This document shows, piece by piece, positions 1 to 64,000 of a stretch of DNA of 64,000 bases (the first letter of the stretch is position 1; each line of letters begins with the position of its first letter). This stretch comes from an uncultured Verrucomicrobiae bacterium (lineage in GTDB: Bacteria; Verrucomicrobiota; Verrucomicrobiia; Opitutales; JABDGR01): assembly GCA_963765205.1 (NCBI GenBank), contig CAVXVB010000008.1:384001-448000 (forward strand), in the 5' to 3' direction. The notes under the pieces were generated by a model. The model made no database searches, was not told where the DNA came from, and was given only the letters and a program-made list of their open reading frames with translations. The translations under genes and the position numbers were made by a program.

Positions 1-1
1 G

Positions 2-280
2 CACGGCTACGAACTGCCGGCGGGCGAGAGCGGCCTCTATTATAGCTGCGGCTTCGTGCTCGCGACGGGCCTGCTCCACCTAGCGGGCATCACCATCGGG
101 CTGATCCATCGCTGGCCGGCGGGGCGCGTGGCGCTGCGCGTCTGCGGCGCGATGATTTTGATGGGCGGCCTGTATTTCCTCTACCAAGCCTTCCAGCCGG
201 AAACCGAAGAACCCACCACCGCCCCCACCGCCGCGAAAACCGCGGCCCTGGCCCCGGCCCAGCTCTCAACTCAAGCGTAG
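2..280 (+). CDS. HupE/UreJ family membrane protein, 3' part (5' end outside window)
   Basis: Frame from nt 2 reads HGYELPAGESGLYYSCGFVLATGLLHLAGITIG, the typical HupE/UreJ C-terminal pattern (HG.E...Y..GF..AT..LH..G). Confidence 0.8.
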   Translation, partial: HGYELPAGESGLYYSCGFVLATGLLHLAGITIGLIHRWPAGRVALRVCGAMILMGGLYFLYQAFQPETEEPTTAPTAAKTAALAPAQLSTQA

Positions 281-294
281 CCGGAAGCAAAAAG

Positions 295-1613
295 CTCAGG
301 TGATAAGGTAAAGCCTGACCCTCTCTGATTTCCCTTCGGGCTTTCCTCAATGGGTCTCTACTTTCCTCAGTGGGTCTCTATTTTCCGGGGCTAAATACAT
401 TCGCCAAGCAAAAACCCATGGATAGAGTGAGTATTCAATATGATCCCTCATCGCTGGAGTTTGGCCACCGTCGTCATTTTGGTTCTTTTTTTGACGGGTT
501 GCACGGATGTCTATGGGCCGACCAGCGCGAGTGAACAGTGGTTGACCTATACCAGCGCGGAGAATGGATTTCACATCAAATACCCCTCCCAGGCGTGGCT
601 GGAGGAACAAGGTGGCGACGGATGTTTTTTTGGCCGATACTCGGACGAAGGATTGCGCGTTCAGCGTTTAAATCAGTCCATGGACTCGTTCATAAAAACT
701 TTTGGCGATCTCAGTTGGAGCACAGCAAAAGTTAACGGGCAGAAGGTGAAACAAGCCACCTCCGTGCAGAGGAATTTTACCGATCTATTCAGCTACCAGG
801 ATATAAAAGTGACCAAGCGGCTGTTCATTCAGAATGGCCCCTCCGTCTATGTGATTTCCTGGAGTCCCGGCTGGAAAAACAAATCGGCCCCAGACCCAGC
901 GACAAGCGCCACCTACCGCGAAATGATTGGAACCTTTGGCTTTAATGAAATTATCCATTCCGACCATTTGGACTACACCGACTCCGTTCATCATTATTCT
1001 TTCGCCTATCCGCCGGCCTGGCGGGTGTCGAGGGGCGGCGACATGGTCACGGTGGCCTCAGCCGATTACGGTCTGCGAATCTGGGTCGTGACTGATTCCA
1101 CTGCCGAGATATTTCAACACCGGCCGGCCACCCAGCTTAAGGATGTCGGGGAAAAGCAGCCTTTCTTTCAACATCAACTAATTGGGCAAAAGTGTCTGTT
1201 GCTTGGCCGGGAAACTTATTTTTTTGAAAAGAACAAAAATGTTTATGTCATTGCGCTTACCGGCAGAATTGCCCATGGTCGTGAACTGGATGCTATTTTG
1301 GACAGTTTCCGCCTGCCGCCTGATTGATTTAACCAAGGCCAAAAAGGGATCATAGGGGCCAAAAAGAGGGGCCCAAAAAAACCAGCGAGGGTCAGGCTTT
1401 ACCTTATTACCCGAGTTTTCAGCCCTTTTTCATTCGGTCACGGGCGATCCGCCAAGGCCTGCTCCATTTCCGCCCGCGACACCCAGTGGGGGTTGTTCAG
1501 CGCGGCGGCCACTTGCCCGCGCCAGGCCGGGTTTTTGCGCAAGGCCAGCCCGCGCAGATAACGAAAAAGCAGGGCGAAAAAGCAGGGGGTCAGGCTGCAC
1601 CTTATTACCTGAG
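295..1613. repeat. 27-bp repeat family: one copy at 295-321, inverted copies at 1389-1415 and 1587-1613
   Basis: CTCAGGTGATAAGGTAAAGCCTGACCC versus GGGTCAGGCTTTACCTTATTACCCGAG and GGGTCAGGCTGCACCTTATTACCTGAG; partial AAGCCTGACC at 21651. Confidence 0.8.
440..1327 (+). CDS. Putative lipoprotein with two PsbP/Mog1-like repeats
   Basis: 295-aa ORF; hydrophobic signal peptide with LTGC lipobox; two Y...F.(I/F).YP..W motifs. Confidence 0.65.
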   Translation: MIPHRWSLATVVILVLFLTGCTDVYGPTSASEQWLTYTSAENGFHIKYPSQAWLEEQGGDGCFFGRYSDEGLRVQRLNQSMDSFIKTFGDLSWSTAKVNGQKVKQATSVQRNFTDLFSYQDIKVTKRLFIQNGPSVYVISWSPGWKNKSAPDPATSATYREMIGTFGFNEIIHSDHLDYTDSVHHYSFAYPPAWRVSRGGDMVTVASADYGLRIWVVTDSTAEIFQHRPATQLKDVGEKQPFFQHQLIGQKCLLLGRETYFFEKNKNVYVIALTGRIAHGRELDAILDSFRLPPD

Positions 1614-1634
1614 TTTTTGCCCTCTTTCATTCCG

Positions 1635-2024
1635 TCACAGGCGATACGCCAGAGGATGCTTCGGCTCGTAGAGAATGATGTCGTCCGCGCCCGGCACGGC
1701 CATCACGACCACGAGTCCATAGCCGTGATCCTGAACTGCGGTGCGGAACTCCGCGCCCTTGCCCTTCAGTTCCGCGACCGTGGCGGCGATATCGTCGCAC
1801 ATCAGCGAGATCAAATGGTGCCGCGGCGATTCGTAAGTCTGGCCCGCGTGGACGCTGCGGGTCGGGTGTACGCCCATTTCGCTCGGCCCGGCCTTGAAGA
1901 TCAGCCAGCCCTCGCCTCCGCCCTTCACATCCTCGACGCAGGGCCAGCCGAGGACGTTGCGCAGGAAGGCGCGCGTCGCGGGCGCGTCGTCGGAATAGAT
2001 CAGGGTGTGGATGCTGGTGATCAT
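1635..2024 (-). CDS. VOC/glyoxalase (extradiol dioxygenase-like) family protein
   Basis: MITSIHTLIYSDDAPATRAF...LMCDDIAATVAELK...LYEPKHP; TTGTCA-N17-TAACCG promoter-like motif upstream on the minus strand. Confidence 0.85.
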   Translation of the reverse strand: MITSIHTLIYSDDAPATRAFLRNVLGWPCVEDVKGGGEGWLIFKAGPSEMGVHPTRSVHAGQTYESPRHHLISLMCDDIAATVAELKGKGAEFRTAVQDHGYGLVVVMAVPGADDIILYEPKHPLAYRL

Positions 2025-2167
2025 CGGACGGAACGAACGGTTAGGCGGGTTCCGGGCCTTTGACAAGCCCGAAGCAAGGTACGCGACAACTCTATTTCCT
2101 TGGCTTGTCCGCCAATTCGGCTCGCCAAACCCTGCTTAACCCACCAAGCTTATCCGCATTCGTTTCC

Positions 2168-2806
2168 ATGAACTTTTCTCGTCAATGGTGGAAAGCCGCG
2201 GCGGCGCTGGCGCTCGTCCTCGCCTGGCCGGCGCGGGCGGACGCGCATTTGGTGACGACGGGTCTGGGGCCGGTTTACGACGGCATCGGCCACTGGGCGT
2301 CCACGCCGGAGGACATCCTGCCGGTGGTGGCGCTGGGGGTGTTGGCCGGGCTGCGCGGGCCGTTGACGGGCCGGTGGCTGATGTTTGTGCTGCCGGGGAC
2401 GTGGCTGCTGGGCGGGGTGGCGGGGATGCTGATGTCCACGGTGCCGGAACTTTCGCGCCCCGTGTTGTCGGGCATCATCTCGTTCACTTTTCTCGCACCG
2501 GGCCTGCTGGCGTTATCGGATCTGAAGGTGCCCCCGGCGGTGGTCATCGGGGTCGGAGCCGTCGTCGGGGTTGTGCATGGATTTTTGGACGCAGGGGGCT
2601 TTCGCTCCGAAGGCGCGACGACGACCGTGGGCATTTTGCAATTTGTCGGGATGACGTTCGAGTTGTTTGTCCTGATGGCGTTGCTGGCGGCATGGGTGGT
2701 GTCGCTGCGGCAGCCGTGGATGCGGGTGGCGGCGCGGGTGGCAGGCAGTTGGATTGCCGCGGCGGGGCTGTTGCTGCTCGGCTGGTCGCTGCGCGGGGTG
2801 GGTTAA
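2168..2806 (+). CDS. HupE/UreJ family membrane protein
   Basis: Signal peptide then AHLVTTGLGPVYDGIGH; several TM helices, VHG motif, C-terminal RVAGSWIAAAG. Confidence 0.75.
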   Translation: MNFSRQWWKAAAALALVLAWPARADAHLVTTGLGPVYDGIGHWASTPEDILPVVALGVLAGLRGPLTGRWLMFVLPGTWLLGGVAGMLMSTVPELSRPVLSGIISFTFLAPGLLALSDLKVPPAVVIGVGAVVGVVHGFLDAGGFRSEGATTTVGILQFVGMTFELFVLMALLAAWVVSLRQPWMRVAARVAGSWIAAAGLLLLGWSLRGVG

Positions 2807-2910
2807 ATGGCCGCTGGGAACGAGTCAGCCACGTTCGCACTTGCCAGAACGGCGCGAGGCGGCTATTAAAAAAACGTTTTCCCCCCATCCCCTTTCCCAT
2901 TTTCCAACCC

Positions 2911-2984
2911 GCGGGCGTAGTATAGAGGTAATACGTGAGCTTCCCAAGCTTGAATCGAGGGTTCGATTCCCTCCGCCCGCACCA
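2911..2984 (+). tRNA. tRNA-Gly(CCC)
   Basis: GCGGGCG acceptor 5' strand, TTCCCAA anticodon loop, GGTTCGATTCC T-arm, CGCCCGC-A-CCA 3' end. Confidence 0.95.
2955..2984 (+). repeat. attL core (tRNA-Gly 3' end)
   Basis: TCGAGGGTTCGATTCCCTCCGCCCGCACCA, identical to 14585-14614. Confidence 0.95.
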
Positions 2985-3045
2985 GTTATGCAACTTGATA
3001 TTTAACAATGGGTTACTTAACATTGCGTGACGTGAGATTTGAATT

Positions 3046-3068
3046 CTTCCAATAAAACTTCCAATAAA
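3046..3068 (+). promoter_or_regulatory. Putative integrase arm-type sites (left pair)
   Basis: CTTCCAATAAA twice with 12-bp period; same CTTCCAAT core as 14489-14511. Confidence 0.65.
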
Positions 3069-3160
3069 TCGTGGAGGCATATCGGTGTTGCGCAAGTGGC
3101 CAGATGTATTTCTATGGATAGCAAAAGTGCTGCCATGGCAAAAATACGCGACGTAACAAA

Positions 3161-4054
3161 ATGAAGAATCAAAAGACATTCCCTCGCCATTGGCCTGGGC
3201 CAGACATTGAAAGGCACCGCGTCCCAAGTGATCCGCATCTTGAACTCATCAATTTACCGCCATTCACTTTTGAGGATGAACCTCCTGGGGAATTCCTTGA
3301 GGATTGGCGTGCCAAACTAAAGAGCAATGGCACTTTTTCATTATATTCTGAAAATGATGGGCCTACTCCTGACATGGCTTTCAATCAAGCTCGGGAAAGT
3401 CTAATTGAGTTATGCCAAACGTCATGGGAAGGTGACGTGCCAGCAATACAGCGCTTTCTGGAAATGAGTAGATGGATGTGTGATCAATTGTCAGAAATGG
3501 AAAGATTCGCTCCTGACATACTCGCCAATCTTGGAACAACCTCTATTAATTGGCCAATGAACATAGGGCCAGGAAACGCATATATCCGCGAGGCGAAACG
3601 TCGGCTTGAAATATTGCAGATTGGAGCAAAAGCTCCAATTCGGATTGCTCCAAGCGGCAAACAACCAGATTTTTTTGCGAGCCCCTCTTATAAACTTTTG
3701 TTTAGGCTGTATGTGTATGTTAGCAATGTAAGGCTGATGTGGCTACAAGGCGACATGTGGCTCGCTGAAAAAAACGTGTGGGCAAATGAGGCAATTACAC
3801 TTCTTGAACTCGACAAAAAAACTGCCCCGGCTTGGTTTGAAGTAATGTGGAAAATCCTCCTGTATGCGACCGACAATAAGCCCGAAAGTCGGCCTGAGTT
3901 GAAAGCCTTAGGCGAGGGGCGTGAATATGACAGTGAATTCTACGAAGGCCGCAAAAATCCGCCATTGCGCACAAGAATTGCGAAAATTCGCAATGGGATT
4001 AAAACCCGGCTCAAACGCGACTTCTTCAAAATGATTAGAGCAGATTCTCCCTGA
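3161..4054 (+). CDS. Hypothetical protein of the integrative element
   Basis: 297-aa ORF directly upstream of the xis-rep-ssb module; no motif recognised. Confidence 0.7.
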   Translation: MKNQKTFPRHWPGPDIERHRVPSDPHLELINLPPFTFEDEPPGEFLEDWRAKLKSNGTFSLYSENDGPTPDMAFNQARESLIELCQTSWEGDVPAIQRFLEMSRWMCDQLSEMERFAPDILANLGTTSINWPMNIGPGNAYIREAKRRLEILQIGAKAPIRIAPSGKQPDFFASPSYKLLFRLYVYVSNVRLMWLQGDMWLAEKNVWANEAITLLELDKKTAPAWFEVMWKILLYATDNKPESRPELKALGEGREYDSEFYEGRKNPPLRTRIAKIRNGIKTRLKRDFFKMIRADSP

Positions 4055-4099
4055 ATCGGTGCTAATAGAGGGAGGTCGTGGATTGTGGTAAGAATAGCC

Positions 4100-4405
4100 A
4101 TGATCCAAACTTTGGCTCCAACACCTGCGGCGACGCACTCGCCCGGCACTCACGCGACCTGGCCTATCTGGCTGCGTCTTCCTAAACCCGGTGCCCGTTG
4201 CCCCTACACCGGGCTATCGCGCGGCACCCTGGTTGAACTCGTCTTGCCATGCCCGGTAAACGACAACCGCCCCCCGGTGCGGAGTGTCTGCCTCAAAAAG
4301 AAAAATGCCATTCGTGGCATCCGGCTAATTGATGCCGCCAGCCTTGCCCAGCATTTGGCGCACCTGGCTGACGAACAAACCCCCGCTCAAGGAGCCAGAC
4401 TATGA
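4100..4405 (+). CDS. Excisionase/AlpA-like DNA-binding protein
   Basis: WLRLPKPG..CPYTGLSRGTLVEL...GIRLIDAASL resembles winged-HTH recombination directionality factors; stop overlaps the rep start (ATGA). Confidence 0.65.
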   Translation: MIQTLAPTPAATHSPGTHATWPIWLRLPKPGARCPYTGLSRGTLVELVLPCPVNDNRPPVRSVCLKKKNAIRGIRLIDAASLAQHLAHLADEQTPAQGARL

Positions 4406-5553
4406 GCACAACCCCAAAGAAAAGAGGCGGTAAACGCCGCTCTGCTGACTGGCCTGCCTGTAAGCCCGTCCTGCCCTCCATAGCTGCGCCCGACACCGGC
4501 TCGCTGTCAAGGTGGAGCACAGCTCGCGAGCAATACCTTGACAGCCTCCCAGCCGGTAAAATTGACCAGCGCCCAGGGCAGGACCGCATTTCGGGGAAAA
4601 AATTGACCGTCACCAAGCCGCATTTTGCGCCTGCTAAGGCGCGAAGGGCGGCACGACTTCAATCCGACTCACCGAAACCGCGAGCAAAAACCAAACCGCT
4701 CAAGGCAGGGCCGCCGCAAAGGCCACAGGCCGTCGTCGGTGGCCGGGCCGGTCGTTCACGAGAAACACCCCCTGTTATGGGGCTGCTTTGCGAATATATA
4801 CCGATCTCGTGGCATCACGAAAAGGGCATTATCAAGGTCGTCCGGCGCCTCCTGCCTCGGTTACCTGACGTGTCGGGGATGCTGTTCCTGACATTCAGCC
4901 TGGATAGAAACCTTTTCAGCGGCCCAGCCTCCGCGTTTGAGTTAGCCCGGCAGAGAATCCGCAAGCTCTTTGCCCGCCTCCGCAAAGGCATAATGTGGAT
5001 GGGCAAAACATACAAGATCGCTGCCCCCTACTGTGTAAAAGTCGAATTTCATGGTGATGATGAAGGATGGGTTCACTTTCACGTCATCCTCTTAACCCGC
5101 CGCTTCATCCCAGGCGACCTGCTCAATTACCTTTGGGACCTTGGTCGGGTAAATGTCGCTCGCATCAGCAATGACGATTTCCATTACCTGCTAAAATATT
5201 CCTGTAAGGGCGTAGGGTATCCCCCATGGGCCTTATCCCGCCGCCGATTGCGCATCTTCCAGCCCTCCCATGGCTTCCTTTTGGCTGTCGAGAAGCCGGA
5301 AGCCAAGGAAGGCCCTAAAACGAAGCGCGAGCGCGTCTCCTACACCATCGGCCAGCGCCTGGAACGCTGGTCCCGAATGGCGCTATTCAATTGCCACGGT
5401 AGCTACCAGGCAATCCGGCTCCTGCGCCCATTCAAACAACTTTTTGATGAGTTAGTTTTCTCCATTGCCGAGGAAGGGAGATACCTGGGCCTCGGGCTTA
5501 TCAAAATTAACCACATAACTGATCTAAGTCTATGGCAACTGATACCAAACTGA
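4402..5553 (+). CDS. HUH-family rolling-circle replication initiator (Rep)
   Basis: Motif I FLTFS, motif II VHFHVIL, motif III YLLKYSCK (two tyrosines) in canonical order; true start may be downstream. Confidence 0.85.
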   Translation: MSTTPKKRGGKRRSADWPACKPVLPSIAAPDTGSLSRWSTAREQYLDSLPAGKIDQRPGQDRISGKKLTVTKPHFAPAKARRAARLQSDSPKPRAKTKPLKAGPPQRPQAVVGGRAGRSRETPPVMGLLCEYIPISWHHEKGIIKVVRRLLPRLPDVSGMLFLTFSLDRNLFSGPASAFELARQRIRKLFARLRKGIMWMGKTYKIAAPYCVKVEFHGDDEGWVHFHVILLTRRFIPGDLLNYLWDLGRVNVARISNDDFHYLLKYSCKGVGYPPWALSRRRLRIFQPSHGFLLAVEKPEAKEGPKTKRERVSYTIGQRLERWSRMALFNCHGSYQAIRLLRPFKQLFDELVFSIAEEGRYLGLGLIKINHITDLSLWQLIPN

Positions 5554-5858
5554 ACCTAAAATCCGGGGTGTATGTGCGCGGAACCGTCTTGTCCAGCACC
5601 GCCACCCTGTTCGACCGCAAGGACAAATCCGGCCAATTCGTGCGCATTCGGCACGAAATCGCCACCAAACCCGGAGTCATTGACTTCGAGCAGATACTGG
5701 ACACGGCCAAAGACGCCGGCGTCAAGGTGGAGGGCGGCAAAGTCGTCACCTTCCCCACCTACCCGGAAGACTCGCCGATCACGCTCAAGCTCGAACCTGG
5801 GGCGATTAAGGAGTTCAAGGGCAAGGTCAAGATCACTCGGGCGGAACTCCTTGCCTGA
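5532..5858 (+). CDS. Putative single-stranded DNA-binding protein (OB-fold, phage G5P-like)
   Basis: 108-aa beta-rich basic protein overlapping the rep 3' end; position typical of rep-ssb modules. Confidence 0.55.
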   Translation: MATDTKLNLKSGVYVRGTVLSSTATLFDRKDKSGQFVRIRHEIATKPGVIDFEQILDTAKDAGVKVEGGKVVTFPTYPEDSPITLKLEPGAIKEFKGKVKITRAELLA

Positions 5859-5895
5859 AAGACCTTGCCATGCCCGGCAAAATGACAGAGAAACG

Positions 5896-5951
5896 GGGCC
5901 GGTCGGGGGCCGCGTCCGGCGTGAGCCGGACGCGCCCCCACCGGCCCTTTT
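5896..5951 (+). terminator. Long GC hairpin with GTGA tetraloop followed by TTTT
   Basis: GGGCCGGT-CGGGGGC-CGCGTCCGGC-GTGA-GCCGGACGCG-CCCCCA-CCGGCCC-TTTT after ssb. Confidence 0.55.
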
Positions 5952-5991
5952 CCTTGTTTCTAATCGTGTAATAACTGTCCAATATGAAACT

Positions 5992-8454
5992 ATGGCAAAA
6001 CTATTTAGAACTTTCAAACGAGCACTACTCAAGGCAAAGACAGAGGAGGAGGTGAAATCTATATACGCAGGTCACTTCGGCCTTCGTTACGATACTGAAT
6101 TTAGACACGACCTTTATTCGCAAGAAATACTTTACGAGTTCAAGTTTAACCGGCAGCTTAAAAAACGAGGTGTGAGGGCTTCAATAATCGCACAGGTTCT
6201 GTATTATATTCGACGCCTTAGATACAGTCACGCCGATAAAGCGATCCCTCCCGTAATTTGCATCGCTGACCATAACGCAGCATTCTTTACTTACACGAAT
6301 ACTTGGAGCAAATTCTATAAAAATGAGAAGGGAAAATATGACTGGGAAGTCGCTCCAAGCACTCCCGATCAAAAACTTGTTATTGATTTAAGTACGTCTA
6401 AAGAGATCAACACCATACAAGTATACAACGTATTAGAAGAATCTGAATTCAAACGATTCAGCGAAGCTTTAGAACAACATAGGTCAAAACAATTAACCTT
6501 AGAACTTCGTGAAAAGAAATTAATCACTGAGGATAATTTTGAAGATGTTTTCGAATATTGGAACAGATGCTTTGGTCAGGCCGTAAAAAATGGCACAAAA
6601 CCATCTCGCTATTTTCTGTGTGACATCCAGAAGGAACGGTCTTTATATGACCCAATTGAGAATAAAGTTATATTCTTCGTTGGTCCCACAGAGAAGAGAG
6701 CAAAGAAAATATTGCCGAATGAATATGAATTATTTTGGTCAAATTATGAAAAGGTAAGTAACCCAGATACAGTCAGAAATATTTTGGCAAAAGTAGATCG
6801 ACTGACTGAAGAGCCAATCAAAAGATTTACCGGGGAGTTTTTTACACCGGTTCTCTTTGCTAAAAAAGCCCACAAGTATTTAGAGAAAGCTGTTGGAACA
6901 GAATGGTGGACTAAGAATATAAGACTTTGGGACATGGCAGCAGGAACGGGAAATCTAGAGTGGTATTTGCCTTCTGACTCTTACAAGAATATATACCTAT
7001 CTACACTTCATAGGGACGATGTCGAACACTGCAAACGAGTGTTTCCGGATGCTACTGTCTTCCAATACGATTATCTTAATGATGACATTGACAACGTTTT
7101 TGCACAAGGGTCTCTCTTCGCTGAGCCAACGAAGCTTCCTGACAATTTAGCTTCAGACCTATTGAATCCCGAAATCAGTTGGATTATTTTTATAAATCCC
7201 CCTTTTGCTACATCACAAACTGCCGGCACCTCAGGCAAGAGTAAAAAGAATGTTAGTAAGACAAAAATTCGACCACTCATGCATGAAATGGGTCTTGGTG
7301 AAGTTTCACGAGAACTATTTGCTCAATTCCTATTTCGCATTAAACATGAATTCAGAGGGAAGCAGGCTTGCCTAGGCCTATTTTCTACGCTCAAGTATGT
7401 GACTGCTAATAATGATCAAACTTTTCGCGATAAAATATTTAAGTTTACATATAAAAACGGTTTTATTTTTTCGTCGGCAAATTTTTGGGGGACGAAAAAA
7501 GGAAACCCATTTCCTGTAGGATTTCTTGTTTGGGATCTTGTTAACCAAAAAAAGCTTGAGGATCAGACAATTGAAGTTGATGTTCTAGATGACGATTCCA
7601 GCAAGCTGGCTAGAAAGCTAATCACTTCAGAACACCGGTCACAATTTTTAAGCAAATGGATTGAACGACCAGACGCGACAGAAAAGTTTCCGCCTTTTGG
7701 TGGAGCAATATCTATAAAATCTAATAATGAAGATACTCGTGATAGGGTGGCTCCTGGTTTTCTTGCTTCATTGATGTGCAAAGGAAATGACGTTCAAAAT
7801 TACAATAATGTCGCACTTCTTTCTGGCCCGTACGTAAGTGCTGGTTCACTCTCAATCACAGAAGGCAATTTCGATAAAGCCATGGTTGTCCATGCAGTTA
7901 GAAAGAATGTGAAAAAGACGTGGATAAATGATCGCGACCAATTTCTTCAACCCAGGAAGCAACCTAGCGTAGATTTCGTTAAAATATGCACGGTTTGGAA
8001 CCTTTTCTCCGATTCTAATCAAACTGCGTCGTTACGTAATGTTGATTATTTAGGCAATACTTATCAAATTGTAAATCATTTCTACCCCTTCAGAGTAGCA
8101 ACATTATCTCACTGGATCATTACAGATTCTGAAATTAAACGGTCACTAACGAAAGACCCTCAAGATCGATTTGTAGCCCTATGGCTTGATTCTCAAAGAC
8201 TGGATCCTCAATCACAAAATTTAATCAAAATTGGCAAAGAGGTATATAAGTCTTTTTATGCAAACTTTAAGGATCTCCCAACAGCAAAATACAAAATTGA
8301 ACACTGGGACGCGGGTTGGTGGCAGATAAGGAAGTGCATGATAGATGCTGGATTGGAATCCTCAAAATTCGTAGAATTGGAAGATTTACAGAAAAAGTTG
8401 GGTTTGGTAATTTACGGGTCAGCTTTGGATCTAGGCATTATATCTTCAATATAA
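5992..8454 (+). CDS. Type IIG-like restriction-modification fusion (PD-(D/E)xK nuclease plus N6-adenine methyltransferase)
   Basis: N-terminal D..EFK...QxxxY; GEFFTP, WDMAAGTGNL (SAM binding), INPPF (catalytic); AT-rich codon usage. Confidence 0.8.
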   Translation: MAKLFRTFKRALLKAKTEEEVKSIYAGHFGLRYDTEFRHDLYSQEILYEFKFNRQLKKRGVRASIIAQVLYYIRRLRYSHADKAIPPVICIADHNAAFFTYTNTWSKFYKNEKGKYDWEVAPSTPDQKLVIDLSTSKEINTIQVYNVLEESEFKRFSEALEQHRSKQLTLELREKKLITEDNFEDVFEYWNRCFGQAVKNGTKPSRYFLCDIQKERSLYDPIENKVIFFVGPTEKRAKKILPNEYELFWSNYEKVSNPDTVRNILAKVDRLTEEPIKRFTGEFFTPVLFAKKAHKYLEKAVGTEWWTKNIRLWDMAAGTGNLEWYLPSDSYKNIYLSTLHRDDVEHCKRVFPDATVFQYDYLNDDIDNVFAQGSLFAEPTKLPDNLASDLLNPEISWIIFINPPFATSQTAGTSGKSKKNVSKTKIRPLMHEMGLGEVSRELFAQFLFRIKHEFRGKQACLGLFSTLKYVTANNDQTFRDKIFKFTYKNGFIFSSANFWGTKKGNPFPVGFLVWDLVNQKKLEDQTIEVDVLDDDSSKLARKLITSEHRSQFLSKWIERPDATEKFPPFGGAISIKSNNEDTRDRVAPGFLASLMCKGNDVQNYNNVALLSGPYVSAGSLSITEGNFDKAMVVHAVRKNVKKTWINDRDQFLQPRKQPSVDFVKICTVWNLFSDSNQTASLRNVDYLGNTYQIVNHFYPFRVATLSHWIITDSEIKRSLTKDPQDRFVALWLDSQRLDPQSQNLIKIGKEVYKSFYANFKDLPTAKYKIEHWDAGWWQIRKCMIDAGLESSKFVELEDLQKKLGLVIYGSALDLGIISSI

Positions 8455-8459
8455 GATAG

Positions 8460-9048
8460 ATGGATATGACGCACAACCCGCTAATTCTGCCCATTGTCAC
8501 CATGGCTGTGCTCGGAGTGCTAGTCTTAGTCCTCAAGGTTCTCAAGGCTAGGGTATCGAAAGAGCCAGAAAATGGCACCTACTACCTCAAGCAATCTCTG
8601 TTTACCCCTGCAGAGCGGTCATTCCTTGGCGTGCTGGAGTCCTTGGGGATGCCAGAATACCGAATTATGGCTAAAGTGCGCCTGGCTGACATCTTTGGAG
8701 TCAAAAAGGGGCAAGGCTGGCGGTCGGCCTTCAACCGGATAAGCGCCAAGCATGTGGACTTCCTGCTGGTCAGGCAAAGCGACGGCGCACCGATTCTTGG
8801 CATCGAGCTCGACGATAGCTCCCATGATCGGCCGGATCCGCAAAGAGCGGGATAGGTTCGTTGACGTTGTTTTTGCCTCCGCTGGCCTGCCCCTGCTCCA
8901 TGTGCCAGCCCGCCAATCCTACGAAACAAGGGCCATTCAGGCACAGATCAATGACGCCATCAATAACCGGGCCAATGCGGGCGCAGTGGGGGCGGGTGGG
9001 GGATTGAGCGGGCCCAAAGCAGTCCCCGGTCAAGCGGCTGCCGGGTGA
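8460..9048 (+). CDS. DUF2726 family protein (apparent +1 frameshift near 8838)
   Basis: LFTPAERSF...KVRLAD...AKHVDFLL...IELDDSSH; removing one C gives PDRKERDRFVDVVFASAGLPLLHV. Confidence 0.85.
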
Positions 9049-9357
9049 GCTTGCACCGGGGTCTGCGACGGCTCGCAATTTTTGGTTCTTTTTCCCAAAA
9101 GGAAGGGAGGAAGCAGTCCGGGGTGCGAACGGGCGGGAGGTGTAGCGCAAGCGGAACGCACGCCAGGTAGTCGCCCCGGTCTGCGGGGTGGGTGCTTGTT
9201 TCGTTTTGACAACCTTGTGTGCCTTTGTCTTGCCTGTGCTTGGCGGCGGGGGTAACCAAGCCTGCGACAGTCTTATTCCAGCAGGAGAGTTCGGCACAGC
9301 ACAAATGCTCCCTTGGGGGCCACACGATGGAGAGCGTCTTGACAAATAAACTTTTCC

Positions 9358-9949
9358 TTAACCCTCTCTCCCCAACCCCGGCAACCCCAAAAAAGCAAAT
9401 TCCATTCAGTGAAAAGTTTGTGGGTTGAACCCAAAAAGTCAACGCCGACCGCCCCACCGAGGGAACAAGAGGCAACCTCAACCTGAACCCTTGCTTGCCC
9501 CCCGCGCAGCATGGCGAGCATCACGGCCAGCAGCCGGTGGTGCAGCTTCGTCGGCAGTGTGCGCGCGAGGCGGCGCAGTTGGCGGCTAACGGCCACTTCG
9601 TCAACACCACCAGCCCACCCGACTTCGGTGCCCTTTAACCGCTAGGCCCAAAGGGGGCAAGCCGATTAAGCCCCTCCTGTCAGCAGTAACATCCACGATC
9701 CATCATCTTGACATTGTAAATGTTTTTCGGGGTTGGTGTCAACTATGATAATTGAGCCTGTTGAATATTGCTGGCCATTATACCAGCAAATTCCGGGCGT
9801 AGGTGCAGGCGGCTGTGTAGGTGCAGGTGGGGGTGTTGTATTGCTCTCTTTCATGTTGTGAATGGGAGTTGATGTTAAAAGAGGACGAGGCATTTCTGGG
9901 CGATTTAACCCCCTCCTCCCAACCCTGGCAACCCCAAAAAAGCAATTTC
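9358..9949 (-). repeat. About 45-bp G-tract motif, pair 1 (9358-9403, 9905-9949)
   Basis: TTAACCC...CCAACCCYGGCAACCCCAAAAAAGCAAWTTC on the plus strand. Confidence 0.8.
9666..9854 (-). CDS. Small DUF1496-like Cys-containing protein
   Basis: CWYNGQQYSTG...LQCQDDGSW pattern. Confidence 0.5.
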   Translation of the reverse strand: MKESNTTPPPAPTQPPAPTPGICWYNGQQYSTGSIIIVDTNPEKHLQCQDDGSWMLLLTGGA

Positions 9950-10464
9950 AGTTACCCTATTTGAACCGCTTTTGGGTCGAATTGTGGGTTACGGGACGGT
10001 CGCCGTCTCTGGAACCGGGGGCACGGTCTTCCAGCTTCGGTTTCTGCCCAATGCACCCCACATTCACAGCTTACTCCAAGAGTCGATTAATCAAGCCAAA
10101 ACTGGCCGGCGGTCGCCCTACCCGGCATCGCCCCTGGAACACGCAACAGGGCCAGCCTACGACGAAACCCGCTATATGCCGAAAGGGTAGTGCCTTGCTG
10201 TGCGCTTGGCGGGCCCAAAGCAGTCCCCGGACAGCGGATGCCAGGGGAGCTTGCGCCAGGGTCTGCGACGGCTCGCAACCTTTGGTTCTTTTTTCCAAAA
10301 AGAAGGGAGGCAGCAGCCCGGGGAGCGCACGGGCGGGAGGTGTAGCGCACGCGGAACACACGCACGGTAGCCGCCCCGGTCTGCGGGGTGGGTAAAAGCC
10401 CCGGCTGGCGTTTTTACAAATCAAACTGATACAGTGCCATTTCCTCTTGCATATATTTTTATAG

Positions 10465-11670
10465 ATGTATATTGAAACTTATATGTCAAGGGATGCCAAT
10501 AAGCAGTCCGATGCACAAGGGTCACGCTTACTAGCCACAGCTACGTCCTTTTTTACTGCAGCGATTCATGATTGGAAATCAGTTCGACGCGCACTCACCC
10601 TTATCACCGGCGGGGCAGCTATTTTGGTGGCATTAGTTTGGGGTATTCTCACATTGATTACACCATATATCGAAAATATCGAAAGCGTCAAAAATGTGGA
10701 GGATGGCACCAATATGGAGGTAGGGCATTACACGATTCAATTACGCAACGGACAACAAGTAACAGTCGTGTCTGTTCCGGCCATGCAGCTTGCCGTTCCT
10801 ACTGGAGTGTATTTGGACAGTGTAAACCAATTCCACATAAAAGCGGTCGGCGGCTTGGTTATGACTGTTGGCGGACTCCCCCGTATGCCCAGAAAAACAT
10901 TAGACGATACCAATTACCCCGATGTATCCAAGGATTTGCTAATTTCTGACTTGGACAGAGACTCAAACCCCGGCTGGAGAAAACCAGATGGGACACTGTA
11001 CTACGGTAAAGGCGCTATCTATGACCCGACAAAGGACGATCCGGAGCGTGCGAATCACAAACTCATTCCGGGCGCTGAATACGGATGCCTATTGGCCTTC
11101 GTCGTCCCGCGTAATACACAATACCCCGATGATGTTTTCAAGTACATGGCAAGCAATAACGTGGTTTTTCTTGAAATTGGAGATGGGGACACCATTAAAT
11201 ATGATTCAAGCAATAAAGAATATTATCTTGAAAACAAGCATTACGTTAACGGTGTCCGCATCGGACACACACTTCCCTCAAATGGAGAGATATACTTGAC
11301 CATAAACGATGTTCTCGTTAAAGATAAAAATGACATCAATCTATCACAAAAACAAAAAGATGATGCCAAACTAACACTCGAAAATCAGGCCAAAAGATTG
11401 ATAGACGACGAGGGGGAGGCCGAGATACTGGAAGCTGAATCAGACGAGGAAAAGGCCAAAACAATATCAGACGCAGAAGTGACATTGAAAGACAATTCGG
11501 AATTGGCAGTGAAGGTGACCAAAGAATTACAGTTGGACTCGAATACTACGGCAATGTATTACGAAGCTCAACGGGAGATAGTTACGAATTCACTTCGTGG
11601 ATCTTATGGAATCTGGTATCTTGATAACCGCGGCAGCTTTACCGTCTCCATTATAAAGGGGAAAGATTGA
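10465..11670 (+). CDS. Hypothetical membrane-anchored protein
   Basis: 401-aa ORF with one N-terminal TM helix; AT-rich island cargo. Confidence 0.7.
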   Translation: MYIETYMSRDANKQSDAQGSRLLATATSFFTAAIHDWKSVRRALTLITGGAAILVALVWGILTLITPYIENIESVKNVEDGTNMEVGHYTIQLRNGQQVTVVSVPAMQLAVPTGVYLDSVNQFHIKAVGGLVMTVGGLPRMPRKTLDDTNYPDVSKDLLISDLDRDSNPGWRKPDGTLYYGKGAIYDPTKDDPERANHKLIPGAEYGCLLAFVVPRNTQYPDDVFKYMASNNVVFLEIGDGDTIKYDSSNKEYYLENKHYVNGVRIGHTLPSNGEIYLTINDVLVKDKNDINLSQKQKDDAKLTLENQAKRLIDDEGEAEILEAESDEEKAKTISDAEVTLKDNSELAVKVTKELQLDSNTTAMYYEAQREIVTNSLRGSYGIWYLDNRGSFTVSIIKGKD

Positions 11671-12018
11671 AATATTTTCGATCTAAAGCCGCCTGCCAAG
11701 GCCGGCACTTACTATGAACTGTTTCGAGACAGAGTCGTTTATACCCGATTCGACGCGGCTTTGTGGTAAATTACAAAACTCCGTCCTGGGAAAATTGGAG
11801 ATTTTCTTAATTAAATTCAGACGAAAGCGGACGAAAAACTTGAAAATCCGCCAAGCAACCAGATCGTTGAAAATCCGTAAATGGGACTACTGCATTGGTG
11901 GAAGATTTCAACAACAAGAATATTTTTCAACTGAAAGCCCTGCTTGACACATTTTTGGTTTTCCTGAACTCTTGCTAAATCAAATAAAAACTTGACCTTA
12001 TAGAAAGCGGAGACACAC

Positions 12019-13089
12019 ATGAGCAAACAAATTATCTTTTGCACTGACGGCACTTGGAATAGTCCTGACTCTGACACCAATGTCTACAAGCTATACAAGG
12101 CTATCCCAATCACTTCAAATCAGGTTGCATTTTATGACGACGGCTTAGGAGCGGACGGCACTCCACTTGAAAAACTCGCAGGTGGAGCGATGGGTGAAGG
12201 AATTTTTCAGAAAATAAAAGATGGTTACACAAAAATTGCCCATGCCTATGAGCAGGGAGATGAAATATTTTTGTTTGGCTTTAGTCGAGGTGCCTTTACT
12301 GCGCGAAGCCTTGCTGGGATGATCGCCGTTTGCGGTCTGCCAACGGGATTGTTTGACGATAACTTAGTGGAGACTGCATTTCAGGCTTATCGCGACAAAG
12401 TCCAGCGTGAAGTTTTGCTGAGCAGCTTAGGTAAGTATAACCTGTTTGATGCCAAGCTCACTATGGTTGGCGTGTGGGATACGGTCGGCGCACTAGGCAT
12501 ACCGGCCCTTTGGGGAGGATGTGACCCGGCTATCTATGGTTTCTTGGACACTGGCCTGCACCCAGATGTATTGAATGCCTATCAAGCCCTATCGATTGAT
12601 GAACGTCGTCGCGAATTCCCTCCCACGCTATGGACATCTTCACCGGTTCCAGGCCAGACTATCGAACAGGTTTGGTTTTCTGGCGTACACTGCGACGTTG
12701 GAGGAGGGTATCCAGAAACTGGCTTATCGGACATTACCTTGGCTTGGATGATTGGGAAAGCTACCGCCCTTGGATTGCAAATCAACCCCAGCGTCCAGAC
12801 ACAGTATGGTCAGCCGGACGCCAAAAACGCGCTTGCTGTCCTACACACTTCATGGAGCATTTGGTGGGGATTTCCCACATGGAGATCGATTGCTACCAAT
12901 GCAGTGCTTGCTAACAGCGCTGCCATCCGTTGCCAATACGATACAACTTACCGGCCTGGCAGCTTGAGTATTCCGAGCGGCATTCTGGCTACTAATTATT
13001 CCTTAGTAACGGTGGTAAATCCGCTACCGGCGCAAGGAGCGTCGCCGGCAGCACCACCAGCATCGATGTCAAACCCGCCACCCGGCTAG
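12019..13089 (+). CDS. DUF2235 alpha/beta hydrolase (Tle1-like phospholipase family)
   Basis: FCTDGTWN, GFSRGA, VWDTVG, WFSGVHCDVGGGY motifs. Confidence 0.9.
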   Translation: MSKQIIFCTDGTWNSPDSDTNVYKLYKAIPITSNQVAFYDDGLGADGTPLEKLAGGAMGEGIFQKIKDGYTKIAHAYEQGDEIFLFGFSRGAFTARSLAGMIAVCGLPTGLFDDNLVETAFQAYRDKVQREVLLSSLGKYNLFDAKLTMVGVWDTVGALGIPALWGGCDPAIYGFLDTGLHPDVLNAYQALSIDERRREFPPTLWTSSPVPGQTIEQVWFSGVHCDVGGGYPETGLSDITLAWMIGKATALGLQINPSVQTQYGQPDAKNALAVLHTSWSIWWGFPTWRSIATNAVLANSAAIRCQYDTTYRPGSLSIPSGILATNYSLVTVVNPLPAQGASPAAPPASMSNPPPG

Positions 13090-13102
13090 CCGGATCATCG
13101 GA

Positions 13103-13286
13103 AATGTGTAACCCGAATGTGTAACCCGGTGGTCAAAAATGGGCCTATTTTAGCGGACTGATGCGGAGTCGAGTCGAAGGTACAACTTTTGCAAGTTGCT
13201 CTAGGTCATACTCAAGCGGACTCCTGCGGGATCGCGCCGAATATAGCAAATAGTATCATTTCTCATTAGAAAACCATTGCTCTATC
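13103..13286 (-). other. Relic att junction of a second element: tandem 13-bp repeat plus tRNA-Arg(TCT) fragment
   Basis: AATGTGTAACCCG twice (13103-13128); minus strand of 13266-13286 reads GATAGAGCAATGGTTTTCTAA, resembling the D-arm to anticodon loop of tRNA-Arg(UCU). Confidence 0.55.
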
Positions 13287-13342
13287 TACTCGACAAACCT
13301 GCTGCGAACGGTACTGGTTTTTGCATAATGGACTCTTAGGGC

Positions 13343-14486
13343 TTATCGGGTAACGTCAGGAAGTTTGTTCACGGCCGCACGTTTGTGCTCATCGGAAATA
13401 TGCGTGTAATGGCGGCTCACTGCAGCGCTGTCATGGCCGATAATGTCCATTGCCACAGCTTCAGAAACACCCGCGTTTTTGAGCAAGCTTGTGGCAGTAT
13501 GACGCAAGGCATGAAAAGACAGCGCAGACATTTCGTGTCGTGCGGAACCGTCCTTCCTTGTGGGCTTGATGATCTCGGCTGTCGGCTAATCCAGCCGCTG
13601 CCAACAAATCTGAAAACTCGCGGGAAAGCTGCGAGACTTTGCCTTGTGTAGTGGCGCAATCGTGCGCATGGGCAAAAACAGCCGCGGTGGGGTCGTCACC
13701 TGCATGCTTTTCCAGCCAGCGCAATAACGGAGCGGCGATGGGCACCCCCATGCGTCGCCCGGTCTTTTGGGTGGTAAAAACCACTTCCTGCTCCACAAGG
13801 TCAATTTGCTGCCACGTCATCCGTGCCAGATCGCCAAGACGCTGCCCGGTATAAAGCCCAGCCAGCACAAGGCCATGCCATTCTTCATTTGCCACGTTCA
13901 AGACGCGCTTTAGCTCTTTCATGGTGAAGGGACGGCGGGTGTTGACCTCACGGCGTTTAATCGTCGGCACAAGCGCGGCGGGATTTGTCAGGCAAGCACC
14001 TTCACGCAAAGCGTCTTGCAAGGCGCAGCGGAGGATTTTTAGCGCGGTGTTCGCTGTGGCCGGGGCGCGTCCCTTGGCCCGCGCGTCACGCCACGCCGCC
14101 ACAATCGAGGGAGTCAATTCGTCGAGGAACATCTTTTGCGCCCGGTCGCCAAGGTGAGCGGTGAAGCCCTCTGCTACCTTGCGGTAGGCGTGGGCGGTGC
14201 TGGGGCTGGTCTCCACGGCCTTACGGCTGGCCCAGCGCGCCAGATAGGCAGCAATCGGCTCGCCGGCCACGTTCTCGCCCGTGAGCTCGCGCACAACTTC
14301 GGAAATGACGCGTCGGGCCTGATTGGCGGACATCCGGCCCCGGTAGGCTGCTTCCCACGTCTCTGCGAGCTTTTGGGCCCCAGGACGGCTGGTTTGGCGG
14401 GTGCTGCGTTGGCGCTGTTTTCCGGTTGCATCCGTAAAGCAGGCAATCCAATATCGGCAGTTAGGTTTGCGAGTTAGAGAAGCCAT
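13343..14486 (-). CDS. Tyrosine recombinase/integrase (apparent +1 frameshift near 13547)
   Basis: MASLTRK..YWIACF arm-binding N-terminus; YTGQRLGD; after removing one T, FHALRH...GH...HY. Confidence 0.92.
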
Positions 14487-14488
14487 AA

Positions 14489-14511
14489 TCTTCCAATGAT
14501 TCTTCCAATGA
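14489..14511 (+). promoter_or_regulatory. Putative integrase arm-type sites (right pair)
   Basis: TCTTCCAATGA twice with 12-bp period, between the integrase start and attR. Confidence 0.65.
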
Positions 14512-14584
14512 CGTGGAGCTTTGTCAACATCATAGAGTTGTTTTCCCGCTCTAAGATAGAGACTTACGACACGCCCGGAACCAT

Positions 14585-14614
14585 TCGAGGGTTCGATTCC
14601 CTCCGCCCGCACCA
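14585..14614 (+). repeat. attR core (duplicated tRNA-Gly 3' end)
   Basis: Exact 30-bp match to 2955-2984. Confidence 0.95.
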
Positions 14615-14671
14615 CTTTCCCCCCAGTCCGCCACCGACTGACAAACTTTTTACGGTCTCTCGTCCACGCGC

Positions 14672-17600
14672 ATGAGCTACTCCCCCGAGCAATTGGATTC
14701 CTTCCGGATTTTGGGCCTCGAACCTGGCGACGCCTTCGACGAGGTCGAACGCGCCTACCAAGGCCTGATCAAGACCTGGGACCCGAACCGCTTTGGCGAT
14801 GACCAGCCGCGCCGGCGCCGGGCGGAGAAAAAGCTGCGCCAGCTGAGCCAAGCTTACGAACGGTTGAGCGCGGACCTGAAAAATGGCTCGGGGCCGTCTG
14901 AAGAAGTGGCGGCCGCCGTGGAGGTGGCCGCGCCCGAAGCGCCGCCGCCGCCGAGCACCCCGGCACGGCACTGGACGGAGAGTTGGCGCTTTCTATGGAT
15001 CGTCGCGATGGTACTGGCGCTGACTTATCTCGGCGTGGACAGTTATACGCGCTTCGTGAGCATCTGGAACACGACCAAGGGCACAGTCTCCAACTATCCA
15101 CTGCCGGAGCGGGATCTGACTTCGATTACCGGCTATGCTTTCAACCAGCATGTGCAGGTGATGCCGGCGCTGGGCACCGACGGGTATCACTGGATCATGC
15201 AAATGGAACGGATGCTGGACGGGCGGGAGGGCCTGCGGGTGCGGCATACGGACTATGACGGGCCGCCGGGCGGGCGCGAGGTGCATTGGAGTTCGTCGCT
15301 GCATTGGCTGGTGGCGGCGCTGGCGTGGGTTGATCATTTGGTGACGCACGATCCGCTGCCGGTGTCACTCGAACGGACGGAGCCGTGGGCGAACACGTTT
15401 GTCCTGCTTGTATTGATGATTGCACTGCCGATAGTGGCGATGCGGCGGTTTGGCTCGATTCCGGCCGCGATATTGGCGCTGAGCTTCATCACCACGTATC
15501 CGTATTATGAATTTTCGTTTGTGGGCTATCTGGACCACCACGGGCTGGCGGCGTCGAGTGATTTGATGATGGTCTTTTTCCTGGCGTGCGCGGGCGCGGG
15601 CTGGCTGCGCAATGAAAAACTCTCGCCGGACAAGCTTACGCCGGGGGAGCGGGCGCTCTGGCAGTGGCTGCCGGACCCGCCGGCGGCCCGGCGGTGGATG
15701 ATCGCCTCGGGCATCGCCACAGGCACGGGGCTGTGGATCAGCACGGCGTCGGTGATTCCGGCGATGTTCGGCGTGGGCTTGGGAGCGCTTGTCAGCACGG
15801 GTTACCTGGCGCGCGACCTGGCGCCCAACGAGGTTGCGTTGTTGCGCAAACAGGCTTCGTGGATGATGGCATTTTGCATCGTGGTGGGCGCCTGCGCGGG
15901 CGCGGTGGTGCTGTGGCTCAAATGGGATGTGGCAGGTGGCGCCCTCGGGGCCATTATCGGCGGGTTACTTGGCTGGCTGGCGGTGTTCTGCCTACTGCAA
16001 AGTTCGCCTGACAAAACGCCGGTGGGGCGCGCGGATCCGACACTGTGGCGCACGTGGGGCACGGCGGTGGCCTGCACGAGCATCTTTTATTACTTGCTGG
16101 AATACGCGCCGGCCCATTTCTCGATGCGACTGGAAGTAAACCACCCGCTGTATGCGCTGGCGGCGTATGGCGCGGGCGACCTGCTCTGCCGCTTCTGCTG
16201 GCTCCTGCAGGCGATCGGGCGCCGGGGTGCGGCGAATAATCTGGGGACCGTGTGGAACGAGCACCGGCTGCGCATTGGCGGTTCGCTGGCGATGGTGCTG
16301 GTGCTGCCGGTATTGGTGTTGGCGGGCGGCGAGGCGGTATTTGTCATCCGGCCGGGCTTCCTGCTGAACCTGCACACGGATTACATATTGGAATTTCGCA
16401 CGTTTTTCACGCAGATGAGCCTGCTGTCGCCGATGCAGATTGCGGGTGGCATCAGCTTCATCCCGATCACGGCGCTGCCCATGCTGTTGTTGCTGGGCGC
16501 GCCGGATTTGCAGCGGCAATGGAAGGCGGTGCTGGGCATTGCGGTGCTGCCGGCGCTGGTGCTGCTGGCCCTGGCCCTGATCCAAATCCGCTGGCTGGGG
16601 ATCAGCTGCGCGATGTGGTGCGGCGGCCTGGTCGTGGCGGCGGCGGTGACGACTTTGCCCGGCTCGGCCTTCCGCTGGCAAGCCGGGTTCCGGCGGCCCA
16701 TTGCAGTGCTGCTTTTGCTCATCACGCTGGTGCCGTTTCCGGTGTTCACGCTCTACCAGTGGATTGGGACGGACTTGAATAAACTTTCCGGCCCCACCGA
16801 GCTGGATCTGACGCAGATTGTCACCCGCGACGTGTCCCAGCGGATTCGCGCCCGGCTGGGCAGCGAACAGGGGGTGATTCTGAGCGGGCCGACGACGACG
16901 ACGTGGATGATGTATTTCGGCGGGTTCAAGGGGGTGGGGACGCTTTACTGGGAAAACATCGCGGGCCTGCGGGCCGCGGCGGCCACCTACAGTGCGCGGC
17001 CCACGTGGGAGGACGCGAAAAAGCTCATTGATGAAAACCACGTCACCCACATTTGCATTTTTTCCTGGGACGCCTTTGCGGAGGAATACGCGCGCCTGGG
17101 CGCGGGCCTGCGCAAGCCGGCGGACAGCGACATTAAAACCCAGCAGGCCCAAGCCCGGGAACTGCAGGACTCCTTTGTAGTCAAGATACTGACCCAGCAC
17201 CCGCTGCCCAACTGGCTGCGCGCCATTCCGTACCATATGCCTGATCATCCGTGGTTGCGCTTTGCCTATGTCAATCTGCTGGAGGTCGTGCCCGAGCAAA
17301 CCGAGGAGGAAGCGCATTTGCACCTCGCGGAATATGCCCTCGAGATGGGGAATGTGAATTTTCTCAATATCGCCGCCCAGGAATTGGACCAACTGCTGAA
17401 AAACAACCCGAATGATTACCCAGCCCAGATTGTCCGGGCAATGGTGATGCTATCTTCGGGCAATCCGGACCTGGCCGGGCCGGCGGCACAACTGGTCTTC
17501 AACAACCTTGCCCAGGCGGGCACGCTGGATTTGGAGGACCGGGTCTATTTGGCCATCGTGCTGCTGAACTCCGGGCATAATGACGAAGCGATCAAACAAG

Positions 17601-18158
17601 CCGCCGCCTGCGTGGCGATGGCCGATGAAAAGAGCATGCGGCATTTGGTGCCCGAACGGCTGGCGGTCGCGCTACAAATGGCGGCAAGCCTGCCAGCCGG
17701 CTCCTACCCGCAGGCGACTTTTGACCTGGGCTTGAGTCTGTTACCCACGCCTTTACGCGTGCAGGTTATCGCCGAGCAGGCAGCCGTCGCCGCGCCGAAG
17801 AACCCTGCGCAGGCGGTGGCCCTCTACCGCCAGGCCCTGGTCCTGGCAGCCGGAGTTTACGACGGCGCAGAATGGCCTGATTCTGCTGCTGTCCACGAGC
17901 GCGGATGCGTCGGTGCGCAACGGCGCGGAAGCGGTTAAAATCGCGGAGGCGGAGGCGAAGACGTCCCATCTGCAAAACGCCGACAGCCTGGAGTTAATGT
18001 CCTGCGCCTATGCGGAAGCGGGCCGCTGGGACGATGCGATTTTCTATGGGAACATGGCGCTGCAATTCCTGAAGAATGCAAAGAACACGGAGGCGGCGGC
18101 CCAATGGAATGACAAGCTGCAACTGATTATCGGCCACCACCCCTTCCATATGTCATGA
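14672..18158 (+). CDS. J-domain + STT3/AglB-like polytopic membrane domain + TPR protein (apparent +1 frameshift near 17842)
   Basis: N-terminal J-like helices (WDPNRF); DGYHW, VHWSS and GYLDHH motifs; many TM helices; removing one C joins the TPR tail SVRNGAEAVKIAE...AYAEAGRWDDA. Confidence 0.65.
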
Positions 18159-21022
18159 AACGTCGTCTTGCCCCGGCCCTCCTTGGCCTTGGACTGCTAG
18201 CGGCCCTGCGCCCGGTGGTGGCCGCTCCCGGCCCGCCGCCCGCGGATTCTGCGCCGGCCACGATTGAGCAACGACCCGATGGGATAATCATCACGCGCGG
18301 CGGCCTGCTGCTCGACCTCGAGATTCGCGCGGATAATGTGGTGCGCGTGGCGGCGTCGCCCGACCGCGCGTTTTTTTCCGCCGCCAGCCTCGATGTGCTG
18401 CCCAAGGCCGGCGCGGCGCCGAAATGGGCGTTCAGCCAAACCGCCGACACGGCCACGCTGACCACCGCCCAACTGCGTGTCCGCGTGGATTTGGCCACCG
18501 GCGCGGTCACGTTTCTGGACGCGGCCGGCGCGGTGATCCTGGCCGAAGTGCCGGGCAGCCGGGCGCTCGAAGCGGTGGATGTGTCCGGCGAGCACACCAC
18601 CCACGTCCGCCAGCAATGGCAGGCGCAGGATGGCGAGTCGCTCTATGGCTTGGGCCAGCAGCAACTGGGCATCGTGGATATCAAGGGCTACGACCTCGAC
18701 TTGTGGCAGCGCAACACGAACGTGGTCGTGCCGTTTCTGGTCTCCAGCAAGGGTTACGGGATTTTATGGGATAATTTGTCCTACACGCGGTTTGGCGACT
18801 TGCGCGCCTTCACGGCCATCCCGGCTGACTGCCTGGTGGACGCCGCCGGCCAGCCCGGCGGCCTAACGACCGGCACCTTCACCACCGCGAACCCGGATGC
18901 GCTGCAAAATCCGACGACCACCGCCAGCATCGTCCGCGGCAACGCGGCGCGGGGACGGGGCGGGCGGGGCCAAGGCGGGCCGACCTCGACGCGCTGGGCG
19001 GGCGAGGTGGTCGCGCCCGCCACCGGGGATTACCAATTTCAGACTTATTCCAACGGCGGCATCAAAATGTGGCTGGACGGGAAGCTGGTGATTGACCACT
19101 GGCGCCAGAATTGGCTCACCGAGCACGACCAGGTGAAAGTCCACCTCGACCAGGGGCGGCATTACGCGATCAGGCTCGAATCCGGCGGCGACCAGACCAC
19201 CACCATGACCTTGCAATGGAAAACGCCCGCGGTCTCGGCCAACACGTCGCTGTGGTCGGAAGTCGGCGACGGCGAGGACTACTATTTTGTTTACGGGCCG
19301 GCGTTGGACAAGGTGGTGGCGGGCTACCGGCTGCTCACCGGCCAGGCCGCGATGATGCCGCAGTGGTCGTTCGGCCTGTGGCAGTCGCGCCAGCGCTACG
19401 AAACCTCGCAGCAGAGCCTCGACGTGGTGAACGAGTTCCGCCGCCGGGAAATCCCTTTCGACAACATCGTCCAGGATTGGATGTATTGGCCCGAAAACGC
19501 CTGGGGTTCGCACCAGTTCGACCCGGCGCGCTTTCCCGATCCGCTGGCTTGGATCCAGGCTATTCACGATTTGCACGCGCACCTGATGATTTCCGTCTGG
19601 GGCAAGTTTTACCCGACGACCGACAACGCCAAGGCGATGCAGCAGGCGGGCTTCCTCTACCAGCCGACGCTCGACGAAAACATCCACGACTGGGTGGGCC
19701 GCGGGGGCTACAACTACACTTTCTACGACGCCTTCAACCCGGCCGCGCGCCAGCTTTTCTGGAAACAGTTGGACGCGGACTTGTTCAGCAAGCATGTGGA
19801 TGCGTGGTGGATGGACGCCACCGAGCCGGACGTGGTGCAACCCTCGCCGCCGACACTCGACAAGCAGAAACATTTCATCGGCACGACGGCGCTCGGCCCG
19901 GCCGCGCGCGTGCTCAATGGCTATGCGCTAATGAACAGCGCAGGCATTTACGAAGGCCAGCGCGCCAGCGCACCCGACCAGCGCGTGTTCATCCTGACGC
20001 GCTCGGGTTACGCCGGGCAGCAGCGCTACGGCGCCGTCACCTGGTCGGGCGACATCACCTCAACCTGGACGGCGCTGGCGAAGCAAATCCCGGCGGGCCT
20101 GGGCTTCTGCCTCTCGGGCGTGCCGTATTGGACGATGGACACGGGCGGCTACACGATGGAGACGCGCTTTTCCACCAACAACCCGACGCCGGCTAGTCTC
20201 GACGAATGGCGCGAACTCAACGCCCGCTGGTTTGAATACAGCGCGTTCACGCCCTTCCTGCGCGTCCACGGCGAATTGCGCCCGCGCGAGATGTGGAATA
20301 TCGGCGACGAGACGACGCCCGTTTACCAGGCCGAACTGAAATTCGACCAACTGCGCTACGCGCTCTTTCCGTATATTTATTCGCTCGCGGGCGATGTCGT
20401 GCAAAACGCCGGCACGATGATGCGCCCCCTCGTCATGGATTTTCCGCAGGACGCGACCGCGCGCGAGCTGACCGATGAATACCAGTTCGGCCCGGCCTTC
20501 CTCGTCGCGCCGGTGACGAAATACCAGGCGCGCAGCCGCCCGGTCTATCTGCCCGCGGGCGCGGCGTGGTATGACTTTTGGACCGGCCACGCGCAGCCCG
20601 GCGGCCAGACGATTGACGCGCCCGCGCCATATGACGCGATGCCGCTGTTCGTGCGCGCCGGCTCCATCATCCCCTATGGCCCCGCCGAACAGTATGTCGC
20701 CGAGAAGCCCGCCGACACGTTGACGCTGTATGTTTACGCCGGGGCGGATGGGAAATTCACGCTCTACGAAGACGACGGCCTGACGTATGCTTACGAAAAA
20801 GGCGCGTTCGCGCAGATTCCGATCCAATGGAATGACGCCACGCGCATGCTTAGCCTTGGCCCGCGCACGGGTTCGTTCAAAGGCATGATCGCCGACCGCA
20901 CCTTCAACATCGTGCTGGTTTCCGCCAACAAAGCTGTGGGCTATGCGGCGGCGAACGCGCCGGACCTGAGTGTCCAATACCACGGCGACGCAGTTGCGGT
21001 GCAATTGCCGGCGGGGCGGTAG
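18155..21022 (+). CDS. GH31 alpha-xylosidase-like glycosidase with PA14 domain
   Basis: IVQDW, WWMDATEPD nucleophile motif, WSGD, RVHG; PA14 insert (GGIKMWLDGKLVIDHW); signal peptide. Confidence 0.9.
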   Translation: MKRRLAPALLGLGLLAALRPVVAAPGPPPADSAPATIEQRPDGIIITRGGLLLDLEIRADNVVRVAASPDRAFFSAASLDVLPKAGAAPKWAFSQTADTATLTTAQLRVRVDLATGAVTFLDAAGAVILAEVPGSRALEAVDVSGEHTTHVRQQWQAQDGESLYGLGQQQLGIVDIKGYDLDLWQRNTNVVVPFLVSSKGYGILWDNLSYTRFGDLRAFTAIPADCLVDAAGQPGGLTTGTFTTANPDALQNPTTTASIVRGNAARGRGGRGQGGPTSTRWAGEVVAPATGDYQFQTYSNGGIKMWLDGKLVIDHWRQNWLTEHDQVKVHLDQGRHYAIRLESGGDQTTTMTLQWKTPAVSANTSLWSEVGDGEDYYFVYGPALDKVVAGYRLLTGQAAMMPQWSFGLWQSRQRYETSQQSLDVVNEFRRREIPFDNIVQDWMYWPENAWGSHQFDPARFPDPLAWIQAIHDLHAHLMISVWGKFYPTTDNAKAMQQAGFLYQPTLDENIHDWVGRGGYNYTFYDAFNPAARQLFWKQLDADLFSKHVDAWWMDATEPDVVQPSPPTLDKQKHFIGTTALGPAARVLNGYALMNSAGIYEGQRASAPDQRVFILTRSGYAGQQRYGAVTWSGDITSTWTALAKQIPAGLGFCLSGVPYWTMDTGGYTMETRFSTNNPTPASLDEWRELNARWFEYSAFTPFLRVHGELRPREMWNIGDETTPVYQAELKFDQLRYALFPYIYSLAGDVVQNAGTMMRPLVMDFPQDATARELTDEYQFGPAFLVAPVTKYQARSRPVYLPAGAAWYDFWTGHAQPGGQTIDAPAPYDAMPLFVRAGSIIPYGPAEQYVAEKPADTLTLYVYAGADGKFTLYEDDGLTYAYEKGAFAQIPIQWNDATRMLSLGPRTGSFKGMIADRTFNIVLVSANKAVGYAAANAPDLSVQYHGDAVAVQLPAGR

Positions 21023-21024
21023 GG

Positions 21025-21429
21025 TTACGGTGGAATGGCAAACACCGCGTCAAACCCAGCCTGGGCAAAATGATGGTCGCCGGTCAAGGCCTTGGTAATT
21101 TTTCGTTCACGCATGACCACGAAAGACAAACAGTCGGTCAGCGACCAAGCCTTGTCATCATGATGGTGATAAAATTCAAGCGCGAGTTTTCGCAGCCGGT
21201 CATCCACATGCACAATTTCAAGGTGGCTTTCCAAATACGCCAAATAATCCTTGATGATCTTTCGGAGTTTGGTCTTCGCCAAAGTGTCAGCCAACTCCAG
21301 GAACACCCACTCCGTCGTCAGCAGCCGCACCCGCGTCTCGCCGGAATAGGCCATGACCCGGGCGCGATGCGGATCCAGCGTATTGAGCCTCGCCAGAAAA
21401 TAATAGGTGTCCGCGAAGACCACATTCAT
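21025..21429 (-). CDS. vapC: VapC-family PIN-domain toxin
   Basis: VFADTYYF...SLTDCLSF...ALTGDHHFAQAGF. Confidence 0.9.
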   Translation of the reverse strand: MNVVFADTYYFLARLNTLDPHRARVMAYSGETRVRLLTTEWVFLELADTLAKTKLRKIIKDYLAYLESHLEIVHVDDRLRKLALEFYHHHDDKAWSLTDCLSFVVMRERKITKALTGDHHFAQAGFDAVFAIPP

Positions 21430-21617
21430 CGTCCGTGGCGTTTGGGAATTCCCAGCCGATAGTGATCGTGGTTTAACGCCAAATCGGGTGGCGCGTCTTG
21501 GAGCAATCCGTCAAACGGAGCCAGTAGCTCCAACAGCGTAGGCACCACAGCTGGTTTGGCCTGGCGGACAAACCGCGCACGGGGGAGGCGGCGTTTGATC
21601 AAAGGGGCGGCTTTCAT
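21426..21617 (-). CDS. Putative antitoxin
   Basis: Small ORF overlapping the vapC start; PPDLALNHDHY motif typical of PIN-associated antitoxins. Confidence 0.7.
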   Translation of the reverse strand: MKAAPLIKRRLPRARFVRQAKPAVVPTLLELLAPFDGLLQDAPPDLALNHDHYRLGIPKRHGR

Positions 21618-21727
21618 TTTGATAAAATGCTAAGTTCTGCCTCCCAAGGCAAGCCTGACCTGACCCCAAAACTCAACAGCGGCAAGGTAGGGCATGGACA
21701 AAGATAAACCGAAATGCATCCTGATTG

Positions 21728-22030
21728 TTAAATTTTCTTGGCGCCAAGCCGCAGATAAAGTTCTTCATAGGTCAGCACTTCTTCCTTCACTTTTTCCAAG
21801 GCAGTCTTACCACGATTGGGGCGAAAAATTGCAACTTTCACATCGAAGCCAGTGGAGGAAACTACCTGCATCGAAGTCCCAAGGACTTTTAGCGCTTCAC
21901 CCCATTCCTTCGTGTAGGCATCAATGTGATCATAAAACACGTCTCCAATTTGCAATCTTTGCCTTTCCAGCGGCTCTCGAAACGCTACTGGAACTGGCCA
22001 CGAATATGTAGAAAGAAAAGCCATAATCAT
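21728..22030 (-). CDS. Hypothetical protein
   Basis: 100-aa AT-rich ORF directly downstream of the SWIM gene. Confidence 0.55.
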   Translation of the reverse strand: MIMAFLSTYSWPVPVAFREPLERQRLQIGDVFYDHIDAYTKEWGEALKVLGTSMQVVSSTGFDVKVAIFRPNRGKTALEKVKEEVLTYEELYLRLGAKKI

Positions 22031-22033
22031 CCC

Positions 22034-22375
22034 TTAGCCACCAAGGCATCTTGTTAATTTTTTCTTTGCTATATTCAGATCTTTCTTTGCATTTTCCAGC
22101 TTAATTTCAGCAGTTCGCATTTTCGCTAATGCTTTTTCTAAATCCGTTCCTGCCAGCCATAGCACAACTTTCTTAACCGCATCTTTGTTCGGACTGATAA
22201 TCGCGTCTTCACTTCCAGCAAGGATGCTTAAACGATGCTTGCAGGCTTGTCCCATTTCTCCCGCTTGACATGTGCAAGTGGCAGTCAAATTCATCCCGTT
22301 TTTTATGAAAATTACGGAATAGGGCTCAGGGGCGGATCCCTGAACCTGAAACTTTATTTGTTCTGCGTTCGTCAT
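22034..22375 (-). CDS. SWIM zinc-finger protein
   Basis: VQGSAPEPY...CTC.AG...CKH motif. Confidence 0.8.
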   Translation of the reverse strand: MTNAEQIKFQVQGSAPEPYSVIFIKNGMNLTATCTCQAGEMGQACKHRLSILAGSEDAIISPNKDAVKKVVLWLAGTDLEKALAKMRTAEIKLENAKKDLNIAKKKLTRCLGG

Positions 22376-22411
22376 TTTACAATCGCCTGATTGTAGTAAA
22401 CAGGTATCGGC

Positions 22412-22437
22412 GGACGGCTCGGAGAGCCGTCCCTACC
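22412..22437 (-). repeat. GTAG-type REP palindrome
   Basis: Minus strand GGTAGGGACGGCTCTCCGAGCCGTCC (GTAG plus hairpin). Confidence 0.7.
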
Positions 22438-22684
22438 GAACGACCACCGTTTGGTCGGCGACCAACCGGTCAATCTCGGCGCGATGGTCTTCGTAAAAGG
22501 CGAGACATTCGTAAACCTGCGCCTTGGTCAGGCCGGGAAAGCAGCGCAGCACGCTGTCGGGCGTTTCGCCGTTGAGCAAAAGCCCGACCACGTCATGCAC
22601 GCTCAGCCGGGTGCCTTCGAGGCACGCACGGCCCAAACGCACCACGGGGTCGCGCACAATATAGCGATAGGCCGCCACAATCAT
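22433..22684 (-). CDS. DUF433 family protein
   Basis: IVRDP...GRACLEGTRLSVHDVV...FPGLTKAQVYECLAFY. Confidence 0.85.
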   Translation of the reverse strand: MIVAAYRYIVRDPVVRLGRACLEGTRLSVHDVVGLLLNGETPDSVLRCFPGLTKAQVYECLAFYEDHRAEIDRLVADQTVVVR

Positions 22685-22834
22685 GGAATTACGTTATCTC
22701 AACTTTGGCTCTTGCGCAAGCACGCATCCAACTCGATTATTTTCCAGTGTTGAAAACGTCGCGGCCGCGCCTATGCTCCATTTGCCTGGCGGGTCGAGGA
22801 CGCCCCGCCCACCCCACGATTGCTCCCCCTCCCC

Positions 22835-25190
22835 ATGAAAAAACTGCTGCTGACTGCTTTGTTCGCTTCATTAATTTCCGCGCCGGTATTGTGCGCGCAG
22901 ACGGCGCCGGACGCCGCGCCGGCCCCGGATCCGCACGCGCTTTATTTCGACGCGACGCAGCCGGTGGCCGCGCGGGTCGCGGATTTGCTCCAGCGGATGA
23001 CGCCGGAGGAGAAGGACATGCTGCTGCACGCCGTCGGCACGTTTCCCACCGCGGCCATCCCGCGCCTGGGGATTCCCGAGCGCTGGATGGACGACGGCCC
23101 CAATGGCGTGCGTGAGGAAATCCAGCTCAACAGCTTTGGCGATGTTTACCCGCGCACCGATTTGACCGACGCCTCGACCGCGTTCCCGTCCGGCATCGGC
23201 CTGGCGGCGACCTGGAACCCCGAGCTGGCCAAGGCGGAAGGCCAGGCCATCGGCGAGGAGGCCCGCGCCCGGAACAAGGACATCATGCTCGGGCCGGCGG
23301 TAAACATCGAGCGCACGCCGCTCAACGGCCGCAGCTTTGAATACTACGGCGAGGACCCGTGGCTGTCCGGGCGCATCGCGGTGGGGTTCATCCAGGGCGA
23401 ACAGTCGCGCGACATCGCCTCGTGCGTAAAGCACTTCGCGGCCAACAACCAGGAGACGCAGCGCGGCAGCGTCAACGTCAACGTGGACGAACGCACGCTG
23501 CGCGAGATTTATCTGCCGGCCTTCGAGGCGGCGGTCAAGGAGGGCGGCTCGCTCGCGATCATGGCGGCCTACAATAAAATCAACGGCGCGTATTGCGCGG
23601 AGAATGATTACCTGCTCAACCAGGTGCTCAAAAAGGATTGGGGCTTCCAAGGCCTGGTGATGACGGACTGGGGCGCGGCGCACACGACGGCGGGCTGCGC
23701 CATCGGCCTCGACCTCGAAATGGGCTCCCGGCCCGGCCCAAACTTTGATTACGACGCATTTTACCTGGGCAAGGCCTTTCGCGACGGCGTGGCTGACGGC
23801 ACCTACCCGCTGGCGGCGCTCGACGACAAGGCGCGGCGCAACTTGTATGTGATGTTTGCCTCGCACGTCTTCGACCCCGGCCGCCAGACCGGTTCGATCA
23901 ACACGCCCGCGCACCAGGCCACTTCGCGGATGGTCGCCGAGGAAGGCATGGTGCTGCTCAAAGACGAGCAAAACGCGCTGCCGCTCGACCCGGCGAAGGT
24001 CAAGACCATCGCGCTCATTGGTGAAAACGTGAAGCACTTGCAGGCGTTCGGGGGGCAAAGCTCGGGCATCAAGGCGTTCCACGAAACCTCGCCCTTCGAC
24101 GGCATCACGGCGCGCGCGGGCGACGGCATAAAGATAATTTTTGCCCAGGGTTATACCGATCCGGCCAAGCCGGGGCCGGGCCAGTTGCCGCCTGCGGATA
24201 TTGACAACCTGAACCTGGCCTTCCGGCAGTTGTTGTCCAAAGACCCGGATGCCGCCGCGGTTCTCGCGCAGCATCCCACTTTCCAGCCGCTGCCGGGCGG
24301 CACCACGGCAAATGAGCGCGCGCTCATTGCCGAAGCCGTGCAGGCGGCCAAGCAGGCCGACGTCGCCATCGTCATCGGCGGCCTGAACAAGAATTTCGAC
24401 ACCGAGGGCAGCGACCGGCCGGGACCTGCAACTGCCCGGCGACCAGGACGAATTAATCAACCAAGTGGTCGCGGCCAACCCGCACACGATTGTGGTGCTC
24501 GTCTCCGGCTCGCCGGTGGAGATGGGGCCGTGGCTGCAAAAAGTTCCCGCCGTGCTGCAAGCTTGGTATGGCGGCTCGGAGGCGGGCACCGCGCTGGCGC
24601 GCGTTTTGTTCGGCGACGTGAACCCCTCGGGCAAACTGCCCTGCACTTTTCCGAAAAAATTGTCGGACACGCCCGCGGCGGCCTTCGGCGAGGAAGCGTA
24701 TCCCGGGGTCGGCGGCCAGGAGTATTACCGCGAGGGCCTGCTCGTCGGCTACCGCTGGTATGACACCAAAAACATTGAGCCGCTGTTTCCCTTCGGCTAC
24801 GGGCTGTCCTACACCACGTTCAAGTATTCCAATTTGAAGCTCACGCCCGGCGACCAGAGCCAAGGCGTGTGGGCGACCGCGCAATTTGACCTCACGAACA
24901 CCGGCGCGCGCGACGGCGCGGAAGTCGCGCAGCTCTACATCCACCAAAACCAACCCACGCTGACACGCCCCGAGAAGGAATTGAAGGGCTTTCAAAAAAT
25001 CGCGCTCAAGGCCGGCGAAACCAAAACGGTGACCATCCCGCTCGCGCAACGCGCGTTCGCGTATTACGACCCGGAGAAAAAAGGCTGGCTGGCCGAGGCG
25101 GGCGCTTTCCAAATCCTCATCGGCTCCTCCTCGCGCGACATCCGCCTGCAGGACACCTTCAGGCTGGCGGCGACGAGTTTGACGAAGTGA
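22835..25190 (+). CDS. GH3 beta-glucosidase (apparent +1 frameshift near 24422)
   Basis: DGPNG, GRSFEYYGEDP, KHFAAN, MTDW; removing one G gives EGSDRPDLQLPGDQDELI joined to FPFGYGLSYTTF and an Fn3 tail. Confidence 0.92.
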
Positions 25191-25406
25191 GGGGGGACGA
25201 CTGAATGATCAAACACCGGGAACCGGCTTAACCGCGTCGGGCGGCCAATAGAACATCCAATACCCAACTCTCAACATCGAACATTCAATAAAAGAGTCGC
25301 CGGAAACACCCTGATGAAATCGCAGATCAAGCCACCCCTCCAAGAACGCATTGACCTGCGAGCCATTTAACTCAATAATTCCCGTACCCTTTAACCCCTC
25401 CACCCC

Positions 25407-26444
25407 ATGATCAGGCGTTTTCTGTTTGTCTCATTGTCGTTTTGTTCGGTTGCGCTGGCGCAAACGGCGCCCACGCCGCAACCCGTCAAGATTCTGCCGC
25501 CGGTGCCCACCAAGGTCATTGCCCCGGGCAATTCCGTGCCCGGCGGGCCGCCGATTCCGGATGCGTTCCCGACGGAAGCCGCGCACCCGCCGTCCATCTT
25601 GCTCTGGCCGTATGGCGCGCCCGGTTCGGAAGCGCACCGGGACGAGGCGGAAATCGTGGGCTGGCGGCAGGAGGCCGACATCGTTTTCCCCATCCTTTAT
25701 AATATCCATAACCCGACGATCACGCCGTTCCTGCCAGCGCAGGACAAGGCAACCGGCTGCGCCGTCGTCATCTGCCCCGGCGGTGGGCATATGTTCCAGA
25801 CGATTGACCGCGAAGGTTACGATGTCGGCCAATGGCTGGCCGACCATGGCGTCGCCGCGTTTGTGCTGAAATACCGCCTGGCCCGGGACACCGTCAATAT
25901 CATCAGCGGCCAGCCGCAACCTTACACCGTGGCCGTCCATGCGCAGGCGGACGCGCTGCGGGCGCTACGCCTGGTGCGCAGCCGGGCGGCGGAATGGGGC
26001 GTGGACCCAAACCGGCTTGGCATCATGGGTTTTTCGGCGGGTGGCGAAGTGACGTTTGATGCCGCCCTGGCGAATGGCGCCGGCGACCCGAACGCCGCCG
26101 ACCCGATTGACCGGCTGGACGCCCACCCGGATTTCATTGGCATCGTTTATTCCTCGCCGCCCCGGCAAATGAGCGCGCCGGATTATGTCATCCCGGCCAA
26201 CTTCCCCCCGGCCTTCCTGCTCTGCTCCGCGAGTGATCCCTCCCCCGGCGTGTCTGGCGCCCAAGGTCTGGCGCGGTTTTACGGAGTCCTGAAAAACGCC
26301 CATATCCCGGTCGAACTGCACATCTACGAGGAAGGCGGCCATGGCTTCGGCGTACGCCAGTGGGATTACTCGGTGTCATCCTGGCCGAACTTGTTTCGCG
26401 GGTGGCTCAATGACCGCGGGTATTTGAAGAAATCCTCGAATTGA
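25407..26444 (+). CDS. Secreted alpha/beta hydrolase (carbohydrate esterase-like)
   Basis: PGGG, GFSAGG nucleophile, GGHGFG; signal peptide. Confidence 0.85.
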   Translation: MIRRFLFVSLSFCSVALAQTAPTPQPVKILPPVPTKVIAPGNSVPGGPPIPDAFPTEAAHPPSILLWPYGAPGSEAHRDEAEIVGWRQEADIVFPILYNIHNPTITPFLPAQDKATGCAVVICPGGGHMFQTIDREGYDVGQWLADHGVAAFVLKYRLARDTVNIISGQPQPYTVAVHAQADALRALRLVRSRAAEWGVDPNRLGIMGFSAGGEVTFDAALANGAGDPNAADPIDRLDAHPDFIGIVYSSPPRQMSAPDYVIPANFPPAFLLCSASDPSPGVSGAQGLARFYGVLKNAHIPVELHIYEEGGHGFGVRQWDYSVSSWPNLFRGWLNDRGYLKKSSN

Positions 26445-26478
26445 TTTGTGGGTTGCTTTCGGGTATACTGCGTTTTTT

Positions 26479-29400
26479 ATGCGAATCCAAAGAATGAAAT
26501 GGTTGGCGCTTCTGACGGCGCCGGGGTTGTTGGCGGCCTTGGCGGCGGCTACTGCCGCGTCCGCGCCCACCGCGGCTCCGACTGCGGAAGCGGCCGCGCC
26601 GGTATTGCCGAAATTCGAGGACGCGACGTTTGAAAAGGATGTGCACCCGCTCATTGAGAAATACTGCTATGAGTGCCACGGCGACGGCATGGCCAAGGCG
26701 GATCTCGCCCTGGACAAATACAAGACGGTGGCCGACATGGAGAAGGACACCACCCGGTGGGAGACCGTGCTCGACAAAGTCCACCGGCATGAAATGCCGC
26801 CCGACGACGCCGACGCGCAACCAACCGAGCAGGAGCGCGACTTCCTCGTGGACTGGGTGGATCGCACCATTCATCAATACGACCCCGCCAACCCCGACCC
26901 CGGCCACGCGACACTGCATCGTCTCAACCGCTCCGAATACACCAACTCCATCCGCGACTTGACCGGGGTGAACTTCCAAGCCGACGAGGACTTCCCGGCC
27001 GACGACTCGGGCTACGGCTTTGACAACATTGGCGACGTGCTGTCGTTGCCGCCCATGCTCATGGAGAAATACCTGAACGCCGCCGATAAAATTCTGGACC
27101 AGGCCATCCCGACTGACCCGCTGGTTTGCCGCACGCAGAATTTTCCCGCGTATTTGCTGGAGACGGGTTTCAACGACCTCGGCGCTCAGGCGGGCGGCTG
27201 GGTACACCTCATCAGCTTGGAGGAAGGCCACGTCAGCCTCGACCAGTATATCCGTGCGCCGGGCGAATACAAAGTCAGCTTCGAAGGCTATGGCGAGCCG
27301 ACCGGCGGGATTTCCCCGAACGGCGTCGGCTCGACCACGACGCCGCCGCCGACCCCTGTAATGCCGAAAATGTCCCTGCGCATCAACGGCGGGACGGTGG
27401 GCGTCGGGGAGACGTATATCCACCAATTTCAAATTGATGCGACCGACAAGGACCATCCGGGTGAATACTCATGGGAAGTCGGCCTGCCCGCCGGGCCGGT
27501 GGAATTGCACGAGGTGATGGACCGCATCCGCGGCGGCGCGAATGAGAACCTCATCACCAACGGCCGCGTGGGCGCGCAGCAAACCGGCGTGGGCTGGGTG
27601 AAATCCATCACCATCGAAGGGCCGCTGCCCGGTGTCATCACCCGCTGGCCCGCCGCCCAACTCACCGCCACCGGGCCGGGCACTGCGAATGCCGCGGGCG
27701 AGCGGATGATGACGGGCAACGGCGAGATCTCGACCAAGTTTACCGTGGCCCAGGCGGGCGATTACATCCTGCGGGCCACCGCCTACGCGCAACAAGCCGG
27801 CGACGAGCCGACGAAAATGGCCTTCCGCATGGATGGCCAGCCGGTCACCTCTTTCGACGTGCTGGCGCCGGCGCAGCGCCTGCAACTGCCCGGCGAGCGC
27901 GTGTTCTCCGGCCACCCCGCCTCGCTCGCGCTGCAAAAAGCGGTACCGCAGGTTTACGAATTCCGGCTGAAGCTCACGCCGGGTGAAAAAACTTTTTCCG
28001 CGGGGCTGGTCAATGAGTTCGCCGATCCCGACAATGCCAACCCCAACCTCCAGCGCCGCACCCTCACCATTCAGAACCTCGAAGTCGTGGATCTCACCCA
28101 GCCCTTCGTGCAGCCGGAATTGACGGACGAAATGAAAGGGTATTTCGCCCAGGAGGCAACGTCGGCCAACAAAGAACAGCGCGCACGGCAAATTATCACC
28201 CAGTTCGCGGAACGCGCCTGGCGCGGCCCGGTGGATCCCGCCGAGGTGGACAAGCTGATGGGGCTCTTTGCGCTCGCGGATAAGAATGGTGAGTCGTTTC
28301 CCGTTAGCGTCAAGGTGGCGATGAAGGCGGTGTTGGTGTCGCCACATTTCCTGTTCCGCGGCACGGCGCCTGACGCCGCCGGGCTGGCGGGCACGACCGG
28401 CCCGGAAATAAAAAAGACGGCGCTCGCAAAAACGACCACGGCGGCCAGCGGCGGCGAAAGCCTCGGCGTGCCGGTGGATGAGCTGACGCTCGCCTCGCGC
28501 CTCTCCTATTTCCTTTGGAGCAGCGCGCCGGACGACGAACTCCTCGGCCTCGCCGAGCACCACCAGTTGCGCGCCCACCTAGCCGAACAAGTCCAGCGCA
28601 TGATTGCCTCGCCCAAATCTCAGGCGCTGGTGGATAATTTTGCCGGCCAGTGGCTCCAGTTCCGCAGCCTGGCGACGTTCAACCCCGACCGGGCGGTGCT
28701 GGGGGATGATTATTATAACGCGTGGCCCGAGTTGTGTGATGAAATGGAAAAGGAAACCGGGCTGTTTTTCAATTACGTGATGCGCCAGGACCGCAGCGTG
28801 TTCGATTTTCTCACCGGCAACTACACCTTTGTGAACGACGACTTGGCCAACTATTACGGATTACCTGCCATAACCGGCGACGACTTCCGGAAAGTCTCGC
28901 TGGACGGCACGCCGCGGCGCGGGGTGCTTACGCAGGGCAGCGTGCTGGTGCTGACCTCGAACCCAACGCGCACCTCGCCCGTCAAACGCGGCAAGTGGGT
29001 GCTGGAAAACCTGCTGGGCACGCCGCCGCCCCCCCCGCCGCCGAACGTCCCGGCGCTGGATAGCGAAACAGAGCTCACCGGCACGTTGCGCCAACAGATG
29101 GAGCAGCACCGTGCCAACCCGATTTGCGCCTCGTGCCATGCGCGCATGGACCCCATCGGCTTCGGCCTCGAAAATTTCGACGCCGCCGGCCTGTGGCGGG
29201 ATACCGACAAGGACAGCCCGATTGACGCCTCCGGCAAACTACTCACCGGCGAAACCTTTAACGGCGCGGCAGACCTGGTGCAAATCCTCGCCGAGAAAAA
29301 GCGCACGGATTTCCTGCGCTGCCTGTCGGAAAAAATGCTCACCTACGCGCTGGGCCGCGGCCTCGAATACTATGACCGCGAGGCAACCGACCAAATCATC

Positions 29401-29547
29401 ACAGAACTCGACAAAGGCGGGGACAAGTTCTCCGTGCTGATGATGAGCGTGGTCAACAGCGTGCCGTTCCAGGAAATGCGCCGCGCCGACGCACAGCCGG
29501 AAAAGCCAACAGAGAAGCCGACGACGACGGTAGCGGCGGTGCCATAG
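26479..29547 (+). CDS. DUF1592/DUF1588/DUF1587/DUF1585/DUF1595 cytochrome-c-motif protein
   Basis: CYECH and CASCH heme-type motifs; RLNRSEY, LASRLSYFLWSS.PD, TSPVKRGKWV, GFGLENFD. Confidence 0.9.
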   Translation: MRIQRMKWLALLTAPGLLAALAAATAASAPTAAPTAEAAAPVLPKFEDATFEKDVHPLIEKYCYECHGDGMAKADLALDKYKTVADMEKDTTRWETVLDKVHRHEMPPDDADAQPTEQERDFLVDWVDRTIHQYDPANPDPGHATLHRLNRSEYTNSIRDLTGVNFQADEDFPADDSGYGFDNIGDVLSLPPMLMEKYLNAADKILDQAIPTDPLVCRTQNFPAYLLETGFNDLGAQAGGWVHLISLEEGHVSLDQYIRAPGEYKVSFEGYGEPTGGISPNGVGSTTTPPPTPVMPKMSLRINGGTVGVGETYIHQFQIDATDKDHPGEYSWEVGLPAGPVELHEVMDRIRGGANENLITNGRVGAQQTGVGWVKSITIEGPLPGVITRWPAAQLTATGPGTANAAGERMMTGNGEISTKFTVAQAGDYILRATAYAQQAGDEPTKMAFRMDGQPVTSFDVLAPAQRLQLPGERVFSGHPASLALQKAVPQVYEFRLKLTPGEKTFSAGLVNEFADPDNANPNLQRRTLTIQNLEVVDLTQPFVQPELTDEMKGYFAQEATSANKEQRARQIITQFAERAWRGPVDPAEVDKLMGLFALADKNGESFPVSVKVAMKAVLVSPHFLFRGTAPDAAGLAGTTGPEIKKTALAKTTTAASGGESLGVPVDELTLASRLSYFLWSSAPDDELLGLAEHHQLRAHLAEQVQRMIASPKSQALVDNFAGQWLQFRSLATFNPDRAVLGDDYYNAWPELCDEMEKETGLFFNYVMRQDRSVFDFLTGNYTFVNDDLANYYGLPAITGDDFRKVSLDGTPRRGVLTQGSVLVLTSNPTRTSPVKRGKWVLENLLGTPPPPPPPNVPALDSETELTGTLRQQMEQHRANPICASCHARMDPIGFGLENFDAAGLWRDTDKDSPIDASGKLLTGETFNGAADLVQILAEKKRTDFLRCLSEKMLTYALGRGLEYYDREATDQIITELDKGGDKFSVLMMSVVNSVPFQEMRRADAQPEKPTEKPTTTVAAVP

Positions 29548-29596
29548 GCGTTGCGGTCAGCAAGTGCGCCTTCCGGTCGGCCATTGTATCCCAACG

Positions 29597-30139
29597 CTAT
29601 TCCGCCGATACCTCCGGGCAGGGATTTGCGGAGGTTTTTTGGGCGATTGGGGCAGCGAAGTGGTCAAAGAGGACGTTCACCAGCAGCGCGCAGAGGCAGC
29701 CCAACAGAACCGCGATTACGCGGCTGACGGACCCATACCATGAGTGATCCCCTTGCATGGTGAGCGTGATGATGGCCGTGGCGGCGTAGGCGGCGCGCAG
29801 GCCTTCGTCCATTTTCAAGTGGTGGCAAACCATGCCGACCGCCATGATGCCGATGAACAGGTCGAGCAGGGGGATTCCAGCCAGGGCATTGAGCGCCCCG
29901 CCCACCAGCGCGGCAATGAAGTTGGCCTGGACGCGCACCACCGACGCGCGGAGCGAGGTGTGCAAAAAGGGCTGGATGACGATGACGGCCGAAATGGCGG
30001 CCCACGCCGCATTCACCGTGGCCAGCGTCACCATCTGCGACAGCAAAAACGCCAGCACGGCGGCGAGCGCGGCCTTGCAGGTGTAGATGAACGCCGTAAG
30101 CGTTGGGATGGAGGCGCGTGACGGCGTCATTCGCCCCAT
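29597..30139 (-). CDS. FUSC/aromatic acid exporter-like membrane protein
   Basis: WAAISAVIV...SVVRVQAN; several TM helices. Confidence 0.75.
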   Translation of the reverse strand: MGRMTPSRASIPTLTAFIYTCKAALAAVLAFLLSQMVTLATVNAAWAAISAVIVIQPFLHTSLRASVVRVQANFIAALVGGALNALAGIPLLDLFIGIMAVGMVCHHLKMDEGLRAAYAATAIITLTMQGDHSWYGSVSRVIAVLLGCLCALLVNVLFDHFAAPIAQKTSANPCPEVSAE

Positions 30140-30288
30140 TTAATGGAGGCCCGGGGAAAAAGCAAACCCCGGCGGTGGCCTAGGATTGATGCAGTGAAGG
30201 GCGCTCGCGGCGAGGATAACATAGGACTTTGGCCCGCGCTATAAAAAAAGCGCGCCGAACGCAAAAGCGCGTCAAGGTCCGCCACCCG

Positions 30289-30630
30289 TCACCAGGTCTG
30301 GATGGGGGTATTGGTGTTGGGGTCAGGGCGGAAGGGATAGCGGCTGCCCTCGGGATTGAACTGGCCACGGTCGAGTTTGTAATAGTGGAAATTGGAATTC
30401 GGAGTGATGGAGATGCCGCGCTTGAATTCGTAGATGTAGTCGTATTTGTCGTCCGAGCCGGCATAATACCATTGGTTGAACATGTCGTTCGGGTTGCTAT
30501 TGTTGGCGCGCACCTTGGCATTGACTTGGGCGAGGGTCGAATACTGGTAATCCGGCAGGCTTGCGCTGACGCCGGCGCAGCCACAAAGCACGAGCGCGAG
30601 AATCAGGATTGAAAGGCAGGATTTGTTCAT
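30289..30630 (-). CDS. Small lipoprotein
   Basis: MNK...LVLCGC lipobox. Confidence 0.6.
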   Translation of the reverse strand: MNKSCLSILILALVLCGCAGVSASLPDYQYSTLAQVNAKVRANNSNPNDMFNQWYYAGSDDKYDYIYEFKRGISITPNSNFHYYKLDRGQFNPEGSRYPFRPDPNTNTPIQTW

Positions 30631-30803
30631 GGGGGGATTGGCCAGCGGAAAGTCTGACGCAGTTGACTCACGAAAGGAAGGCAAAAGAGACAGGCTCGGT
30701 AAACGCCACCCGGCAAAAATAAACCCTTGCGCAAAAGGCGGGGAGGAGTTAGTTTGCCGGGTGACGGGCAGCCGTTGCTGATGGCGGCTGACCGACTGAC
30801 CTT

Positions 30804-32171
30804 ATGAGCAACTCCTGGCAATTACCCCGCCGGAAATTTTTACGCGGCCTCGGCACGGTCATGGCCTTGCCGTTTTTTGAATCGGCGCTGCCCACGGCAC
30901 GCTTGATGGGCGCGACCGCCGCGCTCAAGACCTACCCGAAACGCATGGCGTTTATCTACATTCCGAATGGCGTCAACATCGCTTACTGGACACCGCAAAC
31001 GACCGGCCGCAATTACGAAGTTCCTTACACGCTGGCGCCACTGGCCGATTTTCAGAACGACATCACCGTCCTCACCGAGCTCGACAATAACCAAGCCAAC
31101 GATTTTGGCGATGGTGGTGGCGGCCACGCCCGCGCCTCGGCTACCTTCCTCACCGGCGTGCATCCGCGCAAGACCGCCGGGGCCGACATCAAGGCGGGCG
31201 TCTCCGTGGACCAAATTGCGGCGGACAAAATTGGCGACCAGACCAAGCTGCCCTCCTTGGAATTAAGCTGTGACCACGGCCAGCGGGCCGGCTCGTGCGA
31301 CTCGGGCTATAGTTGCGCCTACCAGTTTAACATCTCGTGGAAATCAGACACGATGCCGATGAGTCCGGAAGTGGATCCACGCCTGGCCTTCGAGCGTCTC
31401 TTCGGCGCGGCCGACGATGCGTCCACCAAAGAAGCCCGCGCCAAGCGCGATCTGTATAACAAGAGCGTGCTCGACTATGTGCTCGATGATGCGCAGAGCC
31501 TCAGCCGCACCCTCGGCAGCACCGACCAGCACAAGCTCGACGAATACCTGTCCGCCGTGCGCGACCTCGAACGCCGCATCGAGGCGAGCGAGAAATATGT
31601 CATCGAGCTGCCGCCGGAACAGCGCCAGTTGAAAATGCTGGCCGATTACAATTTTGACGCACACGCCAAGTTGATGATGGATATCATGGCCTTGGCGTTC
31701 CAGACCGACGCCACCCGCGTCTCGACCTTCATTTTGGGCCATGATGGCAGCAATCGCCCCTACCCGCAGGCCAACATCTCGGAAGGCCACCACGACCTTT
31801 CCCACCACCGCAACGACCCGGATAAATTGACCAAGCTGGCCATCATCAACCGCTATCATATGGAGCAGTATGCCTACCTGCTGGGCAAATTGAAGTCCGT
31901 CAAGGAAGGCGAAGGCACGCTGCTCGACAACTGCATGGTGCTCTATGGCGGCGGTTTGAGCGACGGCAACTCGCACTCGCCGGAAAACGTGCCCGTCATC
32001 CTCGCCGGCAAAGGCGGCGGCGCCATCGCCGCAGGCCAGCATATCCGCCTTGATAAGCTGACCCCCCTCACCAACCTTTACCGCTCGATGCTCGACGTGA
32101 TGGGCGCGCCGACGGAAAAACTCGGTGACAGCAACGGTAAGCTCCAGCAAATTTTCCAGTCGGCGTCGTAA
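30804..32171 (+). CDS. DUF1552 family protein (Tat signal)
   Basis: RRKFLRG Tat motif; PNG, SVDQ, CDSGYSCAY, HHDLSHH. Confidence 0.9.
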   Translation: MSNSWQLPRRKFLRGLGTVMALPFFESALPTARLMGATAALKTYPKRMAFIYIPNGVNIAYWTPQTTGRNYEVPYTLAPLADFQNDITVLTELDNNQANDFGDGGGGHARASATFLTGVHPRKTAGADIKAGVSVDQIAADKIGDQTKLPSLELSCDHGQRAGSCDSGYSCAYQFNISWKSDTMPMSPEVDPRLAFERLFGAADDASTKEARAKRDLYNKSVLDYVLDDAQSLSRTLGSTDQHKLDEYLSAVRDLERRIEASEKYVIELPPEQRQLKMLADYNFDAHAKLMMDIMALAFQTDATRVSTFILGHDGSNRPYPQANISEGHHDLSHHRNDPDKLTKLAIINRYHMEQYAYLLGKLKSVKEGEGTLLDNCMVLYGGGLSDGNSHSPENVPVILAGKGGGAIAAGQHIRLDKLTPLTNLYRSMLDVMGAPTEKLGDSNGKLQQIFQSAS

Positions 32172-32179
32172 ACCCCCTT

Positions 32180-33979
32180 CAATATCGAACATCCAACGCT
32201 CAACATCCAACATCGAATGGATTTCCCGGAAGCAAGTTGTGGTGGCGTGATTGAATGTTCGAGGCATCAAGCGACCGCCAACTTTGGCCGCCTGTCATCC
32301 TCTATCAGATGATGCGTAAAGTAGCCCGCCCCTGTTTTTTCATTGGATGTTGGAGGTTGAAAGTTCGATGTTGGATGTTGGACTTTGAGATTTACCCCCA
32401 TGCGTAAACTAAATTGTTTCTGGATTGGCTGGCTGGCGGCGGCGGTTTTGCGCGGGGCCAACGCCCCGGTGGCGTCGCCACCGGCCTCCGCCTCCGCTCC
32501 CTCCGCGGTGCAGTCGGCAACCGACGACCTGCCCACTGATTGGATTGATCCCGACACGGGCCACCGCGTGGTGCGCCTGTCGCGCGAGGACAACACGCAA
32601 AGCCTCTATTTCCACCAGAATCCCTTTACTCCCGACGGCACGCGGCTCGTCGTCACGGTGCCCAACGGCATCGCGACCATCAACCTGAAAACGCACGAAA
32701 TCAAACAAGTTGCGCTGGGCACCGCGCCGACCCAACGGATTGACACGCATGACTCGACCCCAGCGGACCAGCGCATCGGGCATGTCGTGTGCGGCCGCAA
32801 AACGCCGACCGTCTATTACACCAAGGGCGCGGACGTGATGGCCACCAACCTCGACACGGGTGTCTCACGCAAAATCTGCGTGCTGCCGGATGAATTGTTC
32901 TGGGGAGCGGGGTTCACCGTCAATGCCGATGAGACGTTGCTGGCCGGCTCCGGCGATGCCAGTCCCGGTCCTTACGGCGCCATCGGGCCCAACTGGACGG
33001 GCAACCAGGCCCTGGGCCAGCGCATGGCGGCCCTCGTGCCCATGGTTCTGTATACGATTGATATTAAGACCGGGGAAATCAAAAAAATCTTTCGCGCCGA
33101 GCATGACTGGCTCAATCACGTGCAGTTTTCGCCGACCGACCCGAAACTGCTGATGTATTGCCATGAGGGCACCTGGAGCCAAGTGGATCGCGTCTGGCAA
33201 ATTAACGTAGTGCCGCAAACCTACACCGTCCAGACCAGCGACACACTGGATAAAATCGCCGCCGCGCACGGCACCTACGCCGCGATGGTAAAGTACACGG
33301 CCAACCTGACCTCCGACACGCTGACCCCCGGCCAGCAGATCTTGCTGCCGCCGGGGCCGCCGCGGCTCGTCCACCAGCGCACGATGCCGGGCGAAATCGC
33401 GGGACATGAATTCTGGGGCGCGGACGGCCAAAACGCCTGGTATGACCTCCAAACCCCGCAGAGCCAGGTCTTCTGGGTCGGCGGCATGAATTTGGCCACC
33501 GGCCAGCACATCCGCTACTCGCTGCCGAAAAATGAATGGTCGGTGCACTACAACGTCTCGCCCGATGGCAAATTATTCGCCGGCGACGGCGGCGGCCCGA
33601 ACAGTGTGGCCCGGGGCGACAACGGCCAGTGGATTTACCTCTTCACCCCCGACCCGACGACCGCTTCGACGATCAAGGCCGGCGATGAGGAGGTTAAAAC
33701 GATGCAATTTAAGGCCGAGCGCCTGGTCAACCTGGCCAAGCACGACTACGGCCTGGAGCCGAACGTGAGCTTCACGCCAGACATGAAGTGGATTATTTTC
33801 CGCTCGAACATGCTCGGCGCGGCGCACGGCTCGCAGGTGTTCGCGGTCGAGATCGCGAAAGCCACCCAGTAACTTCCAACATCGAACATCGAATGAAAGG
33901 CGAAGAGGCAAGCTGCTGGTTCTTCATTGGAAGTTGGATGTTGGGCGTTGGATGTTCGATGTTGAATATTGGATGTTGA
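32180..33979. repeat. Intergenic heptamer (AACATC[C/G])n arrays in inverted pairs: 32180-32217/32344-32381 and 33871-33893/33927-33979; also 25252-25288
   Basis: AACATCG/AACATCC tandem units and their reverse complements (GATGTTG/GATGTTC). Confidence 0.85.
32400..33872 (+). CDS. Oligogalacturonate lyase (PL22)-like beta-propeller with inserted LysM domain
   Basis: WIDPDTGHRV, LYFHQN, HVQFSP, CHEG, GHEFW; LysM at 33219-33350. Confidence 0.85.
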   Translation: MRKLNCFWIGWLAAAVLRGANAPVASPPASASAPSAVQSATDDLPTDWIDPDTGHRVVRLSREDNTQSLYFHQNPFTPDGTRLVVTVPNGIATINLKTHEIKQVALGTAPTQRIDTHDSTPADQRIGHVVCGRKTPTVYYTKGADVMATNLDTGVSRKICVLPDELFWGAGFTVNADETLLAGSGDASPGPYGAIGPNWTGNQALGQRMAALVPMVLYTIDIKTGEIKKIFRAEHDWLNHVQFSPTDPKLLMYCHEGTWSQVDRVWQINVVPQTYTVQTSDTLDKIAAAHGTYAAMVKYTANLTSDTLTPGQQILLPPGPPRLVHQRTMPGEIAGHEFWGADGQNAWYDLQTPQSQVFWVGGMNLATGQHIRYSLPKNEWSVHYNVSPDGKLFAGDGGGPNSVARGDNGQWIYLFTPDPTTASTIKAGDEEVKTMQFKAERLVNLAKHDYGLEPNVSFTPDMKWIIFRSNMLGAAHGSQVFAVEIAKATQ

Positions 33980-33989
33980 AATGACTTTT

Positions 33990-35375
33990 ATGCGAAAACT
34001 ACTCCATCCCCTTTTGCTTTCACTCTGCGCGGCGCGGGCCTTCGGTGCCGACGCCGCCCCGGCCGCCGCGGACACGAATCCGCGCGAATGGATTGACCCG
34101 GACACGGGCCACCGCGTCATCCGTATTTCCGACGAGCCAAACAGCCAGAGTCTGTATTTCCATTACAACTCCTACACCCCGGAGGGCGACAAGATGGTCT
34201 TCAGCGCCCCGAGTGGGATTTGGACGCTGGACTTGAAGACGCTCGGCCAAGGTACGCCAAAGACCGATTGGATTGTGGATGGTCGCAACGCCCAGGCGGC
34301 GGGAGGCGCGGGCCGCGGGGGCCGCGGGGGCGGTGGGGGCGGTGGGGGCGTGAGTCTGCTCATGGCGGCGTTCCAGTCGCGCGATGCCTATTACACGGCG
34401 AATGGCATCCTCTACGCGGTGAATGTGGACACCAAGGTTTCGCGCATCGTCACCACGGGCCGCCCGTTCGGCGTGAACTGCAATGAAACTTACGTCGGCT
34501 CGATGGTCAACCAGGTGGACCCCACCGGCAAGGTGCAACCGCCTACGCCGCCGACCCTCATCCCTCAGCGCCAGCGCATGTTTGGCGACAAGATCGCCGC
34601 CGGCATCCCCTTGACGCCAGACGAAGAATATGCCGCGACCAAGGAGGACGGCCTCGCTCGCCGGTTGCTCAACCCCAGTTCGATGGCCTTCAATTTCACG
34701 AATTTAAAAACCAAAACCTCGGTGATCGTGGGCTATCAATACGCCTCGATTGACCACCAGCAATTTTCGCCGACCGACCCTAATCTGGTGCTTTACGCGC
34801 ACGAGGGCACCTGGCACGAGGTGGACCGCATCTGGACCATCCGCACCGACGGCTCCGACCAGCGCCTGATGTATAAGCGGCAGATGGACATGGAAATCGC
34901 CGGGCACGAATGGTGGAGCCACGATGGCCAGACCGTCTGGTTCGACTTGCAGACGCCGCGCAGCCACGATTTTTGGATCGGCGGCGTGAACGTGAAAACG
35001 GGTCGGCTCACCAAATACCACATCGAGCGCGACTGGTGGGGCGTGCATTTCAACTCCTCGCGCGACGACAAATTGTTCGCCAGTGACGGCGGCGACCCGA
35101 CCCAGGTGGCGTTTTCCCAGAACGGCGAATGGATCAATCTGTTCCGCGTGCAGCCCGACGGCAGCGTGACGCGCGAGAAGCTCGTCAACCTCTCCAAGAA
35201 CAATTACGTGACGGGCCAAGGCGGCATCGAGCCGAACGTCTCGATCACGCCGGACAGCAAATGGGTGGTGTTCCGCGCGAATATGCAGGGCGGCGTGGTG
35301 CAGGTCTATGCGGTCGAAATCGGCGGCGACCCCCAAAAAATCAGCAAGCCGGAAACGTTCGTGATGGAAAAGTAG
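33990..35375 (+). CDS. Oligogalacturonate lyase (PL22)-like beta-propeller
   Basis: Paralogue of the upstream gene: WIDPDTGHRV, AHEGTW, GHEWW, EPNVS. Confidence 0.85.
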   Translation: MRKLLHPLLLSLCAARAFGADAAPAAADTNPREWIDPDTGHRVIRISDEPNSQSLYFHYNSYTPEGDKMVFSAPSGIWTLDLKTLGQGTPKTDWIVDGRNAQAAGGAGRGGRGGGGGGGGVSLLMAAFQSRDAYYTANGILYAVNVDTKVSRIVTTGRPFGVNCNETYVGSMVNQVDPTGKVQPPTPPTLIPQRQRMFGDKIAAGIPLTPDEEYAATKEDGLARRLLNPSSMAFNFTNLKTKTSVIVGYQYASIDHQQFSPTDPNLVLYAHEGTWHEVDRIWTIRTDGSDQRLMYKRQMDMEIAGHEWWSHDGQTVWFDLQTPRSHDFWIGGVNVKTGRLTKYHIERDWWGVHFNSSRDDKLFASDGGDPTQVAFSQNGEWINLFRVQPDGSVTREKLVNLSKNNYVTGQGGIEPNVSITPDSKWVVFRANMQGGVVQVYAVEIGGDPQKISKPETFVMEK

Positions 35376-35435
35376 GGCCGGGACGAAAACCCAAATTCAC
35401 CGCCGCCCCTCCAAAAAAAATTCCCCCAATTCCCC

Positions 35436-37997
35436 ATGCCTATCCTGCCCCATCCCACCCCGTTTCGCCTCATGCGCTGGCTGCCGTTTTTTTTACTGGC
35501 CGCGCTCACTGCGCACGCCGCCTACCAGCCGCCGGCCTCCCCGCGCGCCACATACAACTTTAATCCCGGCTGGAAATTCATGCGCCAGGATGTGCCCGAC
35601 GCCGACACCGTGAACTTCGACGACTCGCAGTGGACCAACGTCAGCCTGCCCCACACCTGGAACGACACGGACACCTACCGCGCGTTGATCAGCCATGGCG
35701 CCGGCGACCAAAGCCACCCCTACCAGGGCATTGCCTGGTATCGCAAGCATTTCAAACTACCCGCAGGCACCGAGGGCCGGAAAATTTTCCTCGAATTTGA
35801 GGGGCTGAAACAAGCGGCGCATTTTTACCTGAACGGCCAGCCCATCGGCCTCTATGAGAATGGCATCACCGCGTGCGGGTTGGATATCAGCGCACTGGTC
35901 AAGTTCGGCGGGCAGGACAACGTGCTGGCGGTGAAAGTGGACAACACCATCGAATACCAAGAGGAGGCCACCGGTACCCCCTTCGAATGGAAGTTCAGCA
36001 ACAGCAACCCGAATTTCGGCGGGCTGGACCGCGACGTTTGGTTGCACGTTATGGGGCCGGTGTATCAGACCCTGCCACTCTATGAAAATTTGAAAGCGAC
36101 GGGTGTTTACGTTTACGGAAAAAACTACGACATCCCCGGCAAAACCGCCGAGGTCCATGTCGAGTCCCAGGTGCGCAACGAGTCGGCGGCTAATGCAGCC
36201 CTCGCGCTCTCCGAAGTGGTGGTGGATGCCGACGGCGTGGTGCGGGCGCAATTCAACGGCGAATCCAAAAACCTCGCCAGCGGCCAGACGGACACGCTGA
36301 CCGCCGCCGGCCCGCTCACCAACGCGCGCTTTTGGGATTTGCATGATCCCTATCTTTACGACGTTTATTCCATCCTGAGCGTAAACGGCCAGGTGGCGGA
36401 CGTGTGCAAAATTCACACGGGCTTCCGCAAGGCCGAATTCAAGGGCGGCGCGGGCACCGGCGGAGTGTGGCTGAATGATCATTTCGTGTGGCTCACCGGC
36501 TACTCGCAGCGCGTGGTCAATGATTGGCCCGGGCTGGGCCAGGCGTATCCGGACTGGATGCATGACTTCAATGCCGCGCTGGTGCGCGCCAGCAATGGCA
36601 ATTACATCCGCTGGATGCACATTTCCACGCAGCGGGTGGATGTTACCTCGTGTGACAAATACGGCATTGCCGAGGTCTGCCCGGCCGGCGACGGCGAACA
36701 CGATGTCACCGGCCGGCAATGGGACCAACGCGTCGAGGTCATGCGCGACTCCATGATTTATTTCCGCAACCACCCGAGCATCCTTTTCTGGGAGGCGGGC
36801 AATGCCGGCATTGCTGCGGACCAAATGAAGCAGATGGTGGACCTGCGCAAAACCTTCGACCCGAACGGCGGCCGGGTCACCGGTTGCCGCTCGCTCAACG
36901 ACCCGGGGGCCATCGCCGCGGCGGAGTATTTTGGCGTCATGCTCGGCGGGCCTTACCGCGACCAAACCCGCGACCAGGCCCCGATGATCGAGACCGAGGA
37001 CTTCCGCGATGAAGGCCCGCGTGGGATTTGGGATGACTATTCGCCGCCGTCCTTTGGCTTCAAGAAAGGGCCGAACGACAGCTACAATTGGAATTCAGAG
37101 ACCTTCAGCCTCGCCGCCGTGCGCAGCTATTACCGATTCGTCACCAACCGCATTGACAATCCCGATCCCGCAAGTTCCAAGTGGTCCGCCTACGCCTCGA
37201 TTTATTGGTCGGACTCCGATGCCGACGGCCGGCAGGACAGCAGCGAGGTCTTGCGCGTCAGCGGCAAGGTGGACGGCGTGCGCCTGCCCAAGGAGATATT
37301 TTTCACCTCGCGCGTGATGCAAAGCCCGACGCCGGACCTCCACATCATCGGCCACTGGACCTATCCGGCGGGCACGAAAAAGACCGTCTATGTGATCGCC
37401 AGCGTTTGCGACGCCGTCGAATTATTCCTCAACGGCCAATCGCTGGGCGTCAACAAAGCCCCGGACAATGGCTATGTGTATGCTTTTCCGGATGTGGCGT
37501 TCGCGCCGGGGACGCTCAAGGCCGTCGCCACCCGGGGCGGGCAAGTTGTCGCGCAGCAGGAACTCAAGACCGCGGGCGAACCCAAGGCGATCAAGCTCAC
37601 CGTCCACACCGGCCCGCAAGGCCTGCAAGCCGATGGGGCTGACGTGGCCTTGATTGACTTCGAGGTGGTGGACGCGCAGGGCAACCGCTGCCCCACCGAC
37701 GAGGCGCGCGTGGACTTCGCTGTGGACGGCCCGGTCATTTGGCGCGGCGGCTTCTGCAGCGACAAGCTCGATACGACCAACAACCTTTATCTCGACACCG
37801 AGTGCGGCATCAACCGCGTGGCGATCCGCTCGACGCTCACGCCGGGCACGATTACGCTCACCGCCACGCGCGCGGGCCTCACCTCCGCGACCGTGCAAAT
37901 CCCCTCGCAGCCCGTGGACATCAAGGACGGCCTCAGCACAGCAATGCCGCCGACGTATTCCGGCTTGTCGCAGACGATTCCGGGCCTAGTGCCGTAA
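35436..37997 (+). CDS. GH2 glycoside hydrolase (beta-galactosidase-like, DUF4982)
   Basis: WYRKHF, EFEG, RNHPSILFWEAGN. Confidence 0.88.
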   Translation: MPILPHPTPFRLMRWLPFFLLAALTAHAAYQPPASPRATYNFNPGWKFMRQDVPDADTVNFDDSQWTNVSLPHTWNDTDTYRALISHGAGDQSHPYQGIAWYRKHFKLPAGTEGRKIFLEFEGLKQAAHFYLNGQPIGLYENGITACGLDISALVKFGGQDNVLAVKVDNTIEYQEEATGTPFEWKFSNSNPNFGGLDRDVWLHVMGPVYQTLPLYENLKATGVYVYGKNYDIPGKTAEVHVESQVRNESAANAALALSEVVVDADGVVRAQFNGESKNLASGQTDTLTAAGPLTNARFWDLHDPYLYDVYSILSVNGQVADVCKIHTGFRKAEFKGGAGTGGVWLNDHFVWLTGYSQRVVNDWPGLGQAYPDWMHDFNAALVRASNGNYIRWMHISTQRVDVTSCDKYGIAEVCPAGDGEHDVTGRQWDQRVEVMRDSMIYFRNHPSILFWEAGNAGIAADQMKQMVDLRKTFDPNGGRVTGCRSLNDPGAIAAAEYFGVMLGGPYRDQTRDQAPMIETEDFRDEGPRGIWDDYSPPSFGFKKGPNDSYNWNSETFSLAAVRSYYRFVTNRIDNPDPASSKWSAYASIYWSDSDADGRQDSSEVLRVSGKVDGVRLPKEIFFTSRVMQSPTPDLHIIGHWTYPAGTKKTVYVIASVCDAVELFLNGQSLGVNKAPDNGYVYAFPDVAFAPGTLKAVATRGGQVVAQQELKTAGEPKAIKLTVHTGPQGLQADGADVALIDFEVVDAQGNRCPTDEARVDFAVDGPVIWRGGFCSDKLDTTNNLYLDTECGINRVAIRSTLTPGTITLTATRAGLTSATVQIPSQPVDIKDGLSTAMPPTYSGLSQTIPGLVP

Positions 37998-38016
37998 CAA
38001 GCACCCGGCGCAGTTC

Positions 38017-38579
38017 TTGACCCAACACGCAAACCCCCGCAACCCCCAAAAAAGCAATTTCCTGCTGCGATCAGTTTGTGGTCAGGCATTGGAGTTCTGC
38101 GAGCGGATGAAGGAATAGCGATAAATATCGTCGCGCCGCTGCCAGCCCCGCTTCTTCCAGTAATCATTCGTGCGGTGATTAGAGACGAAAACATCTAGGT
38201 GGGTCTTCACGATGCCGGCCTCCGCCAAACGATCCAGACAGCGGGTAACCAGCGCTTGGGCGATCCCGCGCCGGCGATGTTGCTCCTCGACGATCACATG
38301 CTGGAGGTAGCCGCGCCGGCCATCGTGGCCGCACAGGGCGCAGCCGATGACTTTCCCTCCTTCTTCAGCAACGAAGCTGAAACCGGGATTCCGCGCCAGA
38401 TAACGGGCGGCGGCTTCCTTCGAATCGGCCTCGCGAACCGCCACGCCGGGGGTTCGCTTCATCAGCGCGAGCACTTCGTCGTAATGATCGAGGGTGAGTT
38501 TCGTGATCTTCATCTTTGCCTAACGTTCAAGATTAACCCCCCACCCCGGAACCCCGGCAACCCCAAAAAAGAAAATTCC
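38017..38579 (-). repeat. About 45-bp G-tract motif, pair 2 (38017-38062, 38533-38579) flanking the GNAT gene
   Basis: CCCC(C/G)GCAACCCC(C)AAAAAAG(C/A)AA(T/A)TTCC, the same motif as 9358 and 9905. Confidence 0.75.
38082..38513 (-). CDS. GNAT family N-acetyltransferase
   Basis: CGHDGRRGYLQHV...RRRGIAQALV acetyl-CoA binding motif. Confidence 0.9.
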   Translation of the reverse strand: MKITKLTLDHYDEVLALMKRTPGVAVREADSKEAAARYLARNPGFSFVAEEGGKVIGCALCGHDGRRGYLQHVIVEEQHRRRGIAQALVTRCLDRLAEAGIVKTHLDVFVSNHRTNDYWKKRGWQRRDDIYRYSFIRSQNSNA

Positions 38580-39211
38580 TATCCGTTTTTCCGGCGGTAG
38601 CGGATGGCGAAAACTATTCCGAAGATGACCAGGAGGACCATGCCAATGAGGTTGGGGATGTTGACCGACGAAGTATGCGGCGGGCCGTCCCACACCACGT
38701 CCATCAGTTCGTCGAAGGTCACGGCCTTGGCGGTGCGGTTTTGGAGGAGCACCGTTTTCCAATCGTCGGGCATCTGCGGCGGCTTGCCGGGTTTGGTGGG
38801 CGGTTGGTCATTGCCGCCGGCGATGAGGCCGTGGATGCTCAAGGCGATGGGGCCATCGTGGACGGGTGGCGGCTCGACGGCGGCAAGTTTCTGGCGCAGG
38901 GCCGCGAGCCGCTGGTCCGCCGGAGGAGGGGCAAGGGAAATGAGCCAGATGCGGGATTGCGGACCGGGTTTCACGGCGGCGACGATGTCAAGGTCATCCG
39001 GGGCGGTGGTGTTGGCGAAATATGTCTCACACACGTCTTGCAGTTTTTTAGTGTAGGTGGCCAGGTCGTCCAGCGAAGCGCGCCCGACGGTGGCGGCCTG
39101 CGGGAGGTAGAATTCCACCCCGGCGGTGTCGAAGCCTTTGGGTATGTCAACGGCTTGGCTCGCCAAAGGACTAAGAAACAAGGCCAGCGACAAGAGGAAG
39201 AATGGTTTCAT
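38579..39211 (-). CDS. Hypothetical exported protein with C-terminal TM anchor
   Basis: Signal peptide; C-terminal hydrophobic helix followed by RYRRK. Confidence 0.65.
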   Translation of the reverse strand: MKPFFLLSLALFLSPLASQAVDIPKGFDTAGVEFYLPQAATVGRASLDDLATYTKKLQDVCETYFANTTAPDDLDIVAAVKPGPQSRIWLISLAPPPADQRLAALRQKLAAVEPPPVHDGPIALSIHGLIAGGNDQPPTKPGKPPQMPDDWKTVLLQNRTAKAVTFDELMDVVWDGPPHTSSVNIPNLIGMVLLVIFGIVFAIRYRRKNG

Positions 39212-39329
39212 TCGCAGGGTCAATTTCAGCATTTTTCGGGAATTAAGCACGCTCAAAAAACGGGCCATCTCCCGCTTGCCAATGGCCGCCGGGATGGCGT
39301 ATATCTAGATACCCCCACCCACCCCACTC

Positions 39330-41063
39330 ATGAACCCCCTCCTTTGGAAACCCCTGGCTGCGTTGGCCGTCTTTAGTCTGGCCGTGGCCGCAACGCAACT
39401 TGACAATTCCGCGCCGGCCACCGCCGCGCCAGCGCCTTTTCCCGTGAATATTACGGTGGACGCCGCCAAAATCGTCGGTCCCTGGAAGCCGGTTTACCGT
39501 TTCTTCGGCGCGGATGAGCCGAATTACGCGACGATGAAAAACGGCACGAAGCTCATCAACGAACTCGGCCAACTACAGCCCGGCGATGTTTACTATCGCG
39601 CGCACAACTTGCTGACCACCGGCGACGGCACGCCCGCCCACAAATGGGGCAGCACCAATGCCTACACCGAGGACAAGGACGGCAATCCCATCTACAACTG
39701 GACCATTCTCGACAAAATTTTCGACACTTACCGCGCCGCCGGCATTCATCCCTATGTGGAGATCGGGTTCATGCCCGAAGCGATGTCCACCCACCCGGAA
39801 CCCTACCAGCACCACTTCGACCAGGGCGAAAGCATTTTCACCGGGTGGGCTTATCCGCCGAAGGATTACAACAAATGGGGCGAACTGGTTTACCAATGGG
39901 CCAAGCATTGCGTGGAGCGCTACGGTTTGGCCGAGGTGCAAAAATGGTATTGGGAGGTTTGGAATGAATCCAACACCCAGCGCAACGGCATCGGATATTG
40001 GAGCGGCTCGATCCCGGATTATTACAAGCTGTATGACTACGCCGCCGCCGGCGTGCGCCGTGCCATCCCAACCGCGCGGGTCGGCGGCGCGGATTCAGCC
40101 GGCAATGGCGGCGCCTGGTCGCGCAATTTCATCGAGCATTGCCTGACGGGCACCAACTACGCCACCGGCCAAGTCGGCGCGCCGTTGGACTTTTTCTCCT
40201 TCCACGCCAAGGGCCACACGCCGACGATGGTGCAGGGCCATTCGCAAATGGGCATTGACGGCCAGCTCCAGGCCATTGACGGCGGCTTCGCCATCGCGGC
40301 CTCGTATCCGCAGACGAAAGGTGAACCCATCGTCATCGGCGAATCCGACCCGGATGGGTGCGCGGCCTGCAATAACGAAGCCTTGAAGGCCTACCGCAAC
40401 AGCTCCGTGTATGCGACTTACACCGCAGCCTGCATCGCGCGCGAGTTCGAGCTGGCTGACCGCCATGGGGTCAATTTCGAAGGCGCGCTGACCTGGGCCT
40501 TCGAATTTGAGAACGAGCCGTATTTCTTCGGCGAACGCGTGCTCGCCAGCAACGGCGTGGACCTGCCCATCCTCGATGTTTTCCGCATGTATGCCAAGAT
40601 GGACGGCCAGCGCGTCGCGACCACGAGCGACCACGGCATCAGCCTCGACAACATCCTGCGCTCCGGCGTGCGGGGCGACCCGGATGTCTCGGCCCTTTCG
40701 ACCCTCGGCAAAAACAAACTCTGTGTCATGGTCTGGCATTATCACGACGACATTGTGCCCGGCCCCGACGCCACGGTGTCGCTCGACCTCTCCGGCCTGC
40801 CGAAGGACGTGACAAAAGTCAAAATCACGCACTACCGCATTGACGACACGCACAGCAATTCTTACACGGCGTGGCAGCGGATGGGTTCGCCGGCGCAACC
40901 GACGCCCGAGCAATACGCGCAACTTGAAAAATCGGGTCTCTTGGAGGAATTGGCGCCATCTGCCGGCGCCACCCCGCCCTCAGCCACGAACGGCGAATTG
41001 AAATTGCCGGCCTTCACCTTGCCCCGCGAGTCGGTGTCGCTGGTGGTCGTGGAGTGGGAATAG
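39330..41063 (+). CDS. GH39 beta-xylosidase
   Basis: FFGADEPNY, PYVEIGFMP, EVWNE, SFHAKG, IGESDP. Confidence 0.9.
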   Translation: MNPLLWKPLAALAVFSLAVAATQLDNSAPATAAPAPFPVNITVDAAKIVGPWKPVYRFFGADEPNYATMKNGTKLINELGQLQPGDVYYRAHNLLTTGDGTPAHKWGSTNAYTEDKDGNPIYNWTILDKIFDTYRAAGIHPYVEIGFMPEAMSTHPEPYQHHFDQGESIFTGWAYPPKDYNKWGELVYQWAKHCVERYGLAEVQKWYWEVWNESNTQRNGIGYWSGSIPDYYKLYDYAAAGVRRAIPTARVGGADSAGNGGAWSRNFIEHCLTGTNYATGQVGAPLDFFSFHAKGHTPTMVQGHSQMGIDGQLQAIDGGFAIAASYPQTKGEPIVIGESDPDGCAACNNEALKAYRNSSVYATYTAACIAREFELADRHGVNFEGALTWAFEFENEPYFFGERVLASNGVDLPILDVFRMYAKMDGQRVATTSDHGISLDNILRSGVRGDPDVSALSTLGKNKLCVMVWHYHDDIVPGPDATVSLDLSGLPKDVTKVKITHYRIDDTHSNSYTAWQRMGSPAQPTPEQYAQLEKSGLLEELAPSAGATPPSATNGELKLPAFTLPRESVSLVVVEWE

Positions 41064-41123
41064 CGTGCGGCACGACCCACTCCCGCGCTTGCCTTTTATA
41101 TAAAATCTGTTTTTAATTACTCC

Positions 41124-41384
41124 ATGTTTGCCGAATATCTCACCAAGGCTGCGGAAAAGGCGGAATACGAAAAAATGGAGACTGGCCGCTTTTTTGCCAC
41201 CATTCCCGGCTTCAAGGGTTTGTGGGCCGATGGCTCCACCGTTGAAGCCGCCCGCCGCGAGCTGCTGGCCACTCTCGAGGGTTGGTTACTACTCGCCATC
41301 CGTTTTGGGGATGAGGTTCCGGTGGTTGGCGGGATCAACTTGAACAAAATCGGCCATCATGCCAAAGCCCGTAAGCCGGCGTGA
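41124..41384 (+). CDS. hicB: HicB family antitoxin
   Basis: FFATIPGFKGLWADGSTVEAARREL. Confidence 0.85.
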   Translation: MFAEYLTKAAEKAEYEKMETGRFFATIPGFKGLWADGSTVEAARRELLATLEGWLLLAIRFGDEVPVVGGINLNKIGHHAKARKPA

Positions 41385-41583
41385 ATTCATCCGCCGAATG
41401 CGGGTGCTAGGCTGGGACGGTCCGCTTCCCGGTGGCCGTCATGAATTTAGGCGGCATCCGCTTACCGACATGAAAGTGCCTATTCCAAATCCCCACCGTG
41501 GCGACATTGATTGGTTGCTGACGAAGCGAGTTCTCAAGCGAGCGAGTATCCGAACAAATGACTGGGATAGGACTTCGCCGTGA
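41359..41583 (+). CDS. hicA: HicA family toxin
   Basis: PVSRREFIRR...GGRHEF...IPNPH. Confidence 0.85.
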   Translation: MPKPVSRREFIRRMRVLGWDGPLPGGRHEFRRHPLTDMKVPIPNPHRGDIDWLLTKRVLKRASIRTNDWDRTSP

Positions 41584-41647
41584 AGTTGGCCGGCCCCGCT
41601 TTCCGCCCTTGCTGGAGTCTGGGAAATGTTGCAACCTAGGCTTCCCC

Positions 41648-44320
41648 ATGAAACCCCACCCTGCTGCCTATTCCGTTCGTTTTGAAAAAAAATCCTTGGT
41701 GAATTTCCTAGCCCGGTGGGCCGCCGCCGTGCTTTCCCTCGCTGCGGCGCTCCTGTCCTCATGTGCCGGGCTGCCGCCGCGCCTTGATGCGGAAGCCAGC
41801 CCGCGCGAGCGAATTAATTTCGATGCCAACTGGCGCTACATCCAGAACGACCCGGGCGACGCAGGCAATACTCTAGCCTATGCTCAAATCAAGCCCGACT
41901 TGCTGGCTAATTCCAATTTTGCCGACTACGTGGTGCGGCCCAATCCGGATCGCAACCCCGGCCAAAACGTGTCGTATGTCAAACCGGACTTTGACGACAG
42001 TTCGTGGCGGCAGTTGAATCTGCCGCACGACTGGGGCGTCGAGGGGCAGTTCGACATGAGCCTTAATGCCGCCACCGGCCACCTGAAATATTTCGGCACC
42101 GCCTGGTATCGCAAGACGTTCGCCATTCCCGCCAGCGACCAGGGCCGCCGCATCCTGCTGGATGTGGATGGCGCGATGGCCTATCCCTCGATCTGGCTCA
42201 ACGGCCAATTTCTCGGCGGCTGGGCCTATGGTTATTCTTCCTTTGAGGTGGACTTAACGCGCTACCTGAAATTCGGCGGGGACAACGTCCTCGCCATCCG
42301 GCTCGACAATCCGAATAATTCCTCGCGGTGGTATCCGGGCGGCGGGATCAACCGCAACGTGTGGCTGGTCAAGACCGACCCCGTCCACGTCGCGCACTGG
42401 GGCGTTTATGTCACGACCCCCGCCGTGACCAAGGATTCCGCCACCGTCAGCGTCAAGGTGGACGTGAGCAATGAAAACGCCGCCACCGCGAGCGCGCGCG
42501 TGCAAACTGAAATTTACGCGCTCGACGCCAACGGCCAACCCTCCGGCGCGCCCCTGGCCTCCGCCACCTCGGACAGCCTGAGCGTGGACCCCGGCGCCAT
42601 CAAATCCGCCGCGCTCTCGCTGCGGGTCGCCAATCCGAAATTATGGGATCTGCAGAATCCGAACCTCTATGCCGCCGTCACCACCGTGTTGCAGAATGGC
42701 CGGGAGGTGGACCGCACGGTCAGCAATTTCGGCATCCGTACAATCTGGTTCGATCCAAACCTAGGCTTTTTCCTCAACGGCGTGCATGTGCCGCTCAACG
42801 GCGTGTGCGACCATGCCGACCTGGGGCCGCTGGGCAGCGTGGTCAATGTGCGCGGCCTCCAGCGCCAACTCGAGATCCTCAAGGAAATGGGGTGCAACGC
42901 CATTCGCACGAGTCACAATATGCCCGCGCCCGAGTTGCTCGACCTGTGCGACAAAATGGGCATTATGGTCATGGATGAGTCGTTCGACACCTGGGACCGC
43001 GCCAAGTCCCGCAGCGACTACAACCTCCTGTGGCCCGACTGGCACACGACGGACGAACGCTGCCAAGTCCGCCGCGACCGCAACCATCCGTCGGTCATTT
43101 TGTGGAGCGTCGGCAACGAAATCGGCGACCAAGGCTCGGCACTCGGCAACCAAATCCTCGCCGAATTAATCACGACGGTTCATGCGGAAGACCCCACGCG
43201 CCGGGTCCTCACCAACAACAGCAGCAACAACGGATTTACCATTTATCCGGAGGATGAATACGCCTACGGCTACAGTTACGAGCCGCGCATCAACCCCGGT
43301 TACACGGCCTACCATCAGCAGCGACCCAACGTCGTTCTGATGAGCAGCGAGTCGGCCTCGTGTATCAGCGCGCGCGGCGTGTATGTGTTCCCGATGACAG
43401 ACAACAAGAGTGGCGGTGCCGCGCCCAATCATTTGATGAGTTCCTACGACCTCTACGCGCCGCCCTGGGCCAGCAAGCCCGACACGGAGTTTGCCGCGCT
43501 GGACCAGAATCCCTTTGCCGCGGGTGAATTTGTATGGACGGGTTTTGATTACATCGGCGAGCCGACGAACAACGGCCCCGGCGGCGGCGGGGGTGGCGCC
43601 CGCGCCGCGGGCAACGGACCACCCGACACCTCGCGCAGTTCCTACTTTGGCATCATTGACCTCGACGGTTTCAAGAAGGACCGCTTCTACCTCTACCAGG
43701 CGCGCTGGCGGCCGGATTTGCCGATGGCGCACATATTGCCACATTGGAACTGGGCCGGCCGCGAAGGCCAGGTGACGCCCGTAATGGTTTACACTTCGGG
43801 CGACGAGGCCGAGTTGTTCCTCAACGGCGTCTCGCAAGGCCGCAAAACCAAGGGCCAGTTTGAATACCGTCTGCGCTGGGACGACGTGGTTTACCAGCCC
43901 GGCGAACTGCACGTCGTCTCCTACAAAAACGGCAAGGTCTGGGCCGAGGAAACCGTCAAGACCACGGGCGCCGCCGCCCAGGTCAACCTCGCCGCCGACC
44001 GCGCCGCCATCGCCAACGACGGCTCGGACCTTTCCTACATCACTGTTTCCATCAAGGACAAGGCCGGCCTCACGGCGCCGACCGCAATGAACGCGCTCCA
44101 CTACGAAATCTCCGGCCCCGGCGAAATCGTCGCGGTAGACAATGGCGACGAGACGAGCCTCCTGCCTTTCCAAAACAGCAAGGACAGCAAAGCCTTCAAC
44201 GGCCTCGCGCTCGTCATCGTCCGCGCCAAACCCGGCCAATCCGGCAAAATCACCCTCACCGCGACTTCCGACGGCCTGACGGCGGGGACGGTGGATGTTG
44301 CGGCGAATGCGCCTGAATAA
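41648..44320 (+). CDS. GH2 beta-galactosidase (GalB-like)
   Basis: LPHDW, SRWYPGGG, IRTSHN, RNHPSVILWSVGNE, WTGFDYIGEP. Confidence 0.9.
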   Translation: MKPHPAAYSVRFEKKSLVNFLARWAAAVLSLAAALLSSCAGLPPRLDAEASPRERINFDANWRYIQNDPGDAGNTLAYAQIKPDLLANSNFADYVVRPNPDRNPGQNVSYVKPDFDDSSWRQLNLPHDWGVEGQFDMSLNAATGHLKYFGTAWYRKTFAIPASDQGRRILLDVDGAMAYPSIWLNGQFLGGWAYGYSSFEVDLTRYLKFGGDNVLAIRLDNPNNSSRWYPGGGINRNVWLVKTDPVHVAHWGVYVTTPAVTKDSATVSVKVDVSNENAATASARVQTEIYALDANGQPSGAPLASATSDSLSVDPGAIKSAALSLRVANPKLWDLQNPNLYAAVTTVLQNGREVDRTVSNFGIRTIWFDPNLGFFLNGVHVPLNGVCDHADLGPLGSVVNVRGLQRQLEILKEMGCNAIRTSHNMPAPELLDLCDKMGIMVMDESFDTWDRAKSRSDYNLLWPDWHTTDERCQVRRDRNHPSVILWSVGNEIGDQGSALGNQILAELITTVHAEDPTRRVLTNNSSNNGFTIYPEDEYAYGYSYEPRINPGYTAYHQQRPNVVLMSSESASCISARGVYVFPMTDNKSGGAAPNHLMSSYDLYAPPWASKPDTEFAALDQNPFAAGEFVWTGFDYIGEPTNNGPGGGGGGARAAGNGPPDTSRSSYFGIIDLDGFKKDRFYLYQARWRPDLPMAHILPHWNWAGREGQVTPVMVYTSGDEAELFLNGVSQGRKTKGQFEYRLRWDDVVYQPGELHVVSYKNGKVWAEETVKTTGAAAQVNLAADRAAIANDGSDLSYITVSIKDKAGLTAPTAMNALHYEISGPGEIVAVDNGDETSLLPFQNSKDSKAFNGLALVIVRAKPGQSGKITLTATSDGLTAGTVDVAANAPE

Positions 44321-44438
44321 TGGAAAATGAAAGATGGAAAAATAAATGCCGCCGGTCGCCAGTCCTCCCTTGTCCAAAGGCGCCATTTTGTTTGCGTGTG
44401 ATTTTTCCATTTTCCATCTTCCATTTTCCATTCTGCTT

Positions 44439-45305
44439 ATGTCAACTTGGCTTCTTCTCGACGGCAACAATCTCGCCTACCGCGCGTTCTACGGCATGCC
44501 GGAGCTGGCGCGCGCGGACGGCTTCCCAACGGGCGCGCTGCACGGCTGGGTGCGCACGCTTTGGATGCTCCAGGACCAGGAAAAGGGCGCGCGCGCCGTC
44601 GCCTTTTTCGATCTCGGCGCATCCACCCGGCACGAAGCATTGCTCGCCGATTACAAGGCCCAGCGCAAGGAAATGCCCCAGCCGCTCTTTCAACAATTGG
44701 AGCCCATCAAGAAGCTGACGCGCGCGCTCGGCCTCGCCGTCGTCGAGCAGCGCGGCATTGAGGCCGACGACCTGCTGGCCTCTGCGGCGCAAAAATTATC
44801 CGCCGCGGGCAACACGGTGCTCATTGTCAGTGCCGATAAAGACTTCGGCCAGCTCGTGGGCGATGGTGTCCTCCAACTCGTGCCGCCAGCGACCGCCAAC
44901 CCCAAACTCGGCTGGAAGCGGCTCAATGCCGCGGGAGTGAAGGAAAAATTCGGTGTAGGCCCCGCGCAAATTCCCGCGCTGCTCGCCCTCACCGGCGACA
45001 CGTCGGACAACATCCCCGGCCTCGACGGCGTCGGCTACAAGACCGCCGCCAAATGGCTCGACGAGTTTGGCGACCTCGACACCCTGCTGCGCCGGTGGGA
45101 CTGGGTGAAACCCGAACGCTTCCGCCCGCAACTGCGCGACGCCGGCGCGTTGATGAAACGCAATCTGGAACTCGTCACCCTCCAAACCAGCCTCGACCCC
45201 GGCCCGCTCGACCCGCCCCAGCCCGATCTCGCCGCTGCCTGCGCGCTGCTCGAGGAAATGGAAATGAAGCGCACCCTTGAAGAGGCGAGGCGGCGGCTGG
45301 GATAA
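44439..45305 (+). CDS. Stand-alone 5'-3' exonuclease (PolA N-terminal/FEN-like)
   Basis: LLDGNNLAYRAFY, EADD, SADKDF, GDTSDNIPG.G.G.KTA; no polymerase domain. Confidence 0.9.
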   Translation: MSTWLLLDGNNLAYRAFYGMPELARADGFPTGALHGWVRTLWMLQDQEKGARAVAFFDLGASTRHEALLADYKAQRKEMPQPLFQQLEPIKKLTRALGLAVVEQRGIEADDLLASAAQKLSAAGNTVLIVSADKDFGQLVGDGVLQLVPPATANPKLGWKRLNAAGVKEKFGVGPAQIPALLALTGDTSDNIPGLDGVGYKTAAKWLDEFGDLDTLLRRWDWVKPERFRPQLRDAGALMKRNLELVTLQTSLDPGPLDPPQPDLAAACALLEEMEMKRTLEEARRRLG

Positions 45306-45438
45306 AGCGCAAAAATTTTACCCAAAGAATACAAGGAGGCCATTAGTGAAGGACTTTTTTTGTGTTTATTTCGGCGGTGGGTCAATTTAGCATTACCCGC
45401 GTTTTCCGTGTTTTCCTTGGTTCAATTTTAACCTCCCC

Positions 45439-47574
45439 ATGCATTTCACTCCAATCTTGCTGATGGTGCTTGCGCAAACGCCGGCGCAAGCGCAGCCCCA
45501 CGCCTCCGCTGCCGAAGCCGGCCCGGCCCTGCCGCCAAATGTATTGTCCGTTCCCGACCACGGATGGATGCCGCTCTTCAATGGAGAAAACCTCGACGGC
45601 TGGTATACCTACCGTGTGCGCGACGGCAAAAACAACGATGTCCAGCATGTCTTCAAGGTCGAAAATGGCACGATTCATGTGCTCGACGTGCCCGACCCGG
45701 CCACACCGCAGCCCAACGGTTATCTGGCGACCAACGAGGAATTTCGCAACTACCGCGTGCGGCTCGAATACAAATGGGGCACCATTAAATTCGCCGTGCC
45801 CCGTCATCCCGACGGCCTCCCGCGCGACGCCGGCCTGCTTTACCATATGACCGGCCCCGACCGGGTCTGGCCGACTTGCGTCGAATTCCAAATTGACGAG
45901 CACACCACCGGCGACGTGTTTTTGCTGCCCAACAACCCGCCCAATCCATCCGCCGACACGTCGGTAGTCGCCAACGCCGACGGCACCCCGCGGGAACAAG
46001 GGCGCGGCGTTTATACCTTTCAGGCCGGCGGCGTGTGGGTTACCGACCATGGCCAGCGCCTCATCCGCAGCCAGCAATTCGACACCATGGATGGATGGAA
46101 CACGGTCGAGCTGTTCACGACCGAAAACAGCGGGGTCCACGTCGTGAATGGCCACGTCAATAATTTCGTGCGTAATCTGCAACTGCCCAACAACGGCGGC
46201 CCGTTGAGCCAGGGCAAAATACTCCTGCAGGAAGAAAACAACGAAGTCTTTTACCGCAAGGTCGAAATCAAGCCGCTGTTTGCGGATCGTTACGGCGGCC
46301 CGGCGTATAAGGTGCTCGTGGTTGGCGCCGCCGCGAATGATCCGGCGGCCCAAGCCGTCCAAAAACTTGGCACGGAAAACAATTTTACCGCAGACTTGGG
46401 CGATCCCGCTTCGTTCACCGCGGACAATCTGAAGCAATACAAGGCCGTGGTGGTTTTAAGTGGCGGCATCGGTGCGGTCAACTTCGGCGAGCAGCAAGCC
46501 CTCCAGGACTACCTCCACGCCGGCGGCGGTTTCGTCGCGCTGGCAGCGGCCGCCGAAGCCAAGCCCGGTTGGGATTGGTATGCCAGGCTCGTCGGCGCGG
46601 TGGTGGACAACGCGCCCACCGCCATGGCCCAGCTCAAACTTGAGGACGCCTACCATACTTCGACCTCGTCGCTGCCCCTGACCTGGTTACACGCCGACCA
46701 GTGGCCCAACTTCAAAGCCAACCCGCGCGCGCAGGTGCATGTTATCGCCACCGTGGATGAATCCACCTACACGGGCGGCACCATGGGTGCGGACCATCCG
46801 GTGGCGTGGTGCCAGTATTTCGAGGGCGGCCGCTCGTTTTACACCGCGCTCGGCTCCGCGAAAGAGGACTATTCCGACCCGCTGTTCCTGATCCACCTGC
46901 TCGGCGGCATCTGCTTTGCCGCGAACACCGATGGCGCCCCGCCGCCGGGGGCGACCGTGCTCTTTGACGGCACCGACACTTCGCACTGGGTCGGCAAGGA
47001 CAACACGACCTTCACCTGGTTGTTCCACGACGGCGTAATCGAGCCGCCGCCCGCCACCTACCCCAACGGGGTCCGCGTGATGACCGGCGACCTGCACACG
47101 AAGGAAACCTACACGGACTTTCAACTGCACGTCGAGTTCAAGGTGCCCGCCACCAATTTTGACCCCGATCGGCAAGAACAGTCGCGCGGCAACAGCGGCG
47201 TGTATATGCAAGGGCGTTACGAGAACCAGATCCTCGACAGCTACGACCACCCCATCGCGGGAATGAACGACGAGGGTGCGATTTATGGCATCAAGGACGC
47301 CGACTTTAACGCGAGCGTCCCGGCCGAAGTCTGGCAAGCCTATGACATCACTTTCCACGCCGCGCGCTGGCAGGACGGTAAAAAAATCTCCGATGCGCGG
47401 GTCACTTCGTATCTCAACGGCGTGCGCGTGCAAAATGACACGGCCATCCCCCGCTCCACTCAAAGCAGCATGATGACCGAAGGCCCCGAGCCCGGCCCGA
47501 TTGCGCTGCAGGACCACCTCAACGCCGTGCAATTCCGCTACGTTTGGGTCAAGCCGCTCACCGATTCAAAATAA
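45439..47574 (+). CDS. DUF1080-ThuA-DUF1080 protein (3-keto-disaccharide hydrolase-like)
   Basis: LFNGENLDGW...EFQI; ThuA-like GGGFV..GRSFYTALG; second LFDG...GNSGVY...YENQILD..LQDH. Confidence 0.8.
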   Translation: MHFTPILLMVLAQTPAQAQPHASAAEAGPALPPNVLSVPDHGWMPLFNGENLDGWYTYRVRDGKNNDVQHVFKVENGTIHVLDVPDPATPQPNGYLATNEEFRNYRVRLEYKWGTIKFAVPRHPDGLPRDAGLLYHMTGPDRVWPTCVEFQIDEHTTGDVFLLPNNPPNPSADTSVVANADGTPREQGRGVYTFQAGGVWVTDHGQRLIRSQQFDTMDGWNTVELFTTENSGVHVVNGHVNNFVRNLQLPNNGGPLSQGKILLQEENNEVFYRKVEIKPLFADRYGGPAYKVLVVGAAANDPAAQAVQKLGTENNFTADLGDPASFTADNLKQYKAVVVLSGGIGAVNFGEQQALQDYLHAGGGFVALAAAAEAKPGWDWYARLVGAVVDNAPTAMAQLKLEDAYHTSTSSLPLTWLHADQWPNFKANPRAQVHVIATVDESTYTGGTMGADHPVAWCQYFEGGRSFYTALGSAKEDYSDPLFLIHLLGGICFAANTDGAPPPGATVLFDGTDTSHWVGKDNTTFTWLFHDGVIEPPPATYPNGVRVMTGDLHTKETYTDFQLHVEFKVPATNFDPDRQEQSRGNSGVYMQGRYENQILDSYDHPIAGMNDEGAIYGIKDADFNASVPAEVWQAYDITFHAARWQDGKKISDARVTSYLNGVRVQNDTAIPRSTQSSMMTEGPEPGPIALQDHLNAVQFRYVWVKPLTDSK

Positions 47575-47584
47575 GGCGGGCGGC

Positions 47585-48253
47585 TCAATTTCTTGGTTTC
47601 TGCAAAAACTCCAGCACTTCGCGTAGGGAGCCAGCGCGGGCGGCGGCGAGTTTTTGCGCGGTGGAGGAGACGGGCGCCAGATCGGGAATCCACACCGCTC
47701 GGGCGCCCGAGGCGTGCGCGGCCTGCAGCCCCGGCTCGGAGTCCTCGAACACACCGCAATTTTCCGCCGCCGCACCCAGCGCCGCGGCCGCGCGCAGATA
47801 AATGTCCGGCGCAGGCTTGCCGCGCTCGACCTGGTCACCGCCGATGACAACGTGGAAAAATCCGCGCAGATTCGCCGCCGCCAGCTTGCGCTCGGCCTTG
47901 GGGGTGCGCGTGGAGGTTGCCACCGCACAGGGTCGGTTCTGTGCGGCGAGCCAAGCGAGCAATTCCGCCACGCCCTCCTTCACCGGGACGCCTTGCGCGA
48001 GGAAAACCTCGTAATGTTGTTCCGAGCGCGCGACCAGCCGGGTGGTCAGCGCTTCGTCGCCGACGCGCGCGGCGAGCCGCTGGAAAATGTCCGACCCGCG
48101 CCGGCCGATGAGTTCGAGGAAGGCATCTTCCGGCAGGGGCACGCCCAAGTCGTCCGCGGCGGCGTGGAGCGCGCGGCGCGAGAGGCGCTCGGTGTCGAAG
48201 AGCAGGCCATCCATATCGAAGACGAAGGCCCTGCAATCGTGGAGAAATTCCAT
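47585..48253 (-). CDS. HAD-family phosphatase
   Basis: FDMDGLLFDTE, ATS, KPAPD, FEDS. Confidence 0.9.
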   Translation of the reverse strand: MEFLHDCRAFVFDMDGLLFDTERLSRRALHAAADDLGVPLPEDAFLELIGRRGSDIFQRLAARVGDEALTTRLVARSEQHYEVFLAQGVPVKEGVAELLAWLAAQNRPCAVATSTRTPKAERKLAAANLRGFFHVVIGGDQVERGKPAPDIYLRAAAALGAAAENCGVFEDSEPGLQAAHASGARAVWIPDLAPVSSTAQKLAAARAGSLREVLEFLQKPRN

Positions 48254-48265
48254 AAAGGAGTTGTT

Positions 48266-48340
48266 TTACCGCAAAACACACAAAGGACGCAAAAGAGAAT
48301 CGTTGTTATTCCTTTGCGTCTTTTGCGTTTTTTGCGGTAA
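48266..48340. repeat. Intergenic inverted repeat with 9-bp internal periodicity
   Basis: TTACCGCAAAACACACAAAGGACGCAAAAG...CTTTGCGTCTTTTGCGTTTTTTGCGGTAA. Confidence 0.75.
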
Positions 48341-48349
48341 TAAATCCAG

Positions 48350-49105
48350 ATGCCAACGCTCGACCAAATCGCCGCCTACTGCGACCGGCGGGTGCGCGTG
48401 CGCGCCATCGCCGATTTTCCCGGCGCGCTCAACGGCTTGCAAGTATCCAATTCCGGGCGCGTGACGAAAATCGGCGCGGCGGTGGACGCCGGGATGGTGC
48501 CGTTTGCGCTGGCCGCCGCGTCGGGCGTGGACTTTCTCATCGTCCACCACGGAATGTTCTGGGATGGCGCGCAGCCCATCACCGACGAGCGCCAAGCCCG
48601 GCTGAAGGCCTTATTTGACGCCGATTGCGCGGTTTATTCCGCCCACCTGCCGCTCGATGCCCATCCGAAAATCGGCAACAACACGCTGATTGCGCGTGCG
48701 CTCGGGCTGAAGGTTTCCGGCTGGGGCATCCCCTATCAGGGCACGCTGATTGCGGCGCTCGTGGACCAGGCGCCGCCGCGCATACAGTTGAAGAAAAAAC
48801 TGGAAAAGCTTTTCCCGCGTGGCATCACGGCGCTCGAATTCGGCCCGGCCCGGCCGCGCCGGCTGGCGATCATCAGCGGCAGCGGCAGCTCGTGCGTCGC
48901 GCACCTGCGCGAAGCGGGCGCGGATACGTTGGTGACGGGCGAGCTGAAGCAGTCCGCGTTCAACGCTGCGCAGGAAGCAGGCCTCAATTTGTATATTTGC
49001 GGGCATTATGCAACGGAGATTTTCGGCGTGTGCGCGCTGGCGCGGGAGTGCGCGGCCCGGTTCCGCGTGCCCTGGGAATTTCTCGACACTGGCTGCCCGC
49101 TCTGA
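48350..49105 (+). CDS. Nif3-like dinuclear metal centre protein
   Basis: [26 protein letters not shown]. Confidence 0.92.
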
Positions 49106-49118
49106 TTGCCTTGCGCCC

Positions 49119-49556
49119 ATGAAAACTTACGGACTGCTCCATGGCCCCAACCTCGACCGCCTCGGCAAACGCGAGACGGACGTTTATGGCCGCGCCACGC
49201 TGGCCGACCTCGAAGCCAAGGTGCAGGCCGAGGCGAAGGTGCTTGGCGTGAAGCTGGAATGCTTCCAGTCAAATCATGAAGGCGCGCTCATCGAGCAAAT
49301 CGCGCGCTGGGCGGACGCGGGCGTGGCCGGGCTGGTCATCAACGCCGGCGCGCTCACGCACACGAGTGTCGCGTTGCGCGACGCCCTCGCCGGCAGCAAT
49401 CTACCCTGCGTCGAGGTGCATATCTCGAACATTTACAAGCGCGAGGAGTTCCGCCACAAATCCTACACCGCCGGCGTTTGCATCGGCATCGTGTCGGGCC
49501 TGGGCATCGAAGGCTATTTCGCCGCGCTGCGGTTTCTGGCGGGAATGAAGAAATGA
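49119..49556 (+). CDS. aroQ: Type II 3-dehydroquinate dehydratase
   Basis: [32 protein letters not shown]. Confidence 0.95.
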
Positions 49557-49565
49557 CGGGTCCGC

Positions 49566-50180
49566 CTAGGAGGGACCAGAGCTGCTGCCCGCCCGGCCCA
49601 TGAACATACCCGAGTATTTGACGAGGTAGCCCACGCCGGAAAAGGCCGTCAGCCCCGCCGCCGTGACAAAGAGCCACAGGCCGGTGAGTTGGGCCATGCG
49701 CGCGGCGTGCGCATGGTGAAAATCCGCTTCGAGCGCGTGCGCAAGCAAAAGCACAGAGACACTCACCAGTTGCAGCACGGTTTTGATTTTCCCCGTGCGC
49801 TCGGCGGCGAGGACGCGGCCTTGGCTGGCCGCGACCAGGCGCAGGCCGGTGACGAGGAATTCGCGCGCAAAAATAACCAGCACCAAAAACAGCGCCCAAT
49901 CCGGCAGCAGCGGGTCGCGCGCGCCGGGCATGGGCACGAGCATCGCAATCATGAGGCCGACGACGAGCACCTTGTCTGTCAGCGCGTCCATAAGCTTGCC
50001 GAAATCCGACACAATGCGGTAGCGGCGCGCGAGGTAGCCATCGAGCCAGTCCGACACGCCGCCGAGGACAAAGACGACGAAGGCCGCCGTCGCCGCGCCG
50101 GGCAGTTGGGCGAACACCAACGCCACCACCACGAACAGCGCGGGCACGCGCGAGAGCGTGATGAGGTTGGGCCAGTTCAT
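49566..50180 (-). CDS. pgsA: CDP-diacylglycerol--glycerol-3-phosphate 3-phosphatidyltransferase
   Basis: PNLITLSR, DWLDGYLAR...GKLMDALTDK. Confidence 0.9.
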   Translation of the reverse strand: MNWPNLITLSRVPALFVVVALVFAQLPGAATAAFVVFVLGGVSDWLDGYLARRYRIVSDFGKLMDALTDKVLVVGLMIAMLVPMPGARDPLLPDWALFLVLVIFAREFLVTGLRLVAASQGRVLAAERTGKIKTVLQLVSVSVLLLAHALEADFHHAHAARMAQLTGLWLFVTAAGLTAFSGVGYLVKYSGMFMGRAGSSSGPS

Positions 50181-50301
50181 GGCGGGAGCGGAGCCAGGCC
50201 CGGCGCGCGCCGCGAATCGGCTTGCGTCGGCGGACGGGACGCGGAAACTAAATCAGGCGGCAACGCCCTTGGCCAGCCGATTCGGAAACCCGCCCGCGCG
50301 C

Positions 50302-50787
50302 ATGAAACTCGCCCTCTACCCCGGCACCTTCGACCCCGTCACCCACGGCCACCTCGACATTCTCGGGCGAGCCTGCCGCCTGTTCGACGAGGTCTTGGTG
50401 GCCGTCGCGCCCAATGCGACGAAGGCGCCGCTTTTCACCGTCGAGGAGCGCCTCGCCTTGCTCGCCCCGCACGTCAAGACCTTCGCCAACGCAAAGCTGG
50501 TGCGGCTGGACGGGCTGACGGTGGACTTCGCGAAAAAGCGCGGCGCGATCGCGCTCATCCGCGGCCTGCGCGCGGTGTCGGACTTCGAATTCGAATTTCA
50601 AATGGCGCAGATGAACCGGCACCTTGACGGTTCCGTCGAGACGATTTTCCTCATGCCGAACCAGACGTTTTTCTACACCAGCTCGCAAATCGTGAAACAA
50701 GTGTGCCGGGTGGACTCCTCACGCCTCGGCCAGTTTGTGCCGGACAACGTGCTGAAAGCGCTCCGGAAGAAATTTGTGAAGAAGTAA
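50302..50787 (+). CDS. coaD: Phosphopantetheine adenylyltransferase
   Basis: YPGTFDPVTHGH, RGLRAVSDFEFE. Confidence 0.95.
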   Translation: MKLALYPGTFDPVTHGHLDILGRACRLFDEVLVAVAPNATKAPLFTVEERLALLAPHVKTFANAKLVRLDGLTVDFAKKRGAIALIRGLRAVSDFEFEFQMAQMNRHLDGSVETIFLMPNQTFFYTSSQIVKQVCRVDSSRLGQFVPDNVLKALRKKFVKK

Positions 50788-51020
50788 TGGTTCGCCCGAT
50801 GCCCGGCCCCGCCTCCAACGACCCCCTGCACGGCATCACGCTGGAGATGATGCTCAACCTGCTCGTGGAGGTGTATGGCTGGCGGGAAATGGGCCGGCGG
50901 ATTGACATCCGCTGCTTCCAATTCAACCCCAGCATCAAATCCAGTTTGCAGTTTTTGCGGCGCACGCCGTGGGCGCGGAAAAAAGTAGAGGAGTTGTATT
51001 TGCAGTCGCGCGGGCCGTGA
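50787..51020 (+). CDS. VF530/DUF2132 family DNA-binding protein
   Basis: DPLHGITLE...PSIKSSLQFLRRTPWARKKVEELY. Confidence 0.88.
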   Translation: MVRPMPGPASNDPLHGITLEMMLNLLVEVYGWREMGRRIDIRCFQFNPSIKSSLQFLRRTPWARKKVEELYLQSRGP

Positions 51021-51050
51021 CTCGCCGAATTGCACCCGTCTGCGGCGGCG

Positions 51051-52625
51051 CTAACCCTGGTCGGCAACGGCGCGTAAAAAGACGGCGTCGGTCGTCTCGT
51101 CCACCACGCGCAATGCGGGATTTTTTTTCAACTCGTCGAGGAGAATCATGCGTGGTTCCAAGTCCTTGAAATAGACGATGACGCCGTGGCACGCAGCGAG
51201 GCCCTGAAGCAGGTTCGCAAAATTCCGGGCAAAGTCCGCGTCGGCCACATTGCGCACATGGATCATCGTGTAAGGCACAAGGTGAAGGTCCGTGCGCTCC
51301 GTATAAAGGTAGAGCAAGCCGGGGTAATTGGTGTAGAGCGGCAAGGCGGCGTAGCGGGTTTGCGCGAGCAAAATGGCGCGGGAGTGGTGCCAGGCGGTGT
51401 TGTTGAAATCAAGCCGATCCGCACGGGCATGGCGCAGCCAGAAAACTGCTACGCAGGCGTAGATAAGGGTGATGAGGGCCGCGAGCGCGCCCGCGCAAAG
51501 CCGGGTTGTTCGGTCGTCGGAGGTGGGGTCGCCGCGCCACAAGGCGGTCGCGCCGGCGCCGAGCAACAACAAGACAAAAACAAACGGCAAAATCTGCATG
51601 CGCTCAGACAAATCCATCACCGGGTCCAAAAACATGGCGGTGAGCAAAATCACCGCCTGGTAGATTAGCAGGCTGATCGCAATTAACATGACGGGCGCAT
51701 GCTCGCGCCAATCCCAGGCTGGCCGCCGAGTTTGGCGTCGCCATCCTTTGACCAAGAGAAACGCCAGGATTGCGGCCAGCAAACCCACCACGGCAAACAG
51801 CCCGATCTTGAAGATCGAGTGTCCATCCAAAGGAATCACCCAGCGAGTCAAGGCGGCGGCGATTTTTTGGATTTGGCTCAAGGTCAGTCCATAATACGCC
51901 GGATGGCGGTCGGCGACCACCGAAGCATGGTCCCATGACCCGATCCACGAGGCCAGCGGTGCCACGGCGATGAGGCCATAGGCTGCGGCCCGGACCAGCT
52001 TCCGCGCCCAACTGCCCGTCGTGAAAAGGAGGACAAACACGACTCCGGCGAGAATATGGGCCTCGCCCACGTAACGCGTCATCGCCACGGCGGCGGCGAC
52101 CACGGCGGCGGCGACGAGCCAGACCCAAGACTGGCGCTTTTGATATTCCAACAATAAGCCGAGGCCAAGCAACCAGAACATTAAACACAAGGCCTCCGAC
52201 ATCGCCGAGACGTAGGCCCACAAAATCACCGGAGCAAGGGTGAAAAGCAGGCAAACCGCCGCCCCCGCGACTGCGGACAGCCGCAAGCGCAGCGCGAGCG
52301 CGGCCAGCAGACAAATGCTTAAGGGAAATAGGAGCGCATCCAGCCAGCGGGCGGCGGCGGGGACATCGCCCGTCAGCTTGCTCATGGCCGCCAGCGCGGC
52401 GGGATACAGAGGTGGCCAGTGTCGAAGCGGCTCCAGGCCGCCCGCGTCATCGGCCACGAGCATAGCGCCGCCCTGCAAATAGGTGCGCGCGGCACAAACA
52501 AAAGGGGCGGAATTATTGCTGAACCCCACACCGTCGCGAGTCACCCACAGCGAGGCCCCTGCGGCGCCCACCATGAGGAAAACCAAACCCACAAGAAGAC
52601 CCCGCGAGCCGCCACATTCTTTCAT
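51051..52625 (-). CDS. GT-C (ArnT/PMT-like) membrane glycosyltransferase-like protein
   Basis: HWPPLYP, MSEAL, TRY motifs; polytopic. Confidence 0.65.
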   Translation of the reverse strand: MKECGGSRGLLVGLVFLMVGAAGASLWVTRDGVGFSNNSAPFVCAARTYLQGGAMLVADDAGGLEPLRHWPPLYPAALAAMSKLTGDVPAAARWLDALLFPLSICLLAALALRLRLSAVAGAAVCLLFTLAPVILWAYVSAMSEALCLMFWLLGLGLLLEYQKRQSWVWLVAAAVVAAAVAMTRYVGEAHILAGVVFVLLFTTGSWARKLVRAAAYGLIAVAPLASWIGSWDHASVVADRHPAYYGLTLSQIQKIAAALTRWVIPLDGHSIFKIGLFAVVGLLAAILAFLLVKGWRRQTRRPAWDWREHAPVMLIAISLLIYQAVILLTAMFLDPVMDLSERMQILPFVFVLLLLGAGATALWRGDPTSDDRTTRLCAGALAALITLIYACVAVFWLRHARADRLDFNNTAWHHSRAILLAQTRYAALPLYTNYPGLLYLYTERTDLHLVPYTMIHVRNVADADFARNFANLLQGLAACHGVIVYFKDLEPRMILLDELKKNPALRVVDETTDAVFLRAVADQG

Positions 52626-52700
52626 CCTATGACCTGTATTTTTTCGGCCCTCGTCTGTCAATGCCAAGAGCGCGGACGGGCTTCGGGTATCCCGCAGGCG

Positions 52701-54245
52701 CTAGCTGTGGTCGGCGGCGGCGCGCAGAAAGACGGCGTCGTCCGTTTCGTCCACGACCCGGAGGGCGGGATATTTTTCCAATTGTTCGACGGGGAGCATT
52801 TTTGGGTCAAGGTCCTTGAAGTAAATGATAATGCCGTGGGAAGCGGCCAGGTTTTTCGCCATCTCCGCAAGTTCGGAGTCGAGGGCGGGGTTGGCCAGGT
52901 GGCGGATCGCGTCGGAGGCGTCGGGCACATAATGGAAATCAAGGCGCCCGGAACGGAGATAGACGGGGCCGAAGTAGTTGGAATAAATCGGGGAATCGGC
53001 ATAACGCTGCTGAAGCAGGTCGAGACCCTTTGATTCGCGCCATGAGGTGTCGTTGAATTCGAGATGTTCCGCACGCGCGTTCGACAGCCACAGGACGGCG
53101 GCCACCACATAGGCAGCCATAAAAAGGACCAGGAAGGCGACCGCGCAGAATCGGGCTGCGCCGCCGGCCCGGGCCGATGCGCCCCTGGCCCACGCCGTGC
53201 CCCCGGCACCCGCCAGCAGCAAAGTCATGGTCAGGGAGTAAATATGCACTCGTTCGCCGACATACTCGGTAGCGTCAATGAACATCGCCGCCACAAAAAT
53301 GAGGCCTTCGCAGGCCATCAGGTTCACCAGCAGCAACATGGCCGGCGCTTCCGTGCGCCAATCCCATCCTACCCCCCAGCGGGATCGGTTGGAATTTTGG
53401 CACGCCACCACCACCCACGCCAGCGCCAGTACTCCCATCACCGCGAGATAGTCCAGCTTGGGTGCTGAATGTCCATCAAAAGGTGCTATCCAGCGCACAA
53501 ATGCCGCAAGCGCGGAGATCGCCTGGCTCCTGGCCAATCCGTAAATCCCGAGCTTGCGCCCCACCGCCGCGACACCCGTCGCGCTGGACTGCGCGCGCAT
53601 CCAGTAGAGCAAAGGCATCAGGGTGATTAGTGAATAGACCGCCGCGCGGCCGATTTTTCGACTCCAGGCACCGCGTGTGTAAGCAAGGACAAACAGACCG
53701 CCGACCGCCACCGGCGCGATCGCCATATAACGGCACAGCACCGCCGCAGCCAACACCAACGCCGCCCACACCAGCCACAGCCAGGATTGGCGCTGTTCGT
53801 AGCCCAACAGCAGCCACAGGCCCAGCAACCAGAAAAACAGGCACGACGATTCGCTCATTGCCATCACATGCGCCCACCAGATACCGGGCGCCAGCGCAAA
53901 GGCCGCGCACGCCAATAAACCCGCCAAAGCGGACAAGCGCAAACAACGGCCCAAGGCCGCCACCAGCAGGATGTTGATCGGAAAAAGAATCACATCAAGC
54001 CAACGCGCGGCTGATACCACGCTCCCGCTGAATTTGCTCACCGCCGCCAACAAGATAGGATACATCGGCGGCCAAACGTGTAGTTTTTCCAGGCCGCCAT
54101 GGCGGTCGGGCACCATGAAATCGCCATGTTTCAAAAACGAGCTGGCGGCGTGGGTGTAAACGGCGGAATCGGTGTTCGTCCAACCCGGTCCGACCCGCGT
54201 CACCCACCACGAACCAAGCGCCGCGAGCACCATCAGCAGGGCCAC
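52701..54245 (-). CDS. GT-C (ArnT/PMT-like) membrane glycosyltransferase-like protein, paralogue
   Basis: DSAVY, WPPMYP, MSES; co-linear with 51051-52625; start uncertain. Confidence 0.65.
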   Translation of the reverse strand: MALLMVLAALGSWWVTRVGPGWTNTDSAVYTHAASSFLKHGDFMVPDRHGGLEKLHVWPPMYPILLAAVSKFSGSVVSAARWLDVILFPINILLVAALGRCLRLSALAGLLACAAFALAPGIWWAHVMAMSESSCLFFWLLGLWLLLGYEQRQSWLWLVWAALVLAAAVLCRYMAIAPVAVGGLFVLAYTRGAWSRKIGRAAVYSLITLMPLLYWMRAQSSATGVAAVGRKLGIYGLARSQAISALAAFVRWIAPFDGHSAPKLDYLAVMGVLALAWVVVACQNSNRSRWGVGWDWRTEAPAMLLLVNLMACEGLIFVAAMFIDATEYVGERVHIYSLTMTLLLAGAGGTAWARGASARAGGAARFCAVAFLVLFMAAYVVAAVLWLSNARAEHLEFNDTSWRESKGLDLLQQRYADSPIYSNYFGPVYLRSGRLDFHYVPDASDAIRHLANPALDSELAEMAKNLAASHGIIIYFKDLDPKMLPVEQLEKYPALRVVDETDDAVFLRAAADHS

Positions 54246-54355
54246 GCAAGCCAGCGTCCAGCGTGAGCTGCGGGGTTAATTCATATCCTTGGTCTTAATT
54301 GACGGCGCTCCCGCAGTCAACTTTTGCAGCGCAAAGATTTTCACGGTTGGCAAAA

Positions 54356-55576
54356 TCAATGCATCCATTCCAAAGTGGCCACGCTTTCGATATGGCGGGT
54401 TTGGGGGAAGAGGTCAAAGGGTTGGGCGTGGAGCAGGCGGTAGCCGCCGGCGCAGAGAATTTTGAGGTCGCGCGCCTGGGTCGCGGGGTCGCAGGAGACA
54501 TAGACGATGCGCGCGGGGCCATACACAAGGAGTTGCCGCAGGAACGTCTCGTCGCAGCCCGCCCGCGGCGGGTCAATGACCGCGGCCGTTTCGCCCGGCG
54601 GGAATTTGGCCGCGGCGAAAATCCGCTCCGCGACGCCGACGAGGAATTCACTGTTTTCCGTATGGTTAAGTGCGGCGTTCAATTTCGCACGACGCACGGC
54701 GTCAGGATTGACCTCGATGCCGAGACAGCGCTCGAACTGCTTTTGCCCGCAGAGCGCGAAGACGCCGACGCCGCAATAAACGTCGAGCAAAAACCGGGCG
54801 CCACCCGCCGCGGCCTCGCCCAGCACATACGCAACCAGCTCCGGCAGGATGAACGGGTTGTTCTGAAAAAAATCTCCCGCCGCGAATTGAAAGACCGTGT
54901 CGCCGATGGCGGCGCTGGCCTGCGCCTGCGGCTCGGTGACGACGCCGGCGCGCGTCTCGCGCAGGAGCAGCGAGCCGTTGCGCTTGAGCTGGCCGGCGCG
55001 GGCGGTGAGGTCTGCGCGCACGGTGGGCAGGGCGGCATTGATGGCCTCGGTGGCAATCGGGCATTGCGGCACGTCCAGCAGCGCGCGGCGGCTGCCGGTG
55101 CGTAAAAAGCCAATGGGAAAGGAGCCGTCGCGCCGGGGCGGCTCGTAATGCGGCGTGAGTTTCGCGCGGTAGTGATAAACCCGCGGTGAGGGATGCGTCG
55201 GGCGCACGTCGGCTTCCGGCAGGCCCGCCAGCCGGGCGAGCACTTCGCGCACCTGCCGCTGTTTCCATTGGAGCTGCTCTTCATAGGCCAGGTGCTGATA
55301 CTGGCAGCCGCCGCATTCGCCAAAAAGGGGGCACTCGGGTTTGCGCCGCGCGGGTGAGGGTTTAAGCACCTCGATCAAATCCGCCTCGGAGTAATTGGCG
55401 CGGTTGCGGAAAACCCGCGCGCGCACCGTCTCACCCGGCAGCGCATAGGGCACCATCACAACCCAGCCGTCCACGCGCCCGAGGCCAACGCCCAGGTTGG
55501 TCAATGTCACAATCTCGAGGGTCAGCTCGTGGTGATAGGCGTAGGGCTTGGCTTTGAAATCGAGCGGCACAGGCAT
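54356..55576 (-). CDS. TrmA/RlmD-family RNA (uracil-5)-methyltransferase with TRAM domain
   Basis: CGGCQYQH, FFQNN, YCGVG, DPPRAG, YVSCDP, FPQTRHIE. Confidence 0.9.
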   Translation of the reverse strand: MPVPLDFKAKPYAYHHELTLEIVTLTNLGVGLGRVDGWVVMVPYALPGETVRARVFRNRANYSEADLIEVLKPSPARRKPECPLFGECGGCQYQHLAYEEQLQWKQRQVREVLARLAGLPEADVRPTHPSPRVYHYRAKLTPHYEPPRRDGSFPIGFLRTGSRRALLDVPQCPIATEAINAALPTVRADLTARAGQLKRNGSLLLRETRAGVVTEPQAQASAAIGDTVFQFAAGDFFQNNPFILPELVAYVLGEAAAGGARFLLDVYCGVGVFALCGQKQFERCLGIEVNPDAVRRAKLNAALNHTENSEFLVGVAERIFAAAKFPPGETAAVIDPPRAGCDETFLRQLLVYGPARIVYVSCDPATQARDLKILCAGGYRLLHAQPFDLFPQTRHIESVATLEWMH

Positions 55577-55704
55577 GGCGGATGGGGAATTTTGATGCGA
55601 GTCTCACAGCATGGACGAAATTCCGCCGGCTTCCGATAAATTTCTATCCCTGATTTCAATTCTGTTAATTCGGTTAATTCTGTTTAAAATGCCTCCTTTT
55701 ACCC

Positions 55705-56541
55705 ATGCCCCTTGAATTCGTCCAGAGCCGGCAGAACCCCCGCGTGCAAAACCTGGCGCGGTTGCGCGAGCGCGCGCACCGCGACGCGCAGCAGCGGTTC
55801 CTCGTCGAGGGCCGCCGCGAGCTCGAACGCGCGCTAGCCCGCGGCGTGGTCGAGGAAATCTACCTGTGCCCGGACTATTTTCGCGAACAGGCGGCGGCGG
55901 ATTTTCAGCAGATAATCGAACGCCGTAATTTGCCAGCGTGCCAGCTCGCGCCGTCTGCGTTCGACAAGGTTTCGCTACGCGAGGGGCCGGATGGTTTTCT
56001 GGGGGTGGCGCGGTCGTGGCGGCATGCGCTGGCGGACTTGCCGTTGACCGCGCCGGCTTTGGTGCTGGTGGTCGAGGCGGTCGAAAAGCCCGGCAACCTC
56101 GGCGCGTTGCTGAGGACGGCGGAGGCGGCGGGCGCGGCCGTCATCATCTGCGACCCGGTGACGGATTTGTTTAACCCGCATGTGGTGCGCAATTCGCAGG
56201 GCGCATTGTTCAGCCTGCCCTTGGCGGTCAGCGACGCTGCGGCGGCCATCGAATTTCTCCGGGCGCGGAACATCGCCATGGTGGCGACCACGCCCGATCC
56301 CGCGGCACCATGCTACTGGGACTTGAACCTGCGCGGGGCGACGGCGATTGTCGTCGGCAGCGAAAAGACCGGCCTGAGCGCGTTGTGGTTGACAGCGGCA
56401 CAGGAGCGGGCGCGCATCCCGATGGCGGGCGCGGCCGATTCGCTCAATGTCGCCTCGGCGGCGGCGATTATGCTGTTTGAAGCGGTAAGGCAAAGAAAGG
56501 CAGAATGGAAAATGGAAAATGGAAAATGGAAAAAAATCTAG
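55705..56541 (+). CDS. TrmH/SpoU family RNA methyltransferase
   Basis: KPGNLGALLRTA, VGSEKTG, IPM.G..DSLNV. Confidence 0.92.
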   Translation: MPLEFVQSRQNPRVQNLARLRERAHRDAQQRFLVEGRRELERALARGVVEEIYLCPDYFREQAAADFQQIIERRNLPACQLAPSAFDKVSLREGPDGFLGVARSWRHALADLPLTAPALVLVVEAVEKPGNLGALLRTAEAAGAAVIICDPVTDLFNPHVVRNSQGALFSLPLAVSDAAAAIEFLRARNIAMVATTPDPAAPCYWDLNLRGATAIVVGSEKTGLSALWLTAAQERARIPMAGAADSLNVASAAAIMLFEAVRQRKAEWKMENGKWKKI

Positions 56542-56588
56542 CGGCGTGCATGTTCGTCTTTTCCGTTTTTTCCATTTATCCTTTTCCA

Positions 56589-57230
56589 TCATTGGCTTAA
56601 CAATTCCACCAATTCCCGCGCGAGACGCGGGTTGGTGACGAGCGCCTGATGATGCGGCAGCTTGACGCGGACGTTGCGCCCGACGGGCAACTCCGAACTG
56701 CGCGCGGGCATGATGATAACGTCGAACGGCGTCCAATACGATGCGACCAGGATGCCAGCGAGTTGTTCGACATCGCGGGCGAGGTCTTGCAAAAAGGCAC
56801 TGCCGGGGCGCAGCTCGCGCACCCCTCGCCCGGGCAGCAGCCAGGCCATGATCGTGCCGTGATGCGGCGTGGCAAGCGTCACCAGCCGCCGCATGCGCGC
56901 GCGCCCACCATGGCGTTGGACGTAGGTCCGCGCCACGAGGCCGCCCAAGCTGTGCCCGATGACATCGCAGCGCTCACCCGGCGCCAGATTGTCCTCCAAA
57001 AACTTGCCCAACTGTAGGGAGAGTTCGTGGATGGAGACGGAGCCGTTGTTCGGCGTCAAATCGGGGGTAAACACGCGCCGCCCCGCGCGCAGAAACGCCG
57101 CGCGCAAGCGGCCCATCAGCCGGTGGTCACGGAAGATGCCATGCACGATAACCACGGGCGGCAGGCCGGCGGCGTGGTCGGCGAACGAGGGCGCGAGAGG
57201 AGTCATACTCAGTGTATTATCAATTACCAT
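56589..57230 (-). CDS. Lipase/esterase (alpha/beta hydrolase)
   Basis: VHG, GHSLGG, TPHHG. Confidence 0.85.
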   Translation of the reverse strand: MVIDNTLSMTPLAPSFADHAAGLPPVVIVHGIFRDHRLMGRLRAAFLRAGRRVFTPDLTPNNGSVSIHELSLQLGKFLEDNLAPGERCDVIGHSLGGLVARTYVQRHGGRARMRRLVTLATPHHGTIMAWLLPGRGVRELRPGSAFLQDLARDVEQLAGILVASYWTPFDVIIMPARSSELPVGRNVRVKLPHHQALVTNPRLARELVELLSQ

Positions 57231-57411
57231 GCCAGGTAGCCAGAGGGTGTCTTAACTTGCTTGTGGTGAGGCGGTTGTTGTTGGAGGTTAACCGACCGGC
57301 GGATTGAATGCGGCAATTTTCGTCGAGAAATGTGGACAAAAAATGAATAGGGGCATCCCGTTACTGACATGATTGACAGCGTCCGCAGGCTTGTTATAAA
57401 GAAGCTCCATT

Positions 57412-58020
57412 ATGGCCGTCGAACGACTGAACCAGCGGGTGTTGGTGCTTAACCGTTTGTGGCAGGCGGTGAACATCATCGGCGTCAAGCGGGCGTTTGG
57501 CCTGCTGATGATGGATCATGCGCAGGTGGTCCACGCCGACGATGACGCCATCGAGGTGCTCAATGCCGAGGGATGGATCGCCCATTCGCTGGCCCACCCG
57601 CCGACCGACGACCGCGACTGCATCCACACGGTGCGGATGAGACTGCGGCTGCCGTCGGTGATTTTGCTGCGCTACTACGACCGCGTGCCGGCCAAGGAAG
57701 TCAAATTCAACCGGCAAAACCTTTTCGAGCGCGACGGGCATTGCTGCCAGTATTGCGGCAAGGTTTACACGGTGAAGGAATTGAATCTGGACCATGTGAT
57801 TCCGCGCATGAACGGCGGGCGCACGTCGTGGGAAAACGTCGTCACGTCGTGCGTGCGATGCAATTCGCGCAAGGCGAACCGGATGCCGCACCAGGCGGGG
57901 ATGCATTTGCTGAAAAAGCCGACGAAGCCGAAATGGCGGCCGTTTGCCTACGCCGTCAGCACCGCCGACCGCGTCGAGCATTGGGAGCCGTTTTTGGGGG
58001 AGCTGGCGGAGGTGGATTAG
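57412..58020 (+). CDS. HNH endonuclease (McrA-like family)
   Basis: VLVLN...PSVILL...RDGHCCQYCG...LDHVIP...WENVVTSCVRCN. Confidence 0.9.
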   Translation: MAVERLNQRVLVLNRLWQAVNIIGVKRAFGLLMMDHAQVVHADDDAIEVLNAEGWIAHSLAHPPTDDRDCIHTVRMRLRLPSVILLRYYDRVPAKEVKFNRQNLFERDGHCCQYCGKVYTVKELNLDHVIPRMNGGRTSWENVVTSCVRCNSRKANRMPHQAGMHLLKKPTKPKWRPFAYAVSTADRVEHWEPFLGELAEVD

Positions 58021-58071
58021 TTTTGGGTTTGAAAATTGCGGCCGGATGTTTATCATATCTTGAAAAATCAC

Positions 58072-58281
58072 ATGAAAAATTTTACCGCCGTCGTGGAACG
58101 CTGCCCGGATACCGGACTTTATGTCGGCTATGTTCCCGGATTTCCCGGCGCGCACTCCCAGGGTGAAAACCTGGATGAATTGCAGCGCAACCTTGCGGAA
58201 GTTGTCGCGATGCTGCTGGAAGACGGGGAGCCGCGCCTGGAAGCCGAATTTGTCGGCACCCAAACCATCTCAATTGCTTGA
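58072..58281 (+). CDS. hicB: HicB family antitoxin
   Basis: YVGYVPGFPGAHSQGENLDEL. Confidence 0.88.
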   Translation: MKNFTAVVERCPDTGLYVGYVPGFPGAHSQGENLDELQRNLAEVVAMLLEDGEPRLEAEFVGTQTISIA

Positions 58282-58284
58282 GCC

Positions 58285-58512
58285 ATGGTAGGCCACCTAC
58301 CCGTGCTTAAGCCGGCTGAGGTTCTCCGTATTTTGGGGCGGTTGGGTTTTGTGCAAGTCCGGCAAAAAGGTTCGCATCGGCAATTTCGCCATCCCGACGG
58401 TCGTGGCACGACAGTCCCCGACCACCGCGGCCGCGACCTCTCGCCTTTCCTTTTACGCCAAATCGCGCGCGACATTGGCCTGACCCCGGAAGAGTTTTTG
58501 AAACATCGGTAA
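58285..58512 (+). CDS. hicA: HicA family toxin
   Basis: [24 protein letters not shown]. Confidence 0.9.
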
Positions 58513-58551
58513 TAGGAAAATTTAGATTCAAGCCGCGCAGGTTGAACGCCC

Positions 58552-59223
58552 TTACCCTTTGGACTGTTTGAGACGCGGGTGTTTGCGCGGCGCGGGTTTG
58601 GCCACGGCGACGACACCGATGCCGAGCGTCTTATCGAGGGTCCGGTCAATGAATTCCCAATTTTGGGGATACCCAGCTTTGATTTTTTGCCAGGCGCGAC
58701 TGACCGTGGCGCGGGGCAGGACAATGTCGCAGAAAGCGACCCAGCGGCAGTGGTTTTTGACTTTATCGAAATCGTGGAGGACCCATTTTTCGGCGTGGCA
58801 GGCGTCAATGAAGGCGAGGTCGTAGCGTTCGCGGCCGAGGTTGATTTCATCGGTGCGGGCGCGGCGGTAATCGGTTTTGGGAAAGCGCCAGCGGTATTCG
58901 ACGAAGTCGTAGGGGGCGGCGCTTTGGTCGTAGCCGAGGCTGTGTTGGAAAGCGGGGTTGGCGGCGCGGAGGTAGGAATCGGCCATGAAAAAGGAGCCGC
59001 CGTTGCTGACGCCGATTTCGACGTAGGTGTTCACGCGCTTTGATCCCATGAAAATTAGGAACTCGGCGAATTCGCGGGGGTTTTGGAGGAGGCGCAAATT
59101 CGAACTGGGTTTGCCTTTGAAAACAAAATGGCAATGCGGCTCCAAAAACGCAGTGAGCCAAGCCACATCGCCAAGACGGGACTGGTTTTTTCTGAAGTGG
59201 TCGTAAAGCTCGAAATATTTCAC
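58552..59223 (-). CDS. Class I SAM-dependent methyltransferase (Methyltransf_24-like)
   Basis: YVEIGVSNGGS, AFIDACH; GTG start assumed. Confidence 0.65.
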   Translation of the reverse strand: MKYFELYDHFRKNQSRLGDVAWLTAFLEPHCHFVFKGKPSSNLRLLQNPREFAEFLIFMGSKRVNTYVEIGVSNGGSFFMADSYLRAANPAFQHSLGYDQSAAPYDFVEYRWRFPKTDYRRARTDEINLGRERYDLAFIDACHAEKWVLHDFDKVKNHCRWVAFCDIVLPRATVSRAWQKIKAGYPQNWEFIDRTLDKTLGIGVVAVAKPAPRKHPRLKQSKG

Positions 59224-59493
59224 GTGGGGGGGAAAAGATGGAAGACAGGAGTCAGGTGATAGAAGCCGGACAGCGGGGCCGTGGGGGGTGTTGATAAAGT
59301 GGTTGGACTGGGTTGGATTTGGGCAAAAGGCGCTGAGGAGCCAAGGCACTTAGCCGCAGGTGATTTCCCCGACAATCAGAAGGCGTTTGCATTATTTTAT
59401 TTAAATACAGCACATAATTTTTTCGGAATTATGCACTTCACAAAGGCCACGCTCTGACGGCCTAAGCTGGCCGATTCCCTGATTTTGGGGCGG

Positions 59494-59625
59494 CTATTTC
59501 TTGCGGGCCTTGGCCTTCGCCGTCTTATACGGCGGGATGGCCTCTGGCTTCACTTGCACGACCCGGCGCATCAGGTCTGCGAACCTGACGGGCGGATGGC
59601 GCAATTCTTGGGATTGCGGTTTCAT
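59494..59625 (-). CDS. Small basic protein (43 aa) inside the IS1595 element
   Basis: MKPQSQELRHPPVRFADLMRRVVQVKPEAIPPYKTAKAKARKK, read by hand (below the ORF track cutoff). Confidence 0.5.
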   Translation of the reverse strand: MKPQSQELRHPPVRFADLMRRVVQVKPEAIPPYKTAKAKARKK

Positions 59626-59648
59626 GGCTACGCTGTCAAATAGCACGG

Positions 59649-59879
59649 ATGGGATATAAACGCAAGGGCGACAAAGGGGTATCCATTACCCTACCAGCAG
59701 AGCTTGTGGACTATATTGAAAAGCGAGCAAAGCGCATTAACGGGTCTAAGTCATGGTATGTCGCGGAAATTATTCGCGCGTGGGTGGATGCTGGCGGGAA
59801 GCCAATCGGAAGGCTGGATGAGAAAATGCAAAATGACGAAGATGGGCTTGGCAATCCACCGACTCAAAGTAAAAAGTGA
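59649..59879 (+). CDS. Ribbon-helix-helix (CopG/Arc-like) DNA-binding protein
   Basis: GVSITLPAELVDYIEKRA...SKSWYVAEII. Confidence 0.7.
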   Translation: MGYKRKGDKGVSITLPAELVDYIEKRAKRINGSKSWYVAEIIRAWVDAGGKPIGRLDEKMQNDEDGLGNPPTQSKK

Positions 59880-59886
59880 TATAAAG

Positions 59887-59940
59887 CTGGAGCTACCGGA
59901 GCTTATGAAGCTACTGAAGTAATTTAAGTTACCGGAGCTA
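59887..59940 (+). repeat. Six degenerate 9-bp tandem repeats
   Basis: CTGGAGCTA CCGGAGCTT ATGAAGCTA CTGAAGTAA TTTAAGTTA CCGGAGCTA. Confidence 0.65.
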
Positions 59941-60022
59941 GTTCGGGATAATCGTGAAACCGTCTTGTCATTCGGTAACGTTCCCGTATTTTCTCACTAT
60001 GCCCGATGATAGACTATAAGTA

Positions 60023-60643
60023 ATGACGAAGCTCGACCTCGAAACGGCGGAGCAGCTTTTGGCATTGAGGTTGAGGCGGTATGATGAATTGAAAGTGGAA
60101 ATTGCAAATGTGACTTCTCAAATTCAATCCTTAGTTGATGACATCGGTGCCGTTAAGTTAGAGCAGGCCAATCAACAAAATCTTGATGGCGGAACGCCTG
60201 CTAAAATTGAGCGTCCTGAAATCAAGACACCGGCCAATGATGCCGACATTCGAGGGCGTGAAAAATACGGGGCGGCGCGCAAGGCAATAATTGTCCTTTT
60301 GCGCGAACAGGGGCCGCGTTTAATAACAACGGAAAAAATGCAGGCGGAATTAAAAATTCCACCTTCTACATTATATCGAAACCTTACTGATTTGCAGGCG
60401 GATGGAGTTATTTCCAAAATTGGAAACGCATGGTGTTTTAGCGCAATGATAAGTTCGTCCCCTTCCAGCTATCAGGCATACATAAATGAGCTTACAAATC
60501 AAGGCTTCATCGCAAACGTAGATTTAACTGCATCACCCCCGGCAACCATTCCCTATACTTCCCCGAAACCCCCTAAGGCTCGGGGGCCTAACATTTCCAA
60601 CAAATTTAATATGCCTCCACAAAACGGCGCGGCAACCGGGTGA
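60023..60643 (+). CDS. Coiled-coil plus winged-HTH-like protein
   Basis: N-terminal heptad pattern; MQAELKIPPSTLYRNLTDLQADGVI. Confidence 0.6.
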   Translation: MTKLDLETAEQLLALRLRRYDELKVEIANVTSQIQSLVDDIGAVKLEQANQQNLDGGTPAKIERPEIKTPANDADIRGREKYGAARKAIIVLLREQGPRLITTEKMQAELKIPPSTLYRNLTDLQADGVISKIGNAWCFSAMISSSPSSYQAYINELTNQGFIANVDLTASPPATIPYTSPKPPKARGPNISNKFNMPPQNGAATG

Positions 60644-60773
60644 TCCCCACTTAAGCGCGCCTCTGCAAAGAAATAACCCCCTAACTCTGGCCCAACTTCG
60701 CGGGCGGAACCAGAAAGGGGGTCGGTAATCCCGAGGGGCCAGATTGCTCTGGCCGCTCGTTCTTTTCCAATTA

Positions 60774-60861
60774 GCCTATGTGGTGTAACTGGCAGCCACG
60801 TCCGCCTTGGGGGCGGTTGCCTGTGTGAGCAGGCGTGTGGGTTCGACCCCCACCATAGGCA
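60774..60861 (+). tRNA. Atypical type II tRNA: tRNA-Leu-like body with UGG (Pro) anticodon; CCA not encoded
   Basis: GCCTATG/CATAGGC acceptor stem, A73, D-arm GTG-TAACTGGCAGC-CAC, anticodon loop CT-TGG-GG, variable arm GCCTGT-GTGA-GCAGGC, T-arm GTGGG-TTCGACC-CCCAC. Confidence 0.8.
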
Positions 60862-60918
60862 TTTTTTATAGGATGACAAACAAAATTTTTAACCGAAAAC
60901 TTGAACGAAAATAAATTT

Positions 60919-61365
60919 ATGAAACTGGAGATTTTTACCCTTTGCGATGAAGCGCATGAAGCAAATGGAAAGCTCTATATCAATGGGGCATTCCAAAATC
61001 TTTTTTCGGCTGGCTTCCCATGTGTCCATCCAAGATTTTGTGTGGTCGCCCGCCTTAGATTTATTCCGATAGAGATTGGAGACCACGCCATCCAAGTTAC
61101 ATTCAAAAATGAAGACGGCAAAGATGTGCTATCTATCCCCGTAATTGAACAGAAGTTTTCGGTTCAAATACCCGAAGATAAAACCTCCATTGCCCTTCAC
61201 TGCATAATTCTTATTAACGCAACACAATTAGGGGCACCTGGAGAATACATGGTGGGTTTAGCCGTTGACCGTTTGGCCCAAGCAGAGCTTCCGTTGTATG
61301 TGTCTCAAATGCCCCCGCAAGCGCAATCGCCGGAGCCGCCTTCTGTTCACGACGGGCCGCATTAG
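60919..61365 (+). CDS. DUF6941-like protein
   Basis: LCDEA...NGKLYINGAF...FP..HP...PGEY.V. Confidence 0.65.
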   Translation: MKLEIFTLCDEAHEANGKLYINGAFQNLFSAGFPCVHPRFCVVARLRFIPIEIGDHAIQVTFKNEDGKDVLSIPVIEQKFSVQIPEDKTSIALHCIILINATQLGAPGEYMVGLAVDRLAQAELPLYVSQMPPQAQSPEPPSVHDGPH

Positions 61366-61432
61366 CCCTTTTTTGCTCTTCAAATTGGGAGGTTTGGCTC
61401 ATGGCAAAAATTTATCATAACCCATATTTTTG

Positions 61433-62401
61433 TCAACCCCCTATCGTAACTGAGGCGCAGGCTGGCTCCTTATACCGCAACCGCTTGCCTTCGATGTTTT
61501 GGAGTCCGGCAATCGTGCGCGCGCCGTCAGTCAACTTGCGGGTGTTATAGCGATGATCGAACTCTGCGAGGTAGAGCGGCAAATGCTTGAGGGAAACATG
61601 ATGGAAGGTGCCGACGATACCGCGCTTGAGCAGGCTGAAAAAGCCCTCCACAGTGTTTGTGTGAACGTCACCCCGGACATACTCCCCGGCAGAGTGATTG
61701 ACCCGCGCGTGCTTAAAGCCCTTGGCCGCGCGTGGGTAGGGCCGGAATTGGTCGGTATAGACCTTTGCGCCCTCCGCCACGTTGGCCTGAATAACCGCTT
61801 TGAGGTTGTTCCCGGTGACGCACGCCATGACGCGCGAGCGGGCCTTCCCGTCGCGCTGGACAAGCGAAACGACCGGAACCTTGTTGCCAGTGTAACGACG
61901 CCCCATGCCCTTTGTTTTGCCGCCAACGTAGGTTTCGTCAATTTCCACGGTGCCGTCAAACTTCTGCCCGTCTAGCACTGGGTCTTTGAGCGCGTGGCGG
62001 ATACGGTGAGCCATAAACAGGGCCGTGCGATAGCTGCCAAGGCCCAACACCCGTTGCAATTCCAACGCGGCAACGCCCTTCTTGGCCGACGCGAACAGAT
62101 ACCAGCCGATAAACCACTTGGACAGCGGGATATGGCTGTCCTCGAAAACCGTGCCGACGGTGACGGTGAACTGCTTGTTGCACGCGCCGCACTGAATCAG
62201 GCCGGGGCGAACCTTCTTGGCCGGGTTCGCGGCAATGCGCCATAGGCTGTCCTGCTTGGCGTTGCGGCAATGGGGGCAAACCGGGCCGCTGGGCCACCGG
62301 ATGGCCTCTAGGTAGGCGCGGGCCTTGTCCTCACTGTCGAAGTGCTGCATGATTTCCGGCAGCGTGAGCGTCTCTGGGACTGGATTGAGTTGCTTATTCA
62401 T
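61433..62401 (-). CDS. IS1595 (ISXO2-like) DDE transposase
   Basis: RWPSGPVCPHC...CGAC zinc ribbon, EIDETYVGG, YTD, VNHS, HTNTVEGFF, YLAEFD.RYN. Confidence 0.96.
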   Translation of the reverse strand: MNKQLNPVPETLTLPEIMQHFDSEDKARAYLEAIRWPSGPVCPHCRNAKQDSLWRIAANPAKKVRPGLIQCGACNKQFTVTVGTVFEDSHIPLSKWFIGWYLFASAKKGVAALELQRVLGLGSYRTALFMAHRIRHALKDPVLDGQKFDGTVEIDETYVGGKTKGMGRRYTGNKVPVVSLVQRDGKARSRVMACVTGNNLKAVIQANVAEGAKVYTDQFRPYPRAAKGFKHARVNHSAGEYVRGDVHTNTVEGFFSLLKRGIVGTFHHVSLKHLPLYLAEFDHRYNTRKLTDGARTIAGLQNIEGKRLRYKEPACASVTIGG

Positions 62402-62703
62402 GCCCTCAATATAGCATAGTTCAAACCTTTGTCAAGTGCATAATTCCGAATTTTTTGGGCGGCAAGGAATGTTTTGATTTTATTCTCGAAGCGCATATAC
62501 ATAATATACCTCTTTGTGTTCAACTAGGGATCCATCATGAAGGTGAACGGCTGAAGCAAAAAAATTTAATTTTTAAGAAATTTGATAAAAGGCTCCGCAA
62601 AACTGTTGGAGAACCGCATAAATATAAATCGATTATAGAAATGCAGTACGTCAGACCAATAAAGTCAAAGGATTCGCCATAAGCACTTTTGCCCTAAAGT
62701 GAA

Positions 62704-64000
62704 TCACTGAGGTAGCTTTTTACCGTCACGTAGATTTCTATACCATGTAAGCGCCAAGAGGGGCCAAGCCCATTGGTAGGAAGTATATTTCAAATAAAAA
62801 ATTCTCGGAAAGCCCGTTCCGGTAAACCATGGATAATGCCAGGAGCCGTCGGGGTGTTGGGTTTCTAACAGGTATTGGATGCCGCGTTCAATTGAAGGGC
62901 GGTCTAGTTTCGAGTTGGGGTCGGAGTCGGTAGTGGACGCGGCGCAAGCAAGTAAACCCAGCAAGGCCCAAGCCGTTTGGGAGGCGGTGGAGGGGTGGTG
63001 TAAGTTTTTAGTTTCTAGTTTTTGGTTTTTAGTTTCGGATTGGTCGGCAGCTTTTTCCATTTTCCATTTTCCATCTTCTATTATTTCCCCGTAACTCGGC
63101 AGTTCGCCGGTGGGGCCGGTGGGGGTTACTTGGAAAAACGGGGCGCCAGCGCCGCGGGTTTGGGGGTCGTGGTAGGTCCAGCAGGATTCGCCCCAGCCGC
63201 CGTCGGGGTTTTGCATTTTCTCCAGCCAGTCGCGGGCGCGCAGGACGCGGGGTTGGGTCATGTCTTCGCCGATGAGGGCGAGGCCGCGCAGGACGTGCGA
63301 GGTGCCGTAAATATAATTGACGCCCCAGCGGCCGAACCAGGAGCCGTCGGGTTCCTGGGTGCGCCAGACGAAGTCGAGGGCGCGCTGGACGAGGGGGTCG
63401 GCGCGGGAGTGGCCGGTTTTGGCGAGGGTTTCGAGGGCGCGGCCGGTGATGTCGCTGCAGGGGGGGTCGAGGATGGCGTTGTGGTCGGCGAAGGGTACTT
63501 GTTCGAGCCAAGGGGTGGTGAGGTCGCGGTCGAAGGCGGCGAATCCGCCTTCCTTACATTGGAAGGCGCGGCACCAGGCCATGGCGCGCTGGAGGGCGGC
63601 GGCGCGGCGGGGTTCGTCGGTGGCGCGGAGGACGCGGAGGGCGAGGACGACTTGGAAGGTGTCGTCCACGTCGGGGTAATACTCGTTGTTGAATTCGAAG
63701 GCCCAGCCGGCGGCGGTGGGGAAGGAGACGGTTTCGGCCCAGTCGCCTTTGATTTTGATTTCTCGGTCGAGGAGCCAGTCGGCGGTTTTTTGGAGGCGGG
63801 GGTCGGCGGCGGGGACGCCGGAGTCGGCGAGGCATTGGGCGATGATGGCGGTGTCCCAAACGGGGGAATAACAGGGGGCGACGCGGAGGTCGCCGGGGTC
63901 GCCGCGGACAAGGCCGTCGAAGTCGCGGGTTTCCTTGGCGAAGAGGGGGTGGTCTTTGAGGCCGAGGAGTTCGAGGGCGATGAGGGTGTTCAACATGCCG
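62704..64000 (-). CDS. shc: Squalene-hopene cyclase, 3' part (5' end outside window)
   Basis: SPVWDT, YYPDVDDT, QW repeats (QEPDGSW, QNPDGGW), GRWGVNYIYGT, STASQTAWA, GTGFP. Confidence 0.95.
   Translation of the reverse strand, partial: GMLNTLIALELLGLKDHPLFAKETRDFDGLVRGDPGDLRVAPCYSPVWDTAIIAQCLADSGVPAADPRLQKTADWLLDREIKIKGDWAETVSFPTAAGWAFEFNNEYYPDVDDTFQVVLALRVLRATDEPRRAAALQRAMAWCRAFQCKEGGFAAFDRDLTTPWLEQVPFADHNAILDPPCSDITGRALETLAKTGHSRADPLVQRALDFVWRTQEPDGSWFGRWGVNYIYGTSHVLRGLALIGEDMTQPRVLRARDWLEKMQNPDGGWGESCWTYHDPQTRGAGAPFFQVTPTGPTGELPSYGEIIEDGKWKMEKAADQSETKNQKLETKNLHHPSTASQTAWALLGLLACAASTTDSDPNSKLDRPSIERGIQYLLETQHPDGSWHYPWFTGTGFPRIFYLKYTSYQWAWPLLALTWYRNLRDGKKLPQ

What the first reader, a model, noticed from the sequence alone, without database searches (positions are those of the whole stretch)
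60774..60861. Transposon-borne tRNA with leucine identity and a proline anticodon: candidate mobile mistranslator
Seen: an 88-nt cloverleaf with a perfect G1-C72 acceptor stem, A73, a Leu-type D-loop (A15, G18G19, A20a), an A15:U48 pair, and a long variable arm with one 5' and two 3' unpaired bases as in tRNA-Leu. The anticodon loop is CU-UGG-GG. Established: bacterial LeuRS largely ignores the anticodon and uses A73 plus tertiary shape, while ProRS needs G72 and tRNA-Pro has a short variable loop. Inference: it would be charged with Leu and read CCN codons (Pro to Leu), or act as a decoy, antitoxin or anti-phage RNA. Caveats: UGG is one base from Leu UAG, there is a U27:U43 mismatch, C32-G38 could pair, CCA is not encoded, and the window shows probable sequencing errors.
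Basis: partly seen in the sequence, partly recalled or inferred. Interest (0 to 1): 0.9.

Follow-up and report, generated by a model that had tools for sequence, protein, structure and literature searches.

The report
Transposon-borne leucine-type tRNA with proline anticodon
A jumping gene in a soil bacterium carries an intact tRNA built like a leucine tRNA but bearing a proline anticodon, and it belongs to a conserved family of such tRNAs on related transposons and phages, so it may be a mobile source of deliberate proline-to-leucine translation errors.

Summary
Bases 60774-60861 encode an 88-nt cloverleaf with a leucine-type body and anticodon UGG. It lies inside an intact 3,025-bp IS1595-type transposon with an 8-bp target duplication. 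Contigs from two sequencing runs read the same anticodon, so it is not an assembly error.

It is also not a one-off mutation. Transposons with the same terminal repeats in soil metagenomes and viral contigs gave 19 related tRNAs. Seventeen have a proline anticodon (14 UGG, 3 AGG), and none of the 18 leucine-type bodies has a leucine anticodon. A73, A15/U48 and the Leu D-arm are kept, while 23 of 25 helix pairs changed by compensatory substitution. The tRNA usually sits just behind a winged-helix gene and converges on the transposase gene.

Charging cannot be computed. Leucylation, giving Pro-to-Leu decoding, is my best reading at about 0.45. Prolylation, as a remoulded tRNA-Pro, is a serious rival. 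The transposases are not recoded and do not avoid CCA/CCG.

I found no paper describing this family. The closest published cases are nev-tRNAs, allo-tRNAs, soil tRNALeu(UUA) polycistrons and tRNAProX.

This scan had already noted other odd IS1595-borne tRNAs on other DNA, including a Leu-type tRNA with a Ser anticodon.

The parts
59416..59423 (.). Left copy of the 8-bp target-site duplication AATTTTTT
   Evidence: Read; printed beside the element ends
59424..59446 (+). Left terminal inverted repeat of the IS1595-type transposon (the element spans 59424-62448, 3,025 bp)
   Evidence: the repeat finder I1: arms 59422-59446 and 62426-62450, 25 nt, 96% complementary. The same repeat motif occurs in 130+ metagenome stretches and 9 viral stretches
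59649..59879 (+). Passenger gene, 76-aa ribbon-helix-helix (CopG-like) protein
   Evidence: Pfam RHH_1, E 7.2e-4, 19.9 bits, just under the 20.5-bit cut-off
60023..60643 (+). Passenger gene, 206-aa winged-helix protein. It ends 130 nt upstream of the tRNA on the same strand. This is the same position as the ~140-aa wHTH gene 'B' in six related elements
   Evidence: Sub-threshold HTH_24/HTH_11/HTH_20 hits at residues 86-130. Atlas look-alikes are HTH/MarR-type hypotheticals. Homology to family B is not shown (hhalign E 0.019, probability 2.4%)
60737..60754 (+). GC-rich hairpin followed by a T-rich tract, 20 nt upstream of the tRNA. It is a terminator-like consensus match only
   Evidence: scan_promoters_terminators. 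The number of such sites in the region is no higher than in shuffles
60774..60861 (+). Class-II, leucine-type tRNA gene with anticodon UGG (60808-60810). A73 is at 60861, and TTTTTT follows in place of CCA
   Evidence: ARAGORN; Rfam tRNA 41.1 bits; family covariance model 82.9 bits. The nearest host tRNAs with the anticodon masked are Leu(GAG), Leu(CAG) and Leu(UAG)
60919..61365 (+). Passenger gene, 148-aa DUF6941 protein. It is a second, foreign copy in this genome
   Evidence: Pfam PF22091, 110.2 bits. It is 30.5% identical to the host's own copy at G000:C8:256857-257246. This gene is absent from the other tRNA-bearing elements examined
61433..62401 (-). IS1595-family transposase gene (322 aa), convergent with the tRNA
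   Evidence: Pfam DDE_Tnp_IS1595 123.6 bits and Zn_ribbon_IS1595 51.3 bits
62408..62435 (-). Promoter-like site for the transposase inside the right terminal repeat (TTGACA-16-TATATT, 11 of 12 matches, TG extension)
   Evidence: scan_promoters_terminators; a consensus match only
62426..62448 (-). Right terminal inverted repeat
62449..62456 (.). Right copy of the 8-bp target-site duplication AATTTTTT
   Evidence: Both junctions are bridged by contigs of runs X1 and X3

Best explanation
The gene is a functional, class-II, leucine-type tRNA whose anticodon has been switched to proline. It travels as a standing passenger of a group of IS1595-type transposons ('transporter IS'), and also occurs in phages.

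Shown:
- It is an intact cloverleaf inside an intact, recently transposed element.
- It belongs to a family in which the helices have turned over by compensatory change.
- Across that family the leucine identity set (A73, A15:U48, G18G19, Leu D-loop) and G35-G36 of the anticodon are kept.

Inferred mechanism:
1. The gene is transcribed, in most elements together with an upstream winged-helix regulator gene.
2. It is processed and given CCA.
3. It is charged mainly by the host's anticodon-blind LeuRS.
4. It is delivered to CCA/CCG (CCN) codons in competition with the host's three normal tRNA-Pro species.
5. A low level of Pro-to-Leu substitution results.

Because it also has three of the four ProRS elements, part of the pool may carry proline, which would make it an ambiguous decoder. 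What the element gains is not known. Candidates are statistical proteome change, induction of a stress response, or a mutator-like effect.
For: (1) It is a real, intact tRNA on an active-looking element. The anticodon is confirmed in contigs of two runs.

(2) Family. An IR-motif scan that does not depend on any tRNA feature gave 134 loci.
- ARAGORN and a covariance model found 19 related tRNAs in them, counting the window.
- Anticodons: UGG 14, AGG 3, UUA 1, and UAG on a Ser-type body 1.
- 0 of the 18 Leu-type bodies has a Leu anticodon.

(3) Structure is under selection. 98.2% of cells are paired, 23 of 25 pairs changed on both sides, 0 of 500 shuffles reached this, and slid controls gave 38-48%.

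(4) The leucine identity set is conserved.
- A73 in 18 of 19, and G1:C72 in 16 of 19.
- A15 and U48 were invariant in the first alignment.
- With the anticodon masked, the nearest host tRNA is a tRNA-Leu for 16 of 19.
- E. coli and Aquifex LeuRS use A73, A15-U48, G18G19, A20a and tertiary shape, not the anticodon or the variable arm (PMC9976931 section 12; PMC2377443 abstract).

(5) The mismatched tRNAs in these elements have Leu-type or Ser-type bodies, the two systems whose synthetases ignore the anticodon (L234 and L291).

(6) Precedent. Leu-derived nev-tRNAs with Gly/Ile anticodons are charged only with Leu in vitro (PMC3333845 abstract).

(7) When phage Leu-like tRNAs really changed identity to Gln, they changed the acceptor end to U1:A72 and G73. 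The UGG family did not adopt C1:G72, apart from 2 of 19.

(8) The tRNA lies inside the element in all 10 elements where both ends were found. Seven of those 10 have a perfect or 7-bp target duplication.
Against: - No aminoacylation, expression or proteome data exist.
- Transposases of tRNA-bearing elements are not recoded. 0 of 12 have a Pro codon at a conserved hydrophobic column.
- They do not avoid the codons this tRNA reads. CCA+CCG make up 84 of 110 Pro codons in 9 UGG-bearing transposases, against 109 of 205 in 22 without a detected tRNA. At the 3 conserved-Pro columns the figures are 21 of 25 against 23 of 49. A strong Leu-inserting tRNA would damage the element's own enzyme. Host codon bias and relatedness may explain this contrast.
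- One member sits in a tRNA array of an AT-rich jumbo-phage contig, where a plain tRNA-Pro supply role is the simplest reading.
- The host ProRS is E-type. In such an enzyme C72 costs only about 10-fold.
- About half of the family has A37 instead of G37.
- This copy has a U27:U43 mismatch, and its anticodon loop can close through C32-G38 and U33-G37.
- nev-tRNAs gave no detectable mistranslation in vivo (PMC4300185 abstract).
Confidence: 0.45

Rival explanations
1. Remoulded tRNA-Pro. A tRNA-Leu(UAG) gene on a mobile element acquired A35G and is now charged with proline by ProRS, which reads G35, G36 and A73. It serves as an extra CCA/CCG decoder for the element or phage, with no or little mistranslation.
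For: - Transposases of UGG-bearing elements prefer CCA/CCG: 84 of 110 against 109 of 205, Fisher OR 2.85. They put CCG at conserved prolines, 21 of 25.
- One member lies in a phage tRNA array in a 27%-GC stretch.
- Phage contigs hold Leu-like, long-armed tRNAs with anticodon UUG that have taken on U1:A72 and G73. This shows that identity remoulding of this scaffold happens.
- Three family members have the full canonical tRNA-Pro(UGG) loop UUUGGGA, the same as the host's own tRNA-Pro.
- Two of 19 have C1:G72.
- The host ProRS is E-type, and G72C costs 9.6-fold in an E-type enzyme.
Against: - The full LeuRS set is intact, and nothing blocks LeuRS.
- 16 of 19 keep G1:C72, and all keep A15:U48 rather than the 15:48 pair that contributes to bacterial proline identity (PMC9976931 passage).
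- About half lack G37.
- A mobile element could more simply carry a normal tRNA-Pro. One locus, L253, seems to.
- The codon contrast is confounded by host GC and by relatedness. The flanking host genes of L192 are themselves 72% CCA+CCG.
Confidence: 0.3
2. A tRNA-shaped RNA that does not decode. Possible roles are a transcription terminator or insulator, a stabiliser at the 3' end of the convergent transposase gene, an antisense or processing signal, or a sponge for ProRS or for an anticodon nuclease.
For: - In 7 loci the tRNA's 3' end lies 0-71 nt from the transposase stop codon, in convergent orientation.
- Variable arms range from none to about 45 nt, and ARAGORN misses 9 of the 19.
- In this copy the anticodon arm can close to a triloop.
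- Mukai et al. found allo-tRNA(UAU) species inactive in translation and suggested roles tied to transposons or toxin-antitoxin systems (PMC5389517 section 16).
Against: - A terminator or insulator role would not hold G35-G36, U33, a 7-nt loop, A73 and the D/T-loop tertiary set constant through this much divergence.
- The convergent position is not kept in every element: the window, L219, L234 and L235 differ.
- No defence-system match was found for the cargo.
Confidence: 0.17
3. A one-off accident: a sequencing or assembly error, or a recent A35G mutation in an ordinary passenger tRNA-Leu(UAG) that is now a decaying pseudogene.
For: - UGG is one transition away from UAG.
- This copy has a U27:U43 mismatch and no close homologue. 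The best ordinary tRNA-Leu match is 67 of 88 identical.
- Its own 3' 23-mer occurs nowhere in the metagenome collection.
Against: - The base is identical in contigs of two runs.
- 16 other tRNAs on related elements carry UGG or AGG, with compensatory helix changes.
- None of the Leu-type passengers has a Leu anticodon.
Confidence: 0.03

Closest known systems
nev-tRNAs of nematodes (Hamashima et al. 2012, PMC3333845; 2015, PMC4300185; abstracts read)
   Same: Both are class-II tRNAs derived from tRNA-Leu, keep the leucylation determinants, and carry an anticodon for another amino acid. Both are conserved across species. nev-tRNAs are charged only with Leu in vitro and decode GGG as Leu in vitro.
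   Different: nev-tRNAs are eukaryotic chromosomal genes with Gly/Ile anticodons. The family here is bacterial or phage-borne, carries Pro anticodons, and rides on transposons. Charging is untested here. nev-tRNAs gave no detectable mistranslation in vivo.
Allo-tRNAs and the 'polycistrons of irregular tRNAs' of soil bacteria (Mukai et al. 2017, PMC5389517; sections 14 and 16 and the supplementary table searched)
   Same: Both are hybrid-identity tRNAs from soil and peat bacteria. Anticodons do not match the body, and the authors report association with toxin-antitoxin or transposon genes. Their supplementary table lists 16 'tRNA2, tRNALeu (7/5)' sequences with anticodon UUA from metatranscriptomes. 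These have a D-arm like the window's. My locus L291 (UUA plus CUA tRNAs beside an IS end) looks like that class.
   Different: Allo-tRNAs have 8/4 or 9/3 acceptor/T geometry and Ser or Ala identity, whereas this tRNA is 7/5 and Leu-type. The term UGG does not occur in their supplementary file, and neither IS1595 nor 'transpos' does. All 16 of their Leu-type sequences are UUA suppressors, not sense-codon readers.
tRNAProX / ProRSx of Streptomyces and Kitasatospora (review PMC11415595, sections 17, 18 and 23 read; JBC 2023 PMC10404621 seen as a search listing only)
   Same: Both are bacterial tRNAs with dual identity involving proline. They are proposed to cause deliberate mistranslation. A34 occurs in all tRNAProX and in 3 of 19 here.
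   Different: The logic is reversed. tRNAProX has a Pro body with Ala/Asn/Thr anticodons and a dedicated synthetase gene. Here there is a Leu body with a Pro anticodon, no synthetase gene in the element, and carriage on IS or phage DNA.
Transporter IS of the IS1595 family (Siguier, Gagnevin and Chandler 2009; known to me only through passages of PMC3129680)
   Same: It is an IS1595-type transposase with terminal repeats and an 8-bp duplication, carrying passenger genes unrelated to transposition.
   Different: I saw no mention of tRNA passengers. A search for IS1595 + tRNA + passenger gave 6 papers, none on this topic by title or abstract. The original 2009 paper was not available to me.
Anticodon-mutant mistranslating tRNAs: E. 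coli mutA/mutC glyV/glyW alleles and the CUG-clade yeast tRNA-Ser(CAG) (recalled, not checked here)
   Same: A tRNA whose synthetase ignores the changed anticodon inserts its amino acid at another codon. As I recall it, mutA links such mistranslation to a mutator phenotype.
   Different: Those are chromosomal alleles or lineage-wide reassignments. They are not conserved passengers of mobile elements.

Membership tests
tRNA (Rfam RF00005) | Match to the tRNA covariance model at or above the gathering score | tested here: met
   41.1 bits against a gathering score of 29, E 1.8e-7, full length 1-71. It was missed by the faster filters on the whole window.
Bacterial tRNA-Leu (LeuRS substrate) | Discriminator A73 | tested here: met
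   A at 60861. A73 is present in 18 of 19 family members.
Bacterial tRNA-Leu (LeuRS substrate) | Leu-type core: A14, A15:U48, G18G19, A20a, a 3-bp D-stem and a long variable arm | tested here: met
   Read. The exact 19-base D-arm lies in a tRNA-Leu in 77 of 80 fetched loci. The identity set is taken from PMC9976931 section 12.
Bacterial tRNA-Leu (LeuRS substrate) | Anticodon for a leucine codon (NAG or YAA) | tested here: not met
   The anticodon is UGG. On this ground it is not an ordinary tRNA-Leu.
Bacterial tRNA-Leu (LeuRS substrate) | Aminoacylation with leucine | not testable with these tools
   Needs a charging assay.
Bacterial tRNA-Pro (ProRS substrate) | G35 and G36 | tested here: met
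   Anticodon UGG. GG at positions 35-36 in 17 of 19 family members.
Bacterial tRNA-Pro (ProRS substrate) | C1:G72 with A73 (the acceptor-end identity of P-type tRNAPro) | tested here: not met
   It has G1:C72 and A73. All four host tRNA-Pro genes begin with C and pair it with G72. Only 2 of 19 family members have C1:G72.
Bacterial tRNA-Pro (ProRS substrate) | Class-I body with a short variable loop | tested here: not met
   It has a 19-nt variable region with a 5-bp stem, whereas host tRNA-Pro genes are 73-77 nt.
IS1595 family insertion sequence / transporter IS | DDE_Tnp_IS1595 transposase with an N-terminal zinc ribbon | tested here: met
   PF12762 at 123.6 bits and PF12760 at 51.3 bits.
IS1595 family insertion sequence / transporter IS | Terminal inverted repeats and an 8-bp target duplication enclosing passenger genes | tested here: met
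   The IRs are 25 nt and 96% complementary. The duplication is AATTTTTT on both sides. That 8 bp is the family's usual length is recalled, not checked.
Allo-tRNA (Mukai 2017) | 12-bp acceptor branch in 8/4 or 9/3 configuration | tested here: not met
   It has a 7-bp acceptor stem and a 5-bp T-stem.
tRNAProX (Streptomyces) | tRNA-Pro body with a non-Pro anticodon, encoded beside ProRSx | tested here: not met
   It has a Leu body with a Pro anticodon. The element holds no synthetase gene.
nev-tRNA-like design (Leu-derived class-II tRNA with a foreign anticodon) | Leu-derived body with leucylation determinants kept, and an anticodon for another amino acid conserved among relatives | tested here: met
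   Membership of the nematode gene family itself does not apply, since this is a different domain of life.

The most novel reading that the evidence does not exclude
A widespread, regulated 'codon-swap' module of mobile elements. IS1595-type transposons and phages of soil bacteria carry a winged-helix regulator followed by an anticodon-swapped tRNA built on a Leu or Ser scaffold. These are the two scaffolds whose synthetases ignore the anticodon. When expressed, the module deliberately inserts leucine at proline codons, or reads stop codons or Leu codons in sister elements. The element thereby gains a portable way to perturb the host proteome, through stress-response induction, phenotypic diversity or a mutator-like effect. 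This would be the first mobile, horizontally spreading sense-codon mistranslation system.
Probability: 0.35. Interest if true: 0.92.

Novelty: new variant of a known kind. Interest (0 to 1): 0.8.

Why it matters
Natural tRNAs that break the codon-to-amino-acid rule are rare and mostly known as single curiosities: tRNAProX, allo-tRNAs, nev-tRNAs and yeast CUG tRNAs.

Here the mismatch is conserved across at least 17 diverged copies. It sits in a recurring gene module and rides on transposons and phages. Ambiguous decoding could therefore be acquired horizontally in one step.

If charging with leucine is confirmed, three things follow:
- Mistranslation becomes a transferable trait.
- A natural scaffold becomes available for sense-codon reassignment.
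- It would explain why this scan keeps finding odd tRNAs inside IS1595 elements.

If the tRNA instead accepts proline, it is a clear bacterial case of alloacceptor tRNA remoulding on mobile DNA. That would also be of interest for how tRNA identity evolves.

Either outcome is directly testable with two synthetases and a transcript.

Tried and rejected
Searches that found no close relatives
- A search for close relatives of the DUF6941 cargo protein in genome contigs found none.
- The tRNA's own 3' 23-mer gave 0 hits in metagenome contigs.
- Its anticodon-arm motif gave 0 hits in viral contigs.
- The tRNA was not found in 60 relatives. Only T-arm or D-arm fragments of up to 31 nt matched.
- The family D-arm+UGG motif gave 0 hits in 401 genomes of the phylum. 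The window's own tRNA does not fit that motif, so this says little.
- The annotated phage and plasmid collections gave only one weak hit each, both unannotated.

Ideas tested and dropped
- DUF6941 and a tRNA do not usually travel together. 30 chromosomal DUF6941 loci have no tRNA within about 1.5 kb.
- The transposase does not use Pro codons where leucine is meant (a private code). 0 of 12 tRNA-bearing transposases have a Pro codon at a conserved hydrophobic column, while 3 of the other 23 have one each.
- Codon preference as a test of Leu against Pro charging is suggestive but confounded.
- Homology of the window's HTH protein to family B is not shown.
- Pfam and PADLOC gave only sub-threshold wHTH hits for families A and B and for the cargo.
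- The fold of family B is a generic winged helix. The best PDB match has E 1.7e-3.
- The 71-nt UGG tRNA of L197 looked at first like cargo of the closest transposase relative. A trpC gene lies between it and the IS, so I dropped it as a host gene.

Other points
- No RNA holder was listed for the stretch. No contig skipping the element (an empty site) was seen.
- Ten of the 21 viral D-arm+UGG stretches score only 41-61 bits with long insertions. I did not count them as members.
- ARAGORN on a multi-sequence file stopped reporting after a truncated record. I re-ran it one sequence at a time.
Full report
**The object**

ARAGORN finds two tRNAs in the window. One is an ordinary tRNA-Gly(CCC) at 2911-2984. 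The other is an 88-nt 'tRNA-Pro(tgg)' at exactly 60774-60861 on the + strand. Rfam's tRNA model scores it 41.1 bits against a gathering score of 29 in a local search. The whole-window search with default filters missed it.

The sequence has these features:
- a 7-bp acceptor stem starting G1:C72, and A73
- the D-arm GUGGUGUAACUGGCAGCCACG (A14, A15, G18G19, A20a)
- an anticodon arm UCCGC/CUUGGGG/GCGGU, with a U27:U43 mismatch
- a variable arm U-GCCUG-UGUGAG-CAGGC-GU, and U48
- a normal T-arm
- a T-run where CCA would be

**The body is leucine-type**

The window is G000:C8:384001-448000. The genome is 4.02 Mb in 12 contigs and 92% complete. ARAGORN finds 55 tRNAs in it. They include all five tRNA-Leu isoacceptors and normal 77-nt tRNA-Pro(CGG, UGG, GGG) genes with C1:G72/A73. 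The gene is therefore supernumerary. It is single-copy in the genome.

- With the anticodon masked, its nearest host tRNAs are Leu(GAG), Leu(CAG) and Leu(UAG).
- Its acceptor stem differs from all host Leu genes, so it is not a recent duplicate.
- Its exact 19-base D-arm occurs in at least 119 stretches of the species-representative genomes. Of the 80 loci fetched, 77 hold it inside a tRNA-Leu (70 UAG, 3 UAA, 2 CAG, 2 GAG), 3 gave no tRNA, and none has UGG. The best overall identity is 67 of 88.

**The anticodon is not an assembly error**

Six public runs share words with the stretch, four of them from one soil-metagenome study. I laid four of them on 59200-62700.
- A contig of X1 covers 60246-61139 with no difference (depth 7.6).
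- A contig of X4 covers 60605-60835 with no difference (depth 5.8).
- Other contigs bridge both transposon junctions.

X1 may be the sample the genome was assembled from, and both runs belong to one study. This is therefore modest but real support. No run on record as RNA was listed.

**The tRNA is inside a transposon**

- A 25-nt inverted repeat (96%) lies at 59422-59446 and 62426-62450.
- Read with ends at 59424 and 62448, the element is flanked by a perfect 8-bp direct repeat AATTTTTT.
- Inside are, in order: a 76-aa RHH gene, a 206-aa winged-helix gene, the tRNA, a DUF6941 gene, and on the other strand an IS1595 transposase (DDE_Tnp_IS1595 123.6 bits plus zinc ribbon).
- A strong promoter-like site for the transposase sits in the right repeat.
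- The element is 51.9% G+C, against 57-61% for its flanks.
- The DUF6941 gene is a foreign second copy, 30.5% identical to the host's own. DUF6941 is a common single-copy gene in the order, found in 99 of 201 genomes. It is not normally next to a tRNA: 0 of 30 loci.
- The genome holds 13 IS1595-type transposase matches. The closest relative (76% identity in the genome search) has near-identical terminal repeats and other cargo, including an HNH nuclease, but no tRNA.

IS1595 elements with passenger genes are known as 'transporter IS' (passages of PMC3129680 citing Siguier et al. 2009).

**The decisive step: relatives**

I searched the metagenome and viral collections for the terminal-repeat motif, which says nothing about tRNAs. 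Fifty of them are only about 600 bases long.

ARAGORN found 17 tRNAs in them. They include several long-armed 'tRNA-Pro(tgg)' genes with a Leu-type D-arm. Nine of these (eight from the loci plus the window's) aligned with 20 of 25 pairs showing compensatory change. A covariance model built from them found further members that ARAGORN had missed because of very long variable arms.

The 19-member alignment, counting the window, has these anticodons:

| Anticodon | Members |
|---|---|
| UGG | 14 |
| AGG | 3 |
| UUA (ochre-reading) on a Leu-type body | 1 |
| UAG on a Ser-type body (G73) | 1 |

None of the 18 Leu-type bodies has a leucine anticodon.

- On this alignment 98.2% of cells are paired, and 23 of 25 pairs changed on both sides. 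No shuffle out of 500 reached this, and slid controls gave 38-48%. The alignment is fitted to the model, which favours the structure somewhat.
- A73 is kept in 18 of 19. The 1:72 pair is G:C in 16, C:G in 2 and G:U in 1.
- With the anticodon masked, the nearest host tRNA is a tRNA-Leu for 16 of 19, and for 12 of those 16 it is Leu(UAG).
- Position 37 is G in about half and A in the rest. The variable arm ranges from none to about 45 nt.

**Context in the relatives**

- Both terminal repeats were found (up to 4 mismatches allowed) in 10 tRNA-bearing elements. The tRNA is inside in all 10.
- Seven of the 10 have a perfect or 7-bp target duplication.
- Their transposases are only 43-50% identical to the window's, so the association is old or repeatedly re-formed.
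- In seven loci the tRNA's 3' end lies 0-71 nt from the transposase stop codon, in convergent orientation.
- Two passenger families recur. Family A, in 11 loci, is a ~60-aa basic protein with the motif KLSLYPL..E.AL.AA..TG. Family B, in 6 loci, is a ~140-aa protein lying 10-138 nt upstream of the tRNA on the same strand.
- Family B folds as a long helix plus a confident winged helix (pLDDT about 90 over residues 71-125). Only generic wHTH repressor matches were found in the PDB.
- The window's 206-aa HTH gene occupies the same position. Homology to B is not shown.

**Beyond transposons**

A motif combining the Leu D-arm with UGG at the anticodon position matched 21 viral stretches. Two are contigs already seen. 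Eight further distinct sequences are good cloverleaves (72 bits or more), all with A73. Two of them lie in IS elements. One lies in a tRNA array of a jumbo-phage contig, in a stretch of 27% G+C.

The same motif with other anticodons gave these counts:

| Anticodon in motif | Viral stretches |
|---|---|
| UCG | 0 |
| UUG | 28 |

Many of the UUG hits are long-armed tRNAs with U1:A72 and G73. In other words, the Leu scaffold has been remoulded at the acceptor end towards what I recall as glutamine identity.

**Which amino acid?**

This cannot be computed.

For leucine:
- The whole LeuRS identity set is conserved. As given in PMC9976931 section 12 and the PMC2377443 abstract, that set is A73, A15-U48, G18G19, A20a and tertiary shape, not the anticodon or the variable arm.
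- The mismatched tRNAs in these elements use exactly the two scaffolds, Leu and Ser, whose synthetases ignore the anticodon.
- The family did not adopt the tRNA-Pro acceptor end, whereas the Gln-type phage tRNAs did change theirs.
- nev-tRNAs of the same design are charged only with Leu in vitro.

For proline:
- G35, G36 and A73 are three of the four ProRS elements.
- The host's ProRS is E-type. In an E-type enzyme adapted to bacterial tRNAPro, G72C cost 9.6-fold, against 135-fold in the P-type.
- The transposases of tRNA-bearing elements are not recoded, 0 of 12.
- They use CCA/CCG more, not less: 84 of 110 against 109 of 205, Fisher OR 2.85, p 5.7e-5. Relatives are not independent, and 'tRNA-less' may only mean the contig was cut.
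- At the three conserved prolines the figures are 21 of 25 against 23 of 49.
- Host bias may explain much of this. The flanking genes of L192 are 72% CCA+CCG, and the window's genome is 56%.

I therefore rate leucylation with low-level Pro-to-Leu decoding (possibly mixed charging) at 0.45, a remoulded tRNA-Pro at 0.30, a non-decoding role at 0.17, and accident at 0.03.

**Known or new**

My searches were:
- IS1595 + tRNA + passenger
- mistranslating tRNA + bacteria + leucine + proline codons
- new family of bacterial tRNAs
- tRNALeu + UGG anticodon + LeuRS
- mobile genetic element + long variable arm + mischarging
- phage-encoded tRNA + sense codon reassignment

None turned up a Leu-type tRNA with a Pro anticodon, or tRNA passengers of IS1595. 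The 2024 review of mistranslating tRNAs does not list one (sections 17 and 18 read). Nor does the 2020 review of non-canonical tRNAs (passages only).

Mukai et al. 2017 come closest. Their text links allo-tRNAs to toxin-antitoxin and transposon genes. Their supplementary table lists 16 expressed 'tRNALeu (7/5)' sequences with anticodon UUA, while UGG does not occur in that file. Subscription papers, including Siguier et al. 2009, were not available to me.

Earlier agents of this scan reported other odd tRNAs in IS1595 elements on other genomes, including a Leu-type tRNA with a Ser anticodon. I used these reports as leads only. The host's assignment to Opitutales (Verrucomicrobiota) comes from such notes and was not checked here.

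**Verdict**

The finding is real. It is a new variant (Leu body, Pro anticodon, transposon- and phage-borne, in a recurring module) of the known kind 'hybrid-identity tRNA'. The amino acid it carries is the open and directly testable question.

Noticed in passing
L291:33-220 (metagenome contig, beside an IS end at 321): Two tandem suppressor-like tRNAs lie next to the same terminal repeat. One is an 86-nt Leu-type tRNA with anticodon UUA (reads UAA). The other is a 93-nt Ser-like tRNA with anticodon CUA (reads UAG). They resemble the 'polycistrons of irregular tRNAs' and the 16 tRNALeu(7/5) UUA rows in the supplement of PMC5389517.
   Followed up: partly
L234:862-969 (-), inside an IS with ends at 124 and 2499: A Ser-type tRNA (GGAGG acceptor, G73, Ser-like D-arm; nearest host tRNA is Ser(CGA)) carries the leucine anticodon UAG. 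This is the reverse kind of mismatch, on a sister element.
   Followed up: partly
L462-L489 (viral contigs), e.g. L465, L464, L469, L470: Phage contigs hold tRNAs with a Leu-type D-arm, often a long variable arm, anticodon UUG, and an acceptor end changed to U1:A72 (or A1:U72) with G73. They look like class-II 'tRNA-Gln' remoulded from a Leu scaffold. There were 28 stretches and 24 distinct sequences, and ARAGORN of the 24 distinct sequences tRNA-Gln.
   Followed up: partly
L338:2995-4603 (327-kb viral contig) and L337: A tRNA array in a 27%-GC stretch holds Lys(UUU), Tyr(GUA) twice and Lys(CUU) twice. It also holds a Leu-type UGG tRNA followed 6 nt later by a 74-nt class-I tRNA with anticodon ACU. 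That is a serine codon reader without a serine-type body.
   Followed up: no
L207:399-475, L235:3494-3572, L253:3-80: tRNA-Arg(UCG) and tRNA-Arg(ACG) lie 30-50 nt inside the terminal repeat of two elements. A canonical-looking tRNA-Pro(CGG) lies 236 nt inside a third. So this IS group also carries apparently ordinary tRNAs. 'Inside' is judged from repeat orientation only.
   Followed up: no
Loci L192, L212, L219, L220, L234, L243, L256, L260, L312, L313, L315 (coordinates): A recurrent ~60-aa basic passenger protein carries the motif KLSLYPL..E.AL.AA..TG followed by a Pro/Lys-rich tail. It has no Pfam family. It is usually divergent from the winged-helix gene that precedes the tRNA.
   Followed up: partly
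G000:C9:1287772-1288740 (outside the window): Seven tRNA genes (Glu, Gly, Lys, Cys, Trp, Pro(CGG), Asn) are packed into under 1 kb. They duplicate isoacceptors found elsewhere in the genome. This is probably a phage- or island-borne tRNA array.
   Followed up: no
G000:C9:261263-265165 (L171), element at L171:186-3678: This is a sister IS1595 element of the same genome. Its transposase is 76% identical and its terminal repeats are near-identical. It is 3.5 kb long and carries different cargo: an HNH endonuclease, a zinc-ribbon protein and small ORFs, but no tRNA. Swapping of cargo within one IS lineage is visible.
   Followed up: partly
window 60774-60861: Rfam's default filters at gathering threshold on the full 64-kb window did not report this tRNA, although it scores 12 bits above the cut-off in a local search. 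Long-armed odd tRNAs can be lost in routine scans.
   Followed up: yes
window 60919-61365: A transposon-borne second DUF6941 gene lies directly behind the tRNA. Earlier notes of this scan place DUF6941 genes inside dnaK operons of CPR bacteria. If that link to chaperones is real, the pairing with a possible mistranslating tRNA would be worth a look. The gene is not present in the other elements examined.
   Followed up: no
L200:41-758: A 718-bp element carries the same terminal repeats and a perfect 8-bp duplication but has no room for a transposase. It is a MITE- or MIC-like derivative of this IS group.
   Followed up: no
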